This document shows, piece by piece, positions 1 through 64,000 of a stretch of 64,000 nt of DNA. The position numbers and the translations under genes were made by a program. The notes beneath the pieces are model-generated. The model was not told the DNA's origin and did no database searches. It saw only the letters and a program-made list of their open reading frames with translations. This DNA comes from a virus, in IMG/VR virus record IMGVR_UViG_3300033148_006239, positions 41,325 through 105,324 of that record; one strand, written 5' to 3'. Numbering within the stretch: the stretch's first letter is position 1; each line of letters begins with the position of its first letter.

Positions 1-437
1 TTAGTTATACCATATAACGAAGGATGATTTTCAAATGGTTTAGCGTTATTGCAAAATCCACCAATAGAAGTATCAAATTCAAATGGATCAAATATAGTTG
101 TGCTACTAAAATTGATTAAAGGTAAATCGAACTCTCTACATATTTTAATAATATTCTGTGTCCCTAAAACGTTTGTTAAAATAGTTTCTTCTTCATTGTT
201 TATACATCTATGTGTTCCTACAACTGCGGCTATATGTATAATAGCATCAGGTTTCCAATCATTAATTGCATTTCTCATTTGAGTATAATCTTTAACATTA
301 AAATGAAATCTTTCTGTATCTAATCCGTCATTATAAGTTGGATAAATATCTGGCATAATATCATATTTATGACTTAATTGTTTATCTAAGCCACGTGCAA
401 TCATTCCATTATGACCTGTTAAAAATAATTTATACAT
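1..437 (-). CDS. NAD-dependent epimerase/dehydratase (extended SDR), 3' end runs off the window
   Basis: Not in the ORF track. Manual translation from ATG at 437 gives MYKLFLTGHNGMIARGL...DAIIHIAAVVG...NVLGTQNII...FSSTTIF...SLYGIT(K). This contains the TGxxGxxA Rossmann motif, HxAA, NxxGT, SS and YxxxK. GAGG SD upstream. Confidence 0.9.
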   Translation of the reverse strand, partial: MYKLFLTGHNGMIARGLDKQLSHKYDIMPDIYPTYNDGLDTERFHFNVKDYTQMRNAINDWKPDAIIHIAAVVGTHRCINNEEETILTNVLGTQNIIKICREFDLPLINFSSTTIFDPFEFDTSIGGFCNNAKPFENHPSLYGIT

Positions 438-447
438 TTATTTTACC

Positions 448-954
448 TCAATCATCGTCGGGATATGCACCTCTAGAATACCAAGAATCATCATCAAGAT
501 CATTATTGATAACATCATTCATATCATCGCAAATCTCCATAAAATTTTGTAATTTATTAACACAAGCGTCAATATTATTTGCCGATGTATTTATTTCAAT
601 AAAATTCGCCTTTAGTTTATTGACAATATCAATGAAAATTGTTTGTTGATAAAATAGACTGCGTCTTGAAATAGTATGACACTTCATTTCATCAGTAGAT
701 TCAATTCTCTCAAGAAAATCATTCGCATTTACTATACATAAAACTATTACAGAATGTTTACAAATATCTTTACTTATTTTATATAAAATATCATTATCAT
801 GTTCTCTTTTATAAACTTTATTATATACTAATTGTGAAAGAATACTTCTGTCGTGACAAACATATTGATAATTATTTTGTAATTCAAAATTACGTCTCAA
901 TGTTGATTTACCTGACTTATCAATACCTTCAAAGAATATTAATTTACTCATCAA
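448..954 (-). CDS. dNMP kinase (thymidylate kinase family)
   Basis: IFFEGIDKSGKST P-loop and HDRSILSQLVY (DR motif). Confidence 0.85.
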   Translation of the reverse strand: MMSKLIFFEGIDKSGKSTLRRNFELQNNYQYVCHDRSILSQLVYNKVYKREHDNDILYKISKDICKHSVIVLCIVNANDFLERIESTDEMKCHTISRRSLFYQQTIFIDIVNKLKANFIEINTSANNIDACVNKLQNFMEICDDMNDVINNDLDDDSWYSRGAYPDDD

Positions 955-1162
955 TACCTGCTTTTGTTACTGTAAAATCTAATTTAATTTTTTCAATTAT
1001 TTTTTTTGGTTTAATATAAATATCAACATAATTATCATTATAATTATCGTTATCGTTTAAATCAAATTCAAAATCATCAATAATATCTTCATCTTTTAAG
1101 TCTTGCAAAAGCAATAATATTTTAATTTGAAATATAAAAAAATCAATATTAAATTTACTCAT
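944..1162 (-). CDS. small protein resembling the C-terminus of a tail sheath
   Basis: VDIYIKPKKIIEKIKLDFTVTKAG resembles the T4 gp18-type terminal motif DIYIKP..SI.FI.L.F..T..G. Confidence 0.45.
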   Translation of the reverse strand: MSKFNIDFFIFQIKILLLLQDLKDEDIIDDFEFDLNDNDNYNDNYVDIYIKPKKIIEKIKLDFTVTKAGIDE

Positions 1163-1733
1163 TAGTGTATGCCTTATAAAGAGTATCTAATATATGTTTA
1201 TAATCATCTACACTCATTCCACCATAAGATAAAACATAATTAGGATGATTTATTGGAAAAACAATTGCTTCTCTATCATTATATTCAAATATAGATTCTT
1301 TATATAATTCTGCATCAAAAAATTTAGCAACTTGTTTACCTAAAGGAACGATTACTTTTGGTTTTAAAATCTGTATTTCTTTTAATAGAAATCTATTACC
1401 ACATTTATTAATTAATCTTTCATCAATCTTATTATTTTTTGTACTGCATTTAACAATATTTGTTATTGTACATTCATTTAAATAATTGATCATTCTTAAA
1501 AATTCTAATCCAAAACCTCCATCAAAAGCAAACGTACCATATATCCCTCTAACATTTGATGGATTCATACCAACAAATAAGAAATTATTTCCTATATGTA
1601 ATCCTTTTAATTTACCAAACCCATATCTTATATCTTCTGTATTAAATTCTTCATCGCATAAATTTTTACATCGTTTACATGTGCATAATCCGTAATAAAG
1701 TTTGTGAATCTTACTTTTCATATTTACTTTCAT
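1155..1733 (-). CDS. uracil-DNA glycosylase, family 4/5-like
   Basis: N-terminal CxxC cluster, FVGMNPS, ITNIVKC, VIVPLGK and HPNY motifs. Confidence 0.85.
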   Translation of the reverse strand: MKVNMKSKIHKLYYGLCTCKRCKNLCDEEFNTEDIRYGFGKLKGLHIGNNFLFVGMNPSNVRGIYGTFAFDGGFGLEFLRMINYLNECTITNIVKCSTKNNKIDERLINKCGNRFLLKEIQILKPKVIVPLGKQVAKFFDAELYKESIFEYNDREAIVFPINHPNYVLSYGGMSVDDYKHILDTLYKAYTNE

Positions 1734-2707
1734 AAATTACTCATTATAGTATCAAAAGTAAAAAATGGAATAATAGTATCAATCTTTTTAATTCTTTCAA
1801 TATACATATTGTTATAAGGTGTTATTTTCAAATAAACATCTACAGGCATTGATTTTGCAATCTTAATTGCATTATCTGCATCGTCTTCGACAACAAAAGA
1901 TACATTTTTTAAATCTTTAATTATTCTATGCTCTTTCTTTTCATCCCAAAAAATCATATCAATAGGTAAATTATTACTTGTTATCCATTTTAAAGTATCA
2001 GAATAGATTCTACTATATTTATGATATGGTCGTGCAGTTATTAATACAGTTATATAATCTTTTTTATATAAATATTGTAAAAATTCCTTTGCTCCAGGAA
2101 CAAAATCCATTTCGGCTTTAACACCTGATTGTCTATATCTATCTTTTAATATTAATTGTACTTCTAAATCAAGATTTAAAAAATCATTAAAATCAATTAT
2201 TTTTTCATTAATAGAAACATTATCTAACATACCATAATTAGACATAATATTCGAATATTCATTAATCCATTTAATAAAAAAATCAGGCCAATCAGCAATA
2301 ACTCCATCAATGTCAATAACTGCAATCTTTTTATTTGAATCGATATTGTTTATAAATTTTTCTTGATTATACCTTGCTTCAACAACAGTTGTTTTATTTA
2401 AAAAATTCTTATAAAAATCTTCATCATTAATTCCCCACAAATTACACAACCCAACAAGAAACTTAAATATATCAATCAATTCTTCAGAAATATTTGATCT
2501 AATTATATCGCCATCAAATTTTCTATGCATTTTAAATGGCATTTCATGTAATAATTCACCTATTTCAGAATAAAGATGTAAACAAAATTCCTTAGACCAA
2601 AAAACTAACTCTTCTTCAGTTAAATTATTTATATCAAATCCTTTATCTTTAAAAACTTGATTATTAAAGTCAAGTTGTTTTTCCCAAATTTCTTTTAATT
2701 TATTCAT
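1730..2707 (-). CDS. fusion of an all-alpha dUTPase/MazG-like NTP pyrophosphatase and a HAD 5'(3')-deoxyribonucleotidase
   Basis: N-half has SEIGELL...EELIDIFKF. C-half has DIDGVIAD, ITARP and VEDD. Likely start MNKLKE at 2707. Confidence 0.8.
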   Translation of the reverse strand: MNKLKEIWEKQLDFNNQVFKDKGFDINNLTEEELVFWSKEFCLHLYSEIGELLHEMPFKMHRKFDGDIIRSNISEELIDIFKFLVGLCNLWGINDEDFYKNFLNKTTVVEARYNQEKFINNIDSNKKIAVIDIDGVIADWPDFFIKWINEYSNIMSNYGMLDNVSINEKIIDFNDFLNLDLEVQLILKDRYRQSGVKAEMDFVPGAKEFLQYLYKKDYITVLITARPYHKYSRIYSDTLKWITSNNLPIDMIFWDEKKEHRIIKDLKNVSFVVEDDADNAIKIAKSMPVDVYLKITPYNNMYIERIKKIDTIIPFFTFDTIMSNL

Positions 2708-3665
2708 TTCCCCACCCATAAGCCATAACGTGATCAACAAAATCTTTTAACTTATCACACAATGTGTGAAACTGTATAGAATGATCCCATGACGCATATC
2801 TACCAAAACATTTTATATCACCAATATGATCTAAACAATGATTCTCTAAAAAATAGCCATACTTTAACGTACCATATTGTAATATACCACTAGACATAAA
2901 AATCTTTTTAAGTATACAGACATTATCTCGATCAATTGATTCATACGTAATTGTTTTATCTTTATTATCTGTAACTCTTATAAAAGGAATATCTTTATCA
3001 GCATAATATATATAATCATAATCGTTAAACATCAAACCATTTATTTTAACAAAATATTTGCTTTTATATTCATATTTAAAATAAGGATTTACATCAAATA
3101 ATTTACAAAAATCAGGAGCAGGAATTGTATTAATAATATATTCATGACTAGTTCTAATTGAATAATTATTATCTAAATGAATTGCAACGTGATTGTTATC
3201 ATAATAGTCAACACGTTCAATTAAACTGTTATAATATGTAGTACCTTGAGACCACAAAAATCTACAAATTGTTTCAATAAATTCTTTCTGTGAAAAATCA
3301 AAATATTCAAAATTATTACCTCCCGACGCGGTACTATCATAGTGTTTTCCATCTCGTGTAATTCTTGAATACTCTAATAAAAATTCTTTTGTTGCATAAT
3401 CTTTAATTTCATCATTGTAACAGAAACCAATGTTTGTCTTTTTAACATTTTGCTTGATATTAAATTGTCTTAAAATCTTTTCTACTTCATCAGAAACATG
3501 TAAATATCTCGGACCAAAAGCGTTCTCATATTGACCATATAATTTTCCAATTATAGTTACATTACAATTGAGATATTGTTTTAAATAATAAGCCGTTAAT
3601 AGTGCTGCAGGACCAGCACCAATAATAATTATATCATTCATAATTAATTTCTTATCAATGGGCAT
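2700..3665 (-). CDS. FAD-dependent oxidoreductase, UDP-galactopyranose mutase-like
   Basis: IIIGAGPAAL dinucleotide-binding motif, GPRYLH, INTIP and C-terminal GRYASW. Confidence 0.7.
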   Translation of the reverse strand: MPIDKKLIMNDIIIIGAGPAALLTAYYLKQYLNCNVTIIGKLYGQYENAFGPRYLHVSDEVEKILRQFNIKQNVKKTNIGFCYNDEIKDYATKEFLLEYSRITRDGKHYDSTASGGNNFEYFDFSQKEFIETICRFLWSQGTTYYNSLIERVDYYDNNHVAIHLDNNYSIRTSHEYIINTIPAPDFCKLFDVNPYFKYEYKSKYFVKINGLMFNDYDYIYYADKDIPFIRVTDNKDKTITYESIDRDNVCILKKIFMSSGILQYGTLKYGYFLENHCLDHIGDIKCFGRYASWDHSIQFHTLCDKLKDFVDHVMAYGWGNE

Positions 3666-4212
3666 AATTAATTTGCCTCATTACGTTATTAGTTTTTACA
3701 AATAAACAAGGTTGTACATCATCATAATCAATAAAATAATTTCTTATACATTTCCTAACGTTTTCAAATTCATTAGTAATTGATGAAATACATTTACTTT
3801 TAATATTTGCAATTTCAGTAGCGCTAAATCCCTTTAAATAAAGTTCAATAATTTCTTTTGCCTTTACTCTATCTAAATTATTTAACATTCTTTCAAAATC
3901 AATTGTAACATCTGCATCAGGTTCATCATAAGCAATTTGATCTTGATAATTATCTAAATTGGCGTTCTTATATTTATAATTTCTATAAGCGTTGTCCATA
4001 ATTTTAAATGAACTAAAACTCAATGTTTGATTTATAAAACCAGATAAACTACCCTTTTCTTCATCAAAGTTATTGATATACTTTAATAATAATATTGATA
4101 ATTCCTGCTTCGCGTCGTCAAACTCAACTGGAGATTTATGTGAAACTTTATATGCATATTTACATATCAGTCTATCATAATCTCTAAATACTTGGTTAAT
4201 GTCAATAATCAT
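3655..4212 (-). CDS. sigma70-family (ECF-like) RNA polymerase sigma factor
   Basis: Region 2 (DDAKQE...FDEEKGSLSGF) and region 4 HTH (GFSATEIA); AGGAG SD. Confidence 0.8.
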   Translation of the reverse strand: MIIDINQVFRDYDRLICKYAYKVSHKSPVEFDDAKQELSILLLKYINNFDEEKGSLSGFINQTLSFSSFKIMDNAYRNYKYKNANLDNYQDQIAYDEPDADVTIDFERMLNNLDRVKAKEIIELYLKGFSATEIANIKSKCISSITNEFENVRKCIRNYFIDYDDVQPCLFVKTNNVMRQINYAH

Positions 4213-4239
4213 ACAATCTCCTAATAAAATAGTAATTAG

Positions 4240-4268
4240 ATATTACTACTTTTTTTAAAGTTTGTAAA
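4240..4268 (-). promoter_or_regulatory. sigma70-like promoter of the sigma-factor operon
   Basis: TTTACA-17 bp-TAATAT on the minus strand in the intergenic gap. Confidence 0.5.
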
Positions 4269-4283
4269 ATCTTTTTAAAAAAA

Positions 4284-5420
4284 TTAAATATCAATACCAG
4301 TTTCAAGTTTCACAAATTCAACTTCTGATTTTTTTTCAAGTTTTTTATGATCTCTCTTAATTGAATTAACTAATTTAATCATTGCTTTACTCTTCTTTAA
4401 TCCTGCACAAATCATATACCCAGTAATTTTATCGACATTACTAGAATAGAAATAACTAACATACGAATTTGGAGTTCGAGTCATCACTTCAATTCTTTTA
4501 GAAATTAATTCTGCTTTTGTATTCATTGTATGTTTATCACTTCCCTTAGGTAAGACAATTGCCAATATATAATTCGTTGTTGTATTTATATCAAATGATC
4601 CATAATACATTGATTCTGTATTTAATTTACGTATAAACTCATCATCAATACCTTCATCCAATTGAAAATATCTGAAATCAACAAACCCAGAATTTTTATT
4701 ATAAAGTACCCTTTTTAAATCAGACATATCTATATTCGCATTATTACCACTTAAAAAGTCATAATTTGATTTAAATGTAAAATCATAAAACATTTTTAAA
4801 GGATTAATAATGTGATAATTAATTCTATCATAATGTGTTTTCTTCATTTTAAATCTATCATATAGTAATTGATTATCCGCAAGAATAACATTGACATAAT
4901 CAATATCTTTCAAAAAGATATTTTCAATAAACCAATTAATTAATTTTATTGTATTGTTTTTTCTCTTAATACCTTCATTCTTTTTTGGAGTTGAAATAAT
5001 TACTAATATTTTTTTATTTAATTCAACCAATAGCTCAACAATAACTCTTGTAATTCCATTTCCACTACCCCCACCACCTGATGTATAAATAATTATATAT
5101 TCATCATCATCAACAATTCTTGGACCGCATATTTCTCCATCGACATCTTCATATTTTTCAAATAAAAATTTATTTATTTTATCAATCTTATTTCTAGCTA
5201 TCATTTCACCTTTATCAGGATCATTTCCAGTTCCATCTACACCTAAAAGCATAACATCTTCAATACTAAATAATTTGATATTATCAACTGCAGTATTAGA
5301 TACAACAGTTTTTGTATTTTTAAAAAATTTACTATGTTGCTTTGCAAGCATAGTCCCACATTGACCATTACCAAATATTTTATCACTTATGGTTAAATCT
5401 AAAAACTGTTCCATTTCCAT
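4284..5420 (-). CDS. tubulin/FtsZ-superfamily GTPase (TubZ/PhuZ-like)
   Basis: GNGQCG (T1), DGTGNDPDKG (T3), SGGGGSGNG (signature loop), DNQLL and DMSDL (T7). Confidence 0.85.
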   Translation of the reverse strand: MEMEQFLDLTISDKIFGNGQCGTMLAKQHSKFFKNTKTVVSNTAVDNIKLFSIEDVMLLGVDGTGNDPDKGEMIARNKIDKINKFLFEKYEDVDGEICGPRIVDDDEYIIIYTSGGGGSGNGITRVIVELLVELNKKILVIISTPKKNEGIKRKNNTIKLINWFIENIFLKDIDYVNVILADNQLLYDRFKMKKTHYDRINYHIINPLKMFYDFTFKSNYDFLSGNNANIDMSDLKRVLYNKNSGFVDFRYFQLDEGIDDEFIRKLNTESMYYGSFDINTTTNYILAIVLPKGSDKHTMNTKAELISKRIEVMTRTPNSYVSYFYSSNVDKITGYMICAGLKKSKAMIKLVNSIKRDHKKLEKKSEVEFVKLETGIDI

Positions 5421-5421
5421 A

Positions 5422-5727
5422 TCAATTACCCATTTTTTGAATTTCTTTTAGCGATTCAAAGACACTTTTAAATCTTTCATCGTTTTCAATTAAAAGCTCA
5501 AACATTTCATCTTCATATTGAGTCATCAAGTCGTTAACACTCTTATAGACTTCATTAAAAGTTTTAATTCTTGATAGATATCTAATATCTTGAGATTTCA
5601 TTGGATCATTATTTTGACTAGGTTCAACATGACTTTTAAAATATAAAAAATCATTAATCATTGACAAATAATTAACTATATTTATTTTCAATATCAAATT
5701 TTGAGTATCCATAGTATTATCCAACAT
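5422..5727 (-). CDS. hypothetical protein upstream of the tubulin gene
   Basis: 101-aa helical ORF tightly packed between primase and tubulin. Confidence 0.6.
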   Translation of the reverse strand: MLDNTMDTQNLILKINIVNYLSMINDFLYFKSHVEPSQNNDPMKSQDIRYLSRIKTFNEVYKSVNDLMTQYEDEMFELLIENDERFKSVFESLKEIQKMGN

Positions 5728-6655
5728 CCTTTAGTTTAATTTGTAAATCTTCATAACTTAATTCATCTGGATCACAATCTATTTTAATCTTCTTTACAAA
5801 GAAATAATTACTAAGTTTTGAATAAATTTGACACAAATTTTTATATTTAAACTCATCTTCATAAACATCACCATCAAACATTATATAAATATTATCAATA
5901 TCTAATTTAGTCAATTTATCAAATTGAATAGAAGACATAATTATACCTAATAATGCGATTGCATTATAACCATATTGTTGTAAATAAATAGCATCAAATT
6001 CACCTTCAACAATAACAATATAATCTGTTATCTCTTCTATATTGTTTAATCCAAATAACGCATGTTTAGAATCACTATCTTTTAATTTTATTGCTTTGGG
6101 TTTTCTACCGTAAATAGATCTAGCATCATATGATATTAATCTATTTTTTTCATCATAGATGGGAATAATTATTCTATTTGATAAAACACCTTTATCACAA
6201 CATTTAATATTAAAAATATCAATATACTCTTCGATTATTCCTCTATCGATTAAATAATCTTTATACTTATCATACGGTTCTTTAAATTTTTCTAAAATTA
6301 ATTCATCGTAAATCTTAACATATTCATAATTATTAAACTTTTTATTATATAAATCAATAATATCATCTAGCTTAATCTCATCAATATATTGAGATCTTAA
6401 TTTATCAAGTACTGTATAAATACTGCATTCATCTAAATAAGATAATAATTTTATTAAATTACCATTTTCACCACACGACCAGCATTGAAATAATCCTCTT
6501 TTATAAGAAAAATCAATTCTAATTCCAAATGAAGGATTTGATTCACCATGATATGGACAACAAATCATCAAATTCTGATTAGATACTTTTCCCTCATATC
6601 CTCGTTGTGAAAGTTCATTAATAATATCAATATTTCTTAAATCAATATTCATCAA
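5717..6655 (-). CDS. DNA primase (CHC2 zinc finger plus TOPRIM)
   Basis: CCPYHGESNPSF...CWSCG, RIIIPI, VEGEFDA and FDGD. Confidence 0.93.
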   Translation of the reverse strand: MMNIDLRNIDIINELSQRGYEGKVSNQNLMICCPYHGESNPSFGIRIDFSYKRGLFQCWSCGENGNLIKLLSYLDECSIYTVLDKLRSQYIDEIKLDDIIDLYNKKFNNYEYVKIYDELILEKFKEPYDKYKDYLIDRGIIEEYIDIFNIKCCDKGVLSNRIIIPIYDEKNRLISYDARSIYGRKPKAIKLKDSDSKHALFGLNNIEEITDYIVIVEGEFDAIYLQQYGYNAIALLGIIMSSIQFDKLTKLDIDNIYIMFDGDVYEDEFKYKNLCQIYSKLSNYFFVKKIKIDCDPDELSYEDLQIKLKDVG

Positions 6656-6658
6656 TAA

Positions 6659-6850
6659 TTATTTTTTAACTAATTCATTATTTATATTTTTTAAAATATT
6701 TGCTAAAAAGCCAGGATGAGATTGATCATATTCATGCAATATATTTAGTGTTCTATCAATTTCATAGCAACATTTAGCGCAAATATCTTTAGTTATATTA
6801 AACTGATGTTCAAACATATCACCACATCTTTTACATTTAATTTTATCCAT
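6659..6850 (-). CDS. small zinc-finger protein
   Basis: CKRCG...CAKC. Confidence 0.6.
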   Translation of the reverse strand: MDKIKCKRCGDMFEHQFNITKDICAKCCYEIDRTLNILHEYDQSHPGFLANILKNINNELVKK

Positions 6851-6887
6851 ATTACTTATCTATAATATATCCTAATAATTATTCAAA

Positions 6888-7106
6888 CTAATCAATTGAA
6901 CGATTATTCCATTGTTCAACTAACTCACTTTTAGCTTCTTTATGAGTAGTCGCATTAATTGGATTATAAATTAACGTCGCGTTACAATCCAAACACTCAA
7001 TCCAATATTTATAATATAATTTATCACCACTATGCATCGCATTTCTTCTTATTTTTAAATTCATACTCTTACAAAGAATGTTTGGACATGGCTGTAATTC
7101 TTTCAT
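6888..7106 (-). CDS. Lar-like restriction-alleviation zinc-ribbon protein
   Basis: MKELQPCP..C...CLDC...A....WNNR pattern of the Lar family; GAGG SD. Confidence 0.65.
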   Translation of the reverse strand: MKELQPCPNILCKSMNLKIRRNAMHSGDKLYYKYWIECLDCNATLIYNPINATTHKEAKSELVEQWNNRSID

Positions 7107-7134
7107 TCTATACCTCTATATAATTTTAATACCA

Positions 7135-7286
7135 TACACCCGCCAGGATTACATACCCAGACTACATCTCACGGTAAATGCAGACTGCCGCTCTTTTTTA
7201 AGCCTTATACCACTCCTCGGGGACCGTACCCCCATTGAAGAGACTGAAAACCGAAACTGCACATGCGTTACTTCCGCCACGGGTGC
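7135..7286 (-). ncRNA. tRNA-like structured RNA with an extended anticodon arm
   Basis: GC-rich intergenic island. Acceptor-like stem GCACCCG/CGGGTGT plus A, D-arm TG-GCG-GAAGTAA-CGC-A, T-like arm CTGGG-TATGTAAT-CCTGG. A ~70-nt hairpin sits where the anticodon loop should be. Confidence 0.6.
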
Positions 7287-7292
7287 ATTAAA

Positions 7293-7727
7293 TTATTCTT
7301 CTTGTTCAGGTAACATAATAAATATCTCATCTATCTCATTGATAATATCACCTTCATATGACATCCAATCTGCTACCTTTTTAACTAAAACACCTAATCT
7401 TTGAATATTTAATTCAAGATATTCTATTCTTGAATCAAGACCTTCAATCTGTTTATCTTGATCTTCAGCCGTAGTAAGTAAAAGTTCACTATCACCTAAT
7501 AGTGAATCATATCTTTTTTTTACTTTACTTAATTCTTTTTCATTTATAGCAATTTCATCTTTTAAAGTATTAATTAGTTTATTAGCATCATTTAATTCAA
7601 TGTTTAATTGTGCTAATTCTTCTTTACCAGAACATTGAGATGTAACACATATCAATACTCCTACAAAAAATAATATTACTATTAATAGTGTCATATCTAT
7701 AATTTTTTTTCTTGTCTTGTAATTCAT
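7293..7727 (-). CDS. membrane-anchored coiled-coil protein
   Basis: N-terminal hydrophobic helix followed by heptad-rich sequence; GGAGG SD. Confidence 0.65.
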   Translation of the reverse strand: MNYKTRKKIIDMTLLIVILFFVGVLICVTSQCSGKEELAQLNIELNDANKLINTLKDEIAINEKELSKVKKRYDSLLGDSELLLTTAEDQDKQIEGLDSRIEYLELNIQRLGVLVKKVADWMSYEGDIINEIDEIFIMLPEQEE

Positions 7728-8816
7728 TTATCCCTCCAAATGTTTGAAACTTCTAAGAAATTTTGTATATTGATCTTTTATTTTCTTTAATTCATAATAA
7801 TCTAATAACTCGAATGATCTTTTAGAATTTACATTTCTTTTAGTAACATTTACATCGACATATCTCATTTTCACGAGTTTATAATTTTTAATAATATGTT
7901 GTTTATTCTTTTTAATAATATCATCTTTACAATTGCGTATTAAATCTTTTACATTTTTATATTCTTTTGCATAATTCATAGATATTTTTTTATCAAACCC
8001 GTTAACTTTTTCTATTACATCTCCTTTTTGACCCATCAAAGAATTATAAATTAACCAACTATAATCATGTGGCTTTCTTAAAAATACATTATTATTATTC
8101 CCTTTCGGATGCATAACATGTATTTGTTTATTTACAATTTGATCAAAATCATCATCGTTGCTAATAACTAAAATTAATTCATCGTTACTTAATCTCTTAG
8201 ACAATTTCTTTGCAGCACTATAACATAAATCATCTGATTCATACCCATCTAATGCTATTGAAGTAATTCCAAAATAATTAAAATACTGATGAAGAGTTTC
8301 AATTTGAATAGACAATTGATCCTCATCAGTATATTTTGATCCATCTCTGTTAGATTTGTAATTCTTATCAATTTCCCTTCTGAAATTGAATCTAGAATCC
8401 CAACAAACAATTAAATGATCAACATTGTTTTTCATTGCTTGTGATAATATAGTATTTAAAGCTCCATGTATAATACCAGTTTTTTCACCTTTTGTTGTTT
8501 TCCATTGATTAAACGGTGGTCTTTTATATCTGAAGACTAAATTATTACCATCAAATATTATAGCCTTATATGTTTTTAATTGTTCTATATTCATATTAAA
8601 TTTCCTGCATATTTCTTTTCTAATTGATTTAACACTTTGACAACTTGTATGAGCTAAATAAATAATCTCATGTGTAATTTTATTATGTATTGCAATTGAA
8701 GGATACTTATAATGTTTAACAATTGCAATAAAATATTTTGAATCAAAATCTTCACACTTTCTAATTATATTAATTAAGCTAATACATCTTTTTGTTAAAG
8801 ACTTTTTTCTTTTCAT
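7728..8816 (-). CDS. 5'-3' exonuclease / flap endonuclease (T4 RNase H, PolI N-domain-like)
   Basis: IFDGNNL, VCWDS, YKSNR, GYESDD, SNDDDFDQ and GQKGD. Confidence 0.9.
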   Translation of the reverse strand: MKRKKSLTKRCISLINIIRKCEDFDSKYFIAIVKHYKYPSIAIHNKITHEIIYLAHTSCQSVKSIRKEICRKFNMNIEQLKTYKAIIFDGNNLVFRYKRPPFNQWKTTKGEKTGIIHGALNTILSQAMKNNVDHLIVCWDSRFNFRREIDKNYKSNRDGSKYTDEDQLSIQIETLHQYFNYFGITSIALDGYESDDLCYSAAKKLSKRLSNDELILVISNDDDFDQIVNKQIHVMHPKGNNNNVFLRKPHDYSWLIYNSLMGQKGDVIEKVNGFDKKISMNYAKEYKNVKDLIRNCKDDIIKKNKQHIIKNYKLVKMRYVDVNVTKRNVNSKRSFELLDYYELKKIKDQYTKFLRSFKHLEG

Positions 8817-8822
8817 AAAATA

Positions 8823-8848
8823 ATAACAACTTAATTAATATTTTAACA
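8823..8848 (-). promoter_or_regulatory. TGTTAA-N14-TGTTA motif
   Basis: Exact motif and spacing recur at five sites upstream of genes. Confidence 0.6.
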
Positions 8849-8855
8849 TTAAAAA

Positions 8856-10232
8856 TTATAAATCATCTAAACTTTCTATCTGAACTATTTCATCGTTAAT
8901 TAACATAATATCAAATTGTGGCCTAAGTAAAATTGGTTTAAATCTTTCTCCATCTCTTGTTTTAATCAATTGTAATTGCATTGTTCCTTCTAGTTTATTA
9001 TCTTTTGTTTGTTTTAGTCCATAAACAATAGAAGAATTTTCAACTGTCCCTCTTGAATATTTTATATGTTGTGTATCTAAAAACTCAACCTTTTTTGATT
9101 CATCGGTCAATTGACAAGGCGTTATTACAGGTATACCTTTCCCATTTAAATTACCAGATAACTTTCTTAATCCCCATGATATATCAGCTTGAGCCAATGC
9201 ATCTCTTGACGATGCTTTATTATCGTCACCTGCATACATTAAATTTAAATAGTCAACAATTATTTCGTCTGCTTCTTCGTTATATTCATCTTGTATTTCA
9301 TAAATTAAATTTTCAATATTATCTACGGTACAATCATTTGTTAAATGAACAATTTCTAACCAATTCTTTTGAGTCTCTTTTAATAATTTAATTGACTTTT
9401 TCCATTTATCAAAATCATTTTGTATAAAATCCCCTAGTCTAAACTTTGTATATTGTATACCTGTTAATCTTGATTCAATTCTAAATTGAACTTGATGTTT
9501 TCTCATTTCTAATGAAAATAGAATTACATTTTTACCAGCAAGATAAGCATTTGCTGCTAAATTTTCAACAAAAATACTTTTTCCTATATTTGTCTCACCT
9601 CCAATTAAAATTAATTCATCTGCCATAAATCCACCTGTAATATTGTCCAATTTAGTAATTCCAGATGGTATTCCAATACAACCTTCACCGGATTCATATT
9701 TTTCTTTTCTTTCTTTTACAACTGCAACTCTTTCTTTATAGTCTTTTAAAAACTCACCCCTTGAATTGTCTCTAGATTCTGATATATCAATTCTTGATGC
9801 TTCACTTAATATTTTTTTTGCATTATCATTATCAAAAGATCCATCTTCGTCTACTGAATTTATTACTAATTTAACTTTATTAAAAATTTCTCTTGATTCA
9901 CATAATTTTTTAAGAACATTAAGTAATTCATTTATTGAATTATCATCATGTTTTTCTAAATCTACATTATAAACTTTTTCAACAAACTTAGAATAATTTT
10001 TAAATTTATTTCCTACTTTATTCTTAACTAAAATAGTAAATGATTCTTTATCATAATGAATATTTTTCTTTTGTACTAAAGAGAGAAATGATCTAAAAGG
10101 TGATATTGTAAAATAATTCTTCTTTAAATGTTTCTTGAAAATATTATTTTTTCTCAAAACATAAGCGATTATTATTTTTTCAGCAGATATATTTCTAAAA
10201 TGTGATTCTTCGGCTTTTTCTTCTATATTCAT
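8856..10232 (-). CDS. DnaB-like replicative helicase
   Basis: GIPSG...LD, GGETNIGKS Walker A, FSLEM, IIVDYLNLM, QL and KTRDGE. Confidence 0.93.
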   Translation of the reverse strand: MNIEEKAEESHFRNISAEKIIIAYVLRKNNIFKKHLKKNYFTISPFRSFLSLVQKKNIHYDKESFTILVKNKVGNKFKNYSKFVEKVYNVDLEKHDDNSINELLNVLKKLCESREIFNKVKLVINSVDEDGSFDNDNAKKILSEASRIDISESRDNSRGEFLKDYKERVAVVKERKEKYESGEGCIGIPSGITKLDNITGGFMADELILIGGETNIGKSIFVENLAANAYLAGKNVILFSLEMRKHQVQFRIESRLTGIQYTKFRLGDFIQNDFDKWKKSIKLLKETQKNWLEIVHLTNDCTVDNIENLIYEIQDEYNEEADEIIVDYLNLMYAGDDNKASSRDALAQADISWGLRKLSGNLNGKGIPVITPCQLTDESKKVEFLDTQHIKYSRGTVENSSIVYGLKQTKDNKLEGTMQLQLIKTRDGERFKPILLRPQFDIMLINDEIVQIESLDDL

Positions 10233-10462
10233 TAAAAATTTCTTTCATAATATTTTTTAGATTCTTCATCGCCAGGATAAAATTTTTCTTTAAAATATGA
10301 ATCACTACAAAATTCTATAAAACCATCACTATGGATAACAATCCAATCACCTAGTTCTTTAATTGAATATGTACCATCTTGCATAGTGCAAATAGTTGTA
10401 GGTTGTTTTATTATTTTAAAAGCATCGTAAATTTTTACATCTCTTTTTTTAAATTTAGCCAT
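10232..10462 (-). CDS. conserved small phage protein
   Basis: G...GDWIV....G.IEFC.D.YFKEKF resembles a common phage family (GD.II...GE.YPC...F..TY). Confidence 0.6.
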   Translation of the reverse strand: MAKFKKRDVKIYDAFKIIKQPTTICTMQDGTYSIKELGDWIVIHSDGFIEFCSDSYFKEKFYPGDEESKKYYERNF

Positions 10463-10482
10463 TGATTTCTCCTTATAACAAA

Positions 10483-10692
10483 CTATATACTTTGATAATC
10501 AGATTTTTGTATAGTTTTTATAGAAATTTCATAATTAATATTTAATACTACACCACAATGTATACAACAACAATCAAACCAACCATAAGGATTTTTTGTT
10601 TTATATTCACGAAAAATTATATCATAGTCAAAAATTTCATCTGCTTCTTTTAAATCAAATTCTTTATTGCATTCAAAACATTTAATTTTCAT
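10483..10692 (-). CDS. small zinc-finger protein
   Basis: CFEC...CIHCG. Confidence 0.6.
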   Translation of the reverse strand: MKIKCFECNKEFDLKEADEIFDYDIIFREYKTKNPYGWFDCCCIHCGVVLNINYEISIKTIQKSDYQSI

Positions 10693-10703
10693 TATTTTAT
10701 CCT

Positions 10704-11477
10704 TTACTCATATAATGTTTGATAATATTTATGATATATTGAAGCATATTTTATTATATGATTACTTTTCATATAATCATCTATTTGAACTTCTTCATTC
10801 TTATGAGATAATGATTCATCACCATGATCAATCTCTTTCAAATTTCTATTCATAATAGATACAATTGAAAAATCACCAAATATATCTTCACCTGTTTGCA
10901 TATCACTATTAGAACATACAAATATAGGACAATTATTCATAAATTTATTTCTTAAAAATGTTTCAACTTCTCTTAAAACAAAATCACTACCTTTTTTAAT
11001 ATAAACTTTATCAAATTCATCTACTAATAATACGTCTGCATTTTTTATCATATATAAATACATAGCAGTACTATCATCTGGTTCATTAGACATTTCATTG
11101 TATAATGCATTTACATAATTACTCAATAAAAAATAAACTACCTTTTTACCTCTCGTCATAAATCTTTTGCCTATTTCACACAATGTAGTTGTTTTACCTA
11201 CCGAATAATCACCATAAATAAAAAATCCTCTGCCATTTATGTAATTCTCTTCAAAATTACTAAAATATTTCTTTATTTCATCTTTTAAAACTAAATCATA
11301 ATTTACATGCCAAAATTCTTTAGGTATCTTACTTTTATATAATTCTTTTAACCATCTAAACGCCTGCATACAATCACAATCATCTTTCTTATAAAATCCT
11401 AATCCTTTACATTGTTTATGATTATCTACTATTTTTGTCTTTAAAAACTTTAAATAATCAAGATCTTTTTTTGTCAT
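10704..11477 (-). CDS. DnaC/IstB-like AAA+ helicase loader
   Basis: N-terminal C..C.G.G...CDC zinc site, GDYSVGKT Walker A, LLVDE Walker B, CSN. Confidence 0.85.
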   Translation of the reverse strand: MTKKDLDYLKFLKTKIVDNHKQCKGLGFYKKDDCDCMQAFRWLKELYKSKIPKEFWHVNYDLVLKDEIKKYFSNFEENYINGRGFFIYGDYSVGKTTTLCEIGKRFMTRGKKVVYFLLSNYVNALYNEMSNEPDDSTAMYLYMIKNADVLLVDEFDKVYIKKGSDFVLREVETFLRNKFMNNCPIFVCSNSDMQTGEDIFGDFSIVSIMNRNLKEIDHGDESLSHKNEEVQIDDYMKSNHIIKYASIYHKYYQTLYE

Positions 11478-11667
11478 CTAATTTTGCCTTCATATTATCT
11501 ATAATTTCTTTATCAAACATTGCAGCACAATTGACACATACATAACAGTTAAATATATTTTCTACTATTTCTTTGTGATACATATAAGGTCTTGTTATTG
11601 GTTTCTCTGTCAATTCCTTATATCCACAAATAGGACAAGGATAATTAAATTCATTTTCTTTTGTCAT
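11458..11667 (-). CDS. YgiT/MqsA-type zinc-finger protein
   Basis: CPICG....Y.Y.....V.N....VCVNC spacing typical of YgiT-type fingers. Confidence 0.6.
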   Translation of the reverse strand: MTKENEFNYPCPICGYKELTEKPITRPYMYHKEIVENIFNCYVCVNCAAMFDKEIIDNMKAKLDDKKRS

Positions 11668-11877
11668 TTAAAACTCATTATCTACTATTTTCTGAATTTC
11701 ATTATTAATACGATCCCACCATTCATCAAATGTTTCGTTTAGTTTATAACTTAAAAAATCAAATGAATCTTGAACTATATCTTGTTCATTAAAAAACCAA
11801 TTTATAAGCTGTTTATCTACCATTTTAGCTCTTTGATATCTAACTCTTCTTTCACTTGAGCTTTCTTCTGAAATCAT
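11668..11877 (-). CDS. hypothetical protein
   Basis: 69-aa ORF abutting its neighbours. Confidence 0.5.
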   Translation of the reverse strand: MISEESSSERRVRYQRAKMVDKQLINWFFNEQDIVQDSFDFLSYKLNETFDEWWDRINNEIQKIVDNEF

Positions 11878-11942
11878 TCGTCTAAACCTTGTTTTGCATC
11901 AAATCAAAATTACTGTCGTATAAAATACTGACCAAATAATAA

Positions 11943-11968
11943 TTAACAATATTATAAGTATTTTAACA
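11943..11968 (-). promoter_or_regulatory. TGTTAA-N14-TGTTA motif
   Basis: TGTTAA-N14-TGTTAA upstream of the loader/helicase operon. Confidence 0.5.
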
Positions 11969-11997
11969 CATTTATTTTTAATTCCATTACCATTCAT

Positions 11998-12330
11998 TTA
12001 CTTCTCCAATATATCTATTGCATAATCTAAATATTCTACAATAGATTTATCAACATTGATATCAATATCATATTTGAATGATTTCATGTGGCTTATACTA
12101 AGATGAAATTCTTTCAATTCATTTATTTTATAGATTAATTTTAATTTCTCTATATTAGAAATATTATCTACATTTAGTTTCTTAATCTCAAAAGTCCGTG
12201 CATGATTTTTAAAAATCTTTAAAGAGATTGCATCTGTATCTAAAGAAAGTTTAAGAATCTGCCAACTATTCTTTGTAATTCTTTTTGATTTGATACAATC
12301 TATTGTTTTAAGATAAAAATTTAGATTCAT
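11998..12330 (-). CDS. hypothetical protein
   Basis: 110-aa ORF with AAGG SD. Confidence 0.55.
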   Translation of the reverse strand: MNLNFYLKTIDCIKSKRITKNSWQILKLSLDTDAISLKIFKNHARTFEIKKLNVDNISNIEKLKLIYKINELKEFHLSISHMKSFKYDIDINVDKSIVEYLDYAIDILEK

Positions 12331-12425
12331 TTTATACCTTAGTTTCTCAATTTCTTTTCATTTAAAGACGTAGTGAAACGTAATATTATATATTGATAAG
12401 ATTTTTTCTTGGACGGCTATTGAAT

Positions 12426-12451
12426 ATAACATCAAAGTTGACTTTTTAACA
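12426..12451 (-). promoter_or_regulatory. TGTTAA-N14-TGTTA motif
   Basis: Intergenic, at the boundary between the lysis and replication modules. Confidence 0.6.
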
Positions 12452-12459
12452 TGCGTGTT

Positions 12460-12990
12460 TTAAAAAAGTGATAAATTTACTTTAATACCAAAAGAATATA
12501 TTACAGAATTAAATAACGCATATCCTAAATTTCCAAAGACACCAACTTTTAACCTTTTATATTGTATAGGCATCCAGCTCAATCCTGCTGATCCAAAGTA
12601 ATATTGATTGAACCCTATATGTGTAAATATATCAAAGTTCAAAAGTGGATTCTTCTTGCGACTTAAAACTTCAATTAAAACAATCATTGTTTCTATTTCA
12701 TTAACTAAGTCATCTATTGTATTAACTTTTTCTTCTAGCAATAAGATACTTTTACTGAATTCTGTAGCCATTAATTCATGTTTACTATTAAGTAATTCAA
12801 AATCATTTAATAAAATAGAATATGTACCATTTAAATTATCATATTTCTGTGCTAAATCAATGTATTCATTATATAACAGTGTATAACATTGTTTTAATTC
12901 TTCGTGATTTTCTAAATCAACTTCAGGGTACAGAAGGTCTGAAATCATTAATAACACTATTGATATAATCAATATTATTACTTGTTTCAT
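12460..12990 (-). CDS. putative outer-membrane spanin-like protein (signal peptide, coiled coil, C-terminal beta strands)
   Basis: Hydrophobic N-terminus, heptads, amphipathic beta strands ending in Phe. Overlaps the upstream TM gene in the lysis cassette. Confidence 0.5.
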   Translation of the reverse strand: MKQVIILIISIVLLMISDLLYPEVDLENHEELKQCYTLLYNEYIDLAQKYDNLNGTYSILLNDFELLNSKHELMATEFSKSILLLEEKVNTIDDLVNEIETMIVLIEVLSRKKNPLLNFDIFTHIGFNQYYFGSAGLSWMPIQYKRLKVGVFGNLGYALFNSVIYSFGIKVNLSLF

Positions 12991-13309
12991 GTAAAATTTC
13001 CTTATAATTTTTAATCTTTTCTAAATTTTCATAAGCGAATTGCAATTCGTTATTAATATACTTAACTGTATTTGCTATATATTCGATATCACATTTTTGT
13101 TTTTCTAAAATATTATTAATTTTTATATCAAGTCTATTTAGATTCGCATTGACATAATCATCGTTAGTAATATTTTTATCATCATATAAAGTAAAATTTC
13201 CTCTTATAAGCCATCCAATAAATAATAATACGATAATTCCTATTATAACTAATACAATTTTGAAATATTTTTTATTTGTTTTAAAATATGTTTCATCTAA
13301 ATTGATCAT
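12923..13309 (-). CDS. putative i-spanin (single TM plus coiled coil)
   Basis: N-terminal TM and helical remainder; position in the lysis cassette. Confidence 0.5.
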   Translation of the reverse strand: MINLDETYFKTNKKYFKIVLVIIGIIVLLFIGWLIRGNFTLYDDKNITNDDYVNANLNRLDIKINNILEKQKCDIEYIANTVKYINNELQFAYENLEKIKNYKEILHETSNNIDYINSVINDFRPSVP

Positions 13310-13776
13310 TAACGTTCCTTTCTAATATCTTCTATTAAAAGCTCTATTAATTTATCAATTTTATCATCTTTATTATTTGTTTCTGGCGTATAAAAGATAG
13401 TAAAAAATGATATTATAAATGCAATTAAAACGCCACCAATGACAGAAGCCCAAATTCCCATTCTCCATTTTTGTTTTTTTTCTATATCTGTATCTTTTTG
13501 TTCTATTATTTTAACTCTATTTACTAAATCGTTTGTTTTACTTGTGAGTTCTTTATAGCCTTCACATGTTTCATAAGGTTGCTGAAACGCACCCGCTGTT
13601 AATTCATCTTTTAAGCTTTGTATTAATTTTCTTATTTCTTGAAATTCACTTGTTGCACTTTCTTTATTCTGAAGAAGAAAGTTTACATTTTCTTCTAATG
13701 CTGTTAATTTTTTATCTAAATCATTGATCTTACTAAAAATCTTGCCAATTGTATGGGTTGTTTCAGCATCTGTCAT
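13309..13776 (-). CDS. coiled-coil membrane protein (lysis accessory, XhlA-like architecture)
   Basis: Coiled coil followed by one TM; adjacent to the holin. Confidence 0.5.
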   Translation of the reverse strand: MTDAETTHTIGKIFSKINDLDKKLTALEENVNFLLQNKESATSEFQEIRKLIQSLKDELTAGAFQQPYETCEGYKELTSKTNDLVNRVKIIEQKDTDIEKKQKWRMGIWASVIGGVLIAFIISFFTIFYTPETNNKDDKIDKLIELLIEDIRKER

Positions 13777-14183
13777 TATTTTTTCCCTATGAACTTTTGT
13801 AAGAGATCAGTAATCGCTTTAGTATCTATTTTTTCTGTACTTTTTAATGCTTTAAGTAAGCCAGTAAGACCTACAAATGTACTTAGTGTCATCCACCACC
13901 ATTGATATTTATCAATAAATATTCCAAGAGTCTCTATAGCTTTTTTAAAATGTTCAGCACCAGTAATTAAATACAATATCATGCTTATTAAAAACACTAT
14001 AAAAATTAACAAAAACGTTATAATAGAAGTGAATTTACCAACCTTTTTAATTCTCATTGTTAAAATTTCAGAATCTTTTTTTAATTTATCTAAATCTGTT
14101 TCATCTATATCAATATCAACTTTTTTTATTTCTTTGTCTTTATCGTCTTTAAATGTTATATTCATTTTAGCAAATTTTTCCAT
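13776..14183 (-). CDS. putative holin
   Basis: Two TM helices, charged termini, overlaps the endolysin gene. Confidence 0.6.
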   Translation of the reverse strand: MEKFAKMNITFKDDKDKEIKKVDIDIDETDLDKLKKDSEILTMRIKKVGKFTSIITFLLIFIVFLISMILYLITGAEHFKKAIETLGIFIDKYQWWWMTLSTFVGLTGLLKALKSTEKIDTKAITDLLQKFIGKK

Positions 14184-14947
14184 GTGTTTTTACCTACAAT
14201 ACCATCAGAAGTTAAATCATTGTTCTCCTGAAATTTTTTGACAGCCTTTGAAGTGTTTTTACCAAAAACCCCATCAAAATCTAAACCTAATAGCATTTGA
14301 ATATCCTTGACATTATTCTGGATCGTACCAAACCTTAATGTTGGGTTAAAATTACATTGATCATCTAAAAAATTTAAATAATCTTTGCCATGCCATACTG
14401 TAAATGGAAATTCATCTTCATAACTCATATCGGCATAATTCATTAAAGATTTCCAATAATTACCATTCCAGCCACCAAAGGGTCCTAAACATCCTGCACT
14501 ATTTTTACCAATATTTTCTCCTATACCCATTGCATGGCAATTGACACCTGTATTTCTAGCATATTCAAAAATATCACCATCATCTATTATATAGTTTCGA
14601 TTATAGTCTCTAACGATCCATATTTTTTCATCTTTTGCACGTAGTGCTTTGTATTTTCTATGATGTAACCCTTTAACAAATTTATGTTGTCCAAATGCTA
14701 CATGTGCTGTACCTTTTGAATTTAATGGATTTTCTGAATAATATAATCCGGGATCAACTGTTCCGGGCATTATTTCTATTATATCGTCTTTTAAACATAT
14801 AATTAAATCATTATATTTATCAATTTCATCATTATTAACAATAATTCTATCTCTATTACATGTAACACCTTTTAGACATAAAATATTTAATTGATTTCTT
14901 TCGATATATTCAAAAGACAATGCTTTAATAAATTCTGCAAAAAACAT
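14162..14947 (-). CDS. endolysin with C-terminal PG_binding_1 domain
   Basis: DGVFGKNT..AVKKFQ...L..DGIVGKNTW PG-binding repeat. Catalytic region has H...SAGC (L,D-transpeptidase-like). Confidence 0.85.
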   Translation of the reverse strand: MFFAEFIKALSFEYIERNQLNILCLKGVTCNRDRIIVNNDEIDKYNDLIICLKDDIIEIMPGTVDPGLYYSENPLNSKGTAHVAFGQHKFVKGLHHRKYKALRAKDEKIWIVRDYNRNYIIDDGDIFEYARNTGVNCHAMGIGENIGKNSAGCLGPFGGWNGNYWKSLMNYADMSYEDEFPFTVWHGKDYLNFLDDQCNFNPTLRFGTIQNNVKDIQMLLGLDFDGVFGKNTSKAVKKFQENNDLTSDGIVGKNTWKNLLK

Positions 14948-14961
14948 TATTAGCTCCTAAA

Positions 14962-15201
14962 TTAAGCAGATTCTAATTCTGTAATATAAGTACTAAGTTC
15001 AGTATTTGTTCGATATGCTCCCATTTTTTCCCATGCAACATCGGCAACACCCTGAACTGTAGCCAGCGCTGTTGCTTCATCAATTGCATCAACCATAATT
15101 GAAGCTACCATAGTCATACGTTTTTCTTCGATAATATCTACCATCCATTTATCGGTATATATATCGGTTCTTAATTGGTATAGTTTTAATGTGAAAGTCA
15201 T
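14962..15201 (-). CDS. small protein after the tail fibre (possible chaperone)
   Basis: Position and translational coupling. Confidence 0.5.
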   Translation of the reverse strand: MTFTLKLYQLRTDIYTDKWMVDIIEEKRMTMVASIMVDAIDEATALATVQGVADVAWEKMGAYRTNTELSTYITELESA

Positions 15202-18200
15202 TAATAATGGATCTCCTTTATAGTAAAGTTATAATTTGTCGTAGTTAATGGATTTAAATTGTTAAAAAATATACTATAAAATTCTGTAAAAGAAGTATAA
15301 TCTAACGGTGGATAATCTACTTTAACCCCTTCTAGTGATCCATTATCAACAACTTCAATAGCTGAAGATTTCCATTCTGCAGAACCCGTAGAATCCGCCT
15401 GAATGGGATAAACCCAATAAATTTCAGAACTACTATCACCCCTCATTTGTTTATGAAGAGAAACTATACCATTATTATTGTTTATAGTATACCAAACACT
15501 ACTTTGAGCATTAAATAATGTTTTCTTTGCAAAAAATCCTGAATATATAGGAAATAATAATTCATGTCTATTAACAGCAAAAGTAGTTCTTATAAAATTC
15601 CACTGTCCATGATTAAAAATAAAATTATTATCTTTAGATAAATCTGTAGTATAACCAGATCCAATTATTTTATTACTTCCTGCAGAATTAATAAATGAAA
15701 ACGGAAAACCAAAAAGAAAAACATAATTATCTGTAATATTTGTTTTACCTAAATCAGTATAAGTTCCAGGGATAACTCCTCCAGGACGATGTGCTAGCAA
15801 TATTTTACCTGTAGTATTAGTAAAATTTGTTCCTCCAAATGTGTTTCCTGATCCTGCTTCTGATAAAATATCTACAGTTATTGTTTGATCTGAAGAATGT
15901 GTCCCTCCAGAAATTGCTGTAATTTGTACAGTGTGCCAAATATTATTTTGATCGAAGGAAGACTCCGATTCAGCATTTTCTTGTATAATAGCTATATCTC
16001 CAATTTTCCATTGATATTTATTACTTCTTGCATGTGAGTTTAAAGTTATTGTTTCACTAGTATCTCCACCTTGACCTGTTCCCGTTAAAGCTACAATAGA
16101 TTCGGGACCACGATATACTCCCATACCTTTAAATTCATTTGTTGAAGAATCAAATAATGCGTAAACGGCCATATTAATTTCAGATTGTGTATATCCAGTA
16201 ATTGGCATATTATCTAATATTCCACCCGTATCAGTTAATAAATCAATAGTTGTTGTTTCAAAATCAAATGTCCATTTTGCTATATTAGTTATAAATACTA
16301 ATTCTTTTTGTGTATTAAAAACAAAACCACTTGATCCATTACCAAAATGATTTTTTAATAAATAAAACTTTGATTCATCTGCAAGATCATAATATCCACC
16401 TCCATGTACAACATTTTCTAACATACCATGAAATGGAAGATTTGTATTTGATATTTTACCATTTGCATCTAATTGTGGAATCCCGTTAGGTTGATTTATA
16501 TCAGTTATTTTAGCCGGAGTAACTACGTTATCTTTAATATGTCTTGTTTCAACTTGATCACTTGCTAATTCTGATAATCCTTCAAACCAATGAATATTTT
16601 TGGCAATCTTCATACTAGAAACGCCAACAACTAAACCATCATTTAAATTATCTTTTCTATATAAAATAATAGGTCTATTATATGCAGTAGTAATCGCCGT
16701 TAATGTTGAATTTGTAGCTGTTATTATTCTAATATTTAATCCTGTAGTTACATATTCACTTACATCAATATCTGCATAAAAGCAATCATTATTTTCTAAT
16801 GTTACAGAATCACCATCTTTACTTACAAAATGTATTCTTATGAATCTTTCTGGATTATTTTTAATATGTATTGTAATATATCCACCAACACCTTGTTGAA
16901 GATCAGTGTTGTTTATTGGACCTGCTTGATCATCTATTAAAAATAATCTTGTTTGTTTTATATTAAAAGGAAACGTTAAAGATTTTTCAAAACCAATAAA
17001 TTGATAATGCTCAGTTGCACCAGATTTCCAAAAACTATTTGAAAATATCTCATAATTACCCGATGTTGTAATTAATGTATCTGGGCCAGATACAGCACCT
17101 GTTGATATTTCTCTATAATGTAAATTACCTGTAGATTGATCATCAAAAACAATTGAAATATTATCAATTGTATCATTCCAAACACCACCTAAGGTACCTA
17201 ATACATTACTACCAGCATCAAACGACACTAACACTATCGCAGCGGCACTATTATCGGATATAACTCTTAATACATCGACTTGATTTGTTGACGTATTAAA
17301 CCCTGTAATAAGACAATAATCAGTTCCTGTATTATTATTACAAAATACCAAATTAGCCATAACAAAATTTGATGTTGATAATGTCCGTTCTGTTCCTAAT
17401 GCTAAAGCATCGTCAATTGTATTTGTTAAAAATGTAGTACTTGCATCACTATATGCTCCAAATAAAAACAATGACCCATTATAATCTATACTTACACCAT
17501 CATCTGGAACAACTGATGTAGATATCGTAGTCAATGTTCCTAATGTATCTGTTGTATTAACAATGGCTCTAAAAGCGAGTGAAGAGCTTTGTGCCCATAT
17601 AATACCAATTTTATCATTAGCAGTATCATAAGCTATATCATAGGCTTTTTTATATCCAGAATAATGAGGATTATCATTTAGTGTCGCAATAACATCTTGA
17701 ACTGGATATGTTCCAAATGCATTAATATTATCAATTGAATTAGTCAATGTCAGTGTTAAAACTCCACCTGAATCATCTAAAGATAATTTTCTTGATCTTA
17801 TTTCAATTTCTGCAGTTGATGACGTTTGATGCAAATAAAAAACTATATAATCTGTTCCAACAATAATTGTTTTAGGACTATGAACAATGCCCTCGTCGAC
17901 TATAAGTTCGTTACTATACGTATCTGTTGTTTTTTTATAGATTCTACAAATTATTTTATGATAATCAGGATCTATTTCACTTTGAATTGCGTAAAAATGA
18001 TATGTACCATCTGTGTTAATTGATGAATCTATCGGATTTAATATTTCTTTATTTGCACTATATAATTTATCATTATCTTTGTCAAAATATAAAGAAATAT
18101 TTTCAGATCCAAAACTATAATATCTACCATATAATTCACTTAAATTTGTATCAAAAGCTTCTACAGTTTCTAATCTTTCACCTGCTTCTTCTAAGGCTTC

Positions 18201-18884
18201 GTCTACATTATCAACTGATGGTGCGTAAAATGCTCCAGTATTATTAAATCCAATATTGGCGGCGTTACCAGATGTTATAGATTCTTTTCTATCTCTATAA
18301 ATATCTGCTTCTGCTATCTGAGTCATTCCATAATATTTTAAAATATCACCTAAATAAATCCAATTTGGTTCAGTAAAAGGTTTATCTTGTCTATAAACTT
18401 TCTTTTGTTCAAGAGTTAAAGCTGCTGGATCAAACTCTGCTCCTTTAAGTACTTTTATTACAAAACTATCTTCAACAATATGCCAAAATCTATCACCGCG
18501 TGCATCGATCTGTTGATCACTTAAATCAACATCATAAGCAATAAAAATAGTATTCCATGCTTCAAAATCTATAGTCGTAACATTTGTTGGATTTTCATCA
18601 ACATCTTGACTTATATCAATATCATTAGTTGATTCAACATTTATACTTTTTCCATTTAATGCTCTTGATGTACCAGGAAGTAAATCAAGTGTCATATCTG
18701 GTGATGGACTATTTTCTATTAATGCTAATTCTCTTTGATTTTCAGGCAATGAAACTGTTTCTAATATTCCATTTATTTGTGCATCAATAGCGATACTTTC
18801 AGCTGCTTTTTCAATTACATCAAATATTTGTTGTAAATCATCATTAGCAAATAAATATTTATATCCATATCGAAACCTATCCAT
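15201..18884 (-). CDS. tail fibre / receptor-binding protein
   Basis: 1227 aa, beta-rich, follows the gpJ/gpI-like genes; QPNGIPQLDANGKI fibre motif; propeller-like middle. Confidence 0.75.
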   Translation of the reverse strand: MDRFRYGYKYLFANDDLQQIFDVIEKAAESIAIDAQINGILETVSLPENQRELALIENSPSPDMTLDLLPGTSRALNGKSINVESTNDIDISQDVDENPTNVTTIDFEAWNTIFIAYDVDLSDQQIDARGDRFWHIVEDSFVIKVLKGAEFDPAALTLEQKKVYRQDKPFTEPNWIYLGDILKYYGMTQIAEADIYRDRKESITSGNAANIGFNNTGAFYAPSVDNVDEALEEAGERLETVEAFDTNLSELYGRYYSFGSENISLYFDKDNDKLYSANKEILNPIDSSINTDGTYHFYAIQSEIDPDYHKIICRIYKKTTDTYSNELIVDEGIVHSPKTIIVGTDYIVFYLHQTSSTAEIEIRSRKLSLDDSGGVLTLTLTNSIDNINAFGTYPVQDVIATLNDNPHYSGYKKAYDIAYDTANDKIGIIWAQSSSLAFRAIVNTTDTLGTLTTISTSVVPDDGVSIDYNGSLFLFGAYSDASTTFLTNTIDDALALGTERTLSTSNFVMANLVFCNNNTGTDYCLITGFNTSTNQVDVLRVISDNSAAAIVLVSFDAGSNVLGTLGGVWNDTIDNISIVFDDQSTGNLHYREISTGAVSGPDTLITTSGNYEIFSNSFWKSGATEHYQFIGFEKSLTFPFNIKQTRLFLIDDQAGPINNTDLQQGVGGYITIHIKNNPERFIRIHFVSKDGDSVTLENNDCFYADIDVSEYVTTGLNIRIITATNSTLTAITTAYNRPIILYRKDNLNDGLVVGVSSMKIAKNIHWFEGLSELASDQVETRHIKDNVVTPAKITDINQPNGIPQLDANGKISNTNLPFHGMLENVVHGGGYYDLADESKFYLLKNHFGNGSSGFVFNTQKELVFITNIAKWTFDFETTTIDLLTDTGGILDNMPITGYTQSEINMAVYALFDSSTNEFKGMGVYRGPESIVALTGTGQGGDTSETITLNSHARSNKYQWKIGDIAIIQENAESESSFDQNNIWHTVQITAISGGTHSSDQTITVDILSEAGSGNTFGGTNFTNTTGKILLAHRPGGVIPGTYTDLGKTNITDNYVFLFGFPFSFINSAGSNKIIGSGYTTDLSKDNNFIFNHGQWNFIRTTFAVNRHELLFPIYSGFFAKKTLFNAQSSVWYTINNNNGIVSLHKQMRGDSSSEIYWVYPIQADSTGSAEWKSSAIEVVDNGSLEGVKVDYPPLDYTSFTEFYSIFFNNLNPLTTTNYNFTIKEIHY

Positions 18885-18894
18885 AATAAACTCC

Positions 18895-19506
18895 TCAATT
18901 TAATCTTGATGTTTCTTCTAATTCTGAAAAACCTAATTGAAATCTATCGTCAATATCAATAAGATCTGATAATTCCCAACTAAAAACATATTCATGTGTT
19001 ATAGCTCTTAAATATGTAACAATTCTTTTAATATCTCTTTTTAATGCATCTGTTAAAACACCATCATATGATAACAATGTTTTAGAGATAAAAGTATGAA
19101 CATCTGATAGATATGTACTAAATCCTAATTCTGAAAAATCTAATAACCATAGTCCTTCTTCTTCTGCGGTTAATTCTTTAAATTCTAATTCAATATTATA
19201 AAGCAGTCTTACAACATTAATAATAACTTGAGTCGTTCCTCTTGTTTTATTTATAATAGGTAAAAACTGTAATAATTTTCTTTTTTGTATTTCTGTTAAA
19301 TCTAAATCTAATGTCCAACCTCTTTCTAAGATATAATTCCATAAATAAACTTCATCTCTTTCAAATAAATTTGATTGTTCTCTTAATCTTAAAAAATCAG
19401 TATATGCTTGACAAATAACTTCTTCTAAGATTTCTATATATAACTCAACATTAGTATCTGTTAAAAGAAATTCTGGAACATATTTTTTTAAATCAAATAT
19501 CGCCAT
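18895..19506 (-). CDS. baseplate wedge protein (P2 gpI-like)
   Basis: YL.....GW....L....KR.L......K.RGT...I pattern. Confidence 0.8.
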   Translation of the reverse strand: MAIFDLKKYVPEFLLTDTNVELYIEILEEVICQAYTDFLRLREQSNLFERDEVYLWNYILERGWTLDLDLTEIQKRKLLQFLPIINKTRGTTQVIINVVRLLYNIELEFKELTAEEEGLWLLDFSELGFSTYLSDVHTFISKTLLSYDGVLTDALKRDIKRIVTYLRAITHEYVFSWELSDLIDIDDRFQLGFSELEETSRLN

Positions 19507-21173
19507 TATAGTGCCAATTGAGTTCCATCTTTATTAAATGCAGTCAAAGTAATATTAATCAATCTTGGAATTGATAATTGATCAATTGCTAAATCATCTA
19601 CAGGACCATCAAGTAAAACTTTAGTTACACCATAACCTCTAAAATTTTCTATTAAAGCTATTATTCTACTTCTTGGTATTTCTTCAAGTTCTGTACCCCA
19701 ATTTATTGAAAAACTTCCATCAATTTTTTTTGATGTAAAACCAAAAGATGTTTCAAGAGATCCTCTAATTAAGTTAATTGTTGATAACCACGGAGAATTA
19801 TTTTCAAAAAAAACTCTAGCGTCAATATCCCAATCTTGATAAATTGCTTCTGTTATAATTGTATTAGACGCGACATTACCAAATGTTGGTCTTTTTGATG
19901 CATCCGTATAAATATCAATAATACTATTCTTTAAAGTATCATCTACTGCTATTCCTATTCCAGGAACAACATAAATTAGAACTTGAAATTCATCTAAAGA
20001 GAGTGGAATATCTTTTTCTCTAGTATATGGATTGTCAATAACAAATGCTCTTTGTATATCTGCTAAAGCAACTGCGTTTATTTCAAATTCTTCTCTTGTA
20101 ATACTTCTATTTGATGACGCATTCCAAACTGATATATTTTTTCTTCCACTTTCAATTGTTTCTCTATTTTCTCCACCAGTCGGAGCAAATCTATTTGTTA
20201 CAGTTAAATCATTTACTGATTGTGCTTCAGAATCAAATATTGTACTTGTAATCTTATTTATTTGTCCAGTTTGAATACTATTAGCACCAATACCACCACC
20301 AAACGCGTATCTAACTAAGATTTGTTCTTCAGGAATTTTTCCATAATCGTCATTATTGCCAAATACAACAAACATATTTTCATCTTGAGTATATTCTAAT
20401 GCATAAAATTCTTCACCTGGTGGAGCAAGCAATATTGATTCTATTAAGGTCCATAATTTATTACCAACTGTGACTACGACTGTATCATTTATAACTCCTA
20501 TATTATTTAAAGGATATCTTTGATCTTTAATTCCAATTTGACCATTAAATAAATTACTTGTACTAATATGATTTCTAGCATTAACAGTAATAGATCTTGA
20601 TCCTGCTAAAATTACTGCATATTGTAATGTTTCAAATTTACGTAAACCATCAGCAGATGACACAACAGTTTTTTCTGGAATAACAACATCAAAACTATGT
20701 ACTGTATCTAATTTAAATAACAAATTTACAATTGCAGACTTTCTTCCTTTTAAAGCATATAAATATTCTTGTGCTTTCCAAATTAAAGACTCATAATTAT
20801 TTAGTGTAGGTAATGTATTATTAGTAAATATTTGATCACCTAAATAAAATAATTTATCTAATTGAGCAGACATTATCTCTAAAATAAGTGTTCCGACTTC
20901 TCTTTTATTAAAATTAGTCCACTCAGGAAATCTTTTACTTGCGGCGTCTATAGATTCAAGCATAATACCATAAAATTCTTTTTCAAAGAATGATGTTTTA
21001 ATAGGTTCAATACTATCTAAACTCGTTGATAAATCTCTAACTGAACTAATAACATTAAATACTAATTGCTTATCGTCTTCTGTAACAATATCTTCAGGAG
21101 AATTAATATGATTAATATCATTAATTTTTAGAATTGATTCTAATGAATTTTTAACTATTTCACCTGGTTTCAT
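19506..21173 (-). CDS. baseplate J / gp6-like wedge protein
   Basis: PEWTNFN..E.G..ILE, VVFG....GKIP, GG.G.N, GG..RET, R.IT..EF. Confidence 0.9.
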   Translation of the reverse strand: MKPGEIVKNSLESILKINDINHINSPEDIVTEDDKQLVFNVISSVRDLSTSLDSIEPIKTSFFEKEFYGIMLESIDAASKRFPEWTNFNKREVGTLILEIMSAQLDKLFYLGDQIFTNNTLPTLNNYESLIWKAQEYLYALKGRKSAIVNLLFKLDTVHSFDVVIPEKTVVSSADGLRKFETLQYAVILAGSRSITVNARNHISTSNLFNGQIGIKDQRYPLNNIGVINDTVVVTVGNKLWTLIESILLAPPGEEFYALEYTQDENMFVVFGNNDDYGKIPEEQILVRYAFGGGIGANSIQTGQINKITSTIFDSEAQSVNDLTVTNRFAPTGGENRETIESGRKNISVWNASSNRSITREEFEINAVALADIQRAFVIDNPYTREKDIPLSLDEFQVLIYVVPGIGIAVDDTLKNSIIDIYTDASKRPTFGNVASNTIITEAIYQDWDIDARVFFENNSPWLSTINLIRGSLETSFGFTSKKIDGSFSINWGTELEEIPRSRIIALIENFRGYGVTKVLLDGPVDDLAIDQLSIPRLINITLTAFNKDGTQLAL

Positions 21174-21574
21174 TAAGCTACCCTCTTTAGTTCAAATCCA
21201 CCATCTGTTCTTGTAATCGTCAATGTATTTACAATTTCAGGATTTTGTATATCTTTCCATTTTATATCAACAAATAAATCTTCTTTTTGATAATCAGTTA
21301 TTACGTCAATTAATTCAATTTCAGGAACAAATTCAAGTAAAGGTTCTTGAATCCATTGAAATAATAAATTATCCATCAAAGCAGGATCAGAATTATGATA
21401 AGGTACTAAATGTAATTTGCTTCCAAATTCAGGAAACATTTCTCTACTTCCAATTGGTGTTAATAATGTTACAGCAATAGCAGATTCTAATTCATCTAAT
21501 CGTGTTATATCAGAAAAGCTACCACTATTGAAATTAAATGGATATGTAATTGTAACAGTAGCATTACCTGACAT
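21173..21574 (-). CDS. gp25/gpW-like baseplate wedge subunit
   Basis: LLTPIGSREMFPEFGS...PEI. Confidence 0.9.
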   Translation of the reverse strand: MSGNATVTITYPFNFNSGSFSDITRLDELESAIAVTLLTPIGSREMFPEFGSKLHLVPYHNSDPALMDNLLFQWIQEPLLEFVPEIELIDVITDYQKEDLFVDIKWKDIQNPEIVNTLTITRTDGGFELKRVA

Positions 21575-21575
21575 A

Positions 21576-23345
21576 TTAACCCTTTACTATATCAACAAAT
21601 TCTGAATCTAATCCATCTAAATCGAACGAATTTAAAGAATTAAGTACTTGAGTAACTTCTTTAAACTCTGAAATTGCTTGTTTTGTTTGCTCTTTATCTT
21701 CATCTTCTTTTATAAATAATTCAATAAAATTTATTAAAGAAGTTATATTTGCAGGATCTAAACCACCAGCAACTAAAAAAATTCCTCCAATATAATTAGA
21801 ATCTCTTTTTTGTTTATTACTAATTCCATTTGTATTTGCGATATCACTAATAAATTTATTTATTCCACCAAGTTGTGGTTGAATTGTTTTTATAACTAAA
21901 AATTCGCCATTAATAGACAATGTTAATTTATCCAATAAAATTAATATTCTATTTCTTATTGAATCAACTACGTTTGTTACAGTTTCTATTTTTTCTGATA
22001 GTGAATTTGAAATTGCATCAAGAAGATTTTCTTTTCTACCTATTTGTTCATATAGACTATCAATAAAAAATTTTATTTCATTTTTTAATGTTTCTATTTC
22101 AGGAATTAACCATTGTAAAGTTGTTCCAAACCAATCACCATCACCAAAATTTCCAAAAAATCTTTTCTTTAAGAAATCGACACCATCAGTTCTTTGTAAT
22201 GGAACAATTTGGCTTGTTTCATTTGTATTAATTATTTGTGTTGCATCAAAATTACCAAAAGTTGTTCTATCGATATGTCTTCCGAGTAAATCAGTAAATA
22301 CTAATGTTTCAATTAACGATAAAGATTCTCGCAATTTAGCTGCAACTTGTGGAGCTGTATAAAGTTCTATTGCTGCTGTATATTCATGACCATATAAAAT
22401 AGGTATATCATCAATACGATTAATATCTAGTTCTTTTTCACCAATATTTTTATATATACCATCTTCGGGTAAATTAAGATCAACTAATATATCTGTAACT
22501 TTATTTGATTCAATATCTCTAGCTTTTATTGATGTAACTTTAATCCAATGTGGAAAACTCAATTTATCCCATTCTAATGATAATGAATTTTTATTAAAAA
22601 TACTTGTAAATCTGAATTTTAAATTCGCATCAATTTCTTTTTGTACTTGTATATTTGAAAATGTTATAAAATTTATATCAAATAATCTCAAAAATTCTTT
22701 TAATTGTGCAGTTACTTCATCGATACCTGGTGCCATTGCTAAAATAGCAATTCCACCAACATATTCATTAGAATTAAAACTAGGAATGTAATCTCTTTCA
22801 AATTCATTATCTGTATTAAATGATTCTCTAAATCTGTTCCAAAACGAATCAAATTTTGTAGAAGAATCAATTTCTTTATTATCGTCTGTCATAGCACGTG
22901 TAATTCTACCTGTTTCATCTCTTGAAACACTTATTGTATCTTCTGCTTGAATATTTATATCAATTGGTGATTTATACATTATATGCATTCCACCAGAACC
23001 ACCAATTTTATCAATAGTATTATTTATAATAGTTCTTGAAGTATCAATTAGTTTTTCTGCGGGATCAATTACTTTTCCACCAATAAATGTTTCTATTTTA
23101 TTAATTATTTCAACACCAACTCTAGTTGGTTCGTATATTATTTCAATTAATCCTTTTGCTGCGTTAATAACTTCTTCTAATTCATTTAAAAAGCTCAAAT
23201 CTGGTGCAATTATCTTTTTCCAATTTTTATCTTGATCTGCCTTTGAATTATTTTTATTATCTTCTAAAAATTTCTCAGCATTTTCATTTGTATATAGTTC
23301 TTGTTTAAAATTGACATGTGTTAAAGTTTCAAATTCTTTAAGCAT
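21576..23345 (-). CDS. large hypothetical protein in the baseplate region
   Basis: 589 aa; internal repeat (YVGGIAILA / YIGGIFLVA). Confidence 0.6.
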   Translation of the reverse strand: MLKEFETLTHVNFKQELYTNENAEKFLEDNKNNSKADQDKNWKKIIAPDLSFLNELEEVINAAKGLIEIIYEPTRVGVEIINKIETFIGGKVIDPAEKLIDTSRTIINNTIDKIGGSGGMHIMYKSPIDINIQAEDTISVSRDETGRITRAMTDDNKEIDSSTKFDSFWNRFRESFNTDNEFERDYIPSFNSNEYVGGIAILAMAPGIDEVTAQLKEFLRLFDINFITFSNIQVQKEIDANLKFRFTSIFNKNSLSLEWDKLSFPHWIKVTSIKARDIESNKVTDILVDLNLPEDGIYKNIGEKELDINRIDDIPILYGHEYTAAIELYTAPQVAAKLRESLSLIETLVFTDLLGRHIDRTTFGNFDATQIINTNETSQIVPLQRTDGVDFLKKRFFGNFGDGDWFGTTLQWLIPEIETLKNEIKFFIDSLYEQIGRKENLLDAISNSLSEKIETVTNVVDSIRNRILILLDKLTLSINGEFLVIKTIQPQLGGINKFISDIANTNGISNKQKRDSNYIGGIFLVAGGLDPANITSLINFIELFIKEDEDKEQTKQAISEFKEVTQVLNSLNSFDLDGLDSEFVDIVKG

Positions 23346-25275
23346 AATCTAAAATTGTTTGTATATCATCAGAGAAATTCTTTTCTAACGTAACAAACTC
23401 GTCATCATTATATGTAATCTCTTGTGATAATTGCCAAGAATTATCACCATTGTTATATTCATAATATAATACTCTAGTGATTAAATTGGATTCATTATTT
23501 TTATAAAAGTATTCATATTTATTTACTTGATTTTTATTTTCATATTCGATTAATGAAATTAACTTATAATTACTATTAATAAATGAATAAATTTTTTCAT
23601 TAATAATAGTTCTATTTGTATCATAAAAAATAATTTTTTCAATAATATTATTTGATAATATTATTTCTTTTGTTCCTATATGTAGATTACTTAAATAAAC
23701 ATCATAATTTATCATTTGATTAATTATAGTATCATAAAAAATAACATATTTTAAATCATCATTATCCCAAATATAACATTCAATATAAACAACTTTACCA
23801 TTTTCATAATGATCAATTTGTAATGGAGTTTCTTTATTATCATCTTTATATTTATATATCAATCCTTTAGAAACTCCATCGGTTATATGTGATGTAATTA
23901 TATAATTAATTCTGCCATCACTTAAAGCGTTTGTTTCTGTTGTAACATCTCCACCTGTTTCATATAATATAAAACTTTCAAGTTTACCTTTGATTGTATA
24001 ATATCTTTCTCTTGTACGAATATCATTTTGAAAATCTTCATCAAATTTATCAACACTTTTATTAGGATTAAAAAGTAAATCATATAATATACTAATATCA
24101 TCTGATGATTCTTCATAGGCAGTCTCTGCGGTTTCGTCAAGAAAGAAAAATCTACCATCGTCTTTCATAGCCTCTAAAGAATTTTCAGGATTTTTGATTA
24201 AAATTTCAATATAAACATTAATTAATGCATTATCTATTACTTCATTGAAAAAATTTTGTAAATCTTCATTTTCAAAAAAGTTAAAAATATTATATGTTTC
24301 ACCTTTATCATCGTTTAAAATTTGTTCTGGATCTAAATCCCAATATTCAACAAAATAATTAACATATTCAATTTCATTATGTGGAATTGATACAAATTTC
24401 TTTGATCTGATTTTATATTTTTGTGACGGATGTCCTAGTGTTTTAGGTGCAAATAATTCTTCAATCGAAATACTATTAGCTCTATTAAAAAATTCAACCG
24501 TATTGTTTGGAAAATTACCAATAACATTATTAATTTCACTAACTTCGTATTCAGTATACGAAATTATACGTTCATTAACTAATTCATTTGAATCGTCAAA
24601 AATTAATCGCCAATTTTCTTCTTTTTTAATAGTAAACTGTGTTTCATTACCCGATTCAATTTCATCATAAATGAATTTTTTATAACCAAATAACTCATTA
24701 CCTGCGTAATTATCTATTCTATATAATAAAAGATCTTCAACATCAACAACTTCATGTATATTTTTAACAAAATCAACTGCAAATTCTACTTCGTCAAATA
24801 ATATATTTCCTTCAGAATCTTCACCTGTAAAATTCCATAAATGAATTTCTTGTATTCCCATATAAAAATAATGAGAAGCATTTTGAATATTTCCTTCAGA
24901 ATCAACAGCTATAAATGATTTACCAACATATTTTCCATTTTCATCAATATTTTTTACTATAATAAAATTTTCATCTGATAAATAATCAATTTCAAACTTT
25001 GGTCTACCTAATTCATCATATACTCTTTCGTTTGAAATTCTATATGAGATTTGTTGATTATCGTCATCTGCAACAATTTCAAAAAATCTATCTGCTATTT
25101 TTATTCCATCATCATTAAATAATGTTTCTCTATTGTTTAATGAAATTATTTCATCTTCTGAAACAGGTTCTTCTTCAGAAAAAGTATAATTTTCAACTAA
25201 ATACTCTTCTAATAGTTTAAAATCAGTAATTGTTTTAATTGTTTTTTTATTTAAAAAATCAACTTTCGTTGCCAT
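23338..25275 (-). CDS. acidic Tyr-rich repeat protein (YD/MORN-like beta hairpins)
   Basis: 645 aa, many Y-x-Y-x-(N/D) hairpin-like units. Confidence 0.55.
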   Translation of the reverse strand: MATKVDFLNKKTIKTITDFKLLEEYLVENYTFSEEEPVSEDEIISLNNRETLFNDDGIKIADRFFEIVADDDNQQISYRISNERVYDELGRPKFEIDYLSDENFIIVKNIDENGKYVGKSFIAVDSEGNIQNASHYFYMGIQEIHLWNFTGEDSEGNILFDEVEFAVDFVKNIHEVVDVEDLLLYRIDNYAGNELFGYKKFIYDEIESGNETQFTIKKEENWRLIFDDSNELVNERIISYTEYEVSEINNVIGNFPNNTVEFFNRANSISIEELFAPKTLGHPSQKYKIRSKKFVSIPHNEIEYVNYFVEYWDLDPEQILNDDKGETYNIFNFFENEDLQNFFNEVIDNALINVYIEILIKNPENSLEAMKDDGRFFFLDETAETAYEESSDDISILYDLLFNPNKSVDKFDEDFQNDIRTRERYYTIKGKLESFILYETGGDVTTETNALSDGRINYIITSHITDGVSKGLIYKYKDDNKETPLQIDHYENGKVVYIECYIWDNDDLKYVIFYDTIINQMINYDVYLSNLHIGTKEIILSNNIIEKIIFYDTNRTIINEKIYSFINSNYKLISLIEYENKNQVNKYEYFYKNNESNLITRVLYYEYNNGDNSWQLSQEITYNDDEFVTLEKNFSDDIQTILDYA

Positions 25276-25396
25276 TGTCTAGCTTCTTTAAATTTTTTAT
25301 TTTTTCAAATTTCTTTTTATTTTGTTCAAAATAAAATTTTTCAATTTTTGTTATTTCTATTAATATCTTTGTTAATTCGTTTTGTATTTTTGTCAT
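25259..25396 (-). CDS. small hypothetical protein (45 aa)
   Basis: MTKIQNEL... fills the gap; ATGA overlap with the spike gene stop. Confidence 0.45.
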   Translation of the reverse strand: MTKIQNELTKILIEITKIEKFYFEQNKKKFEKIKNLKKLDNGNES

Positions 25397-26394
25397 TCTG
25401 TAAAATTCTTCTTTGATATTGTTGTTACTAAATCTGCTATTTTGCCAGGAGTTTGTGCGATTAATTCTACACTAGGAGTAGCAGGTCCTGCAGGTGTCGG
25501 ATGCGTATGTGCTACTAACATTTGTAATATTCCTGTAAAAAAAGTAATAAATTCTGTTCCTAAAACAAGGGGTTGAATACTTGTTTTACTACCTATTTTA
25601 TTTATTCCATCTAAAACGTTAGTGATTGCTTCTATTGTATTTGTCGCTGAAGCTTTCATTTCATTATTTGCCGCTTCAATTAAATTTTTTATAGGATGCG
25701 TTAATTCATTAGACGTTGCATCAGATGCAAATCCACTTTCATCCGCTGGTGTTAAACCTCTCTTTATTTCAATTTCTTCAGAAACTCTTGCTTGAAATAA
25801 TTCAGAAGCTTTCATTATAATTGATTCAATTGCTACAATTTCAGTAGTCTTACCTGATCCCATTGACACATTATTAGGAGAAACAAAATTATAATTACCT
25901 TTACAATTTATATTGATAGATTCTGCATTTAACGTTATAGTACCTTTTGAACTTACTGTTAGGTTTTTATTTGAATTAATTTCAATTCCTGTATTTTCTT
26001 CAGGTGAAAGTCTAATAAATGATCTATTATCTTCATCTTTAAGTTCTAGAAAGCTATCATTCATAATAACTTTCATATTTTTCCATTTAATTAATTTTAT
26101 TCCAGGATCATCGTTCGTCGGTGGATTTTGTTTTATTTCAACATCTTCTGCATCTTTTATAACCCAACCATGTTCCCAAACAGGAAGACCAGGCTTTCCA
26201 TCTTGAAATGATACCCAAACAGGATCACCTAAATTTGGCATTTCCCAATTATTTTTCATTCCACCTTTGGGTAATGCCCATTTTTTAATACCCAATGCTG
26301 GTACATGAATAAATACTTTACCGGGTAAATCAGGTGTTTGTATATTTATTACAGTCCCTTTATAAGGACCAATAACTTCTTTAGCGCAACCCAT
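25393..26394 (-). CDS. baseplate central spike (gp5/gpV OB fold plus beta helix)
   Basis: Y.G.V...D....GKV, WA.P, P.LGD.VWV.F.DG....PVW, and a C-terminal HTHP (His-x-His) metal-binding tip. Confidence 0.88.
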   Translation of the reverse strand: MGCAKEVIGPYKGTVINIQTPDLPGKVFIHVPALGIKKWALPKGGMKNNWEMPNLGDPVWVSFQDGKPGLPVWEHGWVIKDAEDVEIKQNPPTNDDPGIKLIKWKNMKVIMNDSFLELKDEDNRSFIRLSPEENTGIEINSNKNLTVSSKGTITLNAESININCKGNYNFVSPNNVSMGSGKTTEIVAIESIIMKASELFQARVSEEIEIKRGLTPADESGFASDATSNELTHPIKNLIEAANNEMKASATNTIEAITNVLDGINKIGSKTSIQPLVLGTEFITFFTGILQMLVAHTHPTPAGPATPSVELIAQTPGKIADLVTTISKKNFTE

Positions 26395-29300
26395 TAATGA
26401 GATTCTCCTCCATCAACACTTCTAATTACAATGTCACGAATTCTATTTCCAGATAAGTTACCAGCAACAACATCTTCCGCTAATAAACGTTCATATTCAA
26501 GTGCAATATTTCTTTCGTTTCCTCTTTTTAGAACATTAACAAAAATTTTATCAAATGTTTCTTGATCACTTTGAATTTTTATTACATCATCATTAGGAAA
26601 AAAATCAGTAAATTTAAAAGCTATTCCTTTATCAGCATTATAAACTTGTCTAAAATATTCTTTAGCAGCTCCAAAATTCATAGATGCGGTAGTTTCACGT
26701 TGACTTTGTCCAAGTTGAGTAACACCAGTAGGAGCATTACCAGCAGATTGTCCACACGCAACAATATGTTGTGCAAAAAAATTAATACTTGAAAATGGAC
26801 CACGTGTGAGAGAATCGGCTTTATTGTTGTGTTTACCTCTTGTTGCCAATACTAAGCCTGTTATATAACACGAAACATATCTTTTAATATCATTGTCTGT
26901 TAAATTATCAACACCTATTACTTCTAAATTTCTATCTTCTACTATTAAATGATTATGAACATGTGCTTCTAAAGTATCTTTAAATATTTGAAAAAATGCA
27001 TCTTGAGCATTTTGAGTAATACCGGCTCTACGAGTAATATGCGCAGTTCTATCTCTAGCTTCTGGCTCGAGCCATCCTATTCCGTTTGCTAATTCAGTCG
27101 CTGTAGGTGCTCCTCCGATCCATATTTGTCTATTCCAATCATATTGTCCTTTTATATAATCTTCTTGAGTAGCCTGAGCTAAAGATTCTTCAAATATTTT
27201 ACCACAATCAAATTGATGATCTTCGACTTGAGATGATGCTTGAGTATCGCCTGGTTGCTTTACTACATGACTATAAGATGTTGTTCTAAAATCATTACAA
27301 AAAAGATCTTCATAAAAAATTTTTTTAATTGTAGCTACTGATGTGGTATTATATTCATAAAGTTCTTTATATGTTTCTACAGGAAAATCATTTGCTATTA
27401 AATTTAATTCTTCTTCAGTAAATTCACTTTCTACAGATGCACAAGGTAAAATTATCTTTAGATGATAACGTTCACCGCATTGTCTATTAAATCTTGCAAT
27501 AATATCAAAATACTCTTGTCTTTTTTCCAAAAGTAATTCTTTTATTCTACGAAATTCTTGTGCTCCGGCAACTGAAAATTCAGCTTTATTTACTGTAGAA
27601 AGATGTTCAATATAAAGCCAAAGCCCTTCAGCTTTTTTAATAAATGATTCTCTAGCTGTTTTACAATCTGTCACTATTTGATCTTCTACGTCAAATTCAT
27701 CACTTACTTTTTTCCATTCTTTTATTTTTTTAATTAATCCCGCTGTAATTAATCCCGCTGGATGCGCTTCTGGTCTTAGATTTTTACCATCAAATAATGT
27801 TGAATTTGATATACATAAAATCTCTGTTTCATATCCATTATTGTCAATATTATGATTTGCTTCTATAATATACCATTTTGTATCATAAGCACCAGTACCA
27901 ATCAATTCACAAACTTGTCTAGATTTTATTTGAGGATTACCAACAACCGTAAATCTTAAAGACATTGTAGAACTTAATTCTCTAAATCTTTTTCCAAAAA
28001 GTCTTCCCCACAATTCTTTACCATTATCTGTTATTATTCTATCACTTTTTTCAGATGTTTCAGTAAGAAAATCAATATGTGCACTTTTTTCTAAAAGATA
28101 AGCTTGTTGTCTAAAACTAGCAGCTTTTAATCTTAAACTTTTTTGAAAATCGCCTAAAAATTGCCACTCTTTATCATAAACATCTTCATCTAAATCTGAT
28201 ATTTGAGCAATTAAATCTACTTGATGTGTTTTACCTATTGTATCAAGCTCACGCTCTGTTGGAAAACGTATCGAACTAACAACTTGTACAAAAGCATCTG
28301 AAAATCTAAAAAGTTTATTTACTTCTTGTTGAGTTTTTTCATCTAATCTTCCAAGGGGTATTGAATTACCTTCATCTGATTTTCGTTCATAATAAACGAA
28401 ATTTAAGTCAATAAATGCTTCTCCTAATGAACCTTTATTACCTGCCCCATGTATATCTTGTAAATGCCTTATCATAAACGATTCTTCACCAGTTTGTGTA
28501 TAATACGGATCTGAATATCTGAATCTTGTTGTTACAACTTTGCCTGTTACAGGATCTATTTCTTCTGCTTTTGTATAAATTAATTTATCTCTAGTATCAC
28601 TAGAAGGAGCATCTGATTTTAATATAGGTCCACCATAAACAACATCTACACTTGATCCGTCTAATGCGGCAAACTTAGATCTTACTGCTTGTTCTGGATC
28701 AATATCTACTTCATAATTAAATTTCCATGTTGATTGACGTAAGAAATCTCTTGGCTTAAAATATAAAATATAATGCTGATTATCTGTTACACTTTCATCT
28801 TCTAACCAGACTTGATAACCATAATTATCAGCAAGATTCTGCAAAAAACATAAAACAGTCATTTGTGAATCATAATCAAGAGTTATTGGTCTAACAGGTT
28901 GGCCATCTAATTCAACTAATTCTTCGATATCAATATGATCATCTAAAAAATCATCATTATAAGATCCATCATTTCTAGGTGAACTTATTCTAAAAATATG
29001 TCTTGCTACTTCTGTAACAATTTCTTTTAAAGACATAGAAGCAAATTCCGCTTGTCTTTCACTAAAAGAAACTGGCATTCCAACTTTTACAAATTTTGAT
29101 GGTGCTAATTCGTATGCATTTATTATAGCTTCTCTTAAACCATCAAAATTTAATACTTTAAAATGTTGCCAATTTGATAATAAATCATCATACCCAATTT
29201 TAGCTCTAAAAACGGTTCCATGCATAACAATATCTTGAAAATCTTTAAAATCTGGAGCTTTAAACATTGCTAAATCTGAATTATCAAACATCAATGTTAA

Positions 29301-29624
29301 TTTATCCATTTTTTCATTATCTGATAATTTAACAGATCTTAATCTTTCAAGTATATTATCAGGAAGAGATTTATAAGCAGACATTCTATATTGAGGTAAA
29401 TTTTCTTTAAAGCTTCTTCGCATAATTTGAAGATCAGTTCCAAGCTCTCCTCTTAATGCTTCAAAGCTTACTTCACTGGCTATGTTACCCCAAGCTTCTT
29501 CCCACTCTTTTATTCTTGCCGCTGCTTCAGGATCTAATTCAGGAATAGAATATTCAATTACATATCCACCCTTTGAATCGTAATCGATAAATTCATAAAT
29601 ACTTTTAGGTTTAAATCGGCTCAT
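26394..29624 (-). CDS. baseplate hub (gpD/gp27-like) with a long C-terminal extension
   Basis: DKLTL.FDN, FL..LA..YGY, LYFKP, VVGNP.I.......G.G......WYI....H......Y.T. Confidence 0.75.
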   Translation of the reverse strand: MSRFKPKSIYEFIDYDSKGGYVIEYSIPELDPEAAARIKEWEEAWGNIASEVSFEALRGELGTDLQIMRRSFKENLPQYRMSAYKSLPDNILERLRSVKLSDNEKMDKLTLMFDNSDLAMFKAPDFKDFQDIVMHGTVFRAKIGYDDLLSNWQHFKVLNFDGLREAIINAYELAPSKFVKVGMPVSFSERQAEFASMSLKEIVTEVARHIFRISSPRNDGSYNDDFLDDHIDIEELVELDGQPVRPITLDYDSQMTVLCFLQNLADNYGYQVWLEDESVTDNQHYILYFKPRDFLRQSTWKFNYEVDIDPEQAVRSKFAALDGSSVDVVYGGPILKSDAPSSDTRDKLIYTKAEEIDPVTGKVVTTRFRYSDPYYTQTGEESFMIRHLQDIHGAGNKGSLGEAFIDLNFVYYERKSDEGNSIPLGRLDEKTQQEVNKLFRFSDAFVQVVSSIRFPTERELDTIGKTHQVDLIAQISDLDEDVYDKEWQFLGDFQKSLRLKAASFRQQAYLLEKSAHIDFLTETSEKSDRIITDNGKELWGRLFGKRFRELSSTMSLRFTVVGNPQIKSRQVCELIGTGAYDTKWYIIEANHNIDNNGYETEILCISNSTLFDGKNLRPEAHPAGLITAGLIKKIKEWKKVSDEFDVEDQIVTDCKTARESFIKKAEGLWLYIEHLSTVNKAEFSVAGAQEFRRIKELLLEKRQEYFDIIARFNRQCGERYHLKIILPCASVESEFTEEELNLIANDFPVETYKELYEYNTTSVATIKKIFYEDLFCNDFRTTSYSHVVKQPGDTQASSQVEDHQFDCGKIFEESLAQATQEDYIKGQYDWNRQIWIGGAPTATELANGIGWLEPEARDRTAHITRRAGITQNAQDAFFQIFKDTLEAHVHNHLIVEDRNLEVIGVDNLTDNDIKRYVSCYITGLVLATRGKHNNKADSLTRGPFSSINFFAQHIVACGQSAGNAPTGVTQLGQSQRETTASMNFGAAKEYFRQVYNADKGIAFKFTDFFPNDDVIKIQSDQETFDKIFVNVLKRGNERNIALEYERLLAEDVVAGNLSGNRIRDIVIRSVDGGESH

Positions 29625-29899
29625 TATTTGTTAATTTCATCTAAAATCGCTTTTTTAGGAATTGCTAATTTTTGACCTACTTCTAGTTCTAAAAATGGAT
29701 CTAATATTTGATTACATGCTAAAATAACCCAATATTTTGATGTATCATTAAGATATCTTTCAGATAATGCTTCAATTTTATCACCCTGCTTACATACGTG
29801 TACTCTATAACCTGTTAATTTTAGTAATTCTATAAAATTATAATTTCTAAGTTGTGTGGCTTTTATAAATTTTACATATCTTGAATTTTCTTGTATCAT
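29624..29899 (-). CDS. LysM/gpX-like tail protein
   Basis: HVCKQGD.IE.LS.RYL.D...YW.I...N...DP...L.VGQ.L.IP. Confidence 0.88.
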   Translation of the reverse strand: MIQENSRYVKFIKATQLRNYNFIELLKLTGYRVHVCKQGDKIEALSERYLNDTSKYWVILACNQILDPFLELEVGQKLAIPKKAILDEINK

Positions 29900-30612
29900 C
29901 TATTGACATATTCTCCTTTAGGTATAAGCTTATCTTTTTCTCTACCTGTAGGTATGGGTGTTATCAAATCATTAGAATTATAAGGAAATTGTGAAAATCT
30001 ACGACTAAATTTAGGATTCCATCTAATCATTCTTAATGATATTTCAGCTAATTCTAATTGTAATTTTGGTGTAAACCAACCTTTTGTTGCTCTAAACTCT
30101 AAAACTTGTCCTTTAAAAGTAGAATCACCAAATAAAAATGTTACATTTGGAGGACTTTTAAGAAATCCTTCTCTTTTTGCAGCTCTAGGTTGTGTTAATT
30201 TTCTTATTTGTTCTAAATATAATCCTGGACTATTTGGCATATAAATATTTAATTCATTTAAATCATCTTCTGACAATGTAACACCTGCAAATGCACCAAA
30301 CGATATTGAATTAACAATACTCGGTTGATCTAAAAGAATGTTGTCTTGTAATAATTCATCAATTCTGAATTTCTCTACTATTATTGAAAAACTTAAATAA
30401 AAACCACTACCAGATATATATTGTACCCATGGATCAGCATATCCAGGAATAGGCTTTATTGAATAATTTGGATTATCTTCTTCTTCTATTGTCAATGGAT
30501 TAAATATAAATGGGATAAAAACAAATCCCCTCCCAGTCTCTCCTATTTCATCAATCAATAAACCACCCTTTGTTAATTGATAATCACCTGAATATACATC
30601 TTGGAAACCCAT
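29896..30612 (-). CDS. tail tube initiator (CIS tube / Afp7-like)
   Basis: F.FNP..I.......Y....IPG...P.VQY..G and PP.V.F.FG. Confidence 0.8.
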   Translation of the reverse strand: MGFQDVYSGDYQLTKGGLLIDEIGETGRGFVFIPFIFNPLTIEEEDNPNYSIKPIPGYADPWVQYISGSGFYLSFSIIVEKFRIDELLQDNILLDQPSIVNSISFGAFAGVTLSEDDLNELNIYMPNSPGLYLEQIRKLTQPRAAKREGFLKSPPNVTFLFGDSTFKGQVLEFRATKGWFTPKLQLELAEISLRMIRWNPKFSRRFSQFPYNSNDLITPIPTGREKDKLIPKGEYVNR

Positions 30613-33600
30613 TATGATGTTCCTTGATCCATTGCATCAACTTCACAGTACCAATTTTGAAATTGTTTATCGACTATTTTAGATCTTTGTATTCTTGTTC
30701 TTCTTTCTCCGCATTCTTCATCTTTTATACTTAAATTGAGATTAAATTGCTGTTTAGCTTGAGGTGCTTGGCGTTCTCTTCTTACTCTTTCTCTTGTGGC
30801 TCTTTCAATAGTTTCATCAACAGATTTCTTTTCTTTTTCATCTTCTACTTCTTTCTTTTCTGTTAATTGTGTTATTGAGCTTTCGTCTAATTTTACATCA
30901 GGTGTTTCTACTGCTGCCGTCGCTAAGACCTCTGCTAATCTTTCAGTACCAAGTACATTTGTTCTTGTAAATGCCTCAGGACTACCAAAAAATTTACTTA
31001 ATCCACCAAAAATTCCACTTTCTGTTGTTTCTTCGACTGAACCTGGTACACCAAGTAATTTACCCATATTAAAGGCGCCTTCAGTCATACCTCGGTCACC
31101 TATAGGTAATCCATCAGGACCAAGTTTAGGTCCAGCAGGACCACCTATATTTTCAAGATCACTCATGAAATTTTCTAAACCTGATAAAAAATCACCTTGT
31201 ACATCACTAGTACCTTCACCACGTACTTTACGCCGTTTGTCAAGATCAATAATTGTATCAGTAAGGATTTTTAAAGGCTCTGTACCACTAACTGCACCCG
31301 CAAGTGATCCTGCTTCTTTTGCTCCTTCTCTAGGATCTTTTCCTGGCATTATGTTAAAAAATGATGCAGCATCCATTAATGGTTTTATTGCACCTTTAAT
31401 AAATGCAAAAATTACTTTTACAACAGTTGTTGCAACCTTAAGGCCTTGTACAATCTTAAGAAAAACCCATTTTATTCCTTCTCCTATTTTTCCAATCATA
31501 TCCATTGTACTCATACCTTTTCCACCAAGATCACCAAATATTTCCGACGCCAATTCGGCAAAAAAGTTAACAGTTTCAGTAATTATCGTAATAACAATTT
31601 TTACCATTTCTATAATTACTGATATAACTCCACTAACAATAGGAACAACAACTTTTATTATTCCTGATACAAATTTCATAATACCAGACAAAATAGGTTT
31701 TATCGTATTAAAAATTGATGCCGCAAACGATCCAATAGTTTGAATTAGTCCAAATATAACGGGAACTAACTCATAAATTAAATTACCAACAACTGTAAAA
31801 ATTTCTTTTAAAAAATTAAAAATATCTTCAAGAATAGGCCATAAAGTATCAATTAAAGTACCTATAATACCTGTAATTATAGGTATTAACTTTTCAAACG
31901 TGGCAATTATTTTTTGAATAACAGGTACTATAATTTCCACTATCTTAGATATTATTGAAAATGAAAAAGCTAATACTTTTAATATGGTACTTTTTATTCC
32001 TTCAGCTATACTTTTAACAACACTACCAATTTGAATAACCAATGGCCTAAGCTTAATAAAAACAGAATTTATAAGTTTAGTTATACCAAACACAATTGTT
32101 TCAAATATTTGAATAATTGGTTTAATTATATCATACAAACCTGCTATACCACCAGCAACACCAGCACCAAAAGCTTTACCTTGTGATATACCTGCTTCTA
32201 CTGCTCCAGTATTTCCGGCTAATCCTGCAAAAGCTCCTGAAATTACTTCTACGATTCTTTGAAAACCACCAAATATTAACTTAAAAAACCCTTTAATTCC
32301 TTCCCATGCTCGTTTTGCTTCGGGAGATTCAGTAAAACCTTTCCAAAAATCTACTACTAATGTTTTTATATCTCTTATTTTAGTTTTTACTTTAGTAATA
32401 AAATTAAATAACGGAGCTTCATTTATTTGTGGTTGTATTGTTCGTAATGCTGCAACATCACCAGTTTTCATATAATGTTGTTGCAATTTATATAATTCAA
32501 CAGCGTCACGCATATTAGCAACAAAATTTCTTGTATAATCAATGCCATCTTTTGTTTCAGCTTTATATACTGCAAATGCTCTTTCCCAATTACCTATTTC
32601 TTCTCCTTGATCGGCTAAACCTCTATGAAATTGCATTCTTTCTTCTTCTGGTATCTTTAAAAAATCTCTAAACTCAACAGCGCTTTGCTCAACAGAATTA
32701 CTCATAGCGCCCCAATAATCAACTTTAATAGGTTTAAATACTGACGCTAATCTATCTTGAAATCGATTTGCCTTTCCAATAACTTTGTCAGTAAATGAAT
32801 CTGTCTCATCTATTACTTTTCCATATTGATCTTTGACTTCACCAAAAATAAATTTAAATGAATCACCAATTGTTTTTTTAATTGAAACGAATGCGTTTCC
32901 TAATGATAAGAATGCACTTAATACAGGCTTTAATGATTCAATCGTATTTACACCTAATATTTTTACATTTGTTTTAAATTGATTTAATTGAAAATCAAAA
33001 CCTGTTCTCATTTTTTCAAATGCATCATTGGTAACTGTACCAATTTCAGATCCCATACCCATTATAGGATGATACATTTGTTTAATCATTGAAGCAGCAG
33101 CAGTACCAACATCTTCAACACTTTCGGCCATTTCAGCGGTTGTACCTGACCACATTGATCTAATTTTTTCTTCAGAAACACCCCAATCTTGAACTAAATT
33201 ATTTAATGTTTCTTCATTACCTTTTCCTACGTCTTTTAATGCATTATATACTTGACCCAAACCTCTTCTTGCGAATTGATCAATTTCATCTTCACCAACT
33301 CCCATTTGTGTTCCAATATTTTTCATCCAAACATTAAATGCTTTATCTGACTCAAGTTTTTTAGCAAATTTATCTGAATCTAATCCCAATTGTCTAAAAC
33401 CAGCTGAGAATGTACCAAATGCTCTCATAGCATTTTTCTGTTGAAAAATTTGTTCAGGTGATAAACCTTTCATTCTCATAGCTTTTTCAGCATTTAATAA
33501 AGAAGGTATTAATCCACCTTGTACTTCAAATGCAGTCATCCCTGTTGAAATACCAATTTCTTCCATTTTCTTTTTATATGTAGATGCTGGTTTTATAAAT

Positions 33601-35264
33601 GACATTAACATTGCATTAGCTTCCATAAAAGCCATTCTTGTCGAACGACCTTCAGACGTTAAACCAGCAACAGATCCCATCATTTCTTCCATTGATAGTC
33701 CTGCCATTTTTGCAGTAGGAGCTAATTTAAATACATTTTTCGATAATGCTTCAACAGAAGTAACACCAAAATTAAATGTTGCAAATAAAGTATCAGATAT
33801 TTTTTTCATTGCTTCAACATCTGTATACGCAACACCATAAGTATTGGCTAAAGTAATAATACCTTCAGCAGCTTTTTCTGTAGTAGTTCCACTAGCTGAT
33901 GCTAATTTCGCAGCTAATCCAACAGTATCTTCTAATGCAGCAGCAGAAACACCAGCACCTAGCGCTTTTGTAAACGCATTGGCAGTTTGAACTAGTTCTT
34001 GACCATATTCAGAAGCAACATTTTGAATGCTTGCTTTTACTCCATCTAATCCACCCAATAACTCAGCTTTATGTTCATTTAATAATGTCATTGCTTCTCT
34101 AGCGGCTTTATCAAATTCTCTATATGCTTCCATTGAACCTTGTAAACCTGCTATAAGTGCACCACCAACACCACCCATAAGCATTGTAAGGCCACCAATT
34201 TGACCTCTAAAATAAGTAAAGAAACCTGAACTTTTCTTTCTCATTCTTGTAAAATCTGGCATAAATCCACCACGTCCACTACGAGCCGTTGATCGATTTA
34301 CTTGGTCTAAAGAGCGTGATACTCCAGGACCTATTTTTTCAATTTTTTCAAAGTATTCTATTAACTTTTTAAGTTGATCTAAAGAATGTTTCTTAATTTT
34401 AATTTTTGCTAATTTTTGTACTGCTTTTGCTATTTTACGTATTCCCTTCGGATCAATTTTTGCTTGAGTAAACTTAGTTATACTATTCATAAATCTAATG
34501 ATAGATTTAATATTACCTATATGCTTTTTACTAACTCTTATTTTTGCTAAAGTTTTGACAGCTTTTTTTAATTTTTTGATATTGCTCATATCAGGAACTT
34601 TTATATTAGCTATTTTAACTATATTATGTATATAGAGTCCAATAGTTTCAAGGCTTTTAGCTCTTTTTTTCGATACTTTTAATTTGATTAATTTTTTTAA
34701 TGCTTTAATAATACCATCTATATCTGGCATTCTAAGAAGATGCATATACCTAAATTTTTCAAGTAAATGTATCGCAGATTGAAATTTTCTATGTAAATTA
34801 CTTGGAATTTTTAATCTTGTCAATTCATTTAGTGAGTTTACAGCATTTTTTATCTGTATTGAAGTGTCTTTGACACGAACACCAGATAATCTCATTAATG
34901 AATCAGCAAATGCCGTAATTCTAGGGGCGTGGGTTTTTGGAAATTCATTTTGTGATAATTTTTCAATTGCTTTTGAAAAATCTTGTAAATTTTTAATTGA
35001 TTTAGACTTAAATTGAAATTGTTCATTTAAATGCGTTATAATTTTTCCAATATATTCAATTTTTCTATTAAGCCCAGATCCTTTAATTGTCAACGCAAAT
35101 TTATTAAACGCATCACTTAAATAATATATATCTTTTGATAAATCTTTATCTAATTTAATACTAGAAAGTCTAGTCAAACTATTATTTATTTTATCAAGAT
35201 CTTGTACTAATTTAGTCGCACCTTGGCTTTTGAAATCAAAGCCAAAGTTCATCATATTCAACAT
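30612..35264 (-). CDS. tape measure protein
   Basis: 1550 aa; TP901-type core (LAP.A..AG.S.EE); amphipathic repeats. Confidence 0.92.
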   Translation of the reverse strand: MLNMMNFGFDFKSQGATKLVQDLDKINNSLTRLSSIKLDKDLSKDIYYLSDAFNKFALTIKGSGLNRKIEYIGKIITHLNEQFQFKSKSIKNLQDFSKAIEKLSQNEFPKTHAPRITAFADSLMRLSGVRVKDTSIQIKNAVNSLNELTRLKIPSNLHRKFQSAIHLLEKFRYMHLLRMPDIDGIIKALKKLIKLKVSKKRAKSLETIGLYIHNIVKIANIKVPDMSNIKKLKKAVKTLAKIRVSKKHIGNIKSIIRFMNSITKFTQAKIDPKGIRKIAKAVQKLAKIKIKKHSLDQLKKLIEYFEKIEKIGPGVSRSLDQVNRSTARSGRGGFMPDFTRMRKKSSGFFTYFRGQIGGLTMLMGGVGGALIAGLQGSMEAYREFDKAAREAMTLLNEHKAELLGGLDGVKASIQNVASEYGQELVQTANAFTKALGAGVSAAALEDTVGLAAKLASASGTTTEKAAEGIITLANTYGVAYTDVEAMKKISDTLFATFNFGVTSVEALSKNVFKLAPTAKMAGLSMEEMMGSVAGLTSEGRSTRMAFMEANAMLMSFIKPASTYKKKMEEIGISTGMTAFEVQGGLIPSLLNAEKAMRMKGLSPEQIFQQKNAMRAFGTFSAGFRQLGLDSDKFAKKLESDKAFNVWMKNIGTQMGVGEDEIDQFARRGLGQVYNALKDVGKGNEETLNNLVQDWGVSEEKIRSMWSGTTAEMAESVEDVGTAAASMIKQMYHPIMGMGSEIGTVTNDAFEKMRTGFDFQLNQFKTNVKILGVNTIESLKPVLSAFLSLGNAFVSIKKTIGDSFKFIFGEVKDQYGKVIDETDSFTDKVIGKANRFQDRLASVFKPIKVDYWGAMSNSVEQSAVEFRDFLKIPEEERMQFHRGLADQGEEIGNWERAFAVYKAETKDGIDYTRNFVANMRDAVELYKLQQHYMKTGDVAALRTIQPQINEAPLFNFITKVKTKIRDIKTLVVDFWKGFTESPEAKRAWEGIKGFFKLIFGGFQRIVEVISGAFAGLAGNTGAVEAGISQGKAFGAGVAGGIAGLYDIIKPIIQIFETIVFGITKLINSVFIKLRPLVIQIGSVVKSIAEGIKSTILKVLAFSFSIISKIVEIIVPVIQKIIATFEKLIPIITGIIGTLIDTLWPILEDIFNFLKEIFTVVGNLIYELVPVIFGLIQTIGSFAASIFNTIKPILSGIMKFVSGIIKVVVPIVSGVISVIIEMVKIVITIITETVNFFAELASEIFGDLGGKGMSTMDMIGKIGEGIKWVFLKIVQGLKVATTVVKVIFAFIKGAIKPLMDAASFFNIMPGKDPREGAKEAGSLAGAVSGTEPLKILTDTIIDLDKRRKVRGEGTSDVQGDFLSGLENFMSDLENIGGPAGPKLGPDGLPIGDRGMTEGAFNMGKLLGVPGSVEETTESGIFGGLSKFFGSPEAFTRTNVLGTERLAEVLATAAVETPDVKLDESSITQLTEKKEVEDEKEKKSVDETIERATRERVRRERQAPQAKQQFNLNLSIKDEECGERRTRIQRSKIVDKQFQNWYCEVDAMDQGTS

Positions 35265-35269
35265 ATCAA

Positions 35270-35440
35270 TTATCCTTTAGGATTGGAACTTTCAATTTCT
35301 CTGTTAATAGATTCAACATGTTTGTTATAGCAATCGCAATAAAATAAAAATAAATCTAAAGGCATGTTCAAAACTTTCTCCCAACTAAATCCATAACCAG
35401 AACTATTTCGTATAAAACATAAATGGTCCATATAATGCAT
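35270..35440 (-). CDS. tail assembly chaperone second frame (gpT/gpE'-like), probably reached by -1 frameshift
   Basis: MHYMDHL...GFSWEKVLNMPL... (56 aa). The frame is open back to the slippery TTTTTTC at 35467-35473. Confidence 0.7.
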   Translation of the reverse strand: MHYMDHLCFIRNSSGYGFSWEKVLNMPLDLFLFYCDCYNKHVESINREIESSNPKG

Positions 35441-36345
35441 TATGTAGTCAGTCGAGAGCCCCGGGAGAAAAAAGATTTACTCATGAATGGAATTGTTGTA
35501 CTTTCAGTTTCTTTAGAAAACATTTTTGAATTACATAATGGACAATTTTCATCAATGTCTGTTTCAATTCCACCATCTATATGCTGATGAATTTCTATAA
35601 TATCTTGCATATCTGCAAACGACATTTTAATAAAAAATTCATCATCTGGTTTTTTATATTTTGCTTTTCTCCAATCTTTCACTTTATCTTTTTCTTTTCC
35701 AATAATACCTACTGTTCTTATTTTTATCATTTCTGATAATTTTTTATTTGCTTTTTCAGGATATTTTTGAACTTTTTGTAGTTCTTCTGAATCTGTTCCT
35801 CTTAGTAATCGTAATACGATAGTTTCTTTTTCGTCAAGTAAATCAACTATATATCTACCCGATGCTTTATCAACTGCAAATGCTTTCTTACCATCACATT
35901 TCAAACCTTTTTTTTCAAAAACTATCGTTTTTAATGCTTGAGGGTTTGGTATTGGATCACCATTTTCATTTTTGATTGTGTTTTCACCTAAAATTACAGT
36001 ATGAGATATTCCTTTCCCTAAAGGATTCTCTTCACTTCGTTTACCGTAATCACACTTTCTAGATGAGCATTCTTTTTCAAAATGAAATTGCTTTCCAAAT
36101 GTAATAATTCGTTTGCTAACCATACTGGCAAAATTATCACAATCAAATTGTTTTCTCCACTTATACTCTAACTTAGAATCTTCACCTACTTTAAAATGAA
36201 TACCAGAATTTAACATATTATATAGTTGTGTTTCTGGTGAATCTTCATCTGAAAATATTTCATTAGCATCACCAACATCCATACTTTCAACAATGACTTC
36301 GTCATCTGAAGGTAAAATAAAAGTTGAACTGTTTTTCTCAGCCAT
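35440..36345 (-). CDS. tail assembly chaperone
   Basis: Between tube and TMP; LPS, CxxC pairs, LRLL.G.D, C-terminal FF. Confidence 0.7.
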   Translation of the reverse strand: MAEKNSSTFILPSDDEVIVESMDVGDANEIFSDEDSPETQLYNMLNSGIHFKVGEDSKLEYKWRKQFDCDNFASMVSKRIITFGKQFHFEKECSSRKCDYGKRSEENPLGKGISHTVILGENTIKNENGDPIPNPQALKTIVFEKKGLKCDGKKAFAVDKASGRYIVDLLDEKETIVLRLLRGTDSEELQKVQKYPEKANKKLSEMIKIRTVGIIGKEKDKVKDWRKAKYKKPDDEFFIKMSFADMQDIIEIHQHIDGGIETDIDENCPLCNSKMFSKETESTTIPFMSKSFFSRGSRLTT

Positions 36346-36379
36346 AATTTGCTCCTAAAATTTTTTATATTTTTATAAT

Positions 36380-36408
36380 CCAAGAGTACCCATAATGGGT
36401 ACTCTTGG
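36380..36408. terminator. perfect inverted repeat after the tail tube gene
   Basis: ccaagagtacccat-a-atgggtactcttgg; no clear U tract. Confidence 0.55.
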
Positions 36409-36430
36409 TATTAATTAAAGACAAAATTAA

Positions 36431-36952
36431 TTAAACAACAGCAGCCGCTGCTTGAACTGGTACTGATTTATACCGTTCACATGCAAGTTCAAGTTCTTGA
36501 ATTTGAATTTCACCTGCATCTGCTTTACCTTCCCAAGGTTTAAATCTAACAGGTGTAGCACCAGTAACTCGATAAGCTTTTAATGGATTTCTATCATCAC
36601 CTGTTCCCTCTTGATCATTGAAAATATCAATCATTATATTGATCTTAGTTCCAGATTCATACCAATTTTCAAGACTATCAAGAGTAGCTTGAGTACTAGG
36701 AGTATAAGCAAAACCACGTCTTAAAGTAATATTATTATATTTTCTTTTATCACCTCTAATATGTGGTTCAGACGAGCCAGATTCCCAATATTCAGTTACA
36801 TCACGAGTAAATTCAATTCCTGTTAATTCACAGAATGTTATTCTTCCAATAAAATCATTAAAATTAATATCAACAGGATAAACAGTAAAATACTGCCCTG
36901 TTAAAAAAGCATAATTACCATTATTAATTGGTTTAGGTAATGTATAACTCAT
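36431..36952 (-). CDS. tail tube protein (T4 gp19 family)
   Basis: F.E..G.......EY.E.G, Y.NITLRRG, W, A.P..F, IQELELACE. Confidence 0.92.
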   Translation of the reverse strand: MSYTLPKPINNGNYAFLTGQYFTVYPVDINFNDFIGRITFCELTGIEFTRDVTEYWESGSSEPHIRGDKRKYNNITLRRGFAYTPSTQATLDSLENWYESGTKINIMIDIFNDQEGTGDDRNPLKAYRVTGATPVRFKPWEGKADAGEIQIQELELACERYKSVPVQAAAAVV

Positions 36953-36962
36953 CTTATCCTCC

Positions 36963-38759
36963 TTATTGACCTATACTTTTTTGTACTCTGTAATGAGCTC
37001 TTAAAATTGGTGTTTGTACAGACAAATATATGTCAACAAACAATTCTTCGGGATCTTTAATAAATCCATCTTCAGTTCTTGGATTATTTGCAGGACCACA
37101 TACGACATTTCTTCTTTGTGCTGGACTTTCACCAAATAACGCACCACCAGGTAGAGTATCAATAAATGTTTCAACAAGATCTCTTACTTGTCTTTCAATG
37201 GTATTATCATGATTTAACATATTAACCCATTGCAAAGAAAAATCTACAGATGCGCCAACATATTGAAATGTTCGTATTTGATTTATATGTGGAAATTGGA
37301 GATTTCTTCCTTTGGCTCTTGTAAAAGCACTTTCAATAAGAAAAGCTCCATTCTTTTCATAAATTGAATTAATTTTTGCTATTTTCAATTTAGTACGAAT
37401 ATCTGGATTTTGAGTTAGAACTTTAAGTTCTCCATTTTTAAGAACAGGTTCAAGCGCAAAAACAGCAGGAAGAGTACCATAAGTGACATTTGCACTGTTA
37501 TTCCAAGGTCCTGAATCTGTTCCTTTATCAGTAATTCCCCACCGACCAATAACAAATAAAGAATTTTTCAAAGTCAGAAAAATACCTTCATTTTCAGGAT
37601 CTTCAAGAATTAAATTAGGATATTGATAACTTGACCATTCAGAATTAACTTTAACAGTTAAATCAAGCCAATCAATAATATCATCATCGTCAGATTCAAG
37701 TGAAAAATCACCAACAAAATTATGAATAATTTTATCTTCAGCATATGCTATAGCAGCAACCTGTACTGCACCATCAATTAATTCAGGTACACAGATATTA
37801 ACAGGAAGTTTTCCATGACCATAAAGATCTAAAGCAAAGAATCCTGTTTTTGCTGTAACATCACCGATATAATCACCCGCAACAACAGCATCACCTTCTA
37901 ATCCTCCTACTAAAGAACGGGTTCCATCTGTAGGGGTTCGAAGTTCAAGATCAGCAGCTCCTGTAGGTAGTGGTAAAACATTATACAAATGATTAGAATC
38001 TCTTGGTATAATATTAGCAATAAAATCAAAAATATTTTCAGGTTCTAAAGAAAGATTTTCATATTTTCGATCTTGTAAAGCATCTTGAAAGAAAACTTCT
38101 AAATCAAAATTAAGTGTTTTAACTACCTGTCCTATCGCAATAGGACCAGCAAATCCTGTAACAGCAGGTGTAAAAGTTAATGTATCTCCAATTTTTTTTG
38201 TCACTTTTGCATAATGATTTTCTGTAGTATCTGTCATGTGAATAATTTCACCCACATTGATTTGATCAGAAACTTCAACTGTTACAGTTGTAGCTGCATT
38301 ATCAATAGCTGTAGTATTTGATGTTACAAGTTTATTTACTTTTGTCGTTTTATAAGAGATATCATTGCCTGGAGTACCATGATATCTACCTTCTACAGTA
38401 AGTACATTAGTAGCCACACCATTATCAACAGTATGTGATGCTTTTTCAGATGTTATTGTTGCCTTATCGGTAGGATCAGTATAGTGAATTACACGATTTA
38501 CTACTACTTGTTCAAGCCCAAATCTTCTAAAAAGAATCAAAATTGATTTCCAAGCTTCTGTTCCACCTTTAAAAATTTCTGCAAAATCTGATTCAGTTGT
38601 TACTTTTGTGGGTTCATTTACAGGACCCCAATCAAATTGTGCAAAACAACCTGGAACAGATAAATCTAATGCACCAATAGAAAATATTTTATTTTTTATA
38701 AATTGTAATTCACTCCCAACATCTGTTGGATTAGTAAATTTTGATACTTCATTACCCAT
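36963..38759 (-). CDS. tail sheath protein
   Basis: WGPVNEP, G..GN.I, L.GG..G, GPW...AN, IN.I, C...NNP. Confidence 0.92.
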   Translation of the reverse strand: MGNEVSKFTNPTDVGSELQFIKNKIFSIGALDLSVPGCFAQFDWGPVNEPTKVTTESDFAEIFKGGTEAWKSILILFRRFGLEQVVVNRVIHYTDPTDKATITSEKASHTVDNGVATNVLTVEGRYHGTPGNDISYKTTKVNKLVTSNTTAIDNAATTVTVEVSDQINVGEIIHMTDTTENHYAKVTKKIGDTLTFTPAVTGFAGPIAIGQVVKTLNFDLEVFFQDALQDRKYENLSLEPENIFDFIANIIPRDSNHLYNVLPLPTGAADLELRTPTDGTRSLVGGLEGDAVVAGDYIGDVTAKTGFFALDLYGHGKLPVNICVPELIDGAVQVAAIAYAEDKIIHNFVGDFSLESDDDDIIDWLDLTVKVNSEWSSYQYPNLILEDPENEGIFLTLKNSLFVIGRWGITDKGTDSGPWNNSANVTYGTLPAVFALEPVLKNGELKVLTQNPDIRTKLKIAKINSIYEKNGAFLIESAFTRAKGRNLQFPHINQIRTFQYVGASVDFSLQWVNMLNHDNTIERQVRDLVETFIDTLPGGALFGESPAQRRNVVCGPANNPRTEDGFIKDPEELFVDIYLSVQTPILRAHYRVQKSIGQ

Positions 38760-38788
38760 TTTATCCTCCTATAAAGTTAATGAGTTCT

Positions 38789-39049
38789 TCATTGCTTTTT
38801 TGATTTCTTTTTTCCAGTATCTTCAGAGTTATCAGTATTGTTAGTATCACTGTCTTTGCTCTTTTTAGTTTTAACTACTTCAATGATTTTTTTATTATTG
38901 ATACATTTTTTAACTTTCTTATCATTTGTAATTGAATCTGGTAAATTATCAATAAAACCCAATGGTGTAAAATGTAAAATTGACATTCCATTAGCTTCTT
39001 TCTGAAGTGGAATGTCAATTTTCTTAGTTGTTTTATTAACTAATTTCAT
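38789..39049 (-). CDS. hypothetical protein
   Basis: 86-aa ORF with SD. Confidence 0.55.
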   Translation of the reverse strand: MKLVNKTTKKIDIPLQKEANGMSILHFTPLGFIDNLPDSITNDKKVKKCINNKKIIEVVKTKKSKDSDTNNTDNSEDTGKKKSKKQ

Positions 39050-39654
39050 TCTAATACTCCTTTCGTATGTGTTGTAGGATTAAAATTATAAATTCTTTTA
39101 GATTCAAATGACATATTATCATTTAATGTAAATACACGTTCAACAACAAATGAACCTCTTGCCGTTATCGTTTCTGAAAAATTTCTAATATTTTCAGGTG
39201 AAAGATCAGAGATTTTTTTAAGCCGAAACGTATGCTCAACGGGTTCAAAATATAATTGCTCGCTTTCTTTTAAAAAATCAATATATTGTTTTTGAATTCT
39301 CAGTAAATCATAAAGATTTTCAGCAAGATAAACTAAATCATAAGTTAGATCAAATGATCCAATCTTATTATATGTTTTTGTTTTAATTTGACCTGCTTCA
39401 TCGGCTCCTATATTAAAAGTTAAATGATCATAAGTACGCCAAGCTTCTGTAATATAAGGACCTAAAGCAATTATATGACCCGAATGTATATCTTGACTTA
39501 ACTCAATTGCATCAGCAGTTATATATGAAAATATTTGTGTATCAAATCTCGTAGCAATCTTTTGAAGTAAAAAATTGTGGATATTTACAAAAATATCATC
39601 AATAAACTCTTTGGTAATTTCCTTAGTAATGAGATCCGTATCTATATCAGACAT
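39046..39654 (-). CDS. putative tail terminator
   Basis: Position before the sheath; FDLTYDL pattern. Confidence 0.55.
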   Translation of the reverse strand: MSDIDTDLITKEITKEFIDDIFVNIHNFLLQKIATRFDTQIFSYITADAIELSQDIHSGHIIALGPYITEAWRTYDHLTFNIGADEAGQIKTKTYNKIGSFDLTYDLVYLAENLYDLLRIQKQYIDFLKESEQLYFEPVEHTFRLKKISDLSPENIRNFSETITARGSFVVERVFTLNDNMSFESKRIYNFNPTTHTKGVLE

Positions 39655-40135
39655 ATTTATTAAAAAGTGGCATCCTTTTTTTAATCATTTCTGCAATTGC
39701 TTCTTTAACTCTTATATCTATAGCAATATCAGTAAATAATCTACCTGCAGGAATCAAAACACCAAAATCACCTCTTGGTATAAAAGCTCCATGCTCTAAA
39801 ATTTTAGCAATACTTGCTTTTTCACCTACGACTCCAACAAACCAATCTTCTTTTGTAAGATGTTCAACTTTAACACTTCTTTGTAATTCACCAGTTTCGT
39901 AATAACGCTGATCAAATCCTTTATTTTTTATTGTACGATCTGCATTTGGTAAAAAAGTAACATTTATAAAATATTCACCCCATGTTTCAATTCTTTGTTG
40001 AACTATCTTTTTCATGAAATTACATATCTCAAGCATGAACTCATGTTTTTTTAATTCTTCAACTGTTTCTCTGGAATGTTTTAAAAATTCTTTCATTCCT
40101 GAAGATTGTCTTTTTATTGCAATTTCAAATTTCAT
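39647..40135 (-). CDS. neck / tail completion protein (HK97 gp10 / virion morphogenesis-like)
   Basis: P.A..TIK.KG......TGEL..S, A...E.G, IPA.R. Confidence 0.75.
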   Translation of the reverse strand: MKFEIAIKRQSSGMKEFLKHSRETVEELKKHEFMLEICNFMKKIVQQRIETWGEYFINVTFLPNADRTIKNKGFDQRYYETGELQRSVKVEHLTKEDWFVGVVGEKASIAKILEHGAFIPRGDFGVLIPAGRLFTDIAIDIRVKEAIAEMIKKRMPLFNKYV

Positions 40136-40620
40136 GGGCTAAACGTTGGTACAGTGTTATTAACTCTTTTTGGTTTTGTCTTTAAAGATGAACCATCTTC
40201 GTCTTTTGGAACTGATGTTTCAGCATCATCCATTACTAATTTTGTCCAATAAGGAGAATTATATACTGCACATGGCTGTAATTGCTTTATATAAGCATTA
40301 ATTGGAAAAGTATGATACTTACCAAGTAATTCTGAGATAAAATCTCCTATATTGACTAATCTATTACCTTCATCATCATAAATATCACTAGTATAAACCA
40401 TAAAATGTCCTGAAGTATCTTTAATAAAGTTCTGATTATACATAGCAATAGATTCAAATTTTTTACTTTTATATTGTGCTCTTAAAATAAGAGGTGCAAT
40501 TTTATATACTTTTTTAACTAAAGCATGTGTTGTACCATGATATTTTGTTTTCTCAGTATCTATTACAAATATCTTAACGTGTGTAGTAAATACTAATTTT
40601 GGTTTTCTTTTAGGACTCAT
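40132..40620 (-). CDS. putative head closure protein
   Basis: Position in the neck module. Confidence 0.5.
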   Translation of the reverse strand: MSPKRKPKLVFTTHVKIFVIDTEKTKYHGTTHALVKKVYKIAPLILRAQYKSKKFESIAMYNQNFIKDTSGHFMVYTSDIYDDEGNRLVNIGDFISELLGKYHTFPINAYIKQLQPCAVYNSPYWTKLVMDDAETSVPKDEDGSSLKTKPKRVNNTVPTFSP

Positions 40621-41237
40621 TATACTAACTCAACATCAAGTGATCTATTTGACATCCTTGAATATTGTCTAATAATATTATCAAGCTCAACGTCACCTAA
40701 AATGTCATCTCTAGAGCTAACAAGGTCGTACATTATTTGATGATCATCTGCTCTTTCCATTGTAACACCACGACCTATATGCAATCCTGAATCATCAGGA
40801 TCTAAATAATGGTGTGCTAATCTAGCAGTAAGATATTTTATAGGAGCAGGAGTCTCATCTTCAGAATCAAGATAACCAGTTGTTCCTTCAAATAATATCT
40901 CATCAGATAATTTTGATATATCGCTTTTAAATTTAACAGCAAAACAATCAACAGAAGATACAGGAAATCTATTATCAATAATTATATAATCACTATTTAG
41001 TATTGTAGTTAAATCACTAACTACAATACTATTGACTGTGATTATGGGATTATTAAAATTATATTGTAATAATCCACCTCTTTTAAATATTGAAAATAGT
41101 CTTGATTCAAAAACTCTTCCTGTTAATACTTCAACACTGTTTTGAGCTAAGGCGATTTTGCTTTGAATTAATTCATCGTCAAAATCGCCTTGCTCAACCA
41201 AACCAGCGTCAATAATATCTTGTACTTCTATATACAT
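40620..41237 (-). CDS. head-tail adaptor (gp6/gp15-like)
   Basis: I..A...VE..TGR.F, GY.....P..IK; position. Confidence 0.7.
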   Translation of the reverse strand: MYIEVQDIIDAGLVEQGDFDDELIQSKIALAQNSVEVLTGRVFESRLFSIFKRGGLLQYNFNNPIITVNSIVVSDLTTILNSDYIIIDNRFPVSSVDCFAVKFKSDISKLSDEILFEGTTGYLDSEDETPAPIKYLTARLAHHYLDPDDSGLHIGRGVTMERADDHQIMYDLVSSRDDILGDVELDNIIRQYSRMSNRSLDVELV

Positions 41238-41614
41238 TAATTATCTTCTTTTTTCTTCTTTTTCTTCTTGTCAGAAGATTTATTCTCACTAGTAGATTTA
41301 CTTCCACTAGAAGATTCTATTAATTGTTTAACACGTTTTTTATCATTAATATGTTCTATAAAAAAATCTTTTGCAGATTTTTCATAAAACTTTTCTAATT
41401 CTTGTAAACTAACTTTTTGAGGTTTATTAAACAATGGCACATTTTTAGTTTTATAAAATTCACCAAAGTCTAATATGTATTTAACTCCTCGATTAAATCT
41501 GCCTGCAGGAGCATTTGGATTTGTCAAAGAATTAACTCTCAAAGTAACTATTACAAATTTTTCAAATTTAGGCAGTTTATTACCTAATATAACTGGCATA
41601 CATTTACCTAACAT
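41237..41614 (-). CDS. hypothetical protein after the capsid gene
   Basis: 125 aa with SD; basic tail. Confidence 0.55.
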   Translation of the reverse strand: MLGKCMPVILGNKLPKFEKFVIVTLRVNSLTNPNAPAGRFNRGVKYILDFGEFYKTKNVPLFNKPQKVSLQELEKFYEKSAKDFFIEHINDKKRVKQLIESSSGSKSTSENKSSDKKKKKKKEDN

Positions 41615-41626
41615 GTTAACTCCTAA

Positions 41627-42952
41627 TTAACTTAAGTTATTGATCACAACTGCAAAGTCTTTTCTTTCAACTTCACAATCAAATCTTGCACGAATATTAT
41701 AGAATCTTCGGTTTGTTAATATAGCAGTTTTACCAACGTTGGTATTTCTGATTTGAATCTGCATCCAAAAACCAGCCATTAGATTCTGTGGTGCAGTCAA
41801 CAAGATTTTATCTTCTGGAAATTTTGTTGACGTAAGAACTGAAATATTTTCAGGTTCCCACCAGAGTCCTTGTAGTACATTATCAGCAAGAGGACCACCT
41901 GAAACTCTCGTTGCAATTCTTTGTTGCATATCGATAAATTTCTTTTCGTTCATGATCCATCTCAGTTGCGCTCGTGGAAATTGATCAAGATACTTATTAG
42001 GCATTTCTTTCAATGCGGCAAAGAAATGATCTTCGGAAATTGATCCACCATTAATAGTCGCACCATCAACAAAATTAGCACCAGGTTCAGAACCAGGATT
42101 TTCAATTTTGTAAAGCCAACCATCAATTCCACCAAACAAATGATGTTTGTACCAAGCAACAACTTCACCACCTGAATATGTACTTCCAGTTCCAACTGGA
42201 CTACCTGTTACACCTACAACGCCCGTATCTCTATTAATTGCATTTCGTGTAACACCAGTAAAAGCATTTACAGTTAACGTTGTATATGTCATATATTCAA
42301 CAACACCAGCACCCGTAGTGGCAGTCAAATAGCCTGGAAATGCAGCAGCTCCTGGATCTGAAAGTGCAGGAAAACCAGATGCATCAGCAACATCAACAGT
42401 TGTAACAGTTGTATTATGTGCTCCATCAAGAGTCGTTGCTAGTGGAGATCCAGGATTTCTATCAACAACGTTACCATTAAGCATAACTGCTTCTGAATCT
42501 ATACCATAAAGCTTTGCAAAATATTTAGCGATTGTCGAAGCAAAACCTTGACCTTCAATATTGTCTTGAAGCATATTTTCAGACAACGCATAAGCCAAAC
42601 TAAATTCTTTTGCATTCATTCCAATTTCATAAGAAGTGTGCCCTCTTAAAAAATTACCTTGATCTTCTTCATCTCTTTGACCTTGTGATAGTGTATTATT
42701 GATTCCAACAGCACGTGTTAATTCTTCAGCAACTATCAGACCTGGAAAAGTTTCAGATGGCGACTTCATTCTTTCAATACGAACGGCGCTCAATAAAGGC
42801 GTCGATTCTTGAATAAATGAAATAAATCTATCGGCTTGTCTTGTTGACAACAGACCTCCGCCAGAAAGATTATCAACATTGATTCCAGGATTTTTTGTAA
42901 CTAAATCAAATGCTTCTTTAAGCGAACTTACTTTATTCAATAACTTAGACAT
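41627..42952 (-). CDS. major capsid protein (HK97 fold, XkdG-like) with an inserted domain
   Basis: GGLL...QADRFI......TPLL, L.DNIEG..F, D.E....NG, DGWL, MP.KY, LT.PQNL; AGGAGG SD. Confidence 0.9.
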   Translation of the reverse strand: MSKLLNKVSSLKEAFDLVTKNPGINVDNLSGGGLLSTRQADRFISFIQESTPLLSAVRIERMKSPSETFPGLIVAEELTRAVGINNTLSQGQRDEEDQGNFLRGHTSYEIGMNAKEFSLAYALSENMLQDNIEGQGFASTIAKYFAKLYGIDSEAVMLNGNVVDRNPGSPLATTLDGAHNTTVTTVDVADASGFPALSDPGAAAFPGYLTATTGAGVVEYMTYTTLTVNAFTGVTRNAINRDTGVVGVTGSPVGTGSTYSGGEVVAWYKHHLFGGIDGWLYKIENPGSEPGANFVDGATINGGSISEDHFFAALKEMPNKYLDQFPRAQLRWIMNEKKFIDMQQRIATRVSGGPLADNVLQGLWWEPENISVLTSTKFPEDKILLTAPQNLMAGFWMQIQIRNTNVGKTAILTNRRFYNIRARFDCEVERKDFAVVINNLS

Positions 42953-42982
42953 TTAATTCCTCCTTAAATTCCTTTTTAGTTA

Positions 42983-43525
42983 TTAATTAAACGTGCCTTC
43001 AAAAAGTTCATCATCTTCTGGATTACTTTTTTGTGCAGGTTTACTATTTTGAGTGTTTGAATTACCATTTGGTGCACTTGCAATTTTTTCAACAACATTG
43101 GCAAGTTCACTAATCTGTTCAGTTACTTTTTCAATTTCAGATTTTTCAGTTGGTTCACCACCTTCTGTAATATCTGATTCTTCTTTGTAACCGACTAAAG
43201 AGTTAAATGCTAGTTTATATTCTGTTAAAGATTCGTCTACTTTAGTGACACTTTCTTTTAATTCGTCAATAGATTTAAGCTTTTCATTGACATCACCTAA
43301 GACAGTTACCTTTTCACTCAAAGCAGTGATTTCTTCTGAATTCGCCTTTAGGCTATCAATTGATTCAGTTAAACCTTCTAAATTTTTAGAAACTTCATCA
43401 AATGAATCAGCTTTTTGTGAAATAACATCGACAGATTCTTTGATTACTGTAAATTTTTGATCAACTTCTTCCTTAACAGTTGCTAAAGAATTATCAATCA
43501 TTTCTTGGATTTCTTTCTTATCCAT
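42983..43525 (-). CDS. nested scaffolding protein (in-frame internal start)
   Basis: AAGGAG-8 nt-ATG (MDKKEIQEM) inside the protease ORF, at the start of the acidic coiled coil. Confidence 0.65.
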   Translation of the reverse strand: MDKKEIQEMIDNSLATVKEEVDQKFTVIKESVDVISQKADSFDEVSKNLEGLTESIDSLKANSEEITALSEKVTVLGDVNEKLKSIDELKESVTKVDESLTEYKLAFNSLVGYKEESDITEGGEPTEKSEIEKVTEQISELANVVEKIASAPNGNSNTQNSKPAQKSNPEDDELFEGTFN

Positions 43526-44359
43526 TGTACAAACTCCTTTTTGATTAAAAATATTGTTAAAGTCTAAATTTAATGAATCAAATGATTTACTAACACTTTT
43601 AGATTTCAATTCATCTTTAAAATTGTTTAATTTAAACTGTTCCCAATTACCTGATTTTGTTTTTATAAGTGGAAATCTTGGTTCTAAATTAGCACCTTCA
43701 TCAACAATTGAAACAGCTAATAATCTTACATTGATTAATTCATAAACAGTGAGTATCCATGCCATTTTATCAGTATCAAAATGAACAAGCCATGGAAAAT
43801 ACTTTTCTAAATCTTCTTTGTCGATTTCTATTTCTAGAATCTTACCAATATCGACTCTTCCGGCAAAGCTAAACGCGTTCATTTCTTTTTTTAATATCTT
43901 TTTCCATAAGAAATCGTCTAACACTTTAACACCGATCGCCCAAGCACCGATATAATGTTCTTCTGAAAATAACTCATCATCTTTTTGAATTATCCATGAT
44001 TCAACAATTTCACCTGCACCAGGTATAAAATCATGTTGATTATCTATGAACGATTGATTTTTTTCATATAAACGCATAAATCGTTTAGACATTTGTTCTA
44101 TTTCAGCGACGTTCATAAAATCGCCATGAGCATCAATAGACTCAGGCTTATAAACTACGCCATAAACGATTCTTTTAGTTTGACTATCTTGTTTAAATCT
44201 TAATTCATGTCCACCAAAACCTTTAATATTTAAATCTTTTATTGAAGCTTTACTTTTTTCAGATTCTATCGGTTTATGTAAATTTTTAACTAAAATATTT
44301 GCTACGTCTGTAAGTTTTTTTGTTATATCAAAAAGTGATGGAATAATAGGTACACTCAT
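42983..44359 (-). CDS. prohead protease (XkdF-like) fused to a scaffold
   Basis: RIVYGVVY.P...DAHGD, ID.QH, VESWI, G.W.....V, W..I...E...FS..G; coiled-coil C-terminus. Confidence 0.88.
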   Translation of the reverse strand: MSVPIIPSLFDITKKLTDVANILVKNLHKPIESEKSKASIKDLNIKGFGGHELRFKQDSQTKRIVYGVVYKPESIDAHGDFMNVAEIEQMSKRFMRLYEKNQSFIDNQHDFIPGAGEIVESWIIQKDDELFSEEHYIGAWAIGVKVLDDFLWKKILKKEMNAFSFAGRVDIGKILEIEIDKEDLEKYFPWLVHFDTDKMAWILTVYELINVRLLAVSIVDEGANLEPRFPLIKTKSGNWEQFKLNNFKDELKSKSVSKSFDSLNLDFNNIFNQKGVCTMDKKEIQEMIDNSLATVKEEVDQKFTVIKESVDVISQKADSFDEVSKNLEGLTESIDSLKANSEEITALSEKVTVLGDVNEKLKSIDELKESVTKVDESLTEYKLAFNSLVGYKEESDITEGGEPTEKSEIEKVTEQISELANVVEKIASAPNGNSNTQNSKPAQKSNPEDDELFEGTFN

Positions 44360-44368
44360 ATAAAATCC

Positions 44369-44704
44369 TTAACTATTCATTAATGCTTCAGCATCTGCTA
44401 ATAAAGTAGCTATTTCATCTTCTAGATCTAATATTTGATCTTGTAAAGTACTTATTAAAGTTGAATTATAATCTGAGTTTAATCCATCAAATTCAGGTTC
44501 TTTTAAAACAATAAATGATACAATATCAGGATTTTCAGGATTTTCAGAATCAATAACTGTTCTTGTCAATTTTATTGAATCTAAATTTCCAGTACCTACT
44601 TGTAGAGCAGTAATCCATGTTTGTAAAGACTCAACATCGGATTGTTTTGATTTAGCTTCTTTAACTTTCTCATTGGCTAGTGCTAATTGTTCAGAAGTTG
44701 CCAT
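44369..44704 (-). CDS. hypothetical protein
   Basis: GAGGTG SD; helical. Confidence 0.6.
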   Translation of the reverse strand: MATSEQLALANEKVKEAKSKQSDVESLQTWITALQVGTGNLDSIKLTRTVIDSENPENPDIVSFIVLKEPEFDGLNSDYNSTLISTLQDQILDLEDEIATLLADAEALMNS

Positions 44705-44714
44705 ATTTCACCTC

Positions 44715-45446
44715 TTATACGTATGCTAAAACATCTGTTAAAGCAGCATAAATCAATTCATAAGTATTCATACATTTCTCAGAATCTATGATCGACATAA
44801 AATTTTCTGCTTCATTTGTTCTAGTAGCATTAGTTAGATCAAATGTAATTGCATATTTTGTAGGTGAACCAGACGGAACTAAAGCATGTGTAATCCAGGT
44901 AACATAATCACCTTGTAATATATCTGTTCCAGTAATTAATTCAATACAACTACCAACAATATTTTTATGATCTGTTTCAGTAAGTGCACCAATCAAATCG
45001 AAATTCATAGTAAATTGTCCATCATTATCTTCAAATTTAGCACCTGAAGTTGCAAGAACTAATTTATCTGCAATTATATCACGATTATCATGTAATGTTT
45101 CTAATAGTCGTGTATCATCAACATCACCATGAGCAATTAACTGAAACAATCTTAGTAAGGAAAGTATTTTTTCTTGTGAATTTAACTTAAAATATTGTGC
45201 TGTAAATTGTGATCCTGATTGATCATATACAAGAATAGGATACTCTGTCGTACCTATATTAAAAAATCCAGCAGCTAATGATAATTCATCTGTCAATATA
45301 GATTTATATCTATCTTTAACGGTAGTTTCACCTAACAAATAAATTTCATGTTTAAATTTTATCGAATCTAAAGTCTTTTCGACGCAATCACCAATGACAG
45401 GGGTCACTGGATCTGTTTTTAACGGTAAAATTCCACCAAAACCCAT
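44715..45446 (-). CDS. hypothetical protein
   Basis: 243 aa with GAGGT SD. Confidence 0.6.
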   Translation of the reverse strand: MGFGGILPLKTDPVTPVIGDCVEKTLDSIKFKHEIYLLGETTVKDRYKSILTDELSLAAGFFNIGTTEYPILVYDQSGSQFTAQYFKLNSQEKILSLLRLFQLIAHGDVDDTRLLETLHDNRDIIADKLVLATSGAKFEDNDGQFTMNFDLIGALTETDHKNIVGSCIELITGTDILQGDYVTWITHALVPSGSPTKYAITFDLTNATRTNEAENFMSIIDSEKCMNTYELIYAALTDVLAYV

Positions 45447-45506
45447 TTTTCTACCTCTCTAACGTTTCATTATAAAATATAATATTGAATCATAAAAAAT
45501 GAAAAA

Positions 45507-46004
45507 TTATTTAACTTTTTCTAAATATTTTACATAATCTTCTGTAGATACAGCAGCGGGATTTTCAATGTTCCCAAATTTAAAACCTTGTTTCATCACT
45601 GCTTCTGCAATTAATTCTGTACAGATTACACCATCATCAACATCTTTAAATTTTTTCCAAAAAAACTTTTCTAATTTTGGAAAAATTCTAATTATAATAG
45701 ATAAAAGTATATTATAAGCAAATTGTAAATACCCATATCTAGTACCTAATTTAGACATACAATCTTTGACTAGTTGTTCTTTGTCTATTTTAAATCTTTC
45801 AGGAAATTTATAAACGAAATATCCTTTTTTTGGATATTTATGTATAGTTTGCATTATAACTTCGGGCATTGTTGATTCAATAATTAAATCATTACCAATA
45901 TATAATGCAACATGTGTTATATCTGATAAAATTATTTTCTCGATCACATCATAAAGTAAACTATCTCTAAAGACGCATATTACGTCACCTTTTTTTATTG
46001 TCAT
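45507..46004 (-). CDS. permuted papain-like NlpC/P60 enzyme (YaeF/YiiX family)
   Basis: KKGDVI, THVALYIG...IIES, G..Y and C-terminal CTELIAEA (His before Cys). Start MTIKK at 46004 with GGAGG. Confidence 0.85.
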   Translation of the reverse strand: MTIKKGDVICVFRDSLLYDVIEKIILSDITHVALYIGNDLIIESTMPEVIMQTIHKYPKKGYFVYKFPERFKIDKEQLVKDCMSKLGTRYGYLQFAYNILLSIIIRIFPKLEKFFWKKFKDVDDGVICTELIAEAVMKQGFKFGNIENPAAVSTEDYVKYLEKVK

Positions 46005-46005
46005 G

Positions 46006-46500
46006 TTATCCTCCAACAAGTCCAAAAGTATATAATTCAAATTCAAAACGTGTAGTTACACCAACTTGATGTGTCAATGATAATAATATTTCTGTCGTTG
46101 ATGGACTAGGTGATGTATATTTCATATCAAAAGGCATATCTTTGGGAACACTAAATAGACTAACTATATCATTATTATTGCTCAATTTCTTATTAGAAAC
46201 AACTTTAATCGATCCACCAACTTCTTCAGGAATATTAGGTAATAACATTGCAGCACAATTTATTTCAGATGCTGAATCTTCAATACATTTTATCATCGCA
46301 TGATGTATTTGAAAATTCTTTAAAGGATCAAAAGAGATTTCTGTTCTTATACAATCTGTATAATCTTCATCACTTATTTCACCTACTGCATCATAATATT
46401 TTATTAAAAAATAATCATCTAATTGTTCGTCTTGTGCTGTACCTTTACTTGTTTTGAAATAAGAATGAAATATTCTTGGATAACCTTTTCTTAAACTCAT
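46006..46500 (-). CDS. hypothetical protein (probable virion accessory)
   Basis: Coupled ORF, beta-rich. Confidence 0.55.
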   Translation of the reverse strand: MSLRKGYPRIFHSYFKTSKGTAQDEQLDDYFLIKYYDAVGEISDEDYTDCIRTEISFDPLKNFQIHHAMIKCIEDSASEINCAAMLLPNIPEEVGGSIKVVSNKKLSNNNDIVSLFSVPKDMPFDMKYTSPSPSTTEILLSLTHQVGVTTRFEFELYTFGLVGG

Positions 46501-46907
46501 TGTGATTCGTATCCTTTTAATTTGACATAAATTTTTCCATCGCCAGGACCATTTCTAATAACGCGTAATAATATTTTATTAGTATTATCTCCTTTTACAG
46601 AAGATTTCCAATTTAATTGTTGATCAATAGTATTACCATTAACCATTAATACATCAATTAATGTAATTTCTGTATTATCTCCATTAGGAGCGTAATATAT
46701 TTCAATCGTAGTTCCACCTGTTAAATTAGGAGCACCACTAACAAGCAATTGAAGAGTTAAATATTTATTTAATGCTATAGGATAAAAATCGTTTTCTGAA
46801 TTATTACCATCAACTTCATCATAATAAATATATTCCCAATTAGTTGTATTATCAGGTGTTACAATTTCATTAAAAATATGCTTTCTACGTATATAAGACT
46901 TACTCAT
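46497..46907 (-). CDS. hypothetical beta-sandwich-like protein
   Basis: Coupled ORF. Confidence 0.55.
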   Translation of the reverse strand: MSKSYIRRKHIFNEIVTPDNTTNWEYIYYDEVDGNNSENDFYPIALNKYLTLQLLVSGAPNLTGGTTIEIYYAPNGDNTEITLIDVLMVNGNTIDQQLNWKSSVKGDNTNKILLRVIRNGPGDGKIYVKLKGYESQ

Positions 46908-46916
46908 ATTAATTCC

Positions 46917-47123
46917 TTAAGGTTGAGCTACTTCTACCCAAGAAGATCCATTCCAACGATGCATCATAGTTTCTAAATCATTTCCTCTAATTTTACCCGG
47001 AAAAGGTACATCAGTTCTTTGTGTCTCGTTTTCTGAATCGAAACTTCCATCATTTTCAAAATCACAATATCCGCATCTTAATAAATCTCCTGTAGCATTT
47101 TCATATACACCGTTATGTGTCAT
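46917..47123 (-). CDS. small fibre-associated protein
   Basis: Ends in RWNGSSWVE, a motif common in fibre assembly proteins. Confidence 0.5.
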   Translation of the reverse strand: MTHNGVYENATGDLLRCGYCDFENDGSFDSENETQRTDVPFPGKIRGNDLETMMHRWNGSSWVEVAQP

Positions 47124-47863
47124 AAAGAACTCCTATTTAAACTATACGCAGCTACATATATGCCTAAAGAAGGTGAAGCTCCAAACTTACTTATTAAGTA
47201 ATATATATATCTTGATGAACCATTATTATCTATTCCTGCCATTAAAGACATAGTAGTCTGAGCATAAGTTGGAACCGCTACAGCTCTTTGACCCCATAAT
47301 TCATGAGCGCTATCACCGCTTGCATTAATTCTAAACCAATCTCTTTGATTATCTGGAGCAAATGCTATAGTTAATATAGCGCTATAAGAATCTACTGGAA
47401 CGTGATTAACTACACCTACTGATGTAATTGTTGTTGCTGTTCCGCCACTCAAAACATTTTGAGCCGATAAAGTAGTTTGATAATATATCCAAAACCCATC
47501 ATCAACAAATTCTTTAAAATCTGAAACAAGAGATTTTAAACAACATATTTTTCTTCTATGAGTATACCCAGCTGGATAAGACGGTACAGAATCATCTATT
47601 GATGCTATAACCGAAGTTGTTTTATTTGGACCACCTATTAAATAAAAAAAATACCAAGTATTCCCTGCGAAACTTCCTGTGTCTAATCCTGTATCTCCAC
47701 TTGAAGCTAAATCTACATTAGTATCGCTCGAAAGTATTAAGTTTACTTCATCTGCAATGTCTCGAGCTGCACACGATTTAACTTTGATAACTTTTGTAGA
47801 TACGTATTCTAAACGTGCTCCTGCTGAATAACCCTTTGGATATGGAAACCATTTACTAGACAT
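47120..47863 (-). CDS. fibre-like structural protein
   Basis: GLDTGS...NTWY..Y.I.......AS....P..PAGYT..R motif seen in phage fibre domains. Confidence 0.6.
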   Translation of the reverse strand: MSSKWFPYPKGYSAGARLEYVSTKVIKVKSCAARDIADEVNLILSSDTNVDLASSGDTGLDTGSFAGNTWYFFYLIGGPNKTTSVIASIDDSVPSYPAGYTHRRKICCLKSLVSDFKEFVDDGFWIYYQTTLSAQNVLSGGTATTITSVGVVNHVPVDSYSAILTIAFAPDNQRDWFRINASGDSAHELWGQRAVAVPTYAQTTMSLMAGIDNNGSSRYIYYLISKFGASPSLGIYVAAYSLNRSSL

Positions 47864-47873
47864 TCGATCCTCT

Positions 47874-47903
47874 TATAGTGGGAAGTTTATACTTCCCACT
47901 ATA
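47874..47903. terminator. 13-bp inverted repeat hairpin
   Basis: tatagtgggaagt-ttat-acttcccactata immediately downstream of 47918..49546. Confidence 0.55.
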
Positions 47904-47917
47904 TTAATGATTAGAAA

Positions 47918-49546
47918 TTATGTGTCATAACGAACTTTAAAATCATCTCCAGATTCAGCTATATCATCTATTCCTGTACTAGGAGGGGTAGCTTCAGTTC
48001 CATCTGTAGACGATACATCCCAAGTACCATCGTTTCCTGATACAGAATCAGTTGCTATAAGAATATAATATTTAGCTTCTGTTAATCCAGTAGACCCTGC
48101 TGCAGTTAAATATCCTACTGTATAATCAACTCCATGTTCTTGATCTGGTCCTTTTGGATCTATAGGTGTTAATTCTACCTCGTCTCCTAATAACTCTGGA
48201 GTAGAAGCTAAAGGTCCTATTACTAAGTTTGTCACTTGAGCACCAGAATATGTTATAGTTTCTACTAATTTTGTTCCAGTAGCTATTGACCCTAAACCAT
48301 TATCTATACCTAAAATAATAGCTGCTAAATCTTTTACATCAGCACCTAATCCACCTGTATCGGGTGTAATATTTGTTAAAGATTCATCAATACTAAGCAA
48401 GTCGGCATTAATACTTAAACCATTAGCATGGACTACAACTGCTGCACCATCTGCTACGTTAGTAGTAACATCTTTTTCAATATCAATATCTGAACCGTTA
48501 CCACCTGTTAAACCATCACCTGCTACATCTGAACCGAGCTTAGCTGCCGTAACTGATGTGGCAGCTAATTCAGTAGCAGAAATTGCAGCAGCCGCAATAG
48601 AAAGTGTTGTTTGAACACCACCACCATCACCGTTATGATCAAAATGTGACGTATTTATTGATTGAAGTAAACTACCTGATGTAGTTACATCCATATTACT
48701 TACTTTACCAGAAGTCGTATCTGAAGAATCTGGATCTACATCAATATCATCTGCGTCTACATTAATACCATTACCAGCACCAATATTAAGTGTAACAGCA
48801 CCACCAGTTCCACCACCTGTCAAACCACTTCCTGCTGTAACACTCGTAATATCACCTGCAACAATATCAATAAATGTTCCAGGAACATTTACAAACGAAC
48901 TACTTGGTAAATTTGCAAATTGAAATATTTCAGCAAATTTTAAATCAATCGATGTCGCAGAAAAACCAGAATACGCAGTTTGCACTGCACTTACATCAGA
49001 CCAAAACTGAATATAAAATTTTGAATCATCAGTATCATAATATAAAACACCATAAACTTCATTTCCTGCACCATCATCAACTGGATCACTTGTACTAGCA
49101 TCTCTAATAACAACTGTTCCGGGTTTACCCATTTGAGTAACCTGAGCAGGACTTGCAGGTAATGAACCACCACCAACACCATAAGCACCACTTGCATCAA
49201 CAAATATACCTTCATCTGTTGTAAAGTCTGTTTGTGCAACATCAGTAGTTGCTACTGCAGTAATTGCCGTATTGATATCATCATCTGCTCCTGACGCAGA
49301 AAAACTATCAATTTGAATCCAATCTGCCATAAGTTTATCAACATATAATTGATTAGATCCATTCTCTTTAACTGTGTCATTATCAATTTTAACAGCGACT
49401 CCATTACTTGATACATTAATAGCTTCGGCTAAATTAGCACCACCTGTAACATCTGCTTTGACATTCATTGCGGTTTTAACACCTGTTTTTTCTAATCCAT
49501 TACCTGCCAAATTCGAATCAATCCAATTTTTATCCAATTGTCCCAT
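47918..49546 (-). CDS. G/T/D/A-rich head fibre or decoration protein
   Basis: AGNGL/AGSGLTGGG/AGDGL repeats typical of trimeric fibre shafts; GGAGG SD. Confidence 0.65.
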   Translation of the reverse strand: MGQLDKNWIDSNLAGNGLEKTGVKTAMNVKADVTGGANLAEAINVSSNGVAVKIDNDTVKENGSNQLYVDKLMADWIQIDSFSASGADDDINTAITAVATTDVAQTDFTTDEGIFVDASGAYGVGGGSLPASPAQVTQMGKPGTVVIRDASTSDPVDDGAGNEVYGVLYYDTDDSKFYIQFWSDVSAVQTAYSGFSATSIDLKFAEIFQFANLPSSSFVNVPGTFIDIVAGDITSVTAGSGLTGGGTGGAVTLNIGAGNGINVDADDIDVDPDSSDTTSGKVSNMDVTTSGSLLQSINTSHFDHNGDGGGVQTTLSIAAAAISATELAATSVTAAKLGSDVAGDGLTGGNGSDIDIEKDVTTNVADGAAVVVHANGLSINADLLSIDESLTNITPDTGGLGADVKDLAAIILGIDNGLGSIATGTKLVETITYSGAQVTNLVIGPLASTPELLGDEVELTPIDPKGPDQEHGVDYTVGYLTAAGSTGLTEAKYYILIATDSVSGNDGTWDVSSTDGTEATPPSTGIDDIAESGDDFKVRYDT

Positions 49547-49548
49547 CT

Positions 49549-49845
49549 TTATACCTCCTTTTGATATATGACAGTAACCTTGTTATCAATTTCTAAAATT
49601 CCATCAAGCCCTAAACTGGACCATGAAACTACATTATCTAAAACAATAAAATCGTCACCTAGAAACTGTCCAGGAGCACCTTTAATTTGTAAAGTTAGTA
49701 AATTATTGTTTATAACATTATTAGCTAAAACAATTTGTTTATTTGTTATATCGTCACTATCAAGAATGAATGTTTCAATAATCGTGTTATCATTTACAAT
49801 ACCACCTTCACCCGTACCTCTTCTGTGTATAAAACCAACACTCAT
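49549..49845 (-). CDS. hypothetical protein similar to the C-terminal domain of the adjacent fibre
   Basis: ETF.L...DIT...I.L...L...G.P.Q..G.D(F/Y).V pattern shared with the end of 47918..49546. Confidence 0.55.
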   Translation of the reverse strand: MSVGFIHRRGTGEGGIVNDNTIIETFILDSDDITNKQIVLANNVINNNLLTLQIKGAPGQFLGDDFIVLDNVVSWSSLGLDGILEIDNKVTVIYQKEV

Positions 49846-49853
49846 AATATTAC

Positions 49854-50216
49854 CTATTGTGAAAAGAGCGTGATATATATATCACCTGCACCACCTAAAT
49901 ATACTCTTAAAGTATCATAATTACCAACTTCAAAAAAAGCACCATCGTTGGGTAATAATATTTGTACTTGATCAACAGCAGAAGGAGATGCAACAATTTT
50001 ATCACTCACAGAGAAATAACAATTAAATGTTGATACATTATTTATAAAAATACCATTAAAAAACTGATTAACGTCTAATATAGTAAGATCTTCAGGATGT
50101 ATTGTTGTTAATTTATCATCACTTTCAGGTTCTTTTGTTTTAAAAATCTTTTCTCCTGCTCCCACAAAACTAAGTTTTTTAACAACTCTTGTAAAATATG
50201 TCTCAGAAACAGCCAT
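49854..50216 (-). CDS. hypothetical protein
   Basis: 120 aa with GAGG SD. Confidence 0.55.
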   Translation of the reverse strand: MAVSETYFTRVVKKLSFVGAGEKIFKTKEPESDDKLTTIHPEDLTILDVNQFFNGIFINNVSTFNCYFSVSDKIVASPSAVDQVQILLPNDGAFFEVGNYDTLRVYLGGAGDIYITLFSQ

Positions 50217-50223
50217 AATTACC

Positions 50224-52047
50224 TCACAGATTTATTATGTTCATTATTTTCTCTTCTGCAGCATTTGAATCATTGTTTTCATCATCTTCCTCATCTTCAT
50301 TGTCGCTATCGTCTTGATCTTGATCAGAATTAGAATTAGGATTTTGTCGATTTGCTGCTTCTTCTAATCCAGGAAAGATAAATGCACCTGCTTTAATTAA
50401 ATCTTTAATAATTACTATTGGTACATCTAACCATTCAGAATCTTCCTTACCAAAAATTTGTTCTAAGTCTTCTAATTCTATATTAAATACTCTTTCAATT
50501 AATGTTCTACCGTCTCTAATTGTTAATCCTGATTGTTGTAATTTAAATATAGCATCAGTCATTGTAACAATACTGTCTTTTGTAGAAGGTTTTGATTCAT
50601 ATACATGATATTTAAACCCTTTTAAAGCAAAAATTATATTATTTACAATGAAATCAAACAAATTTCTAGTTGGTTTAAAAACATTATCTTCAGTAACTTC
50701 TTGAGCAACTTCAGCGGTAGCTCTATTAAAGTCTTGATTTTTTCCAATATGTAAATCAGATATTCTAAAAGATGATTGTACTGCTCTATCGTTCTTTTCA
50801 CCATACTGTATAAAATTTGCTTCTCTTCTTTGACCAAGTTCTTGCAATGTAATTTTAGCTTGTTGTTCTTTAGTTAAACCTGGAATCCTTGTTTGTTGTT
50901 CGGGTATTAATACAAGAGCTTTTCTAGCATTTTCAAGTTTTGCACTCTGTGCAACATATTGCTTGAGATAGTCAATTGAAGCTTTATCTAAAGGAGCATC
51001 TGACATGATCGCAAGATCAGCTTTGCTTCCATTACTGAACCACTTTAGATCACACTCTGATTTAAAAATTGAACCTAATATTGCATACAGTGCACCAATA
51101 TACCTTGGTGCACCATACGGCGAACCGGGGAAGTAATATTTAAAATGTATAATTTCTGTCGCAGGTTTGAAATTCTTTTTTTCTTTTTTAGACATTTCTG
51201 CCCACATTTCTCTTGTAACTACTTCACCCCCCAAAGAATTTATTACTCTTGGATCACCAAATTCTTTAAAAAAAACACTATTTTCACCATTTGAAGAAGC
51301 ACTATTACCTAATTCATCGTCTATTTGAACAAAAAACTTAAATCTTTTAATTGTTTTTCTCTTTATCCATTCGTTTTTATTTTTCTTAAAGATAAATCTA
51401 TCATAAGGTATAAACTGCTTAGACATTGACGCAATTCTCATACTAACAGATTCAAGTAATTGAACTGCATATATTTCACCAAGATTGATACTATAATCAT
51501 CATTTACTTTATATTTGTCTCTAACAATTTCCCAATAAGAATTACCTGTTACCTCAATATTCTTACCATGCTTCTTCTTAAACTCAACATGAGGATCACC
51601 ATCAATATCTAAATATGTTAAAAAGTCATCAATTTCATCTTTTTCTTCTCTAATTAATTTATCAAGAGTCTCATCTTTCATTCTTTCGGACTTTGTAATT
51701 CTTGAAATTAATTTATAATCTTTAGTATAAACACCGTCAACCGTAGCATCGATATTTTGATTTAGAGTCTCAGAAAGAGGTAATAATTGCATTAATACAT
51801 CTGGATCTATAACTGGGCTTATTACATCAACACCCCCTTTTTGTTCAATAAAATCATCGCCTGTCTCATCACCCTGTGGTTGTGTATCTTCAAGACCTTT
51901 TGTAAATCCTTTATTTCTAGTACTTACAATACCCTTAATATACCGATTAAGTCCTTTTTTAGAAATTTCATTCTCTTCAATATCTTCATTAATTTTGTTA
52001 TTTACATTTTCTCTATTAATTTTATTGTTTAAATCTATCCAGTTCAT
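50224..52047 (-). CDS. portal protein (PBSX-like)
   Basis: TGN.YWEI.R, F.EFGDPR, EIIHF......YG.PRY, F.NG, NRATAE. Confidence 0.92.
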   Translation of the reverse strand: MNWIDLNNKINRENVNNKINEDIEENEISKKGLNRYIKGIVSTRNKGFTKGLEDTQPQGDETGDDFIEQKGGVDVISPVIDPDVLMQLLPLSETLNQNIDATVDGVYTKDYKLISRITKSERMKDETLDKLIREEKDEIDDFLTYLDIDGDPHVEFKKKHGKNIEVTGNSYWEIVRDKYKVNDDYSINLGEIYAVQLLESVSMRIASMSKQFIPYDRFIFKKNKNEWIKRKTIKRFKFFVQIDDELGNSASSNGENSVFFKEFGDPRVINSLGGEVVTREMWAEMSKKEKKNFKPATEIIHFKYYFPGSPYGAPRYIGALYAILGSIFKSECDLKWFSNGSKADLAIMSDAPLDKASIDYLKQYVAQSAKLENARKALVLIPEQQTRIPGLTKEQQAKITLQELGQRREANFIQYGEKNDRAVQSSFRISDLHIGKNQDFNRATAEVAQEVTEDNVFKPTRNLFDFIVNNIIFALKGFKYHVYESKPSTKDSIVTMTDAIFKLQQSGLTIRDGRTLIERVFNIELEDLEQIFGKEDSEWLDVPIVIIKDLIKAGAFIFPGLEEAANRQNPNSNSDQDQDDSDNEDEEDDENNDSNAAEEKIMNIINL

Positions 52048-52048
52048 T

Positions 52049-52231
52049 TTATTCCTTTATAATAAATACACTATTTCCTTGTTTTCCTGATTTCATATGA
52101 CTTTTTGATGGATCACCTGATTTAAATCTCTTCCTCTTCTTCAATAGTTCATCTCTTTCTTCGTCTTTAATCTCTTTCAATATTTTCATATTACCCTCCA
52201 ATAAGCTGAACTGAACTTGTTTTACTTTCAT
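52049..52231 (-). CDS. small hypothetical protein
   Basis: Basic ORF between TerL and portal; GGAGG precedes an internal ATG. Confidence 0.45.
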   Translation of the reverse strand: MKVKQVQFSLLEGNMKILKEIKDEERDELLKKRKRFKSGDPSKSHMKSGKQGNSVFIIKE

Positions 52232-53771
52232 TTTTTCTCATTTCATAAGCTCTTAATTCAGCACATATATATCTCAATGAATCAACGGCGTGATCATCAC
52301 ATGAAGGATCAGGAAACTCTGAATTAGCAATAGAATTAGAACCTTCAAGATCTTGACATTCTCTAATTGTATTTGTGCAATGTTCTAAAACAATTAAATT
52401 TGGTATATCTAATCCAGGATTCATCTCTAAAAATTGTCTCACTGAATCATATCCAAATTCTCTATCGTTTATTGCACCAACAAGATTTATAGAATCATCT
52501 CTGTCTTTTATTTCTTTCATATATGTAGGACCAGATGGATCACCAACAACAACATCAAATCTATCATTTCTCCAATTATGCCTGTCTTCTTCTTGTAAAT
52601 ATTCAAATTTACCAAGGAACGATTTAGCGATATCTGATGCCTTTAAATATTTTCTATAAAATTCTCTATATATAACCAATGTTCCTTGTGGAGATAATGC
52701 ACCACCTAAAAATACAGCAGGATCTCTATATCCAAAGTCTAATCCACTAATCTTTAACCAATCACTTGGTATTAATTCAGTCAAAAGATCGTTTAAAGGT
52801 TTATTTGCGTCATATAATATTCCATGAAACTCTGCAAATTTCTCTATTGACCATATATGACAATCTTTAAATTCTAAGAATTGACCCTCAGAGATAGGTG
52901 TCTTACATTCCCATTGATTATCCCATGTCTTCTGATCTAATATTGCAGCTTTTTCAATTAAATCATCGATGCTATAATACCCATCACACCCTTTAGCTCT
53001 TCCTTGACATTTCTCAATCAATGGACATACTTCACATTTTCTACCAACACACTTTTCTAAGACTTCGAAAATTCCCCATTTATAAACTTTAATTCCAAGA
53101 CGTTTTGCTTCTTTATAGACTGTGTTTACTACTCCATTACTTTTCTTTCGTGTAGATAGTAATCTATCTTGTGCTTTATATCTATTATCGGACTTTGTCA
53201 TTGAAAAAGCTTCTTGAAGTAATTCCCAAGACATTAACTCAATCTCATCTGCATTGTTTTTATGAGGATGAGGACCATTATATCCTTCAGGAGATGCAGT
53301 AATAATTCTAATAGATGCACCATTTTTCATTTTTACAAGATACGGAACTCTTCTTGAAAATTCTATTTGCTCATTTATCAGTTTTATCTTTTTAAATTGT
53401 TCTAAATACTTGAACATTAAATTTGCTTGTTCAACAACTGCTCCGCTACTTGTTATTTCTATTTCAGGCTTAAAAAGTAAATCTAAAATATTAACAATTG
53501 ACAAATTTCTTGTTTTACCACCATTTCTATTAGCAATTGCTAAGCACTTAGAATACCTTTGAAAGAATGAATCAGAAACAAAATCAAATGGTACATCGTG
53601 ACCATCTATAATAACTTTATTTGGAACTTTAAAATTTAAAAAGATTCTTATAAAGTCAGCTAAGTCTTCATCAGTAGTTATACCATTAGTAATATAATAC
53701 TGAAATAGATCTTTTCTATTATCTTCAAGTGAAGACAATACTGTATTTGCAGTTGTTTTATCAATTTCCAT
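52191..53771 (-). CDS. terminase large subunit
   Basis: ANRNGGKT Walker A, ADE Walker B, LST motif, GLDFGYRDP and DHAVDSLRY nuclease motifs. Confidence 0.95.
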   Translation of the reverse strand: MEIDKTTANTVLSSLEDNRKDLFQYYITNGITTDEDLADFIRIFLNFKVPNKVIIDGHDVPFDFVSDSFFQRYSKCLAIANRNGGKTRNLSIVNILDLLFKPEIEITSSGAVVEQANLMFKYLEQFKKIKLINEQIEFSRRVPYLVKMKNGASIRIITASPEGYNGPHPHKNNADEIELMSWELLQEAFSMTKSDNRYKAQDRLLSTRKKSNGVVNTVYKEAKRLGIKVYKWGIFEVLEKCVGRKCEVCPLIEKCQGRAKGCDGYYSIDDLIEKAAILDQKTWDNQWECKTPISEGQFLEFKDCHIWSIEKFAEFHGILYDANKPLNDLLTELIPSDWLKISGLDFGYRDPAVFLGGALSPQGTLVIYREFYRKYLKASDIAKSFLGKFEYLQEEDRHNWRNDRFDVVVGDPSGPTYMKEIKDRDDSINLVGAINDREFGYDSVRQFLEMNPGLDIPNLIVLEHCTNTIRECQDLEGSNSIANSEFPDPSCDDHAVDSLRYICAELRAYEMRKNESKTSSVQLIGG

Positions 53772-54268
53772 TATTCTGTTTTAAAAGTTGATTCAAAGTT
53801 TCTAGCCATTGTGTGACCATCATTAAATTTAACTATACCATAAGATTCTGAACTCTTATCAATTAATAATATATATTCATCGTCGGCAGTCAAATTTGAA
53901 AATGTAAATGTAAGTGTCTTATCATTATTTGACCAAGTCAATGCACCGCTAACTGCACCTGAACTAGTACCAGTTAATGAAAAAGCAGCTTCTGTTGTAG
54001 TTGTATCCATTTTATGACTAAAACTGACATATACAAACGTAATCGCAGGATCAATTTTTGTTGCACTATCGTGAGGATTGACATATACAACTTTAGGAAT
54101 TTTCAATCCTCTTTTTAAAACTTCTTCTAATTGTTTTTTTCGACCGTATGCAAAATTCAAATCTAGTTTTTTTAAATCTACATCTTCTTGTTTTCTTTCT
54201 TCTATAAGAGCATCAACTGCTTTGACTGATTTTGCACTCAATACTTTTAATTGAAAAGATAATGCCAT
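53771..54268 (-). CDS. Ig-like (Big_5/SbsA-type) domain protein, paralog A
   Basis: P.V..V.P......I....I.VSFS..MD..T...AFSL...V.G...W....TLTF....L.....Y. Confidence 0.8.
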   Translation of the reverse strand: MALSFQLKVLSAKSVKAVDALIEERKQEDVDLKKLDLNFAYGRKKQLEEVLKRGLKIPKVVYVNPHDSATKIDPAITFVYVSFSHKMDTTTTEAAFSLTGTSSGAVSGALTWSNNDKTLTFTFSNLTADDEYILLIDKSSESYGIVKFNDGHTMARNFESTFKTE

Positions 54269-54307
54269 TTTTAAGTTCCTTGTAACTATTTTATAGCTTA
54301 TTAATCA

Positions 54308-54787
54308 CTATGCTGTTTTAAATGTTGATTCAAAGCTTCTAGCCATTGTATGACCACTTGATGATTCAGCAGTTTCTGCAATAATAAGTGTATATTCATC
54401 GTCGGCAGTCAAATTTGAAAATGTAAATGTAAGTGTTTTATCACTGTTTGACCACGTTAAAGCACCACTGACTGCACCAGAGCTAGCTCCCGTTAATGAA
54501 AAAGCAGCTTCTGCCGTAGTCTGATCCATTATTTGATTAAAACTGACATATATAAATGTAATTGCTGGATCAATTTTTGTTTTATCATCATAAGGATCAA
54601 CATATGCAACTTCAGGTATTAAAAACTTTTTTGTAATTAAATTTACTAATTCTTTTCTTTTATCAAATGCAACATTTAATTGAGTACTTGTATCAAATTC
54701 AGATAATTTTCTAAATTCTAATATAAGTTCATCAAGCTGTTTCACACTTGTAGTAGCAGCAACTGCAATTTCAAAAGCACTAGCCAT
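54308..54787 (-). CDS. Ig-like (Big_5/SbsA-type) domain protein, paralog B
   Basis: Same domain, near-identical to the neighbour. Confidence 0.8.
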   Translation of the reverse strand: MASAFEIAVAATTSVKQLDELILEFRKLSEFDTSTQLNVAFDKRKELVNLITKKFLIPEVAYVDPYDDKTKIDPAITFIYVSFNQIMDQTTAEAAFSLTGASSGAVSGALTWSNSDKTLTFTFSNLTADDEYTLIIAETAESSSGHTMARSFESTFKTA

Positions 54788-54789
54788 TT

Positions 54790-55275
54790 CTAAGCTCCTT
54801 GTAAGCTATTTTGTAAATCTGATTGCATTTCAATAATATTTTTCAATTTTTCTTTTGTTTCGACAGTCAAATTATTAATTTGTAAATTAGTAGTATTATG
54901 TTCGTGTTTTTCTTGAACAACATTTAAACCATTTAATTGCATTTGTAATTCATAAACTTTTAAAATTGTTTTTACAACATTGACTTTATCTAAAGGCCTG
55001 AACGCATCTTTATAATCGTCCCATAATTCTTTTTCACATTTATGTGTTTTAACTAAGAGCTCACTTCTTGCAGTATCTTTTTGTTTCTGATTAGCAAACA
55101 GCGACCATCTATAATAAATTTCATTCATCAATGCTTTAATTTTAGTCGTATTTATACGTAAATTATTAACATCTTTAATAAAATTAGGGTCAACTATACC
55201 TTCAGCCATTGACTCTTCAATTTGGCAAAGAATTTTTAACTTAGCTTTTTTTGTAAGTTTATTATTCTTTTTCAT
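54790..55275 (-). CDS. probable terminase small subunit
   Basis: Helical ~160-aa protein at the head of the packaging operon; likely start MKKNNK. Confidence 0.5.
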   Translation of the reverse strand: MKKNNKLTKKAKLKILCQIEESMAEGIVDPNFIKDVNNLRINTTKIKALMNEIYYRWSLFANQKQKDTARSELLVKTHKCEKELWDDYKDAFRPLDKVNVVKTILKVYELQMQLNGLNVVQEKHEHNTTNLQINNLTVETKEKLKNIIEMQSDLQNSLQGA

Positions 55276-55354
55276 ATTAAAAATATAACAACAAATCACA
55301 AAAAAAGATAAAAATTTGATTATTATTAATTATTAAGGTGTGAAATTAAAACTA

Positions 55355-55651
55355 TTACGGGTTTCTTTTCTTATATTCTTTTAAATTTATTTGAAGAGTA
55401 ATAAATGTTTGTCTTAAATACCATTTAAAATACTTTTCATCTTTCTTATATTCTTTTAAATCATCAGTTAGACTATTGATTATCTCTTTATAACCAACAT
55501 TTTCTTTTATATATTTCTTTGATAGTTTAATAACTTTATCACCGAAATCAGATCTCTTTGATCTTTTTGATATATTTCCAAAATCATTTTTAACTTCTTT
55601 TGATTTTATATTGTATTTATTAAGTATTTTTTCTGCAGATTTAGCTAGCAT
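55355..55651 (-). CDS. hypothetical protein
   Basis: Coupled ORF. Confidence 0.5.
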   Translation of the reverse strand: MLAKSAEKILNKYNIKSKEVKNDFGNISKRSKRSDFGDKVIKLSKKYIKENVGYKEIINSLTDDLKEYKKDEKYFKWYLRQTFITLQINLKEYKKRNP

Positions 55652-55833
55652 TAATTTTTACCTTCCCAGTAATTAATAATATGTAATATTTGTTCAATAT
55701 ATATTTGTTGATGATTCAAGTATTCTAATAATTCCATTGCAGTTATTACTTGTCTAATAGATAAATTAGATTTTAAACATTTTTCTATATCATATCTTTG
55801 ACAATATCTTGTATATGTACTTTTACCTTTCAT
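55651..55833 (-). CDS. hypothetical protein
   Basis: GAGG SD. Confidence 0.5.
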   Translation of the reverse strand: MKGKSTYTRYCQRYDIEKCLKSNLSIRQVITAMELLEYLNHQQIYIEQILHIINYWEGKN

Positions 55834-55844
55834 CTTACCTCGCT

Positions 55845-56021
55845 TTATTTATCTAATAATTTAATTAATTTTTCAATTATATTAAAAAAAATAGGACATT
55901 CAATATTATCTGCTAGTAATTGATTTATACCATCACATTTAACATCAATAATATCATCCGATTGTTCTGAAAAATATTGTACAAAACTAGAAAACACACA
56001 CTTATCACAAACAATATTCAT
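55845..56021 (-). CDS. small Cys-containing protein (58 aa)
   Basis: MNIVCDKC...; AGGAG SD; not in the track. Confidence 0.5.
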   Translation of the reverse strand: MNIVCDKCVFSSFVQYFSEQSDDIIDVKCDGINQLLADNIECPIFFNIIEKLIKLLDK

Positions 56022-56033
56022 TATGCTTTCTCC

Positions 56034-56708
56034 TTATTGATCACAAAATTCTAACATAAAATTTAATTCTTCTATTTCACATTCATCCATTTCAAGACTC
56101 CATTCTTTCTTAATTTCAATCCAAGCCATTGCATACTCACACCAAAAAGACTCATCGTCTGGTTTCCAATTACAAGGATCTCTATAGCCTTTTGATCTAT
56201 TTGCTCCTTTATAGACAGCAAGAAGATGATTAGGATTAACTAAATAATTTGCATATAATTTTTTATTAATTTTTGTCCATTCATGTGCTCCAGATAACCA
56301 AGCTTCTTTTAATGGAACAACATGATCAATATCTAAATCACCAGGATCTGTAAAAAGATCTCCCGTATAAGGGCATTTCCATAAACCAAAATTAATTTTA
56401 CAATTATTAACTGATACAGCTATAATTGTATCACGTTGTAAAACTTCTTGTCTCGTATCCATACAATTATGATCTTCATCTGTCCAATGTCTCCAATTAG
56501 ATCTATTATAACTATTAACAGCGAATATTCTAAGTTGAATTTCAATTTCATTTGCTAGTTCTTCTGCTTCTTTAAATTTTTCTTCTGCTTCGTCAAGTTT
56601 TTCTTCTATAGCGGACAACGACATTTCTTCTACTTGTTCTTGTTTTGTTTGTTTTTGTTCTGTACAATACAACACTAAAAGTATTGATGCTAAAATTATA
56701 AATCTCAT
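56034..56708 (-). CDS. signal-peptide/lipoprotein HNH nuclease (DUF1524-like)
   Basis: MRFIILASILLVLYC signal; Y.R..W.HW.D.D..C.DTR.EVL.RD, LDIDHVVPL..AW.SGA, NRSKG. Confidence 0.85.
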   Translation of the reverse strand: MRFIILASILLVLYCTEQKQTKQEQVEEMSLSAIEEKLDEAEEKFKEAEELANEIEIQLRIFAVNSYNRSNWRHWTDEDHNCMDTRQEVLQRDTIIAVSVNNCKINFGLWKCPYTGDLFTDPGDLDIDHVVPLKEAWLSGAHEWTKINKKLYANYLVNPNHLLAVYKGANRSKGYRDPCNWKPDDESFWCEYAMAWIEIKKEWSLEMDECEIEELNFMLEFCDQ

Positions 56709-56710
56709 AG

Positions 56711-57007
56711 TTATTTCCTTTGTCTGTCAAGTTCACGAAAAATTTCTTGAAGTGCATCTAAAATATGTTTTTTGATTTGTTCTAAAGAGACTTTTGATTT
56801 AAGTTTTTTTATATCATCATCTGTAATATTTTTTCCTATTTCTTTATAAAATGGTATATGTTCTTCTGCAGTACTAATTATAATTTTAAGAATATCTTGT
56901 GGGAAATTATTTTCAAGATACTCAACGATATTTTCCCACAATTTAGTAGATATCTCTGAACCAAATTTATGACCATCATCTGAATAATATTCAACTACTT
57001 TCTTCAT
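56711..57007 (-). CDS. hypothetical protein, paralog of 60435..60707
   Basis: True start MKKVVEY at 57007 (AAGGAG SD); shares DG..F......W..I..Y..N..P..I.KI. Confidence 0.65.
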   Translation of the reverse strand: MKKVVEYYSDDGHKFGSEISTKLWENIVEYLENNFPQDILKIIISTAEEHIPFYKEIGKNITDDDIKKLKSKVSLEQIKKHILDALQEIFRELDRQRK

Positions 57008-57021
57008 ATTAACTCCTTTAA

Positions 57022-57095
57022 TAAAAAGTGGCGGGACCAAACCACTTAGCGTAACTTGTAAAGCTTTGTTTGTAAATCCCACTGGTCCCACACTT
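57022..57095 (-). ncRNA. candidate small RNA or attenuator leader
   Basis: GC-rich; AAGTG-GGGACCA pairs with TGGTCCC-CACTT; ends in a U run; TGTTATATT extended -10 just upstream (57099-57107). Confidence 0.45.
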
Positions 57096-57113
57096 GAAAA
57101 TATAACATATTTA

Positions 57114-57458
57114 TCAAGCCTCATAATCTAATTCTTTTTTAAGTTGTTTAATATTATTCATAATTCCATCTAAATCTTCTTTATTTAAAAAAGCAACAGA
57201 ATCACAAATGCGTGTCTCTAATTCATTGACTAATAATTTTACATCATAAAACATGTTATTATACATTTGCTTTCTCATAATTTTATTCATTATTTCTTCA
57301 TCTTCTTCTTTTTCAAATAAACTATCACTTGCTCTATACCAAAGATTTAATTCAGTTTTCATATGATAGTGTCTTTTTTCTCCGTCAAATCCAGTAAGTG
57401 ATGCATCTGAAAGCTTTAATACTTCTTTGAAATTAAATTTATAATTATCATTGTTCAT
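57114..57458 (-). CDS. hypothetical protein
   Basis: AGGAG SD. Confidence 0.55.
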   Translation of the reverse strand: MNNDNYKFNFKEVLKLSDASLTGFDGEKRHYHMKTELNLWYRASDSLFEKEEDEEIMNKIMRKQMYNNMFYDVKLLVNELETRICDSVAFLNKEDLDGIMNNIKQLKKELDYEA

Positions 57459-57690
57459 TGTAATCTCCTACATATCCTATTTGTTTTAATTTTCCATCTC
57501 TATAATCTCTAACATATAATATCTTAAACATATTGTCAACAAACATCTTACCTAAAGGTTTCGCACAAATAGAACATTTTAATAATAACTGATTTGTTGG
57601 ATCATCGATCATTTTCTTTAATTGACCTTTAATCATATTTTCATCATAATGATTTTTAGTTTCACAATCACAAATTAATGTCAATATCAT
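57448..57690 (-). CDS. small zinc-binding protein
   Basis: CDC...CSIC. Confidence 0.5.
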   Translation of the reverse strand: MILTLICDCETKNHYDENMIKGQLKKMIDDPTNQLLLKCSICAKPLGKMFVDNMFKILYVRDYRDGKLKQIGYVGDYNEQ

Positions 57691-57871
57691 CTAAGTCTTC
57701 TTTTAAATAAGATATGAATTTAATTTCTTCAGAAATAATACATTCATATTCTTTATCACATTTTAGACACTCATTTGTTTTTTTCTCTTTTATTCTTCTA
57801 TAAGAGAATATCCAATCTTTATCTTCGTAATTACAAAATGGACATGTTGGAGTATTTTTAATTATTATCAT
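57668..57871 (-). CDS. small zinc-finger protein
   Basis: CPFC...CLKC. Confidence 0.6.
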   Translation of the reverse strand: MIIIKNTPTCPFCNYEDKDWIFSYRRIKEKKTNECLKCDKEYECIISEEIKFISYLKEDLDDIDINL

Positions 57872-58203
57872 TTATTAATTCGCTCAGATAATTTCTTTTC
57901 TGCTTCTTTATGTTTTTTAATTTCATCGTCTGAAGCATGATGTAAATGATATCCACCTTCATCGCATTTTTTACAACCTCTTATTTTCATACCACCACCA
58001 ATCAAATCTTTTCTTATATCAAGAAACCATTTAAGATTTTCTTCGCCTCTCTTGTTAAGTTCTTGTGTTTCATCAACATCTTTATATCCATCAAAAAATC
58101 CATAACTACTTCCGCAATCGATACAATAATATTCTGCTCCCGAATATATAAACGTTGAAATAAGTGGATTACCGCATGTACAACATCTAATTTGTTTACT
58201 CAT
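57868..58203 (-). CDS. zinc-finger protein
   Basis: CCTCG...CIDCG...CKKC...H..H; AGGAG SD. Confidence 0.65.
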   Translation of the reverse strand: MSKQIRCCTCGNPLISTFIYSGAEYYCIDCGSSYGFFDGYKDVDETQELNKRGEENLKWFLDIRKDLIGGGMKIRGCKKCDEGGYHLHHASDDEIKKHKEAEKKLSERINK

Positions 58204-58219
58204 TATTTAACTCCTTAAA

Positions 58220-58783
58220 TTATTTAAATGAATCATCAAATTCTTCAGATTCTATAAACTTTTCAGTATTTTTTAAAATCTCATCTTTATAATATACTGC
58301 ATTATTCATTTTATTCCATTCTTTAATTGCTTCTTGCTCAGTGCTATGGACTTTGGTTCTTATTCTACATTGATTACATATTATATAAGCAATTTCGCTA
58401 TCTGTAAAATAAACAGATTTATGAACTTCAGGAAAATTACCGCATTTCTGACAACTAATAGGTCTAGGATATTTTAATTTTATTTTTTCTTTTTTATATT
58501 TTAGTACTTCTTTTTTAAATTCTTCAAATTCTAAATCTTTTATTTTTTCTTTATCTTTATGAATTGTATTATTTATAATATACTTTGCGGCATCTAATAT
58601 ATGATAATGACAATTTTCTTCTTCACATAAATTTTTTATATCAGATCCAAATTCAGGAAAATCAGATACACTTTTAATTGATAAAGTTCCATCTTCTTCT
58701 TTTAATCTAAAATGTCCTAATTCAGTTTCTATTTCAAAATTATCTGATACTAAAAATAAACCATCCCCAGTTTTAATTTTCAT
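58220..58783 (-). CDS. protein with a C-terminal Lar-like zinc ribbon
   Basis: PISCQKCG...ICNQC....TEQEAIKEWN. Confidence 0.65.
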   Translation of the reverse strand: MKIKTGDGLFLVSDNFEIETELGHFRLKEEDGTLSIKSVSDFPEFGSDIKNLCEEENCHYHILDAAKYIINNTIHKDKEKIKDLEFEEFKKEVLKYKKEKIKLKYPRPISCQKCGNFPEVHKSVYFTDSEIAYIICNQCRIRTKVHSTEQEAIKEWNKMNNAVYYKDEILKNTEKFIESEEFDDSFK

Positions 58784-58791
58784 TATTTACC

Positions 58792-58995
58792 TCATTTTAA
58801 TAGCTCTTCGTAAAAATTAATTCTTTTCTTAAAAAATCCTTCTACTTGTATAAACGTTTTATAAGGTATACTAATATTTTTGTTAGATTTATATTCTTGT
58901 TTGTATTCAAATAATTCATCTTTTAATATTTTTACAATAAATCTAATTAAATCTTCTTCACTTTTTGATAATGGTTTCGTATATTTCTTTTTCAT
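58792..58995 (-). CDS. hypothetical protein
   Basis: Likely start MKKKYT at 58995, ATGA-coupled to the upstream gene. Confidence 0.5.
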   Translation of the reverse strand: MKKKYTKPLSKSEEDLIRFIVKILKDELFEYKQEYKSNKNISIPYKTFIQVEGFFKKRINFYEELLK

Positions 58996-59147
58996 ATGCT
59001 TCCATAAACTATATGATTTGCACATCCTGGACAATAATCAAGTTCTCCATCATCTTCTGTACATTCATCACAAATCTTTGCACCACACACACAACATTCT
59101 CTTAATTTAGCTTCTGATCCACAATTACTGCATTCACGATCATCCAT
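58992..59147 (-). CDS. small protein with four CxxC motifs (51 aa)
   Basis: MDDRECSNCG...CCVCG..ICDEC...YCPGC; GAGG SD; not in the track. Confidence 0.65.
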   Translation of the reverse strand: MDDRECSNCGSEAKLRECCVCGAKICDECTEDDGELDYCPGCANHIVYGSI

Positions 59148-59433
59148 AATTTACCTCATTAAAAGTTGTAATTATTGTTTCTGTATGCATATAAATCTTT
59201 ACACATGTTATATCAGTTATTGCAATTGCAATTTGTTGTTTTGTCTTCTTACTCCAAATGATATAAATACTGTCAAACTCACTTACTATGCATGATACAA
59301 TATTTATTTCTTCTCTAAAATATTCTTTTATTAGTTTTCTAGCTTCTATATTTCTATTTTCTATTTTTCTAATTTTATGTTCTTTATAAGCCTTTTCAGA
59401 ATCAGATATTCTTTTCTTAAAAAATTTAAACAT
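59140..59433 (-). CDS. hypothetical protein
   Basis: Coupled ORF. Confidence 0.5.
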   Translation of the reverse strand: MFKFFKKRISDSEKAYKEHKIRKIENRNIEARKLIKEYFREEINIVSCIVSEFDSIYIIWSKKTKQQIAIAITDITCVKIYMHTETIITTFNEVNYG

Positions 59434-59648
59434 TATTTCTTTTTTAACCTCGCCACATTTTTTTTATCAATAAATAATAATGATCTATCTGTTGGTTTCC
59501 TTATTCCAGATTCAAACATTAATTCTAAAGAATCATCTTTCTTAATTTCTTTTAAACCTTTCAAATGATATGTATTTATTCCATCAGAAATTGTTAAATC
59601 TTCACTTCTCATCGACAATATTTTAATTAAATCAATAACCGATTTCAT
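59433..59648 (-). CDS. hypothetical protein
   Basis: Coupled ORF. Confidence 0.5.
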   Translation of the reverse strand: MKSVIDLIKILSMRSEDLTISDGINTYHLKGLKEIKKDDSLELMFESGIRKPTDRSLLFIDKKNVARLKKK

Positions 59649-59931
59649 ATTTCTTTATCCTATCACAATTATAAGGTAATCTAAAAATACACCTGTGATA
59701 TAAATCAAATGCATGCTCTTCTAATTCTTTAATCGAACAACCGATATCGTCATGACAATGTATTCCCGCTTCCTTAACTAACTGATTACATTCAGTAGCA
59801 TGTTCTAAAGTGACATTATTGTTTTCTCTTAATTTGATTTGACATAATGTAAATAATCCGATAATAATTATCAACGTCACACAGAATATTAATAAACTTA
59901 TATTTGCATTTATGTTTTTTTTATTTTCCAT
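59632..59931 (-). CDS. membrane-anchored Cys-rich protein
   Basis: N-terminal TM and several Cys. Confidence 0.55.
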   Translation of the reverse strand: MENKKNINANISLLIFCVTLIIIIGLFTLCQIKLRENNNVTLEHATECNQLVKEAGIHCHDDIGCSIKELEEHAFDLYHRCIFRLPYNCDRIKKYEIGY

Positions 59932-59951
59932 AATCTTTCCTCAATAATAAT

Positions 59952-59977
59952 GTAACATCTTTTGATGTTTTTTAACA
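59952..59977 (-). promoter_or_regulatory. TGTTAA-N14-TGTTA motif
   Basis: TGTTAA-N14-TGTTAC directly upstream of the SD of 59931. Confidence 0.6.
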
Positions 59978-60040
59978 TAATTTTTTACCATATATTATCA
60001 AAAACTTTATTATATTCTTATTAAATAATTTTTGTCTAAG

Positions 60041-60245
60041 ATCTTGGTTTTGGTAACCACATTCACCAAAACCAAGATTTTTATTATATTCTTATCACGT
60101 TGATTTTGTCGTCCATCCCAACTTTTTAAGCTACCTCGGTTTACATAAAGTTGGGATTTTATTATAATCTAATTACATGGTGATAGACCTCACCAATAAA
60201 ATCATACTAAATCTCCAAGCCCCTATAGTCCTGGGGCCTTTTATT
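60041..60245. terminator. cluster of hairpins with + strand T tracts
   Basis: 14-bp IR at 60041-60078, 11-bp IR at 60115-60157, GCCCC/GGGGC at about 60219-60237; each followed by TTTT(A)TT. Confidence 0.55.
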
Positions 60246-60409
60246 TAGTTCCCGCATTCACTATTCTTACAAACTAATCGTTTCTTAAATCCCGCGGCAT
60301 AATAAATCACACCAGGAATCAAACCACAACATAGTAAGATCACTAAAATGATGATACTTCCTCTTTCCTTAATCTTCTTCATACTTGTTCCACATTTTGG
60401 ACATTTCAT
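60245..60409 (-). CDS. LITAF-like zinc-ribbon membrane protein (54 aa)
   Basis: MKCPKCG...IIILVILLCCGLIPGVIYY...VCKNSECG; AAGGAG SD; not in the track. Confidence 0.7.
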   Translation of the reverse strand: MKCPKCGTSMKKIKERGSIIILVILLCCGLIPGVIYYAAGFKKRLVCKNSECGN

Positions 60410-60434
60410 AATTCACTCCTTTTTAAATCTTTTA

Positions 60435-60707
60435 TTATGCTTCATCTCTATTAAGAGGTAAACATTCCCAAATAGTATTCTTATACGAGGTTGAGTTGAC
60501 TTTATTTTTAAAGACTCTAACGTCATCATCTGTAGATCCAATATCTGCGTCATACTTATCTGATATTTTCATAATCTGCTCTGGAACTTCGTTATCAATA
60601 TAATTCAGAATTTCATTCCATCTAGTTGCTAGATTATTATTTTCAAATTCTTTTCCATCACTGGTTCTAAAGATAGTGACTGTTTCAATTTTGCTTTCGA
60701 TTTTCAT
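60435..60707 (-). CDS. hypothetical protein, paralog of 56711..57007
   Basis: Shared motifs. Confidence 0.6.
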   Translation of the reverse strand: MKIESKIETVTIFRTSDGKEFENNNLATRWNEILNYIDNEVPEQIMKISDKYDADIGSTDDDVRVFKNKVNSTSYKNTIWECLPLNRDEA

Positions 60708-60710
60708 AAT

Positions 60711-60914
60711 TTAATCCTTTCTAGATGGACAATTCTTTAAAATCTTTCTTTCACTAAAAATAGAACTTCCACCTGGTGATGATCTTTTCGGAGGCTTTAT
60801 ACTTGGTATACTACCTAATCTACATTCTCCATCTTCGTTTTCAAAATCTTGTTCCATCTTATTAGAACAAGATTCACAATCCCACTTCTCCATTAATTTT
60901 TTACTTATTCTCAT
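60711..60914 (-). CDS. small Cys-containing protein
   Basis: CESC...C...CP; AGGAG SD. Confidence 0.55.
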   Translation of the reverse strand: MRISKKLMEKWDCESCSNKMEQDFENEDGECRLGSIPSIKPPKRSSPGGSSIFSERKILKNCPSRKD

Positions 60915-60926
60915 AGCTTCTCCTTT

Positions 60927-61292
60927 TTATTTATTTCTAATAGCGTTCCACAGTCGTTTTAATAGATTTTGATATGGTTGCCTTAATTTTTCATCATTTA
61001 TTATTATGTGTTTTCTGTTTGTGACCGTTATTTGTATAGTTATTAATGCATATAGTTTTAACTCATCTTTAATCATACAAATGGCTTCTGTACTTAATCC
61101 TGGAATTACTATTAACAATTCTCCTGGTTTAGTATGATTTTCAATTATCACTGGAAAATCATACTTAAACTTCTTTTTAAAAAATTCAATATAATCTTGA
61201 ATCGTGATCAATCTTGATCTTAAAGTTAGTTCTTCAATCATTTCTCTTCCTTTATAATCCATCATTTTTAGCTTCATAGCCATAATTACCAA
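60927..61292 (-). CDS. hypothetical protein
   Basis: ORF; the start is probably an internal Met. Confidence 0.5.
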   Translation of the reverse strand: MVIMAMKLKMMDYKGREMIEELTLRSRLITIQDYIEFFKKKFKYDFPVIIENHTKPGELLIVIPGLSTEAICMIKDELKLYALITIQITVTNRKHIIINDEKLRQPYQNLLKRLWNAIRNK

Positions 61293-61437
61293 ATTCGCAT
61301 CTTGAACAATTTCCTAAATATATCTGCTCTTCCGCTGTCATGAGACTTTCGCAATATGGACATATACGTAGGTTTAATTTCTTCATCTCTCGAATTGTTT
61401 TCAATAACGCTATTAATGCTTTTAGTATACTATCCAT
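61252..61437 (-). CDS. small zinc-finger protein
   Basis: CPYC...CSRC. Confidence 0.5.
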   Translation of the reverse strand: MDSILKALIALLKTIREMKKLNLRICPYCESLMTAEEQIYLGNCSRCEFGNYGYEAKNDGL

Positions 61438-61700
61438 TATATTCTATCAAATTCTGCTTGAAATGCACTTCGCATATTTTCTATTTTCTTATATATCAAA
61501 TCAATAGCGTCATCTAATCCGATATCAAATTCTGTTTCATATTTTAAACAAATTACTTCCGTCCTTTTATCTCTCCAATAAACATTTATAGTCTCAATAG
61601 GAAGTTTTGAATGTGCTTCTGTAAATTCGTTTAATATTTTATCACATCTATTAATCTGATGTATTAAATGATTACCTCGATTCAATTGCTCCGTTGTCAT
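61437..61700 (-). CDS. hypothetical protein
   Basis: GGAG SD; first gene after a promoter motif. Confidence 0.6.
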   Translation of the reverse strand: MTTEQLNRGNHLIHQINRCDKILNEFTEAHSKLPIETINVYWRDKRTEVICLKYETEFDIGLDDAIDLIYKKIENMRSAFQAEFDRI

Positions 61701-61738
61701 AATTTACTCCATGTTTTTGATGTAAATTGTATTTAAAT

Positions 61739-61764
61739 ATAACAAAACTCAATCAAAATTAACA
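61739..61764 (-). promoter_or_regulatory. TGTTAA-N14-TGTTA motif
   Basis: Upstream of 61700. Confidence 0.6.
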
Positions 61765-61848
61765 CGTTTTTATTTGCACTTCTCAATTTTTTATAATTTT
61801 ACATATTATAAAGGAAGAAAATGTTTTCATTTTGTCGAGTACTACTCG

Positions 61849-61993
61849 ATATTTCAACAATTTTAAAAATGAACGGGAGGTTCGGTTGTCTTGATTATGT
61901 TAAGATTTTCAAATGTGTCATACTTAATATTTCAACAATTTTAAAAATGAACGTGTGAAACTTAATATTTCAGCAATTTTAAAAATGAACGTG
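61849..61993. repeat. three 27-bp direct repeats (iteron-like)
   Basis: atatttca(a/g)caattttaaaaatgaacg at 61849, 61927 and 61965; copies 2 and 3 extend to 34 bp. Confidence 0.9.
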
Positions 61994-62055
61994 ATATGGG
62001 GGAAGAGGGGTGGGTAAGTAATTATATAAATATATATATAACCACCATATAGGGG

Positions 62056-62701
62056 TTTTTTAAATTAAAATTTTTTAATTATATATATATTAATAATTTA
62101 TATAATATTAATTATTTAATTATTTAATTATATATATAATAATAATTTATATAAATATATAATATTATTATAATTATATTAATAATTTATAATATTAATT
62201 AAATTAATAATTTAAAATTATTTAATTATTATATATTTATATAATAATTAAATAATATAAATATAATTATATATATAATATATATTTATATAATAAATAA
62301 TTTTAAATTAATTAAATATATAATATATAATAACTTATATAATAATTAAATAATATAAATATAATTATATATATAATATATAATATATAAAAATAATTTT
62401 TATAAATATATATATATTAATAATTAAATAATAATAATATAATTTATTATATATTATATATTTATAAAAATTATTAAATATATTTATATAAATTATTAAA
62501 TAATAATAAATAATAAATAATATAATATATATTAATATAATTAATAATATAATATATATTTATATAATAATAAATATTAAATAATATAAATTATTATATA
62601 TATATAATTTATAAATATAATTAATTATATATATATAAATTATTAATAATATTATAATTATAAAATAAAAAATTATTTATTATATAATTATAATAAAAAT
62701 T
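62056..62701. other. almost pure A/T tract
   Basis: About 645 bp with a single C (62334) and no G; includes a 48-bp direct repeat at 62237 and 62335. Confidence 0.95.
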
Positions 62702-63270
62702 CCCCACAAAAAATAATTTTTAACCAACTTAATTTATATCAAACCAATAACTACTCTCAAACCTTTTTTATACCATCATCTCACAACTATTATATATTAT
62801 CTTATAATCTTAAAAAAAAATTTTTTTCATCTCTCTCTCTACATATCTTACTTATATACTCCCCATATAAAATTAATATCTACACTCTAAACATTAACAC
62901 CCCTTATATCATCTCAAACACCTCTACAATCAATCTTTCTCTACTCCCTATACTTTACCCCTACCCTATAATTAACTACTCTTAAAATCAATCCTCATCC
63001 AATCTCAAACATATTAACATATTAACAACTCTTCATATATCATCTCTATTTAAAAAAAATTTTTTTCATTTTTTATCAAAAAAATAAAATATAATATTTC
63101 TTTAATCTACACACCAACTTCTCTTATATACTCCCTATAAAAAATTAATATCTACACACCATTAACTATATCAAAACATTTAAAAACATTAATCTACACA
63201 CCAACAATTTTAAACAAAAAAAAATATATATCATATTTCTACAATATATATTTTATCCTTCTCCCACCAT
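62702..63270. repeat. G-less non-coding region with direct repeats
   Basis: cttatatactccc...attaatatctacac twice (~62851, ~63123); aaaaaaatttttttcat twice; aatctacacaccaac twice. Confidence 0.7.
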
Positions 63271-63276
63271 CCTAAT

Positions 63277-63402
63277 CTAAAATATATTTATCTTTATTTC
63301 CTCATCTCCCATTATACACTTACTTATCACAATCACTATATTTTCAAATCTTAACACTATCACTTCACACATCTCTACTTCATCAAAATAATTTTCTATC
63401 AT
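63277..63402 (-). CDS. cytosine-free small protein (41 aa)
   Basis: GGAGG SD, then MIENYFDEVEMCEVIVLRFENIVIVISKCIMGDEEIKINIF; no C in the coding strand; not in the track. Confidence 0.55.
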   Translation of the reverse strand: MIENYFDEVEMCEVIVLRFENIVIVISKCIMGDEEIKINIF

Positions 63403-63472
63403 ATTTACCTCCAATAAATATTTTAATCTACACAAACATTACTTTATTTTTCCCACCAACCCACCCCATAAA

Positions 63473-63898
63473 TTATTTATCACCTTCCTTTTCATTCATA
63501 TTTTTTAACTCTTCTTTCATCCTTACAATCTCTTTCTCTAATCTTTCTTTCCTTAACTCTCCACTTACTCCCCCCAACTCTCTTAAATAACTATTATCTA
63601 CACCTTTTTCAATATTATTTATATAATATAAATAATAATTACTACTTCTATAAACATTCCATTCTTCATTAAACAAACTTTCACACAATTCTTTCTTATC
63701 CTTCCCATCTTTCAACCCTTTAATTAAATATTCATACACATATTTAATCTTCACTTTATCCAACTTATCTTTACTCCCACTCACTCCCTTATCCTTCACA
63801 ATCACTTTTTCTTTCAATTCTTTTACTTCTTTCTCTAATTCTTTCACTACTACACTCTTTTCTAAATCACTTTTTAAAACCTTATCATTCTTTTTCAT
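63473..63898 (-). CDS. cytosine-free protein (141 aa, charged/helical)
   Basis: GGAGG-AAAAT-ATG start at 63898; no C in the coding strand; the protein lacks Ala, Pro, Thr, Gln and His. Confidence 0.8.
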   Translation of the reverse strand: MKKNDKVLKSDLEKSVVVKELEKEVKELKEKVIVKDKGVSGSKDKLDKVKIKYVYEYLIKGLKDGKDKKELCESLFNEEWNVYRSSNYYLYYINNIEKGVDNSYLRELGGVSGELRKERLEKEIVRMKEELKNMNEKEGDK

Positions 63899-63924
63899 AT
63901 TTTCCTCCAAAACATTTTAAATCC

Positions 63925-63999
63925 TCACTTTATCCCATCACACCCACAATCAAATCCTTTTTTTAACCTCCATCCATAAACATAATAAAACATATTAAA
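63925..63999 (-). CDS. possible 3' end of another cytosine-free ORF
   Basis: Open frame ...FNMFYYVYGWRLKKGFDCGCDGIK* entering from the window edge. Confidence 0.3.
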   Translation of the reverse strand, partial: FNMFYYVYGWRLKKGFDCGCDGIK

Positions 64000-64000
64000 A

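Follow-up and report, generated by a model that had tools for sequence, protein, structure and literature searches.

The viral genome described here contains a 2.3-kb tract that has no guanine on its + strand and therefore no cytosine on its minus strand. We take this tract to be a genuine control region, shaped by selection and asymmetric between its strands, that heads a 94-kb leftward gene array. Our preferred explanation, which we hold tentatively, is that the tract is a one-way transcription unit that is proof against Rho. The composition of the tract, its open frames and its polarity are observed directly, as are a cytosine-rich patch at its exit and an avoidance of cytosine in much of the genome.

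Extent and composition of the tract

The window (the whole stretch that was analyzed, 64,000 nt) is the final 64 kb of a single metagenomic record of 105,324 bp, and the first 114 nt of that record are identical to its last 114 nt. Base counts and run lengths confirm an earlier reading made from the sequence alone, in which the + strand has its last G at position 62055, has none from 62056 to 64000, and has abundant C from 62702 on (the lone C before that point is at 62334). Base counts over the full record show that the run is larger than that reading had stated: it goes onward through the 114-bp end repeat to genome position 485, for a total of 2,316 nt (A 945, T 937, C 434, G 0 on the + strand). 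The next-longest G-less run is 90 nt (89 nt within the window). Given 10.8% C on the coding strands, the chance of such a C-free run is about 0.89^2316. The tract consists of ~646 bp that are nearly pure A/T and 1,670 bp made of A, C and T. The absence of CpG, GpC and any palindrome containing G or C, and an mRNA free of C, follow directly from this composition, as had been pointed out. Literature searches found no description of natural cytosine-free or guanine-free tracts in phages. The features in and beside the tract are as follows.

61834-61987, no strand: three direct repeats of ~38 nt with the core TTCAACAATTTTAAAAATGAACG, adjoining the A/T block (repeat family D2; TRF period 38)
61869-62055, minus strand: exit patch with CCCC and CCCACCCCTCTTCCCCC, the strongest C-over-G stretch of the 94-kb leftward array
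62056-64000, no strand: window part of the tract, G-free on the + strand and C-free on the minus strand (base counts, run lengths); continues at L091:115-485
62056-62701, no strand: A/T block of 646 bp with A 342, T 303, C 1, G 0 (base counts)
62702-63276, minus strand: non-coding segment of A, G and T (minus-strand letters) with repeat families D3, D5, D6, D7 and D9 (self-alignment)
63277-63402, minus strand: 41-codon ORF with GGAGG, a 5-nt spacer and ATG, then a G-rich block
63473-63898, minus strand: 141-codon ORF encoding an orphan protein, helical and rich in K and E; GGAGG, a 5-nt spacer and ATG (RBS and start, GGAGGAAAATATG)
3' of the stop codon of the 141-codon ORF, minus strand: G4-capable block GGGGTGGGTTGGTGGG
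63887-64000, no strand: right copy of the 114-bp direct terminal repeat, identical to genome 1-114 (classed by IMG/VR as direct terminal repeats, 100% complete)

The tract did not arise by C-to-T conversion of ordinary sequence, whether by bisulfite, a deaminase or hypermutation. In its non-AT part, the sense strand has 0% C, 25.9% G and 36.1% T, whereas conversion should have left 17.2% G and 43.3% T. Thus, G is raised and T is not inflated. When conversion was carried out in silico, the frame stayed open in only 1 of 50 comparable genes.

Both ORFs with a Shine-Dalgarno sequence lie on the C-free strand, and both are as the sequence-only reading described them: the 141-codon ORF encodes a protein without Ala, Pro, Thr, Gln or His, and the 41-codon ORF has the same kind of Shine-Dalgarno sequence. 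The longest open frame in the tract is 147 codons; when the C-free sequence was shuffled 2,000 times, the longest frame averaged 45 codons and never exceeded 98. For a protein of this sequence written with the codon usage of the genome, the probability that every codon of the 141-codon ORF would be C-free is 1e-10. The T content of this ORF is 26.8%, which is below that of average genes. Its ribosome binding site is the phage's own, with exact copies of the 13-mer at three genes of the rightward early-type block. Composition, shuffles and codon choice together back the earlier proposals that the tract is natural, that it looks selected, and that the ORF is a real coding sequence. The tract had also been described as a gene-bearing segment. 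Genes are indeed present, but just 24% of the tract is coding, and we therefore regard it as a control region that is largely non-coding, not as a block of genes.

The products of the two ORFs have no family, homolog or confident fold, and neither is a recognizable anti-defense or host-takeover protein. The 141-aa protein belongs to no Pfam or PHROG family and has no relative in JGI metagenome contigs. Homologs had been looked to as a way of learning whether they also avoid C, but the protein matches itself alone in two large protein searches, one of them covering 1.84 billion representatives. AlphaFold2 in single-sequence mode predicts all helices at a pLDDT of 55, and a protein language-model atlas gave nothing usable (best score, 0.75).

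The A/T block is non-repetitive, has many TA steps and allows no start codon. No duplex in the genome is less stable (-163 kcal/mol per 200 bp, compared to a genome mean of -232 +/- 12). Homopolymer runs of at least 4 nt are depleted (11, with ~39 expected), which points to selection. An origin as a tandem or slippage array was rejected, with a TRF score of 481 compared to 410 +/- 142 for first-order random two-letter sequence. Most likely, the block serves as an easily melted spacer or unwinding element.

The non-coding segment next to it (62702-63276) contains a duplicated 35-nt element, five copies of GTGTAGAT(T/A), two A7/T8-9 palindromes and runs of G; in the motif map of this segment, 10 of 20 genome copies fall inside the tract. 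The 38-nt direct repeats on the other side of the A/T block could be iterons or operators. Rfam has no match in the tract, and generic sigma-70 promoter scans did no better there than on shuffles. No terminators were found within or beside the tract. A suspected terminator just upstream of genome position 485 and candidate structures at the tract exit were both rejected because they fold no better than shuffles.

No relative with such a tract was found, and conservation is thus unusable as evidence. DNA searches with the tract and with 20 kb of the window gave no match among cultured phages, an exact 32-mer from the tract gave none in viral contigs, and a single-protein terminase search of viral contigs found no relative. 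A terminase profile recovered 80 distant loci (29-41% identity; 983 kb) without a base-free run of at least 150 nt, and five whole relative records of 95-112 kb contain no G-less or C-less run of 78 nt. The record of the window itself served as a positive control for the whole-record scan, and the scan worked. Short C-free, G-rich runs in L043 and L051 were not significant after correction; a polypyrimidine run in L007 was. The nearest cultured phages (at most 30% identity) are mostly Bacillus phages. The relatives of the terminase in bacterial genomes are distant and taxonomically scattered and point to no host, and the window contains no tRNA genes.

Strand polarity and a proposed Rho-proof, one-way transcription unit

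The two RNAs that could be made from the tract are opposites. Leftward RNA has 0 YC dinucleotides, whereas rightward RNA has ~17 per 100 nt, no G and 26% C. The four windows of the whole genome with the highest C-minus-G in rightward RNA all lie in the tract (+46 to +55, compared to 9.4 +/- 8.9). At the exit of the tract the leftward strand changes character: the exit patch has 37 C and 16 G per 200 nt, and its excess of C (+23 per 150 nt) is ~5 SD above the array mean of -10.5 +/- 6.4, with the next-best window at +15. These three features, the YC-free leftward RNA, the extreme C-rich and G-free windows of the rightward RNA, and the C-over-G patch at the exit, are new here.

A milder avoidance of C extends through the leftward array. 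Its sense strand has 10.4% C, 17.3% G and 57% purines overall; at silent sites C3 is 4.7% and G3 is 9.1%, and in spacers C is 8.6% and G is 16.7%. The rightward early-type block has no such avoidance, and avoidance of C by early genes is thus no general rule in this phage.

We infer that Rho is the agent behind this composition and that the tract is transcribed as follows. Rho reads CC and UC dinucleotides, and purine-rich sense strands shield Bacillus subtilis genes from it (PMC13323073). Host RNA polymerase would make the C-free leftward transcripts; we suggest the host enzyme because the phage encodes a sigma factor and no phage RNA polymerase was found. Untranslated RNA is what Rho attacks, and the C-free non-coding parts make up 76% of the tract. 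With three quarters of it untranslated and barely folding, the leftward RNA would normally be an ideal target. Without C, however, there is no YC and nothing for Rho to bind, and without G-C pairs an ordinary hairpin terminator cannot form. Transcription that begins in the tract should therefore continue leftward unhindered. The rightward RNA, G-free and with 26% C, is the best possible Rho substrate, so passage would be one-way. At the exit patch, Rho could load and either end the unit there or control read-through to the genes beyond. Removal of C and addition of G both lower the score of an RNA as a Rho substrate, which fits the use of G, and not T, as the replacement. Rho from Thermus thermophilus releases RNA from a G-less template and is deficient on a C-less one (PMC9908020).

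Several observations count against Rho, among them the rightward block without C-avoidance and the promoter scans that did no better than on shuffles. C is absent after purines and pyrimidines alike, and avoidance at silent sites of the array is equally strong in both contexts; a factor that reads only YC should have left AC and GC less strictly excluded. Avoidance of C alone also gives no reason for the lack of G in the A/T block. Lastly, the exit patch overlaps the three direct repeats, which may serve another purpose.

We also considered a broader proposal, which we think is on the unlikely side: C-free RNA could be a general and undescribed phage counter-measure to the policing of foreign untranslated RNA by Rho, built here as a device of three elements. 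The first would be a termination-proof, one-way leader that has no hairpin and loads no Rho. The second would be the Rho-loading patch at the exit, acting as a timed gate. The third would be the A/T block, where either a persistent RNA-DNA hybrid that Rho cannot remove would prime replication or transcription would draw the end of the genome into the cell.

Other explanations for the absence of cytosine

One possibility, to which we give roughly the weight of that broader proposal, is that the tract is a transcript-primed (R-loop) origin of replication. The G-rich, C-free RNA would hybridize to its C-rich template and enter the A/T block, the block would melt, and a phage helicase would load. 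Rho, an RNA-DNA helicase, could not load on C-free RNA, and the hybrid would stay. Several features fit. The A/T block is less stable than the rest of the genome by ~6 SD; repeats lie on both flanks (the three 38-nt repeats beside the A/T block and repeats of the GAAATGA type at genome 860-1010); and clusters of G-runs occur at genome 385-300 and after both ORFs. The phage has DnaB, a loader, DnaG and DnaE, with no recognizable initiator among the proteins scanned. The tract also sits at the divergence of two gene arrays, where cumulative GC skew turns, but skew turns coincide with switches in gene orientation and are thus uninformative about an origin. Against an R-loop origin, no DnaA-box cluster was found, hybrids are weak in pure A/T DNA, no relative among those searched has the tract, and 1.7 kb of C-free sequence with two ORFs far exceeds what known R-loop origins need. 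An R-loop origin is compatible with a Rho-proof unit and may be its purpose.

It is less probable still that the tract is the end of the genome that is injected first. If the 114-bp repeat is truly terminal, both physical ends lie inside the tract, the entering DNA would be free of palindromes containing G or C, and the first gene could be an anti-defense or takeover factor. The coincidence of tract and terminal repeat, which the sequence-only reading had proposed as a check, is borne out. The repeat is inside the tract, where a random break point would fall 2.2% of the time (2,316/105,210 bp). IMG/VR assigns the record to its DTR class, and a length of 114, being even, presumably fits no common assembler k-mer. 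The ORFs read inward from the right end, and the 141-codon ORF has its exact RBS 13-mer in common with the three early-type genes. However, the repeat spans the RBS and codons 1-4 of the ORF, an unusual position for a true terminal repeat, and there is no complete promoter in the 102 nt from the putative end to the ATG. Asymmetric sites made only of purines and palindromes made only of A and T are still abundant, the 141-aa protein is unlike any known anti-restriction protein, and avoidance of restriction needs no total ban on one base.

Escape from a different agent, one that targets individual cytosines in nascent RNA or the supply of C, is about as improbable as a first-injected end. The candidates, taken jointly, are ddhCTP made by viperin, a shortage of CTP, C-dependent endoribonucleases of the MazF type, and cytosine deaminases that act on RNA or displaced DNA. 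The ban is total and independent of context, which suits a cost on every single C, and the mRNA is without any C-containing cleavage motif; artificial mRNAs without ACA do escape MazF (reviews). Yet none of these systems could be tied to this phage or its host, and all are sporadic, and such an agent would leave the raised G, the one-way asymmetry and the C-rich exit patch unexplained.

A related suggestion, that the tract lets host polymerase read genes when the rest of the genome carries a bulky modified C or G, is not supported. The operon cited for it encodes enzymes of thymidine and uracil metabolism (ThyX, a dTMP-kinase-like protein, dUTPase/NT5C and a UDG-like protein, with an SDR epimerase and a methyltransferase), and the tract has plenty of T on either strand. 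No gene for a dCMP hydroxymethylase or for 7-deazaguanine synthesis was found among the proteins scanned.

We consider it very unlikely that C was lost by mutational decay without selection, through deamination of a minus strand that is often single-stranded (in the A/T block, of both strands). Loss of C on both strands would indeed yield pure A/T, and the leftward array differs from the rightward block in the direction expected of decay (C3 4.7% compared to 10.3%, and T3 44.9% compared to 39.6%, with G3 and A3 unchanged). However, the tract shows no excess of T and its G is up 9 points, the ORF has less T than average genes, frames seldom survive conversion, and the depletion of homopolymer runs in the A/T block points to selection. 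An artefact, whether through chimeric assembly or through the joining of bisulfite-like converted reads to a phage contig, hardly deserves credence: the tract comes from a single metagenomic record, but its composition is wrong for conversion, ordinary phage DNA adjoins it on both sides, its ORFs use the RBS 13-mer of the phage and are open beyond chance, its motifs are repeated, and the exact 141-aa protein is on record from three contigs.

Significance and comparison with known systems

If the Rho-proof unit is correct, the tract would be nature's clearest case of a region whose very alphabet has been recoded, with one base banned and five amino acids lost, and a virus would have pushed a newly described Rho-avoiding composition of bacterial genes to its absolute limit. 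Long runs free of a single base could then be a simple signature of regions that escape transcription surveillance, and the tract would suggest how to design transcription units that are termination-proof or one-way. It would also be a directly testable system. Should an agent other than Rho be responsible, so complete a ban would point to another factor that reads single cytosines in nascent RNA.

Known leading-end strategies of phages include the first-step-transfer region of T5 and the left end of T7 with gene 0.3 (ocr). Like these, the tract has small genes that read inward, lacks restriction sites and possibly lies at a terminal repeat. T5 and T7 avoid particular sites, whereas the tract avoids a whole base, and its protein is unlike those of the Ocr or Ard type.

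Transcript-activated or R-loop-primed origins include oriF and oriG of T4, the primary origin of T7, and RNA II of ColE1. The tract has in common with them an easily unwound A/T-rich element, into which transcription would run, and a G-rich RNA over a C-rich template, and like the origin transcripts of T7 it has small ORFs within it. The unwinding element is clear in the tract; no promoter could be assigned from the scans. In the known cases, the unwinding element spans tens of base pairs instead of 646 bp of pure A/T, and we know of no R-loop origin reported to lack one base over kilobases.

Another likeness is to the Rho-avoiding bias found in bacteria with runaway transcription and named there as a barrier to phages (Nat Microbiol 2026, PMC13323073). 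As in that bias, G exceeds C on the sense strand of the tract and C exceeds G on the antisense strand, and the leftward array is biased at silent sites and in spacers, with the rightward block unaffected. The published bias is statistical (54% purines; PMC13323073), whereas the phage tract excludes C absolutely over 2.3 kb. This exclusion covers mostly non-coding RNA, deprives the encoded proteins of five amino acids and stops at a C-rich patch. Synthetic G-less and C-less cassettes used in transcription assays (for example, PMC9908020) have the same three-letter design, but they are laboratory constructs of ~100 bp and the tract is a natural 2.3-kb region with genes. Similarly, the ACA-less mRNAs engineered for the single-protein production system are rewritten to leave an RNA-directed factor without a target (reviews). 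There, one trinucleotide is removed by synonymous changes, whereas the tract removes a whole base, and does so in non-coding RNA as well.

A tract without G on one strand

The end of the window lacks G on the + strand, as the sequence-only reading had claimed. Base counts place the final G at window position 62055 and find none in 62056-64000, and the second-longest G-less run inside the window is 89 nt. The record is 105,324 bp long with its terminal 114 nt identical at both ends, and the window is its final 64 kb. The run crosses the record junction and continues to genome position 485, giving a tract of 2,316 nt (A 945, T 937, C 434, G 0). Elsewhere in the genome, G-less runs do not exceed 90 nt. 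At the sequence level the finding is solid; its statistics are overwhelming and it is very unusual. Literature searches turned up no published account of phage tracts that naturally lack one base. The features of the tract and its border are as follows.

Window 62056-62701: A/T block, 646 nt, A and T only except for one C
A/C/T remainder of the tract: 1,670 nt, 26% C
Upstream stretch of the tract: ~460 nt, holding G-run clusters; GTGAAGATT occurs there three times
Immediately 3' of each ORF's stop codon: G-rich, quadruplex-capable blocks
575-nt segment: a 35-nt element in duplicate, five GTGTAGAT(T/A) motifs and A7-8/T8-9 palindromes
Window 61834-61987: three ~38-nt direct repeats, core TTCAACAATTTTAAAAATGAACG, adjoining the A/T block

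The A/T block is the genome's least stable duplex, by ~6 SD, and a start codon is impossible within it. Homopolymer runs of at least 4 are depleted there (11 vs ~39 expected). A slippage array was rejected for it: its TRF score is 481, and random two-letter sequence matched for first-order statistics gives 410 +/- 142. The C-free RNA of the tract hardly folds, an Rfam search of the tract gave no match, and promoter and terminator scans of it yielded none that could be assigned with confidence. Two A7/T8-9 palindromes on the minus strand (window 63049-63069 and 62810-62830) start with ATG and can be read as the mini-ORFs MKKIFFK and MKKIFF; a third, at genome position ~245, has no ATG. Leader peptides, UP-like elements and weak A-U terminators are all candidate roles for these palindromes.

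The ~38-nt repeats, which have G-runs (GGGGGAAGAGGGGTGGG) beside them on the + strand, resemble iterons or operators and may be either. The 1.2 kb that separate the tract from the rightward block hold a second iteron-like array, a cluster of short repeats of the GAAATGA(C/G) type (L091:860-1010, genome coordinates), which is a candidate origin or partition site. A long, strong hairpin (L091:1800-1918, +) stands directly 5' of the first rightward gene. Its sub-threshold Rfam match to the plant microRNA precursor MIR474 (32 bits vs 48) certainly does not make it a miRNA.

The phage and its relatives

The phage is a tailed virus remote from all cultured phages. Its terminase, portal and DnaE share at most 30% identity with known phages, Bacillus and human-gut phages being among the best matches. 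It encodes DnaE, DnaB, a loader, DnaG, RecA, SbcCD, ligase, a tubulin-like protein, a sigma factor and a class II ribonucleotide reductase; no RNA polymerase gene was found among the phage proteins scanned. An intein carrying an HNH endonuclease interrupts the reductase gene at L092:715-5214 (-), in another stretch of the genome. The gene for the tubulin/FtsZ-family GTPase (window 4284-5420, -) adjoins that for the sigma factor, and its product may have a TubZ/PhuZ-like partition or positioning role in this 105-kb phage. By orientation, the genes fall into two groups, a short rightward block (1.7-11.3 kb) and a leftward array of 94 kb; the tract lies at the array's head, and the rightward block starts 1.2 kb away.

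Relatives provide no close parallel. A terminase profile fetched 80 viral loci (29-41% identity, 983 kb in total), and these contained no base-free run of at least 150 nt. In five whole related records (95-112 kb), G-less or C-less runs did not reach even 78 nt; the 78-nt run pattern gave 2,325 matches in the window's own record as a positive control. Thus, the tract is not general to the wider clade. Three loci of distant relatives do have non-coding 100-130-nt runs that lack G or C and are rich in the complement of the missing base (L007:302-406, L043:7498-7629, L051:5313-5415). Of these, the polypyrimidine run of L007 is clearly significant; those of L043 and L051, both C-free and G-rich, are like the tract's non-coding parts but are borderline and do not survive multiple-testing correction.

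Genes within the tract

Coding sequence occupies 552 nt (24%) of the tract, in ORFs of 141 and 41 codons, both on the minus strand and both led by GGAGG, set 5 nt ahead of the ATG. The 41-codon ORF has GGAGGTAAATATG as ribosome binding site and start. The corresponding 13-mer of the 141-codon ORF, GGAGGAAAATATG, has only three other copies in the genome, all at rightward-block genes, which argues that the tract belongs to the phage. On the C-free strand, the longest open frame runs to 147 codons; in 2,000 shuffles it averaged 45 and never exceeded 98. For this protein sequence and the codon usage of the genome, the probability that all codons would be C-free is 1e-10.

The 141-aa protein lacks Ala, Pro, Thr, Gln and His, five residues that jointly account for 17% of the phage proteome. 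It is K/E-rich and predicted, with low confidence (pLDDT 55), to be helical. The exact protein is recorded from three contigs. Pfam and PHROG hold no family for it, no homologs were found among 5.8 billion clustered proteins or in an exhaustive search of 1.84 billion representatives, JGI metagenome contigs gave no relative, and the protein atlas gave no usable neighbor. The gene may have arisen inside the three-letter region.

Possible causes of the tract

The best supported reading centers on the termination factor Rho, and we hold it tentatively; it presupposes a host with Rho. Rho binds CC and UC dinucleotides, and B. subtilis genes are shielded from Rho by purine-rich sense strands, a barrier that the authors extend to phages (PMC13323073). 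In the tract, C is the base excluded on the sense strand. Leftward (minus-strand sense) tract RNA has 0 YC dinucleotides; rightward RNA is G-free, with 26% C and ~17 YC per 100 nt. On a scale of Rho-proneness (C minus G per 150 nt), the tract contains the four top windows of the genome for rightward RNA (+46 to +55; mean 9.4 +/- 8.9). For leftward RNA, the top window of the 94-kb array is at the tract exit (window ~61869-62018), scoring +23 against -10.5 +/- 6.4 for the array and +15 for the runner-up. At silent sites of the leftward array, sense-strand C is 4.7% vs 9.1% for G, and C is also avoided in spacers. Most tract RNA is untranslated and unfoldable, exactly Rho's target, which accounts for the ban on C being no looser in the non-coding parts than in the ORFs. 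From these observations together, we read the tract as a leftward transcription unit that would be Rho-proof, hairpin-free and one-way, and would end at a putative Rho-loading patch. However, C is missing after purines too, and not only after pyrimidines; its avoidance at silent sites of the array is independent of context; the absence of G in the A/T block is left unexplained; C is not avoided in the rightward block, whose class of ribosome binding site the tract genes share; and the three 38-nt direct repeats overlap the exit patch.

An R-loop-primed replication origin also fits, and is compatible with a Rho-immune primer RNA. The A/T block, flanking repeats, G clusters and position at the divergence point of the gene arrays favor an origin, but no DnaA-box cluster was found and the skew is confounded by gene orientation. 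Other readers of single cytosines (ddhCTP, CTP shortage, C-dependent RNases, deaminases) likewise fit and match the total ban on C, but nothing ties them to the phage. The first-injected genome end proposed by the sequence-only reading has some support. It gains from the coincidence with a terminal repeat: the tract encloses the 114-bp repeat, a position expected for 2.2% of random breaks, and 114 is probably not a usual assembler k-mer. However, the repeat spans the ORF's ribosome binding site and first four codons, and there is no full promoter between the putative end and the ORF.

The same reading had also invoked a modified C or G. The module in question comprises:

Window 1-3665 and L093:2-1761 (another stretch of the genome): base-modification module with ThyX, a dTMP-kinase-like protein and a dUTPase/NT5C fusion
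Further members: UDG-like protein, SDR sugar epimerase, flavoprotein, methyltransferase

These genes point to thymidine or uracil chemistry, suggesting a hypermodified thymidine or uracil, not modified C or G. Such chemistry offers no rationale for a template cleared of G or C, and this proposed cause is not supported.

Pure mutational decay is contradicted, as G is raised and T is not inflated in the tract. Bisulfite-like or deaminase C-to-T conversion, which predicts a minus strand of ~43% T and 17% G, was rejected: the observed 36.1% T and 25.9% G indicate that C was replaced by G with G+C content kept. After in silico C-to-T conversion, 1 of 50 phage genes of 100-200 codons was still open. 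Third positions of the leftward array (11.6-103 kb) and rightward block (1.7-11.3 kb) differ in C (4.7% vs 10.3%) and T (44.9% vs 39.6%), with G and A equal, a pure C-to-T shift. This block-wise shift is either a selective bias or a deamination-like signature specific to the strand or block.

The Rho reading also draws on an in vitro assay. Rho of T. thermophilus releases RNA from a G-less template and is deficient on the C-less version (PMC9908020). The two strands of the tract match those templates.

Follow-up and report, generated by a model that had tools for sequence, protein, structure and literature searches.

Which pressure leads a phage to write a gene without a single cytosine? The question is posed by a reading frame, here termed ORF141, that lies close to the right-hand end of IMG/VR virus record IMGVR_UViG_3300033148_006239. 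The window analyzed here is the right-hand 64,000 nucleotides of this record of 105,324 bp, and window and record finish at the same base; positions refer to the window unless they are marked as contig positions, which refer to the whole record. A sequence-only reading had described the encoded protein as restricted to fifteen amino acids and had proposed it as a candidate pre-early anti-defence or host-takeover factor that is expressed first and translated independently of several tRNAs. The gene and its immediate neighborhood comprise the following features:

63473..63898, minus strand: ORF141, 141 codons plus stop, no C in the coding strand.
63904..63908, minus strand: Shine-Dalgarno sequence GGAGG of ORF141, five bases ahead of the ATG, in the context GGAGGAAAATATG.
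63451..63467, minus strand: G-run element GGGGTGGGTTGGTGGG, immediately 3' of the ORF141 stop codon.
63277..63402, minus strand: ORF41, 41 codons, C-free, acidic and hydrophobic.

Base counts for ORF141 are A 196, G 116, T 114 and C 0, and its product is composed of K29 E21 L15 V14 N9 D9 S9 G9 Y9 I6 R5 M3 C1 F1 W1. Both counts bear out the fifteen-residue alphabet that lacks A, P, T, Q and H, and leucine, serine and arginine are encoded by TTR, AGT and AGR only, as had been claimed. From stop to stop the open frame extends over 147 codons, a length never reached when the C-free strand was shuffled 2,000 times (mean 44.6, maximum 98); the analytic p is about 1e-6. Codons holding a C make up 28.9% of those in the phage's long ORFs, so that 141 C-free codons would be met by chance with a probability of about 1e-21. 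The periodicity of codon positions is coding-like (G1 0.37, A2 0.55). Three GGAGG sequences are present on the C-free strand of the surrounding three-letter tract and two of them precede ATGs; that of ORF41 is located at 63408-63412 with the motif GTGTAGAT 20 nt upstream. ORF141 is an intact, genuine phage gene.

When the whole phage was searched in six frames with ORF141, a sole other match was returned:

contig 5615-6052 (L001), outside the window, plus strand: paralog of ORF141, 145 codons, in the plus arm of the genome.

The two proteins match in BLASTP with compositional correction at E 6e-5, and a full-length collinear alignment scores 103 as compared to 42 ± 7 for shuffled sequences (z 8.7, 0/2,000). 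Both start with MKK and have the block VYxxxxYYLYYIN in common. The paralog makes use of all four bases and of 17 amino acids; it contains 38 A, P, T, Q or H residues (26%), and 64 of its 145 codons (44%) hold a C. At seven of the 38 identical residues the paralog uses the codons TCT, CTT, TAC, ATC, AAC, GAC and CTC, while ORF141 resorts to C-free synonyms. Furthermore, the paralog is lysine-rich (K30) and features a K/P/T/A-rich N-terminus resembling the tail of histone H1. Its gene is flanked by a perfect hairpin upstream and a G-C hairpin terminator downstream, and the position of the latter corresponds to that of GGGGTGGGTTGGTGGG behind ORF141. The stem of the paralog terminator contains CTGTAGAT, a near-match to the motif GTGTAGAT of the tract. 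As the paralog is written in ordinary four-letter script, the family is not intrinsically simple and ORF141 has been rewritten to suit the tract in which it resides. A third family copy was not found in the genome, homologs of the paralog outside the phage were not detected among 5.8 billion proteins, and a profile built from ORF141 and its paralog did not match any IMG/VR or JGI metagenome contigs. The comparison demonstrates that the family consists of two genes found in this phage alone and that ORF141 is the one rewritten without C.

The absence of cytosine is not confined to the gene. ORF141 is embedded in a three-letter tract that runs to the end of the record and contains a number of further elements:

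62056..64000 (1,945 nt), both strands: window part of the three-letter tract, no G on the plus strand and hence no C on the minus strand.
62056..62701 (646 bp), both strands: A/T block, pure A/T save one plus-strand C at 62334.
62878..63433, minus strand: five non-coding copies of GTGTAGAT(A)TTA, first bases at 63433, 63199, 63157, 63112 and 62885.
contig 172-224: three copies of GTGAAGAT.
62812-62827, 63052-63066 and contig 234-248: A7-8T7-9 palindromes, the only three of the genome, all in the tract.
63887..64000 (114 bp), both strands: copy of the end repeat, identical to contig 1-114.

The tract goes on in contig 1-485, giving a joined non-redundant length of 2,316 nt with a plus-strand composition of A 945, T 937, C 434 and G 0. 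At its start a minus-strand hairpin terminator (contig 503-485) stops exactly at the tract boundary. The A/T block lies between GGGG at its left edge and CCCC at its right edge, and it is degenerately repetitive and strongly self-complementary. On the minus strand, 10 of the genome's 23 copies of GTGWAGAT fall in the tract and the other 13 elsewhere; in addition to the non-coding copies listed above, two further motif copies fall within ORF141. In the genes bordering the tract, C makes up 6-12% of the coding strand. Coding sequence (ORF141 and ORF41) accounts for only 552 nt of the tract, and 76% (about 1,760 nt) is non-coding. Because cytosine is banned just as strictly from these roughly 1,760 non-coding nucleotides, the constraint must act on DNA or RNA and not on translation. 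The proposed independence from tRNAs for A, P, T, Q and H and from CTN, CGN and TCN codons therefore stands as arithmetic but falls as a selected trait, since the non-coding DNA is equally C-free, and the fifteen-residue alphabet proves to be a by-product of a minus-strand ban on C across the 2.3-kb tract.

The scar of a recent one-strand C-to-T hypermutation was considered and rejected. T is not in excess (the three-letter part has A 634 and T 603), G stands at 26% versus 18% on the coding strand of the long ORFs, third-position G amounts to 27% versus 9% genome-wide, and the reading frames are intact. Among relatives, 80 IMG/VR loci with large terminases of 28-41% identity and up to 10 kb of flank each did not contain any base-free run of more than 132 nt. 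Eleven contigs possessing a 16-mer of the tract were dismissed as relatives, the matches being due to chance. Rfam did not yield a match in or beside the tract.

Several other sequence features were noted in this region. Three direct repeats of about 38 nt with the core ATATTTCAACAATTTTAAAAATGAAC are located at 61834-61987, just left of the A/T block, and at 61991-62055 a 51-nt G-rich, C-free plus-strand patch, GGGGGAAGAGGGGTGGGTAAG, plus GGGG directly precede it. The strand skew reverses across the block. A minus-strand sequence near the A/T block, CCCACCCC, is the exact complement of GGGGTGGG behind the ORF141 stop codon. Words of the type AAAATGA(A/C) recur beyond the opposite end of the tract, in non-coding contig 900-1030. 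Between the tract and the first gene of the plus arm, about 1.5 kb of normal composition (contig 486-1960, L001) are found in which no convincing ORFs were detected. This stretch may encode non-coding RNAs; a long hairpin lies at contig 1800-1918, and its sole Rfam match, to a plant miRNA family, is below threshold.

The position of the tract is best appreciated on the scale of the whole 105-kb record, where a plus and a minus gene arm diverge from it. The most relevant members of the two arms are:

contig 1980-11310, plus strand: short plus arm with small unknown genes and a DNA ligase.
1155-1733, minus strand: UDG-superfamily enzyme.
1730-2740, minus strand: dUTPase-like/5'-nucleotidase fusion.
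2700-3665, minus strand: flavoprotein.
3655-4212, minus strand: protein with sigma-70 region 2.
4284-5420, minus strand: tubulin/FtsZ-like GTPase.
52191-53771, minus strand: large terminase (TerL).

The long minus arm begins past the A/T block with about 25 small genes, followed by genes for small and large terminase, a head protease and virion structural and tail proteins including the tape measure. Further on, it encodes the sigma-like factor, the tubulin-like protein, the UDG-family enzyme, the dUTPase-like/nucleotidase fusion and a thymidylate-kinase-like enzyme, and it terminates with genes for DnaB, primase, DnaE, recombinase, SbcCD and ribonucleotide reductase. The large subunit of the latter (L002:715-5214, minus strand, 1,499 residues) carries two HNH-endonuclease-like stretches that look like intein or homing-endonuclease insertions. 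The notion that ORF141 lies upstream of all other genes thus holds inside the window but not in the complete record, where the second arm diverges on the plus strand. The first 114 bases of the record recur as its last 114, leaving a non-redundant genome of 105,210 bp, and IMG/VR classes the record as bearing direct terminal repeats, with a CheckV completeness of 100%. The repeat contains the Shine-Dalgarno sequence and the first four codons of ORF141 plus 102 bp upstream. Its length does not correspond to a k-mer commonly used by assemblers, so that the repeat may be a genuine terminal one, in which case ORF141 would sit 102 bp from the physical end of the genome. The best relative of TerL has 48% identity and is encoded on a 2.5-kb contig, and the best match among GenBank phages reaches about 29% identity over less than half of the length; the lineage, with all its TerL kin distant, is essentially without description.

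What kind of protein, then, has been written in this restricted script? The earlier statement that it belongs to no recognizable family is confirmed. ORF141 retrieves only itself from 5.8 billion clustered proteins and, in a full HMMER search, from 1.84 billion representatives. Likewise, tblastn against 50,697 GenBank phage records, Pfam, PHROGs and the ESM Atlas did not provide a match or homolog. The small terminase was rejected as a possible identity on the basis of position, with a 165-codon ORF directly abutting TerL. AF2 models of ORF141 attain a pLDDT of 55 for the protein alone and 52 with the pair, and the wing region stays below 50. At this low pLDDT, both models contain long terminal helices (about 3-33 and 112-139) and three helices in between (42-63, 68-76 and 78-97), whose placement would suit a winged helix. 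Foldseek did not find a PDB match at E <= 0.001, and a wide VIA-align search gave generic helical matches only (Z <8).

The only PDB matches to the pair profile or to the central 79 residues are to the globular domain of yeast histone H1 (1UST, 1UHM) at E 0.037-0.14. The alignment of ORF141 with H1 spans helices I-III and the wing, and its pairwise score reaches z 7.1 (0/5,000 shuffles), although it was the database search that had singled out this pair. Taken by itself, the paralog shows no resemblance to H1 (z 0.9). When aligned with the winged helix of linker histones H1/H5, ORF141 shares SN(Y/F)xLY(Y/F)xNxIxKGV...G..G over about residues 55-116, and the ORF141 family has lysine-rich flanks, strongest in the paralog; unlike these histones, it is without a Pfam match and without a confident fold, and E values are as modest as 0.04-0.1. 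Pfam Linker_histone (PF00538) was absent from hmmscan results (E up to 10) for ORF141, its central part and the paralog, and PF00538 was likewise without a match when run against all six frames of the complete record. As this model gives no match, ORF141 is not filed as a linker-histone member, and we treat the resemblance to the H1 winged helix as borderline. ORF141 would then be laid out as long K/E-rich helices at both ends with an H1-like domain of about 65 residues (about 55-116) between them. With a pI of 8.86, the protein is mildly basic and is no acidic DNA mimic. It is probably a small oligomerizing DNA-binding protein of the winged-helix type.

Seven genes of the phage, namely ORF141, ORF41 and the five that open the plus arm, have the start context GGAGG(A/T)AAA(W)ATG, which has no further copy in the genome, and we infer that it ties ORF141 to the early-type class of that arm. 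An A/T-only promoter-like consensus, TTTATTATATTATAAAT, is present with zero to one mismatch at contig 4387, 5348, 6136 and 9731 (plus strand) and 14146 (minus strand), 8-40 nt before the ribosome sites of plus-arm genes and, at the distal end of the minus arm, of a single gene. Many partial copies occur in the A/T block. The consensus is missing upstream of ORF141, for which a promoter was not identified; generic scans for sigma-70 promoters and terminators are uninformative in such A/T-rich DNA.

We arrive at a reading in which ORF141 is a C-free rewrite of a probable early DNA binder and the ban on C serves the transcript, a reading that we consider about equally likely to be right or wrong as a whole. 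The purpose of the ban would most likely reside in the RNA, as a C-free transcript would escape loading of Rho, could not form G-C hairpin terminators and would offer no target to agents acting on C. RNA from the opposite strand (26% C, no G, no structure) would be an ideal Rho substrate. The tract could thus form a one-way, termination-proof transcription track, and ORF141 would have been rewritten to live there. In Bacillus subtilis, Rho terminates on stretches of more than 150 nt with an excess of C over G and T-richness, and sense strands evolve away from this composition (Dierksheide et al., 2026; PMC13323073). Judged by the criteria of the same study, the sense RNA of the tract (G 26%, C 0) has a Rho-avoiding composition, and the antisense RNA (C 26%, G 0) has just the signature of a Rho target in being C-rich, G-free, T-rich and unstructured. 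Its folding energy is 0 to -5.4 kcal/mol per 150 nt versus -23 ± 6 elsewhere in the genome. The minus-strand terminator at the start of the tract (contig 503-485) fits the logic of a transcription unit.

Rho is known to need many spaced YC dinucleotides, and isolated C's should therefore be harmless. Rho avoidance alone does not explain the absolute zero of C, nor does it explain the 646-bp A/T block. The early-type genes of the plus arm, which are devoid of a G>C bias, also speak against an explanation via Rho. Moreover, the published bias, which favors G over C and purines over pyrimidines (PMC13323073), is statistical and was found in bacteria with runaway transcription, while that of the tract is absolute over 2.3 kb including non-coding DNA and the A/T block. 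The criteria were derived for B. subtilis, and the host of the phage may lack Rho.

It is possible, if on the whole unlikely, that the tract instead represents a replication origin with ORF141 as its initiator or a passenger. Transcription of the minus strand would yield a C-free, G-containing RNA that could form a very stable R-loop on the G-free template, and the displaced strand would offer no C for deamination. The A/T block could serve as the unwinding element and the GTGWAGAT copies as iterons for a winged-helix protein whose gene sits in their midst, a situation for which lambda O and plasmid Rep proteins are precedents. The arrangement agrees with this idea in several respects: GC skew is maximal along the direction of transcription and the A/T-only block adjoins, ten motif copies of the same orientation are concentrated in the tract, and clustered direct repeats next to a 646-bp A/T block are what is expected of an iteron origin. 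The phage possesses its own DnaB-like helicase, DnaA/DnaC-like ATPase, primase and DnaE and is therefore in need of an origin. It also encodes an enzyme of the UDG family, and the borderline winged-helix lead for ORF141 would suit an initiator. T4 oriF/oriG, ColE1, the T7 primary origin and lambda ori-O likewise offer promoter-proximal skewed DNA beside an A/T-rich unwinding block, or direct repeats with a small gene of the DNA-binding type among them. However, neither ORF141 nor ORF41 matches a known initiator family (Rep, O or DnaA type), the two motif copies inside ORF141, out of ten in all, may be incidental, and the paralog resides far from the tract. To our knowledge, R-loop origins are not base-free; those named above keep all bases.

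Doubtful in our view is a reading close to the original proposal, namely that the tract is the first-injected, restriction-invisible end of the genome and that ORF141 and ORF41 are pre-early anti-restriction or takeover proteins. The C-free strand would be devoid of palindromes containing G or C and would go unseen by almost all type II restriction enzymes, and the two products would be made before the remaining genome enters. By construction, sites with G and C on one strand are indeed impossible in the tract, the 114-bp repeat may be a true terminus with ORF141 reading inward from a distance of 102 bp, and the early-type ribosome-site context is held in common with genes of the plus arm. TTAA (35 versus 33 expected) and TTTAAA (6 versus 5.2) are nevertheless not avoided in the three-letter part, A/T-only palindromes are plentiful in the A/T block, and an absolute ban would be unnecessary for avoiding sites. 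The sister gene is located in the ordinary plus arm, and the same-strand genes downstream of ORF141 are small unknowns and then terminase and structural genes, which does not fit a first-expressed effector. In phage T5, first-step transfer delivers the pre-early genes A1, A2 and dmp, and T7 gene 0.3 specifies Ocr. The tract resembles these leading ends in having small inward-reading genes near a possible terminal repeat and DNA barred from most restriction sites, but it differs in that A/T-only palindromes are kept and ORF141 (pI 8.9) is not acidic and matches none of the anti-defence or pre-early proteins known. In 50,697 phage records, Pfam and PHROG, no homology to A1, A2, dmp, Ocr or ArdA was found. 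Nothing seen to date speaks for ORF141 being an anti-defence factor.

We attach similarly little weight to the idea that ORF141 is a privileged copy of a DNA binder on a C-free message, made when C-containing messages fail or perish. Such failure could be caused by Rho, a C-dependent RNase, a CTP-analogue chain terminator or shortage of CTP, of host or phage origin. ACA-less mRNAs are known to survive the mRNA interferase MazF in single-protein production, and by analogy with these messages, ORF141 would have shed a nuclease target by synonymous and conservative changes that keep the protein. The MazF system, however, is engineered and dispenses with one trinucleotide, while the tract is natural and an entire base is gone, from the spacers too. 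If the idea were true, the tract would amount to a natural "C-less cassette" and its product ORF141 to the takeover or counter-defence protein that is the first to work.

It is very improbable that the ban on C reflects a modified base in the phage DNA, such that genes read first by the unaided host polymerase avoid this base on one strand, with either a template free of modified G or a non-template strand free of modified C. A ThyX-like/flavoprotein module, together with the dUTPase-like/5'-nucleotidase fusion and the thymidylate-kinase-like and UDG-family enzymes, constitutes a pyrimidine-enzyme set that points to an unusual pyrimidine in the DNA. Yet, were C modified, the 434 C's of the tract would sit on the template strand, the opposite of what is predicted. 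Modification to 7-deazaguanine was rejected, with DpdA/TGT (PF01702) and QueC (PF06508) both missing from the 100%-complete record. Finally, we find it hardly credible that ORF141 is a frame that stands open by accident, or is in decay, within odd DNA and does not give rise to a functional protein: it folds poorly in silico and has no homolog outside the phage, but such a frame has a chance of about 1e-6 on this stop-rich strand, is equipped with a strong Shine-Dalgarno sequence and coding periodicity, and has a collinear paralog in which the aromatic block is conserved.

A description of natural cytosine-free phage genes was not found in the literature, and the phenomenon looks new; we add to it a pair of paralogs in three-letter and four-letter script and the borderline winged-helix lead for ORF141. 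With a three-letter gene and its surroundings beside a four-letter sister in one and the same genome, an experiment has already been run by nature. The pair tells us that a protein family can be recast in fifteen residues while its core motif is kept, and the tract tells us that something in the infected cell makes each C on one strand costly. Naming this pressure, be it Rho, nuclease or nucleotide attack directed at C, R-loop chemistry or restriction, would uncover a new level at which phage and host are in conflict or at which genomes operate mechanically. Once identified, the pressure on C could furthermore be turned into a design rule for synthetic biology, that is, for messages that are proof against termination or attack.
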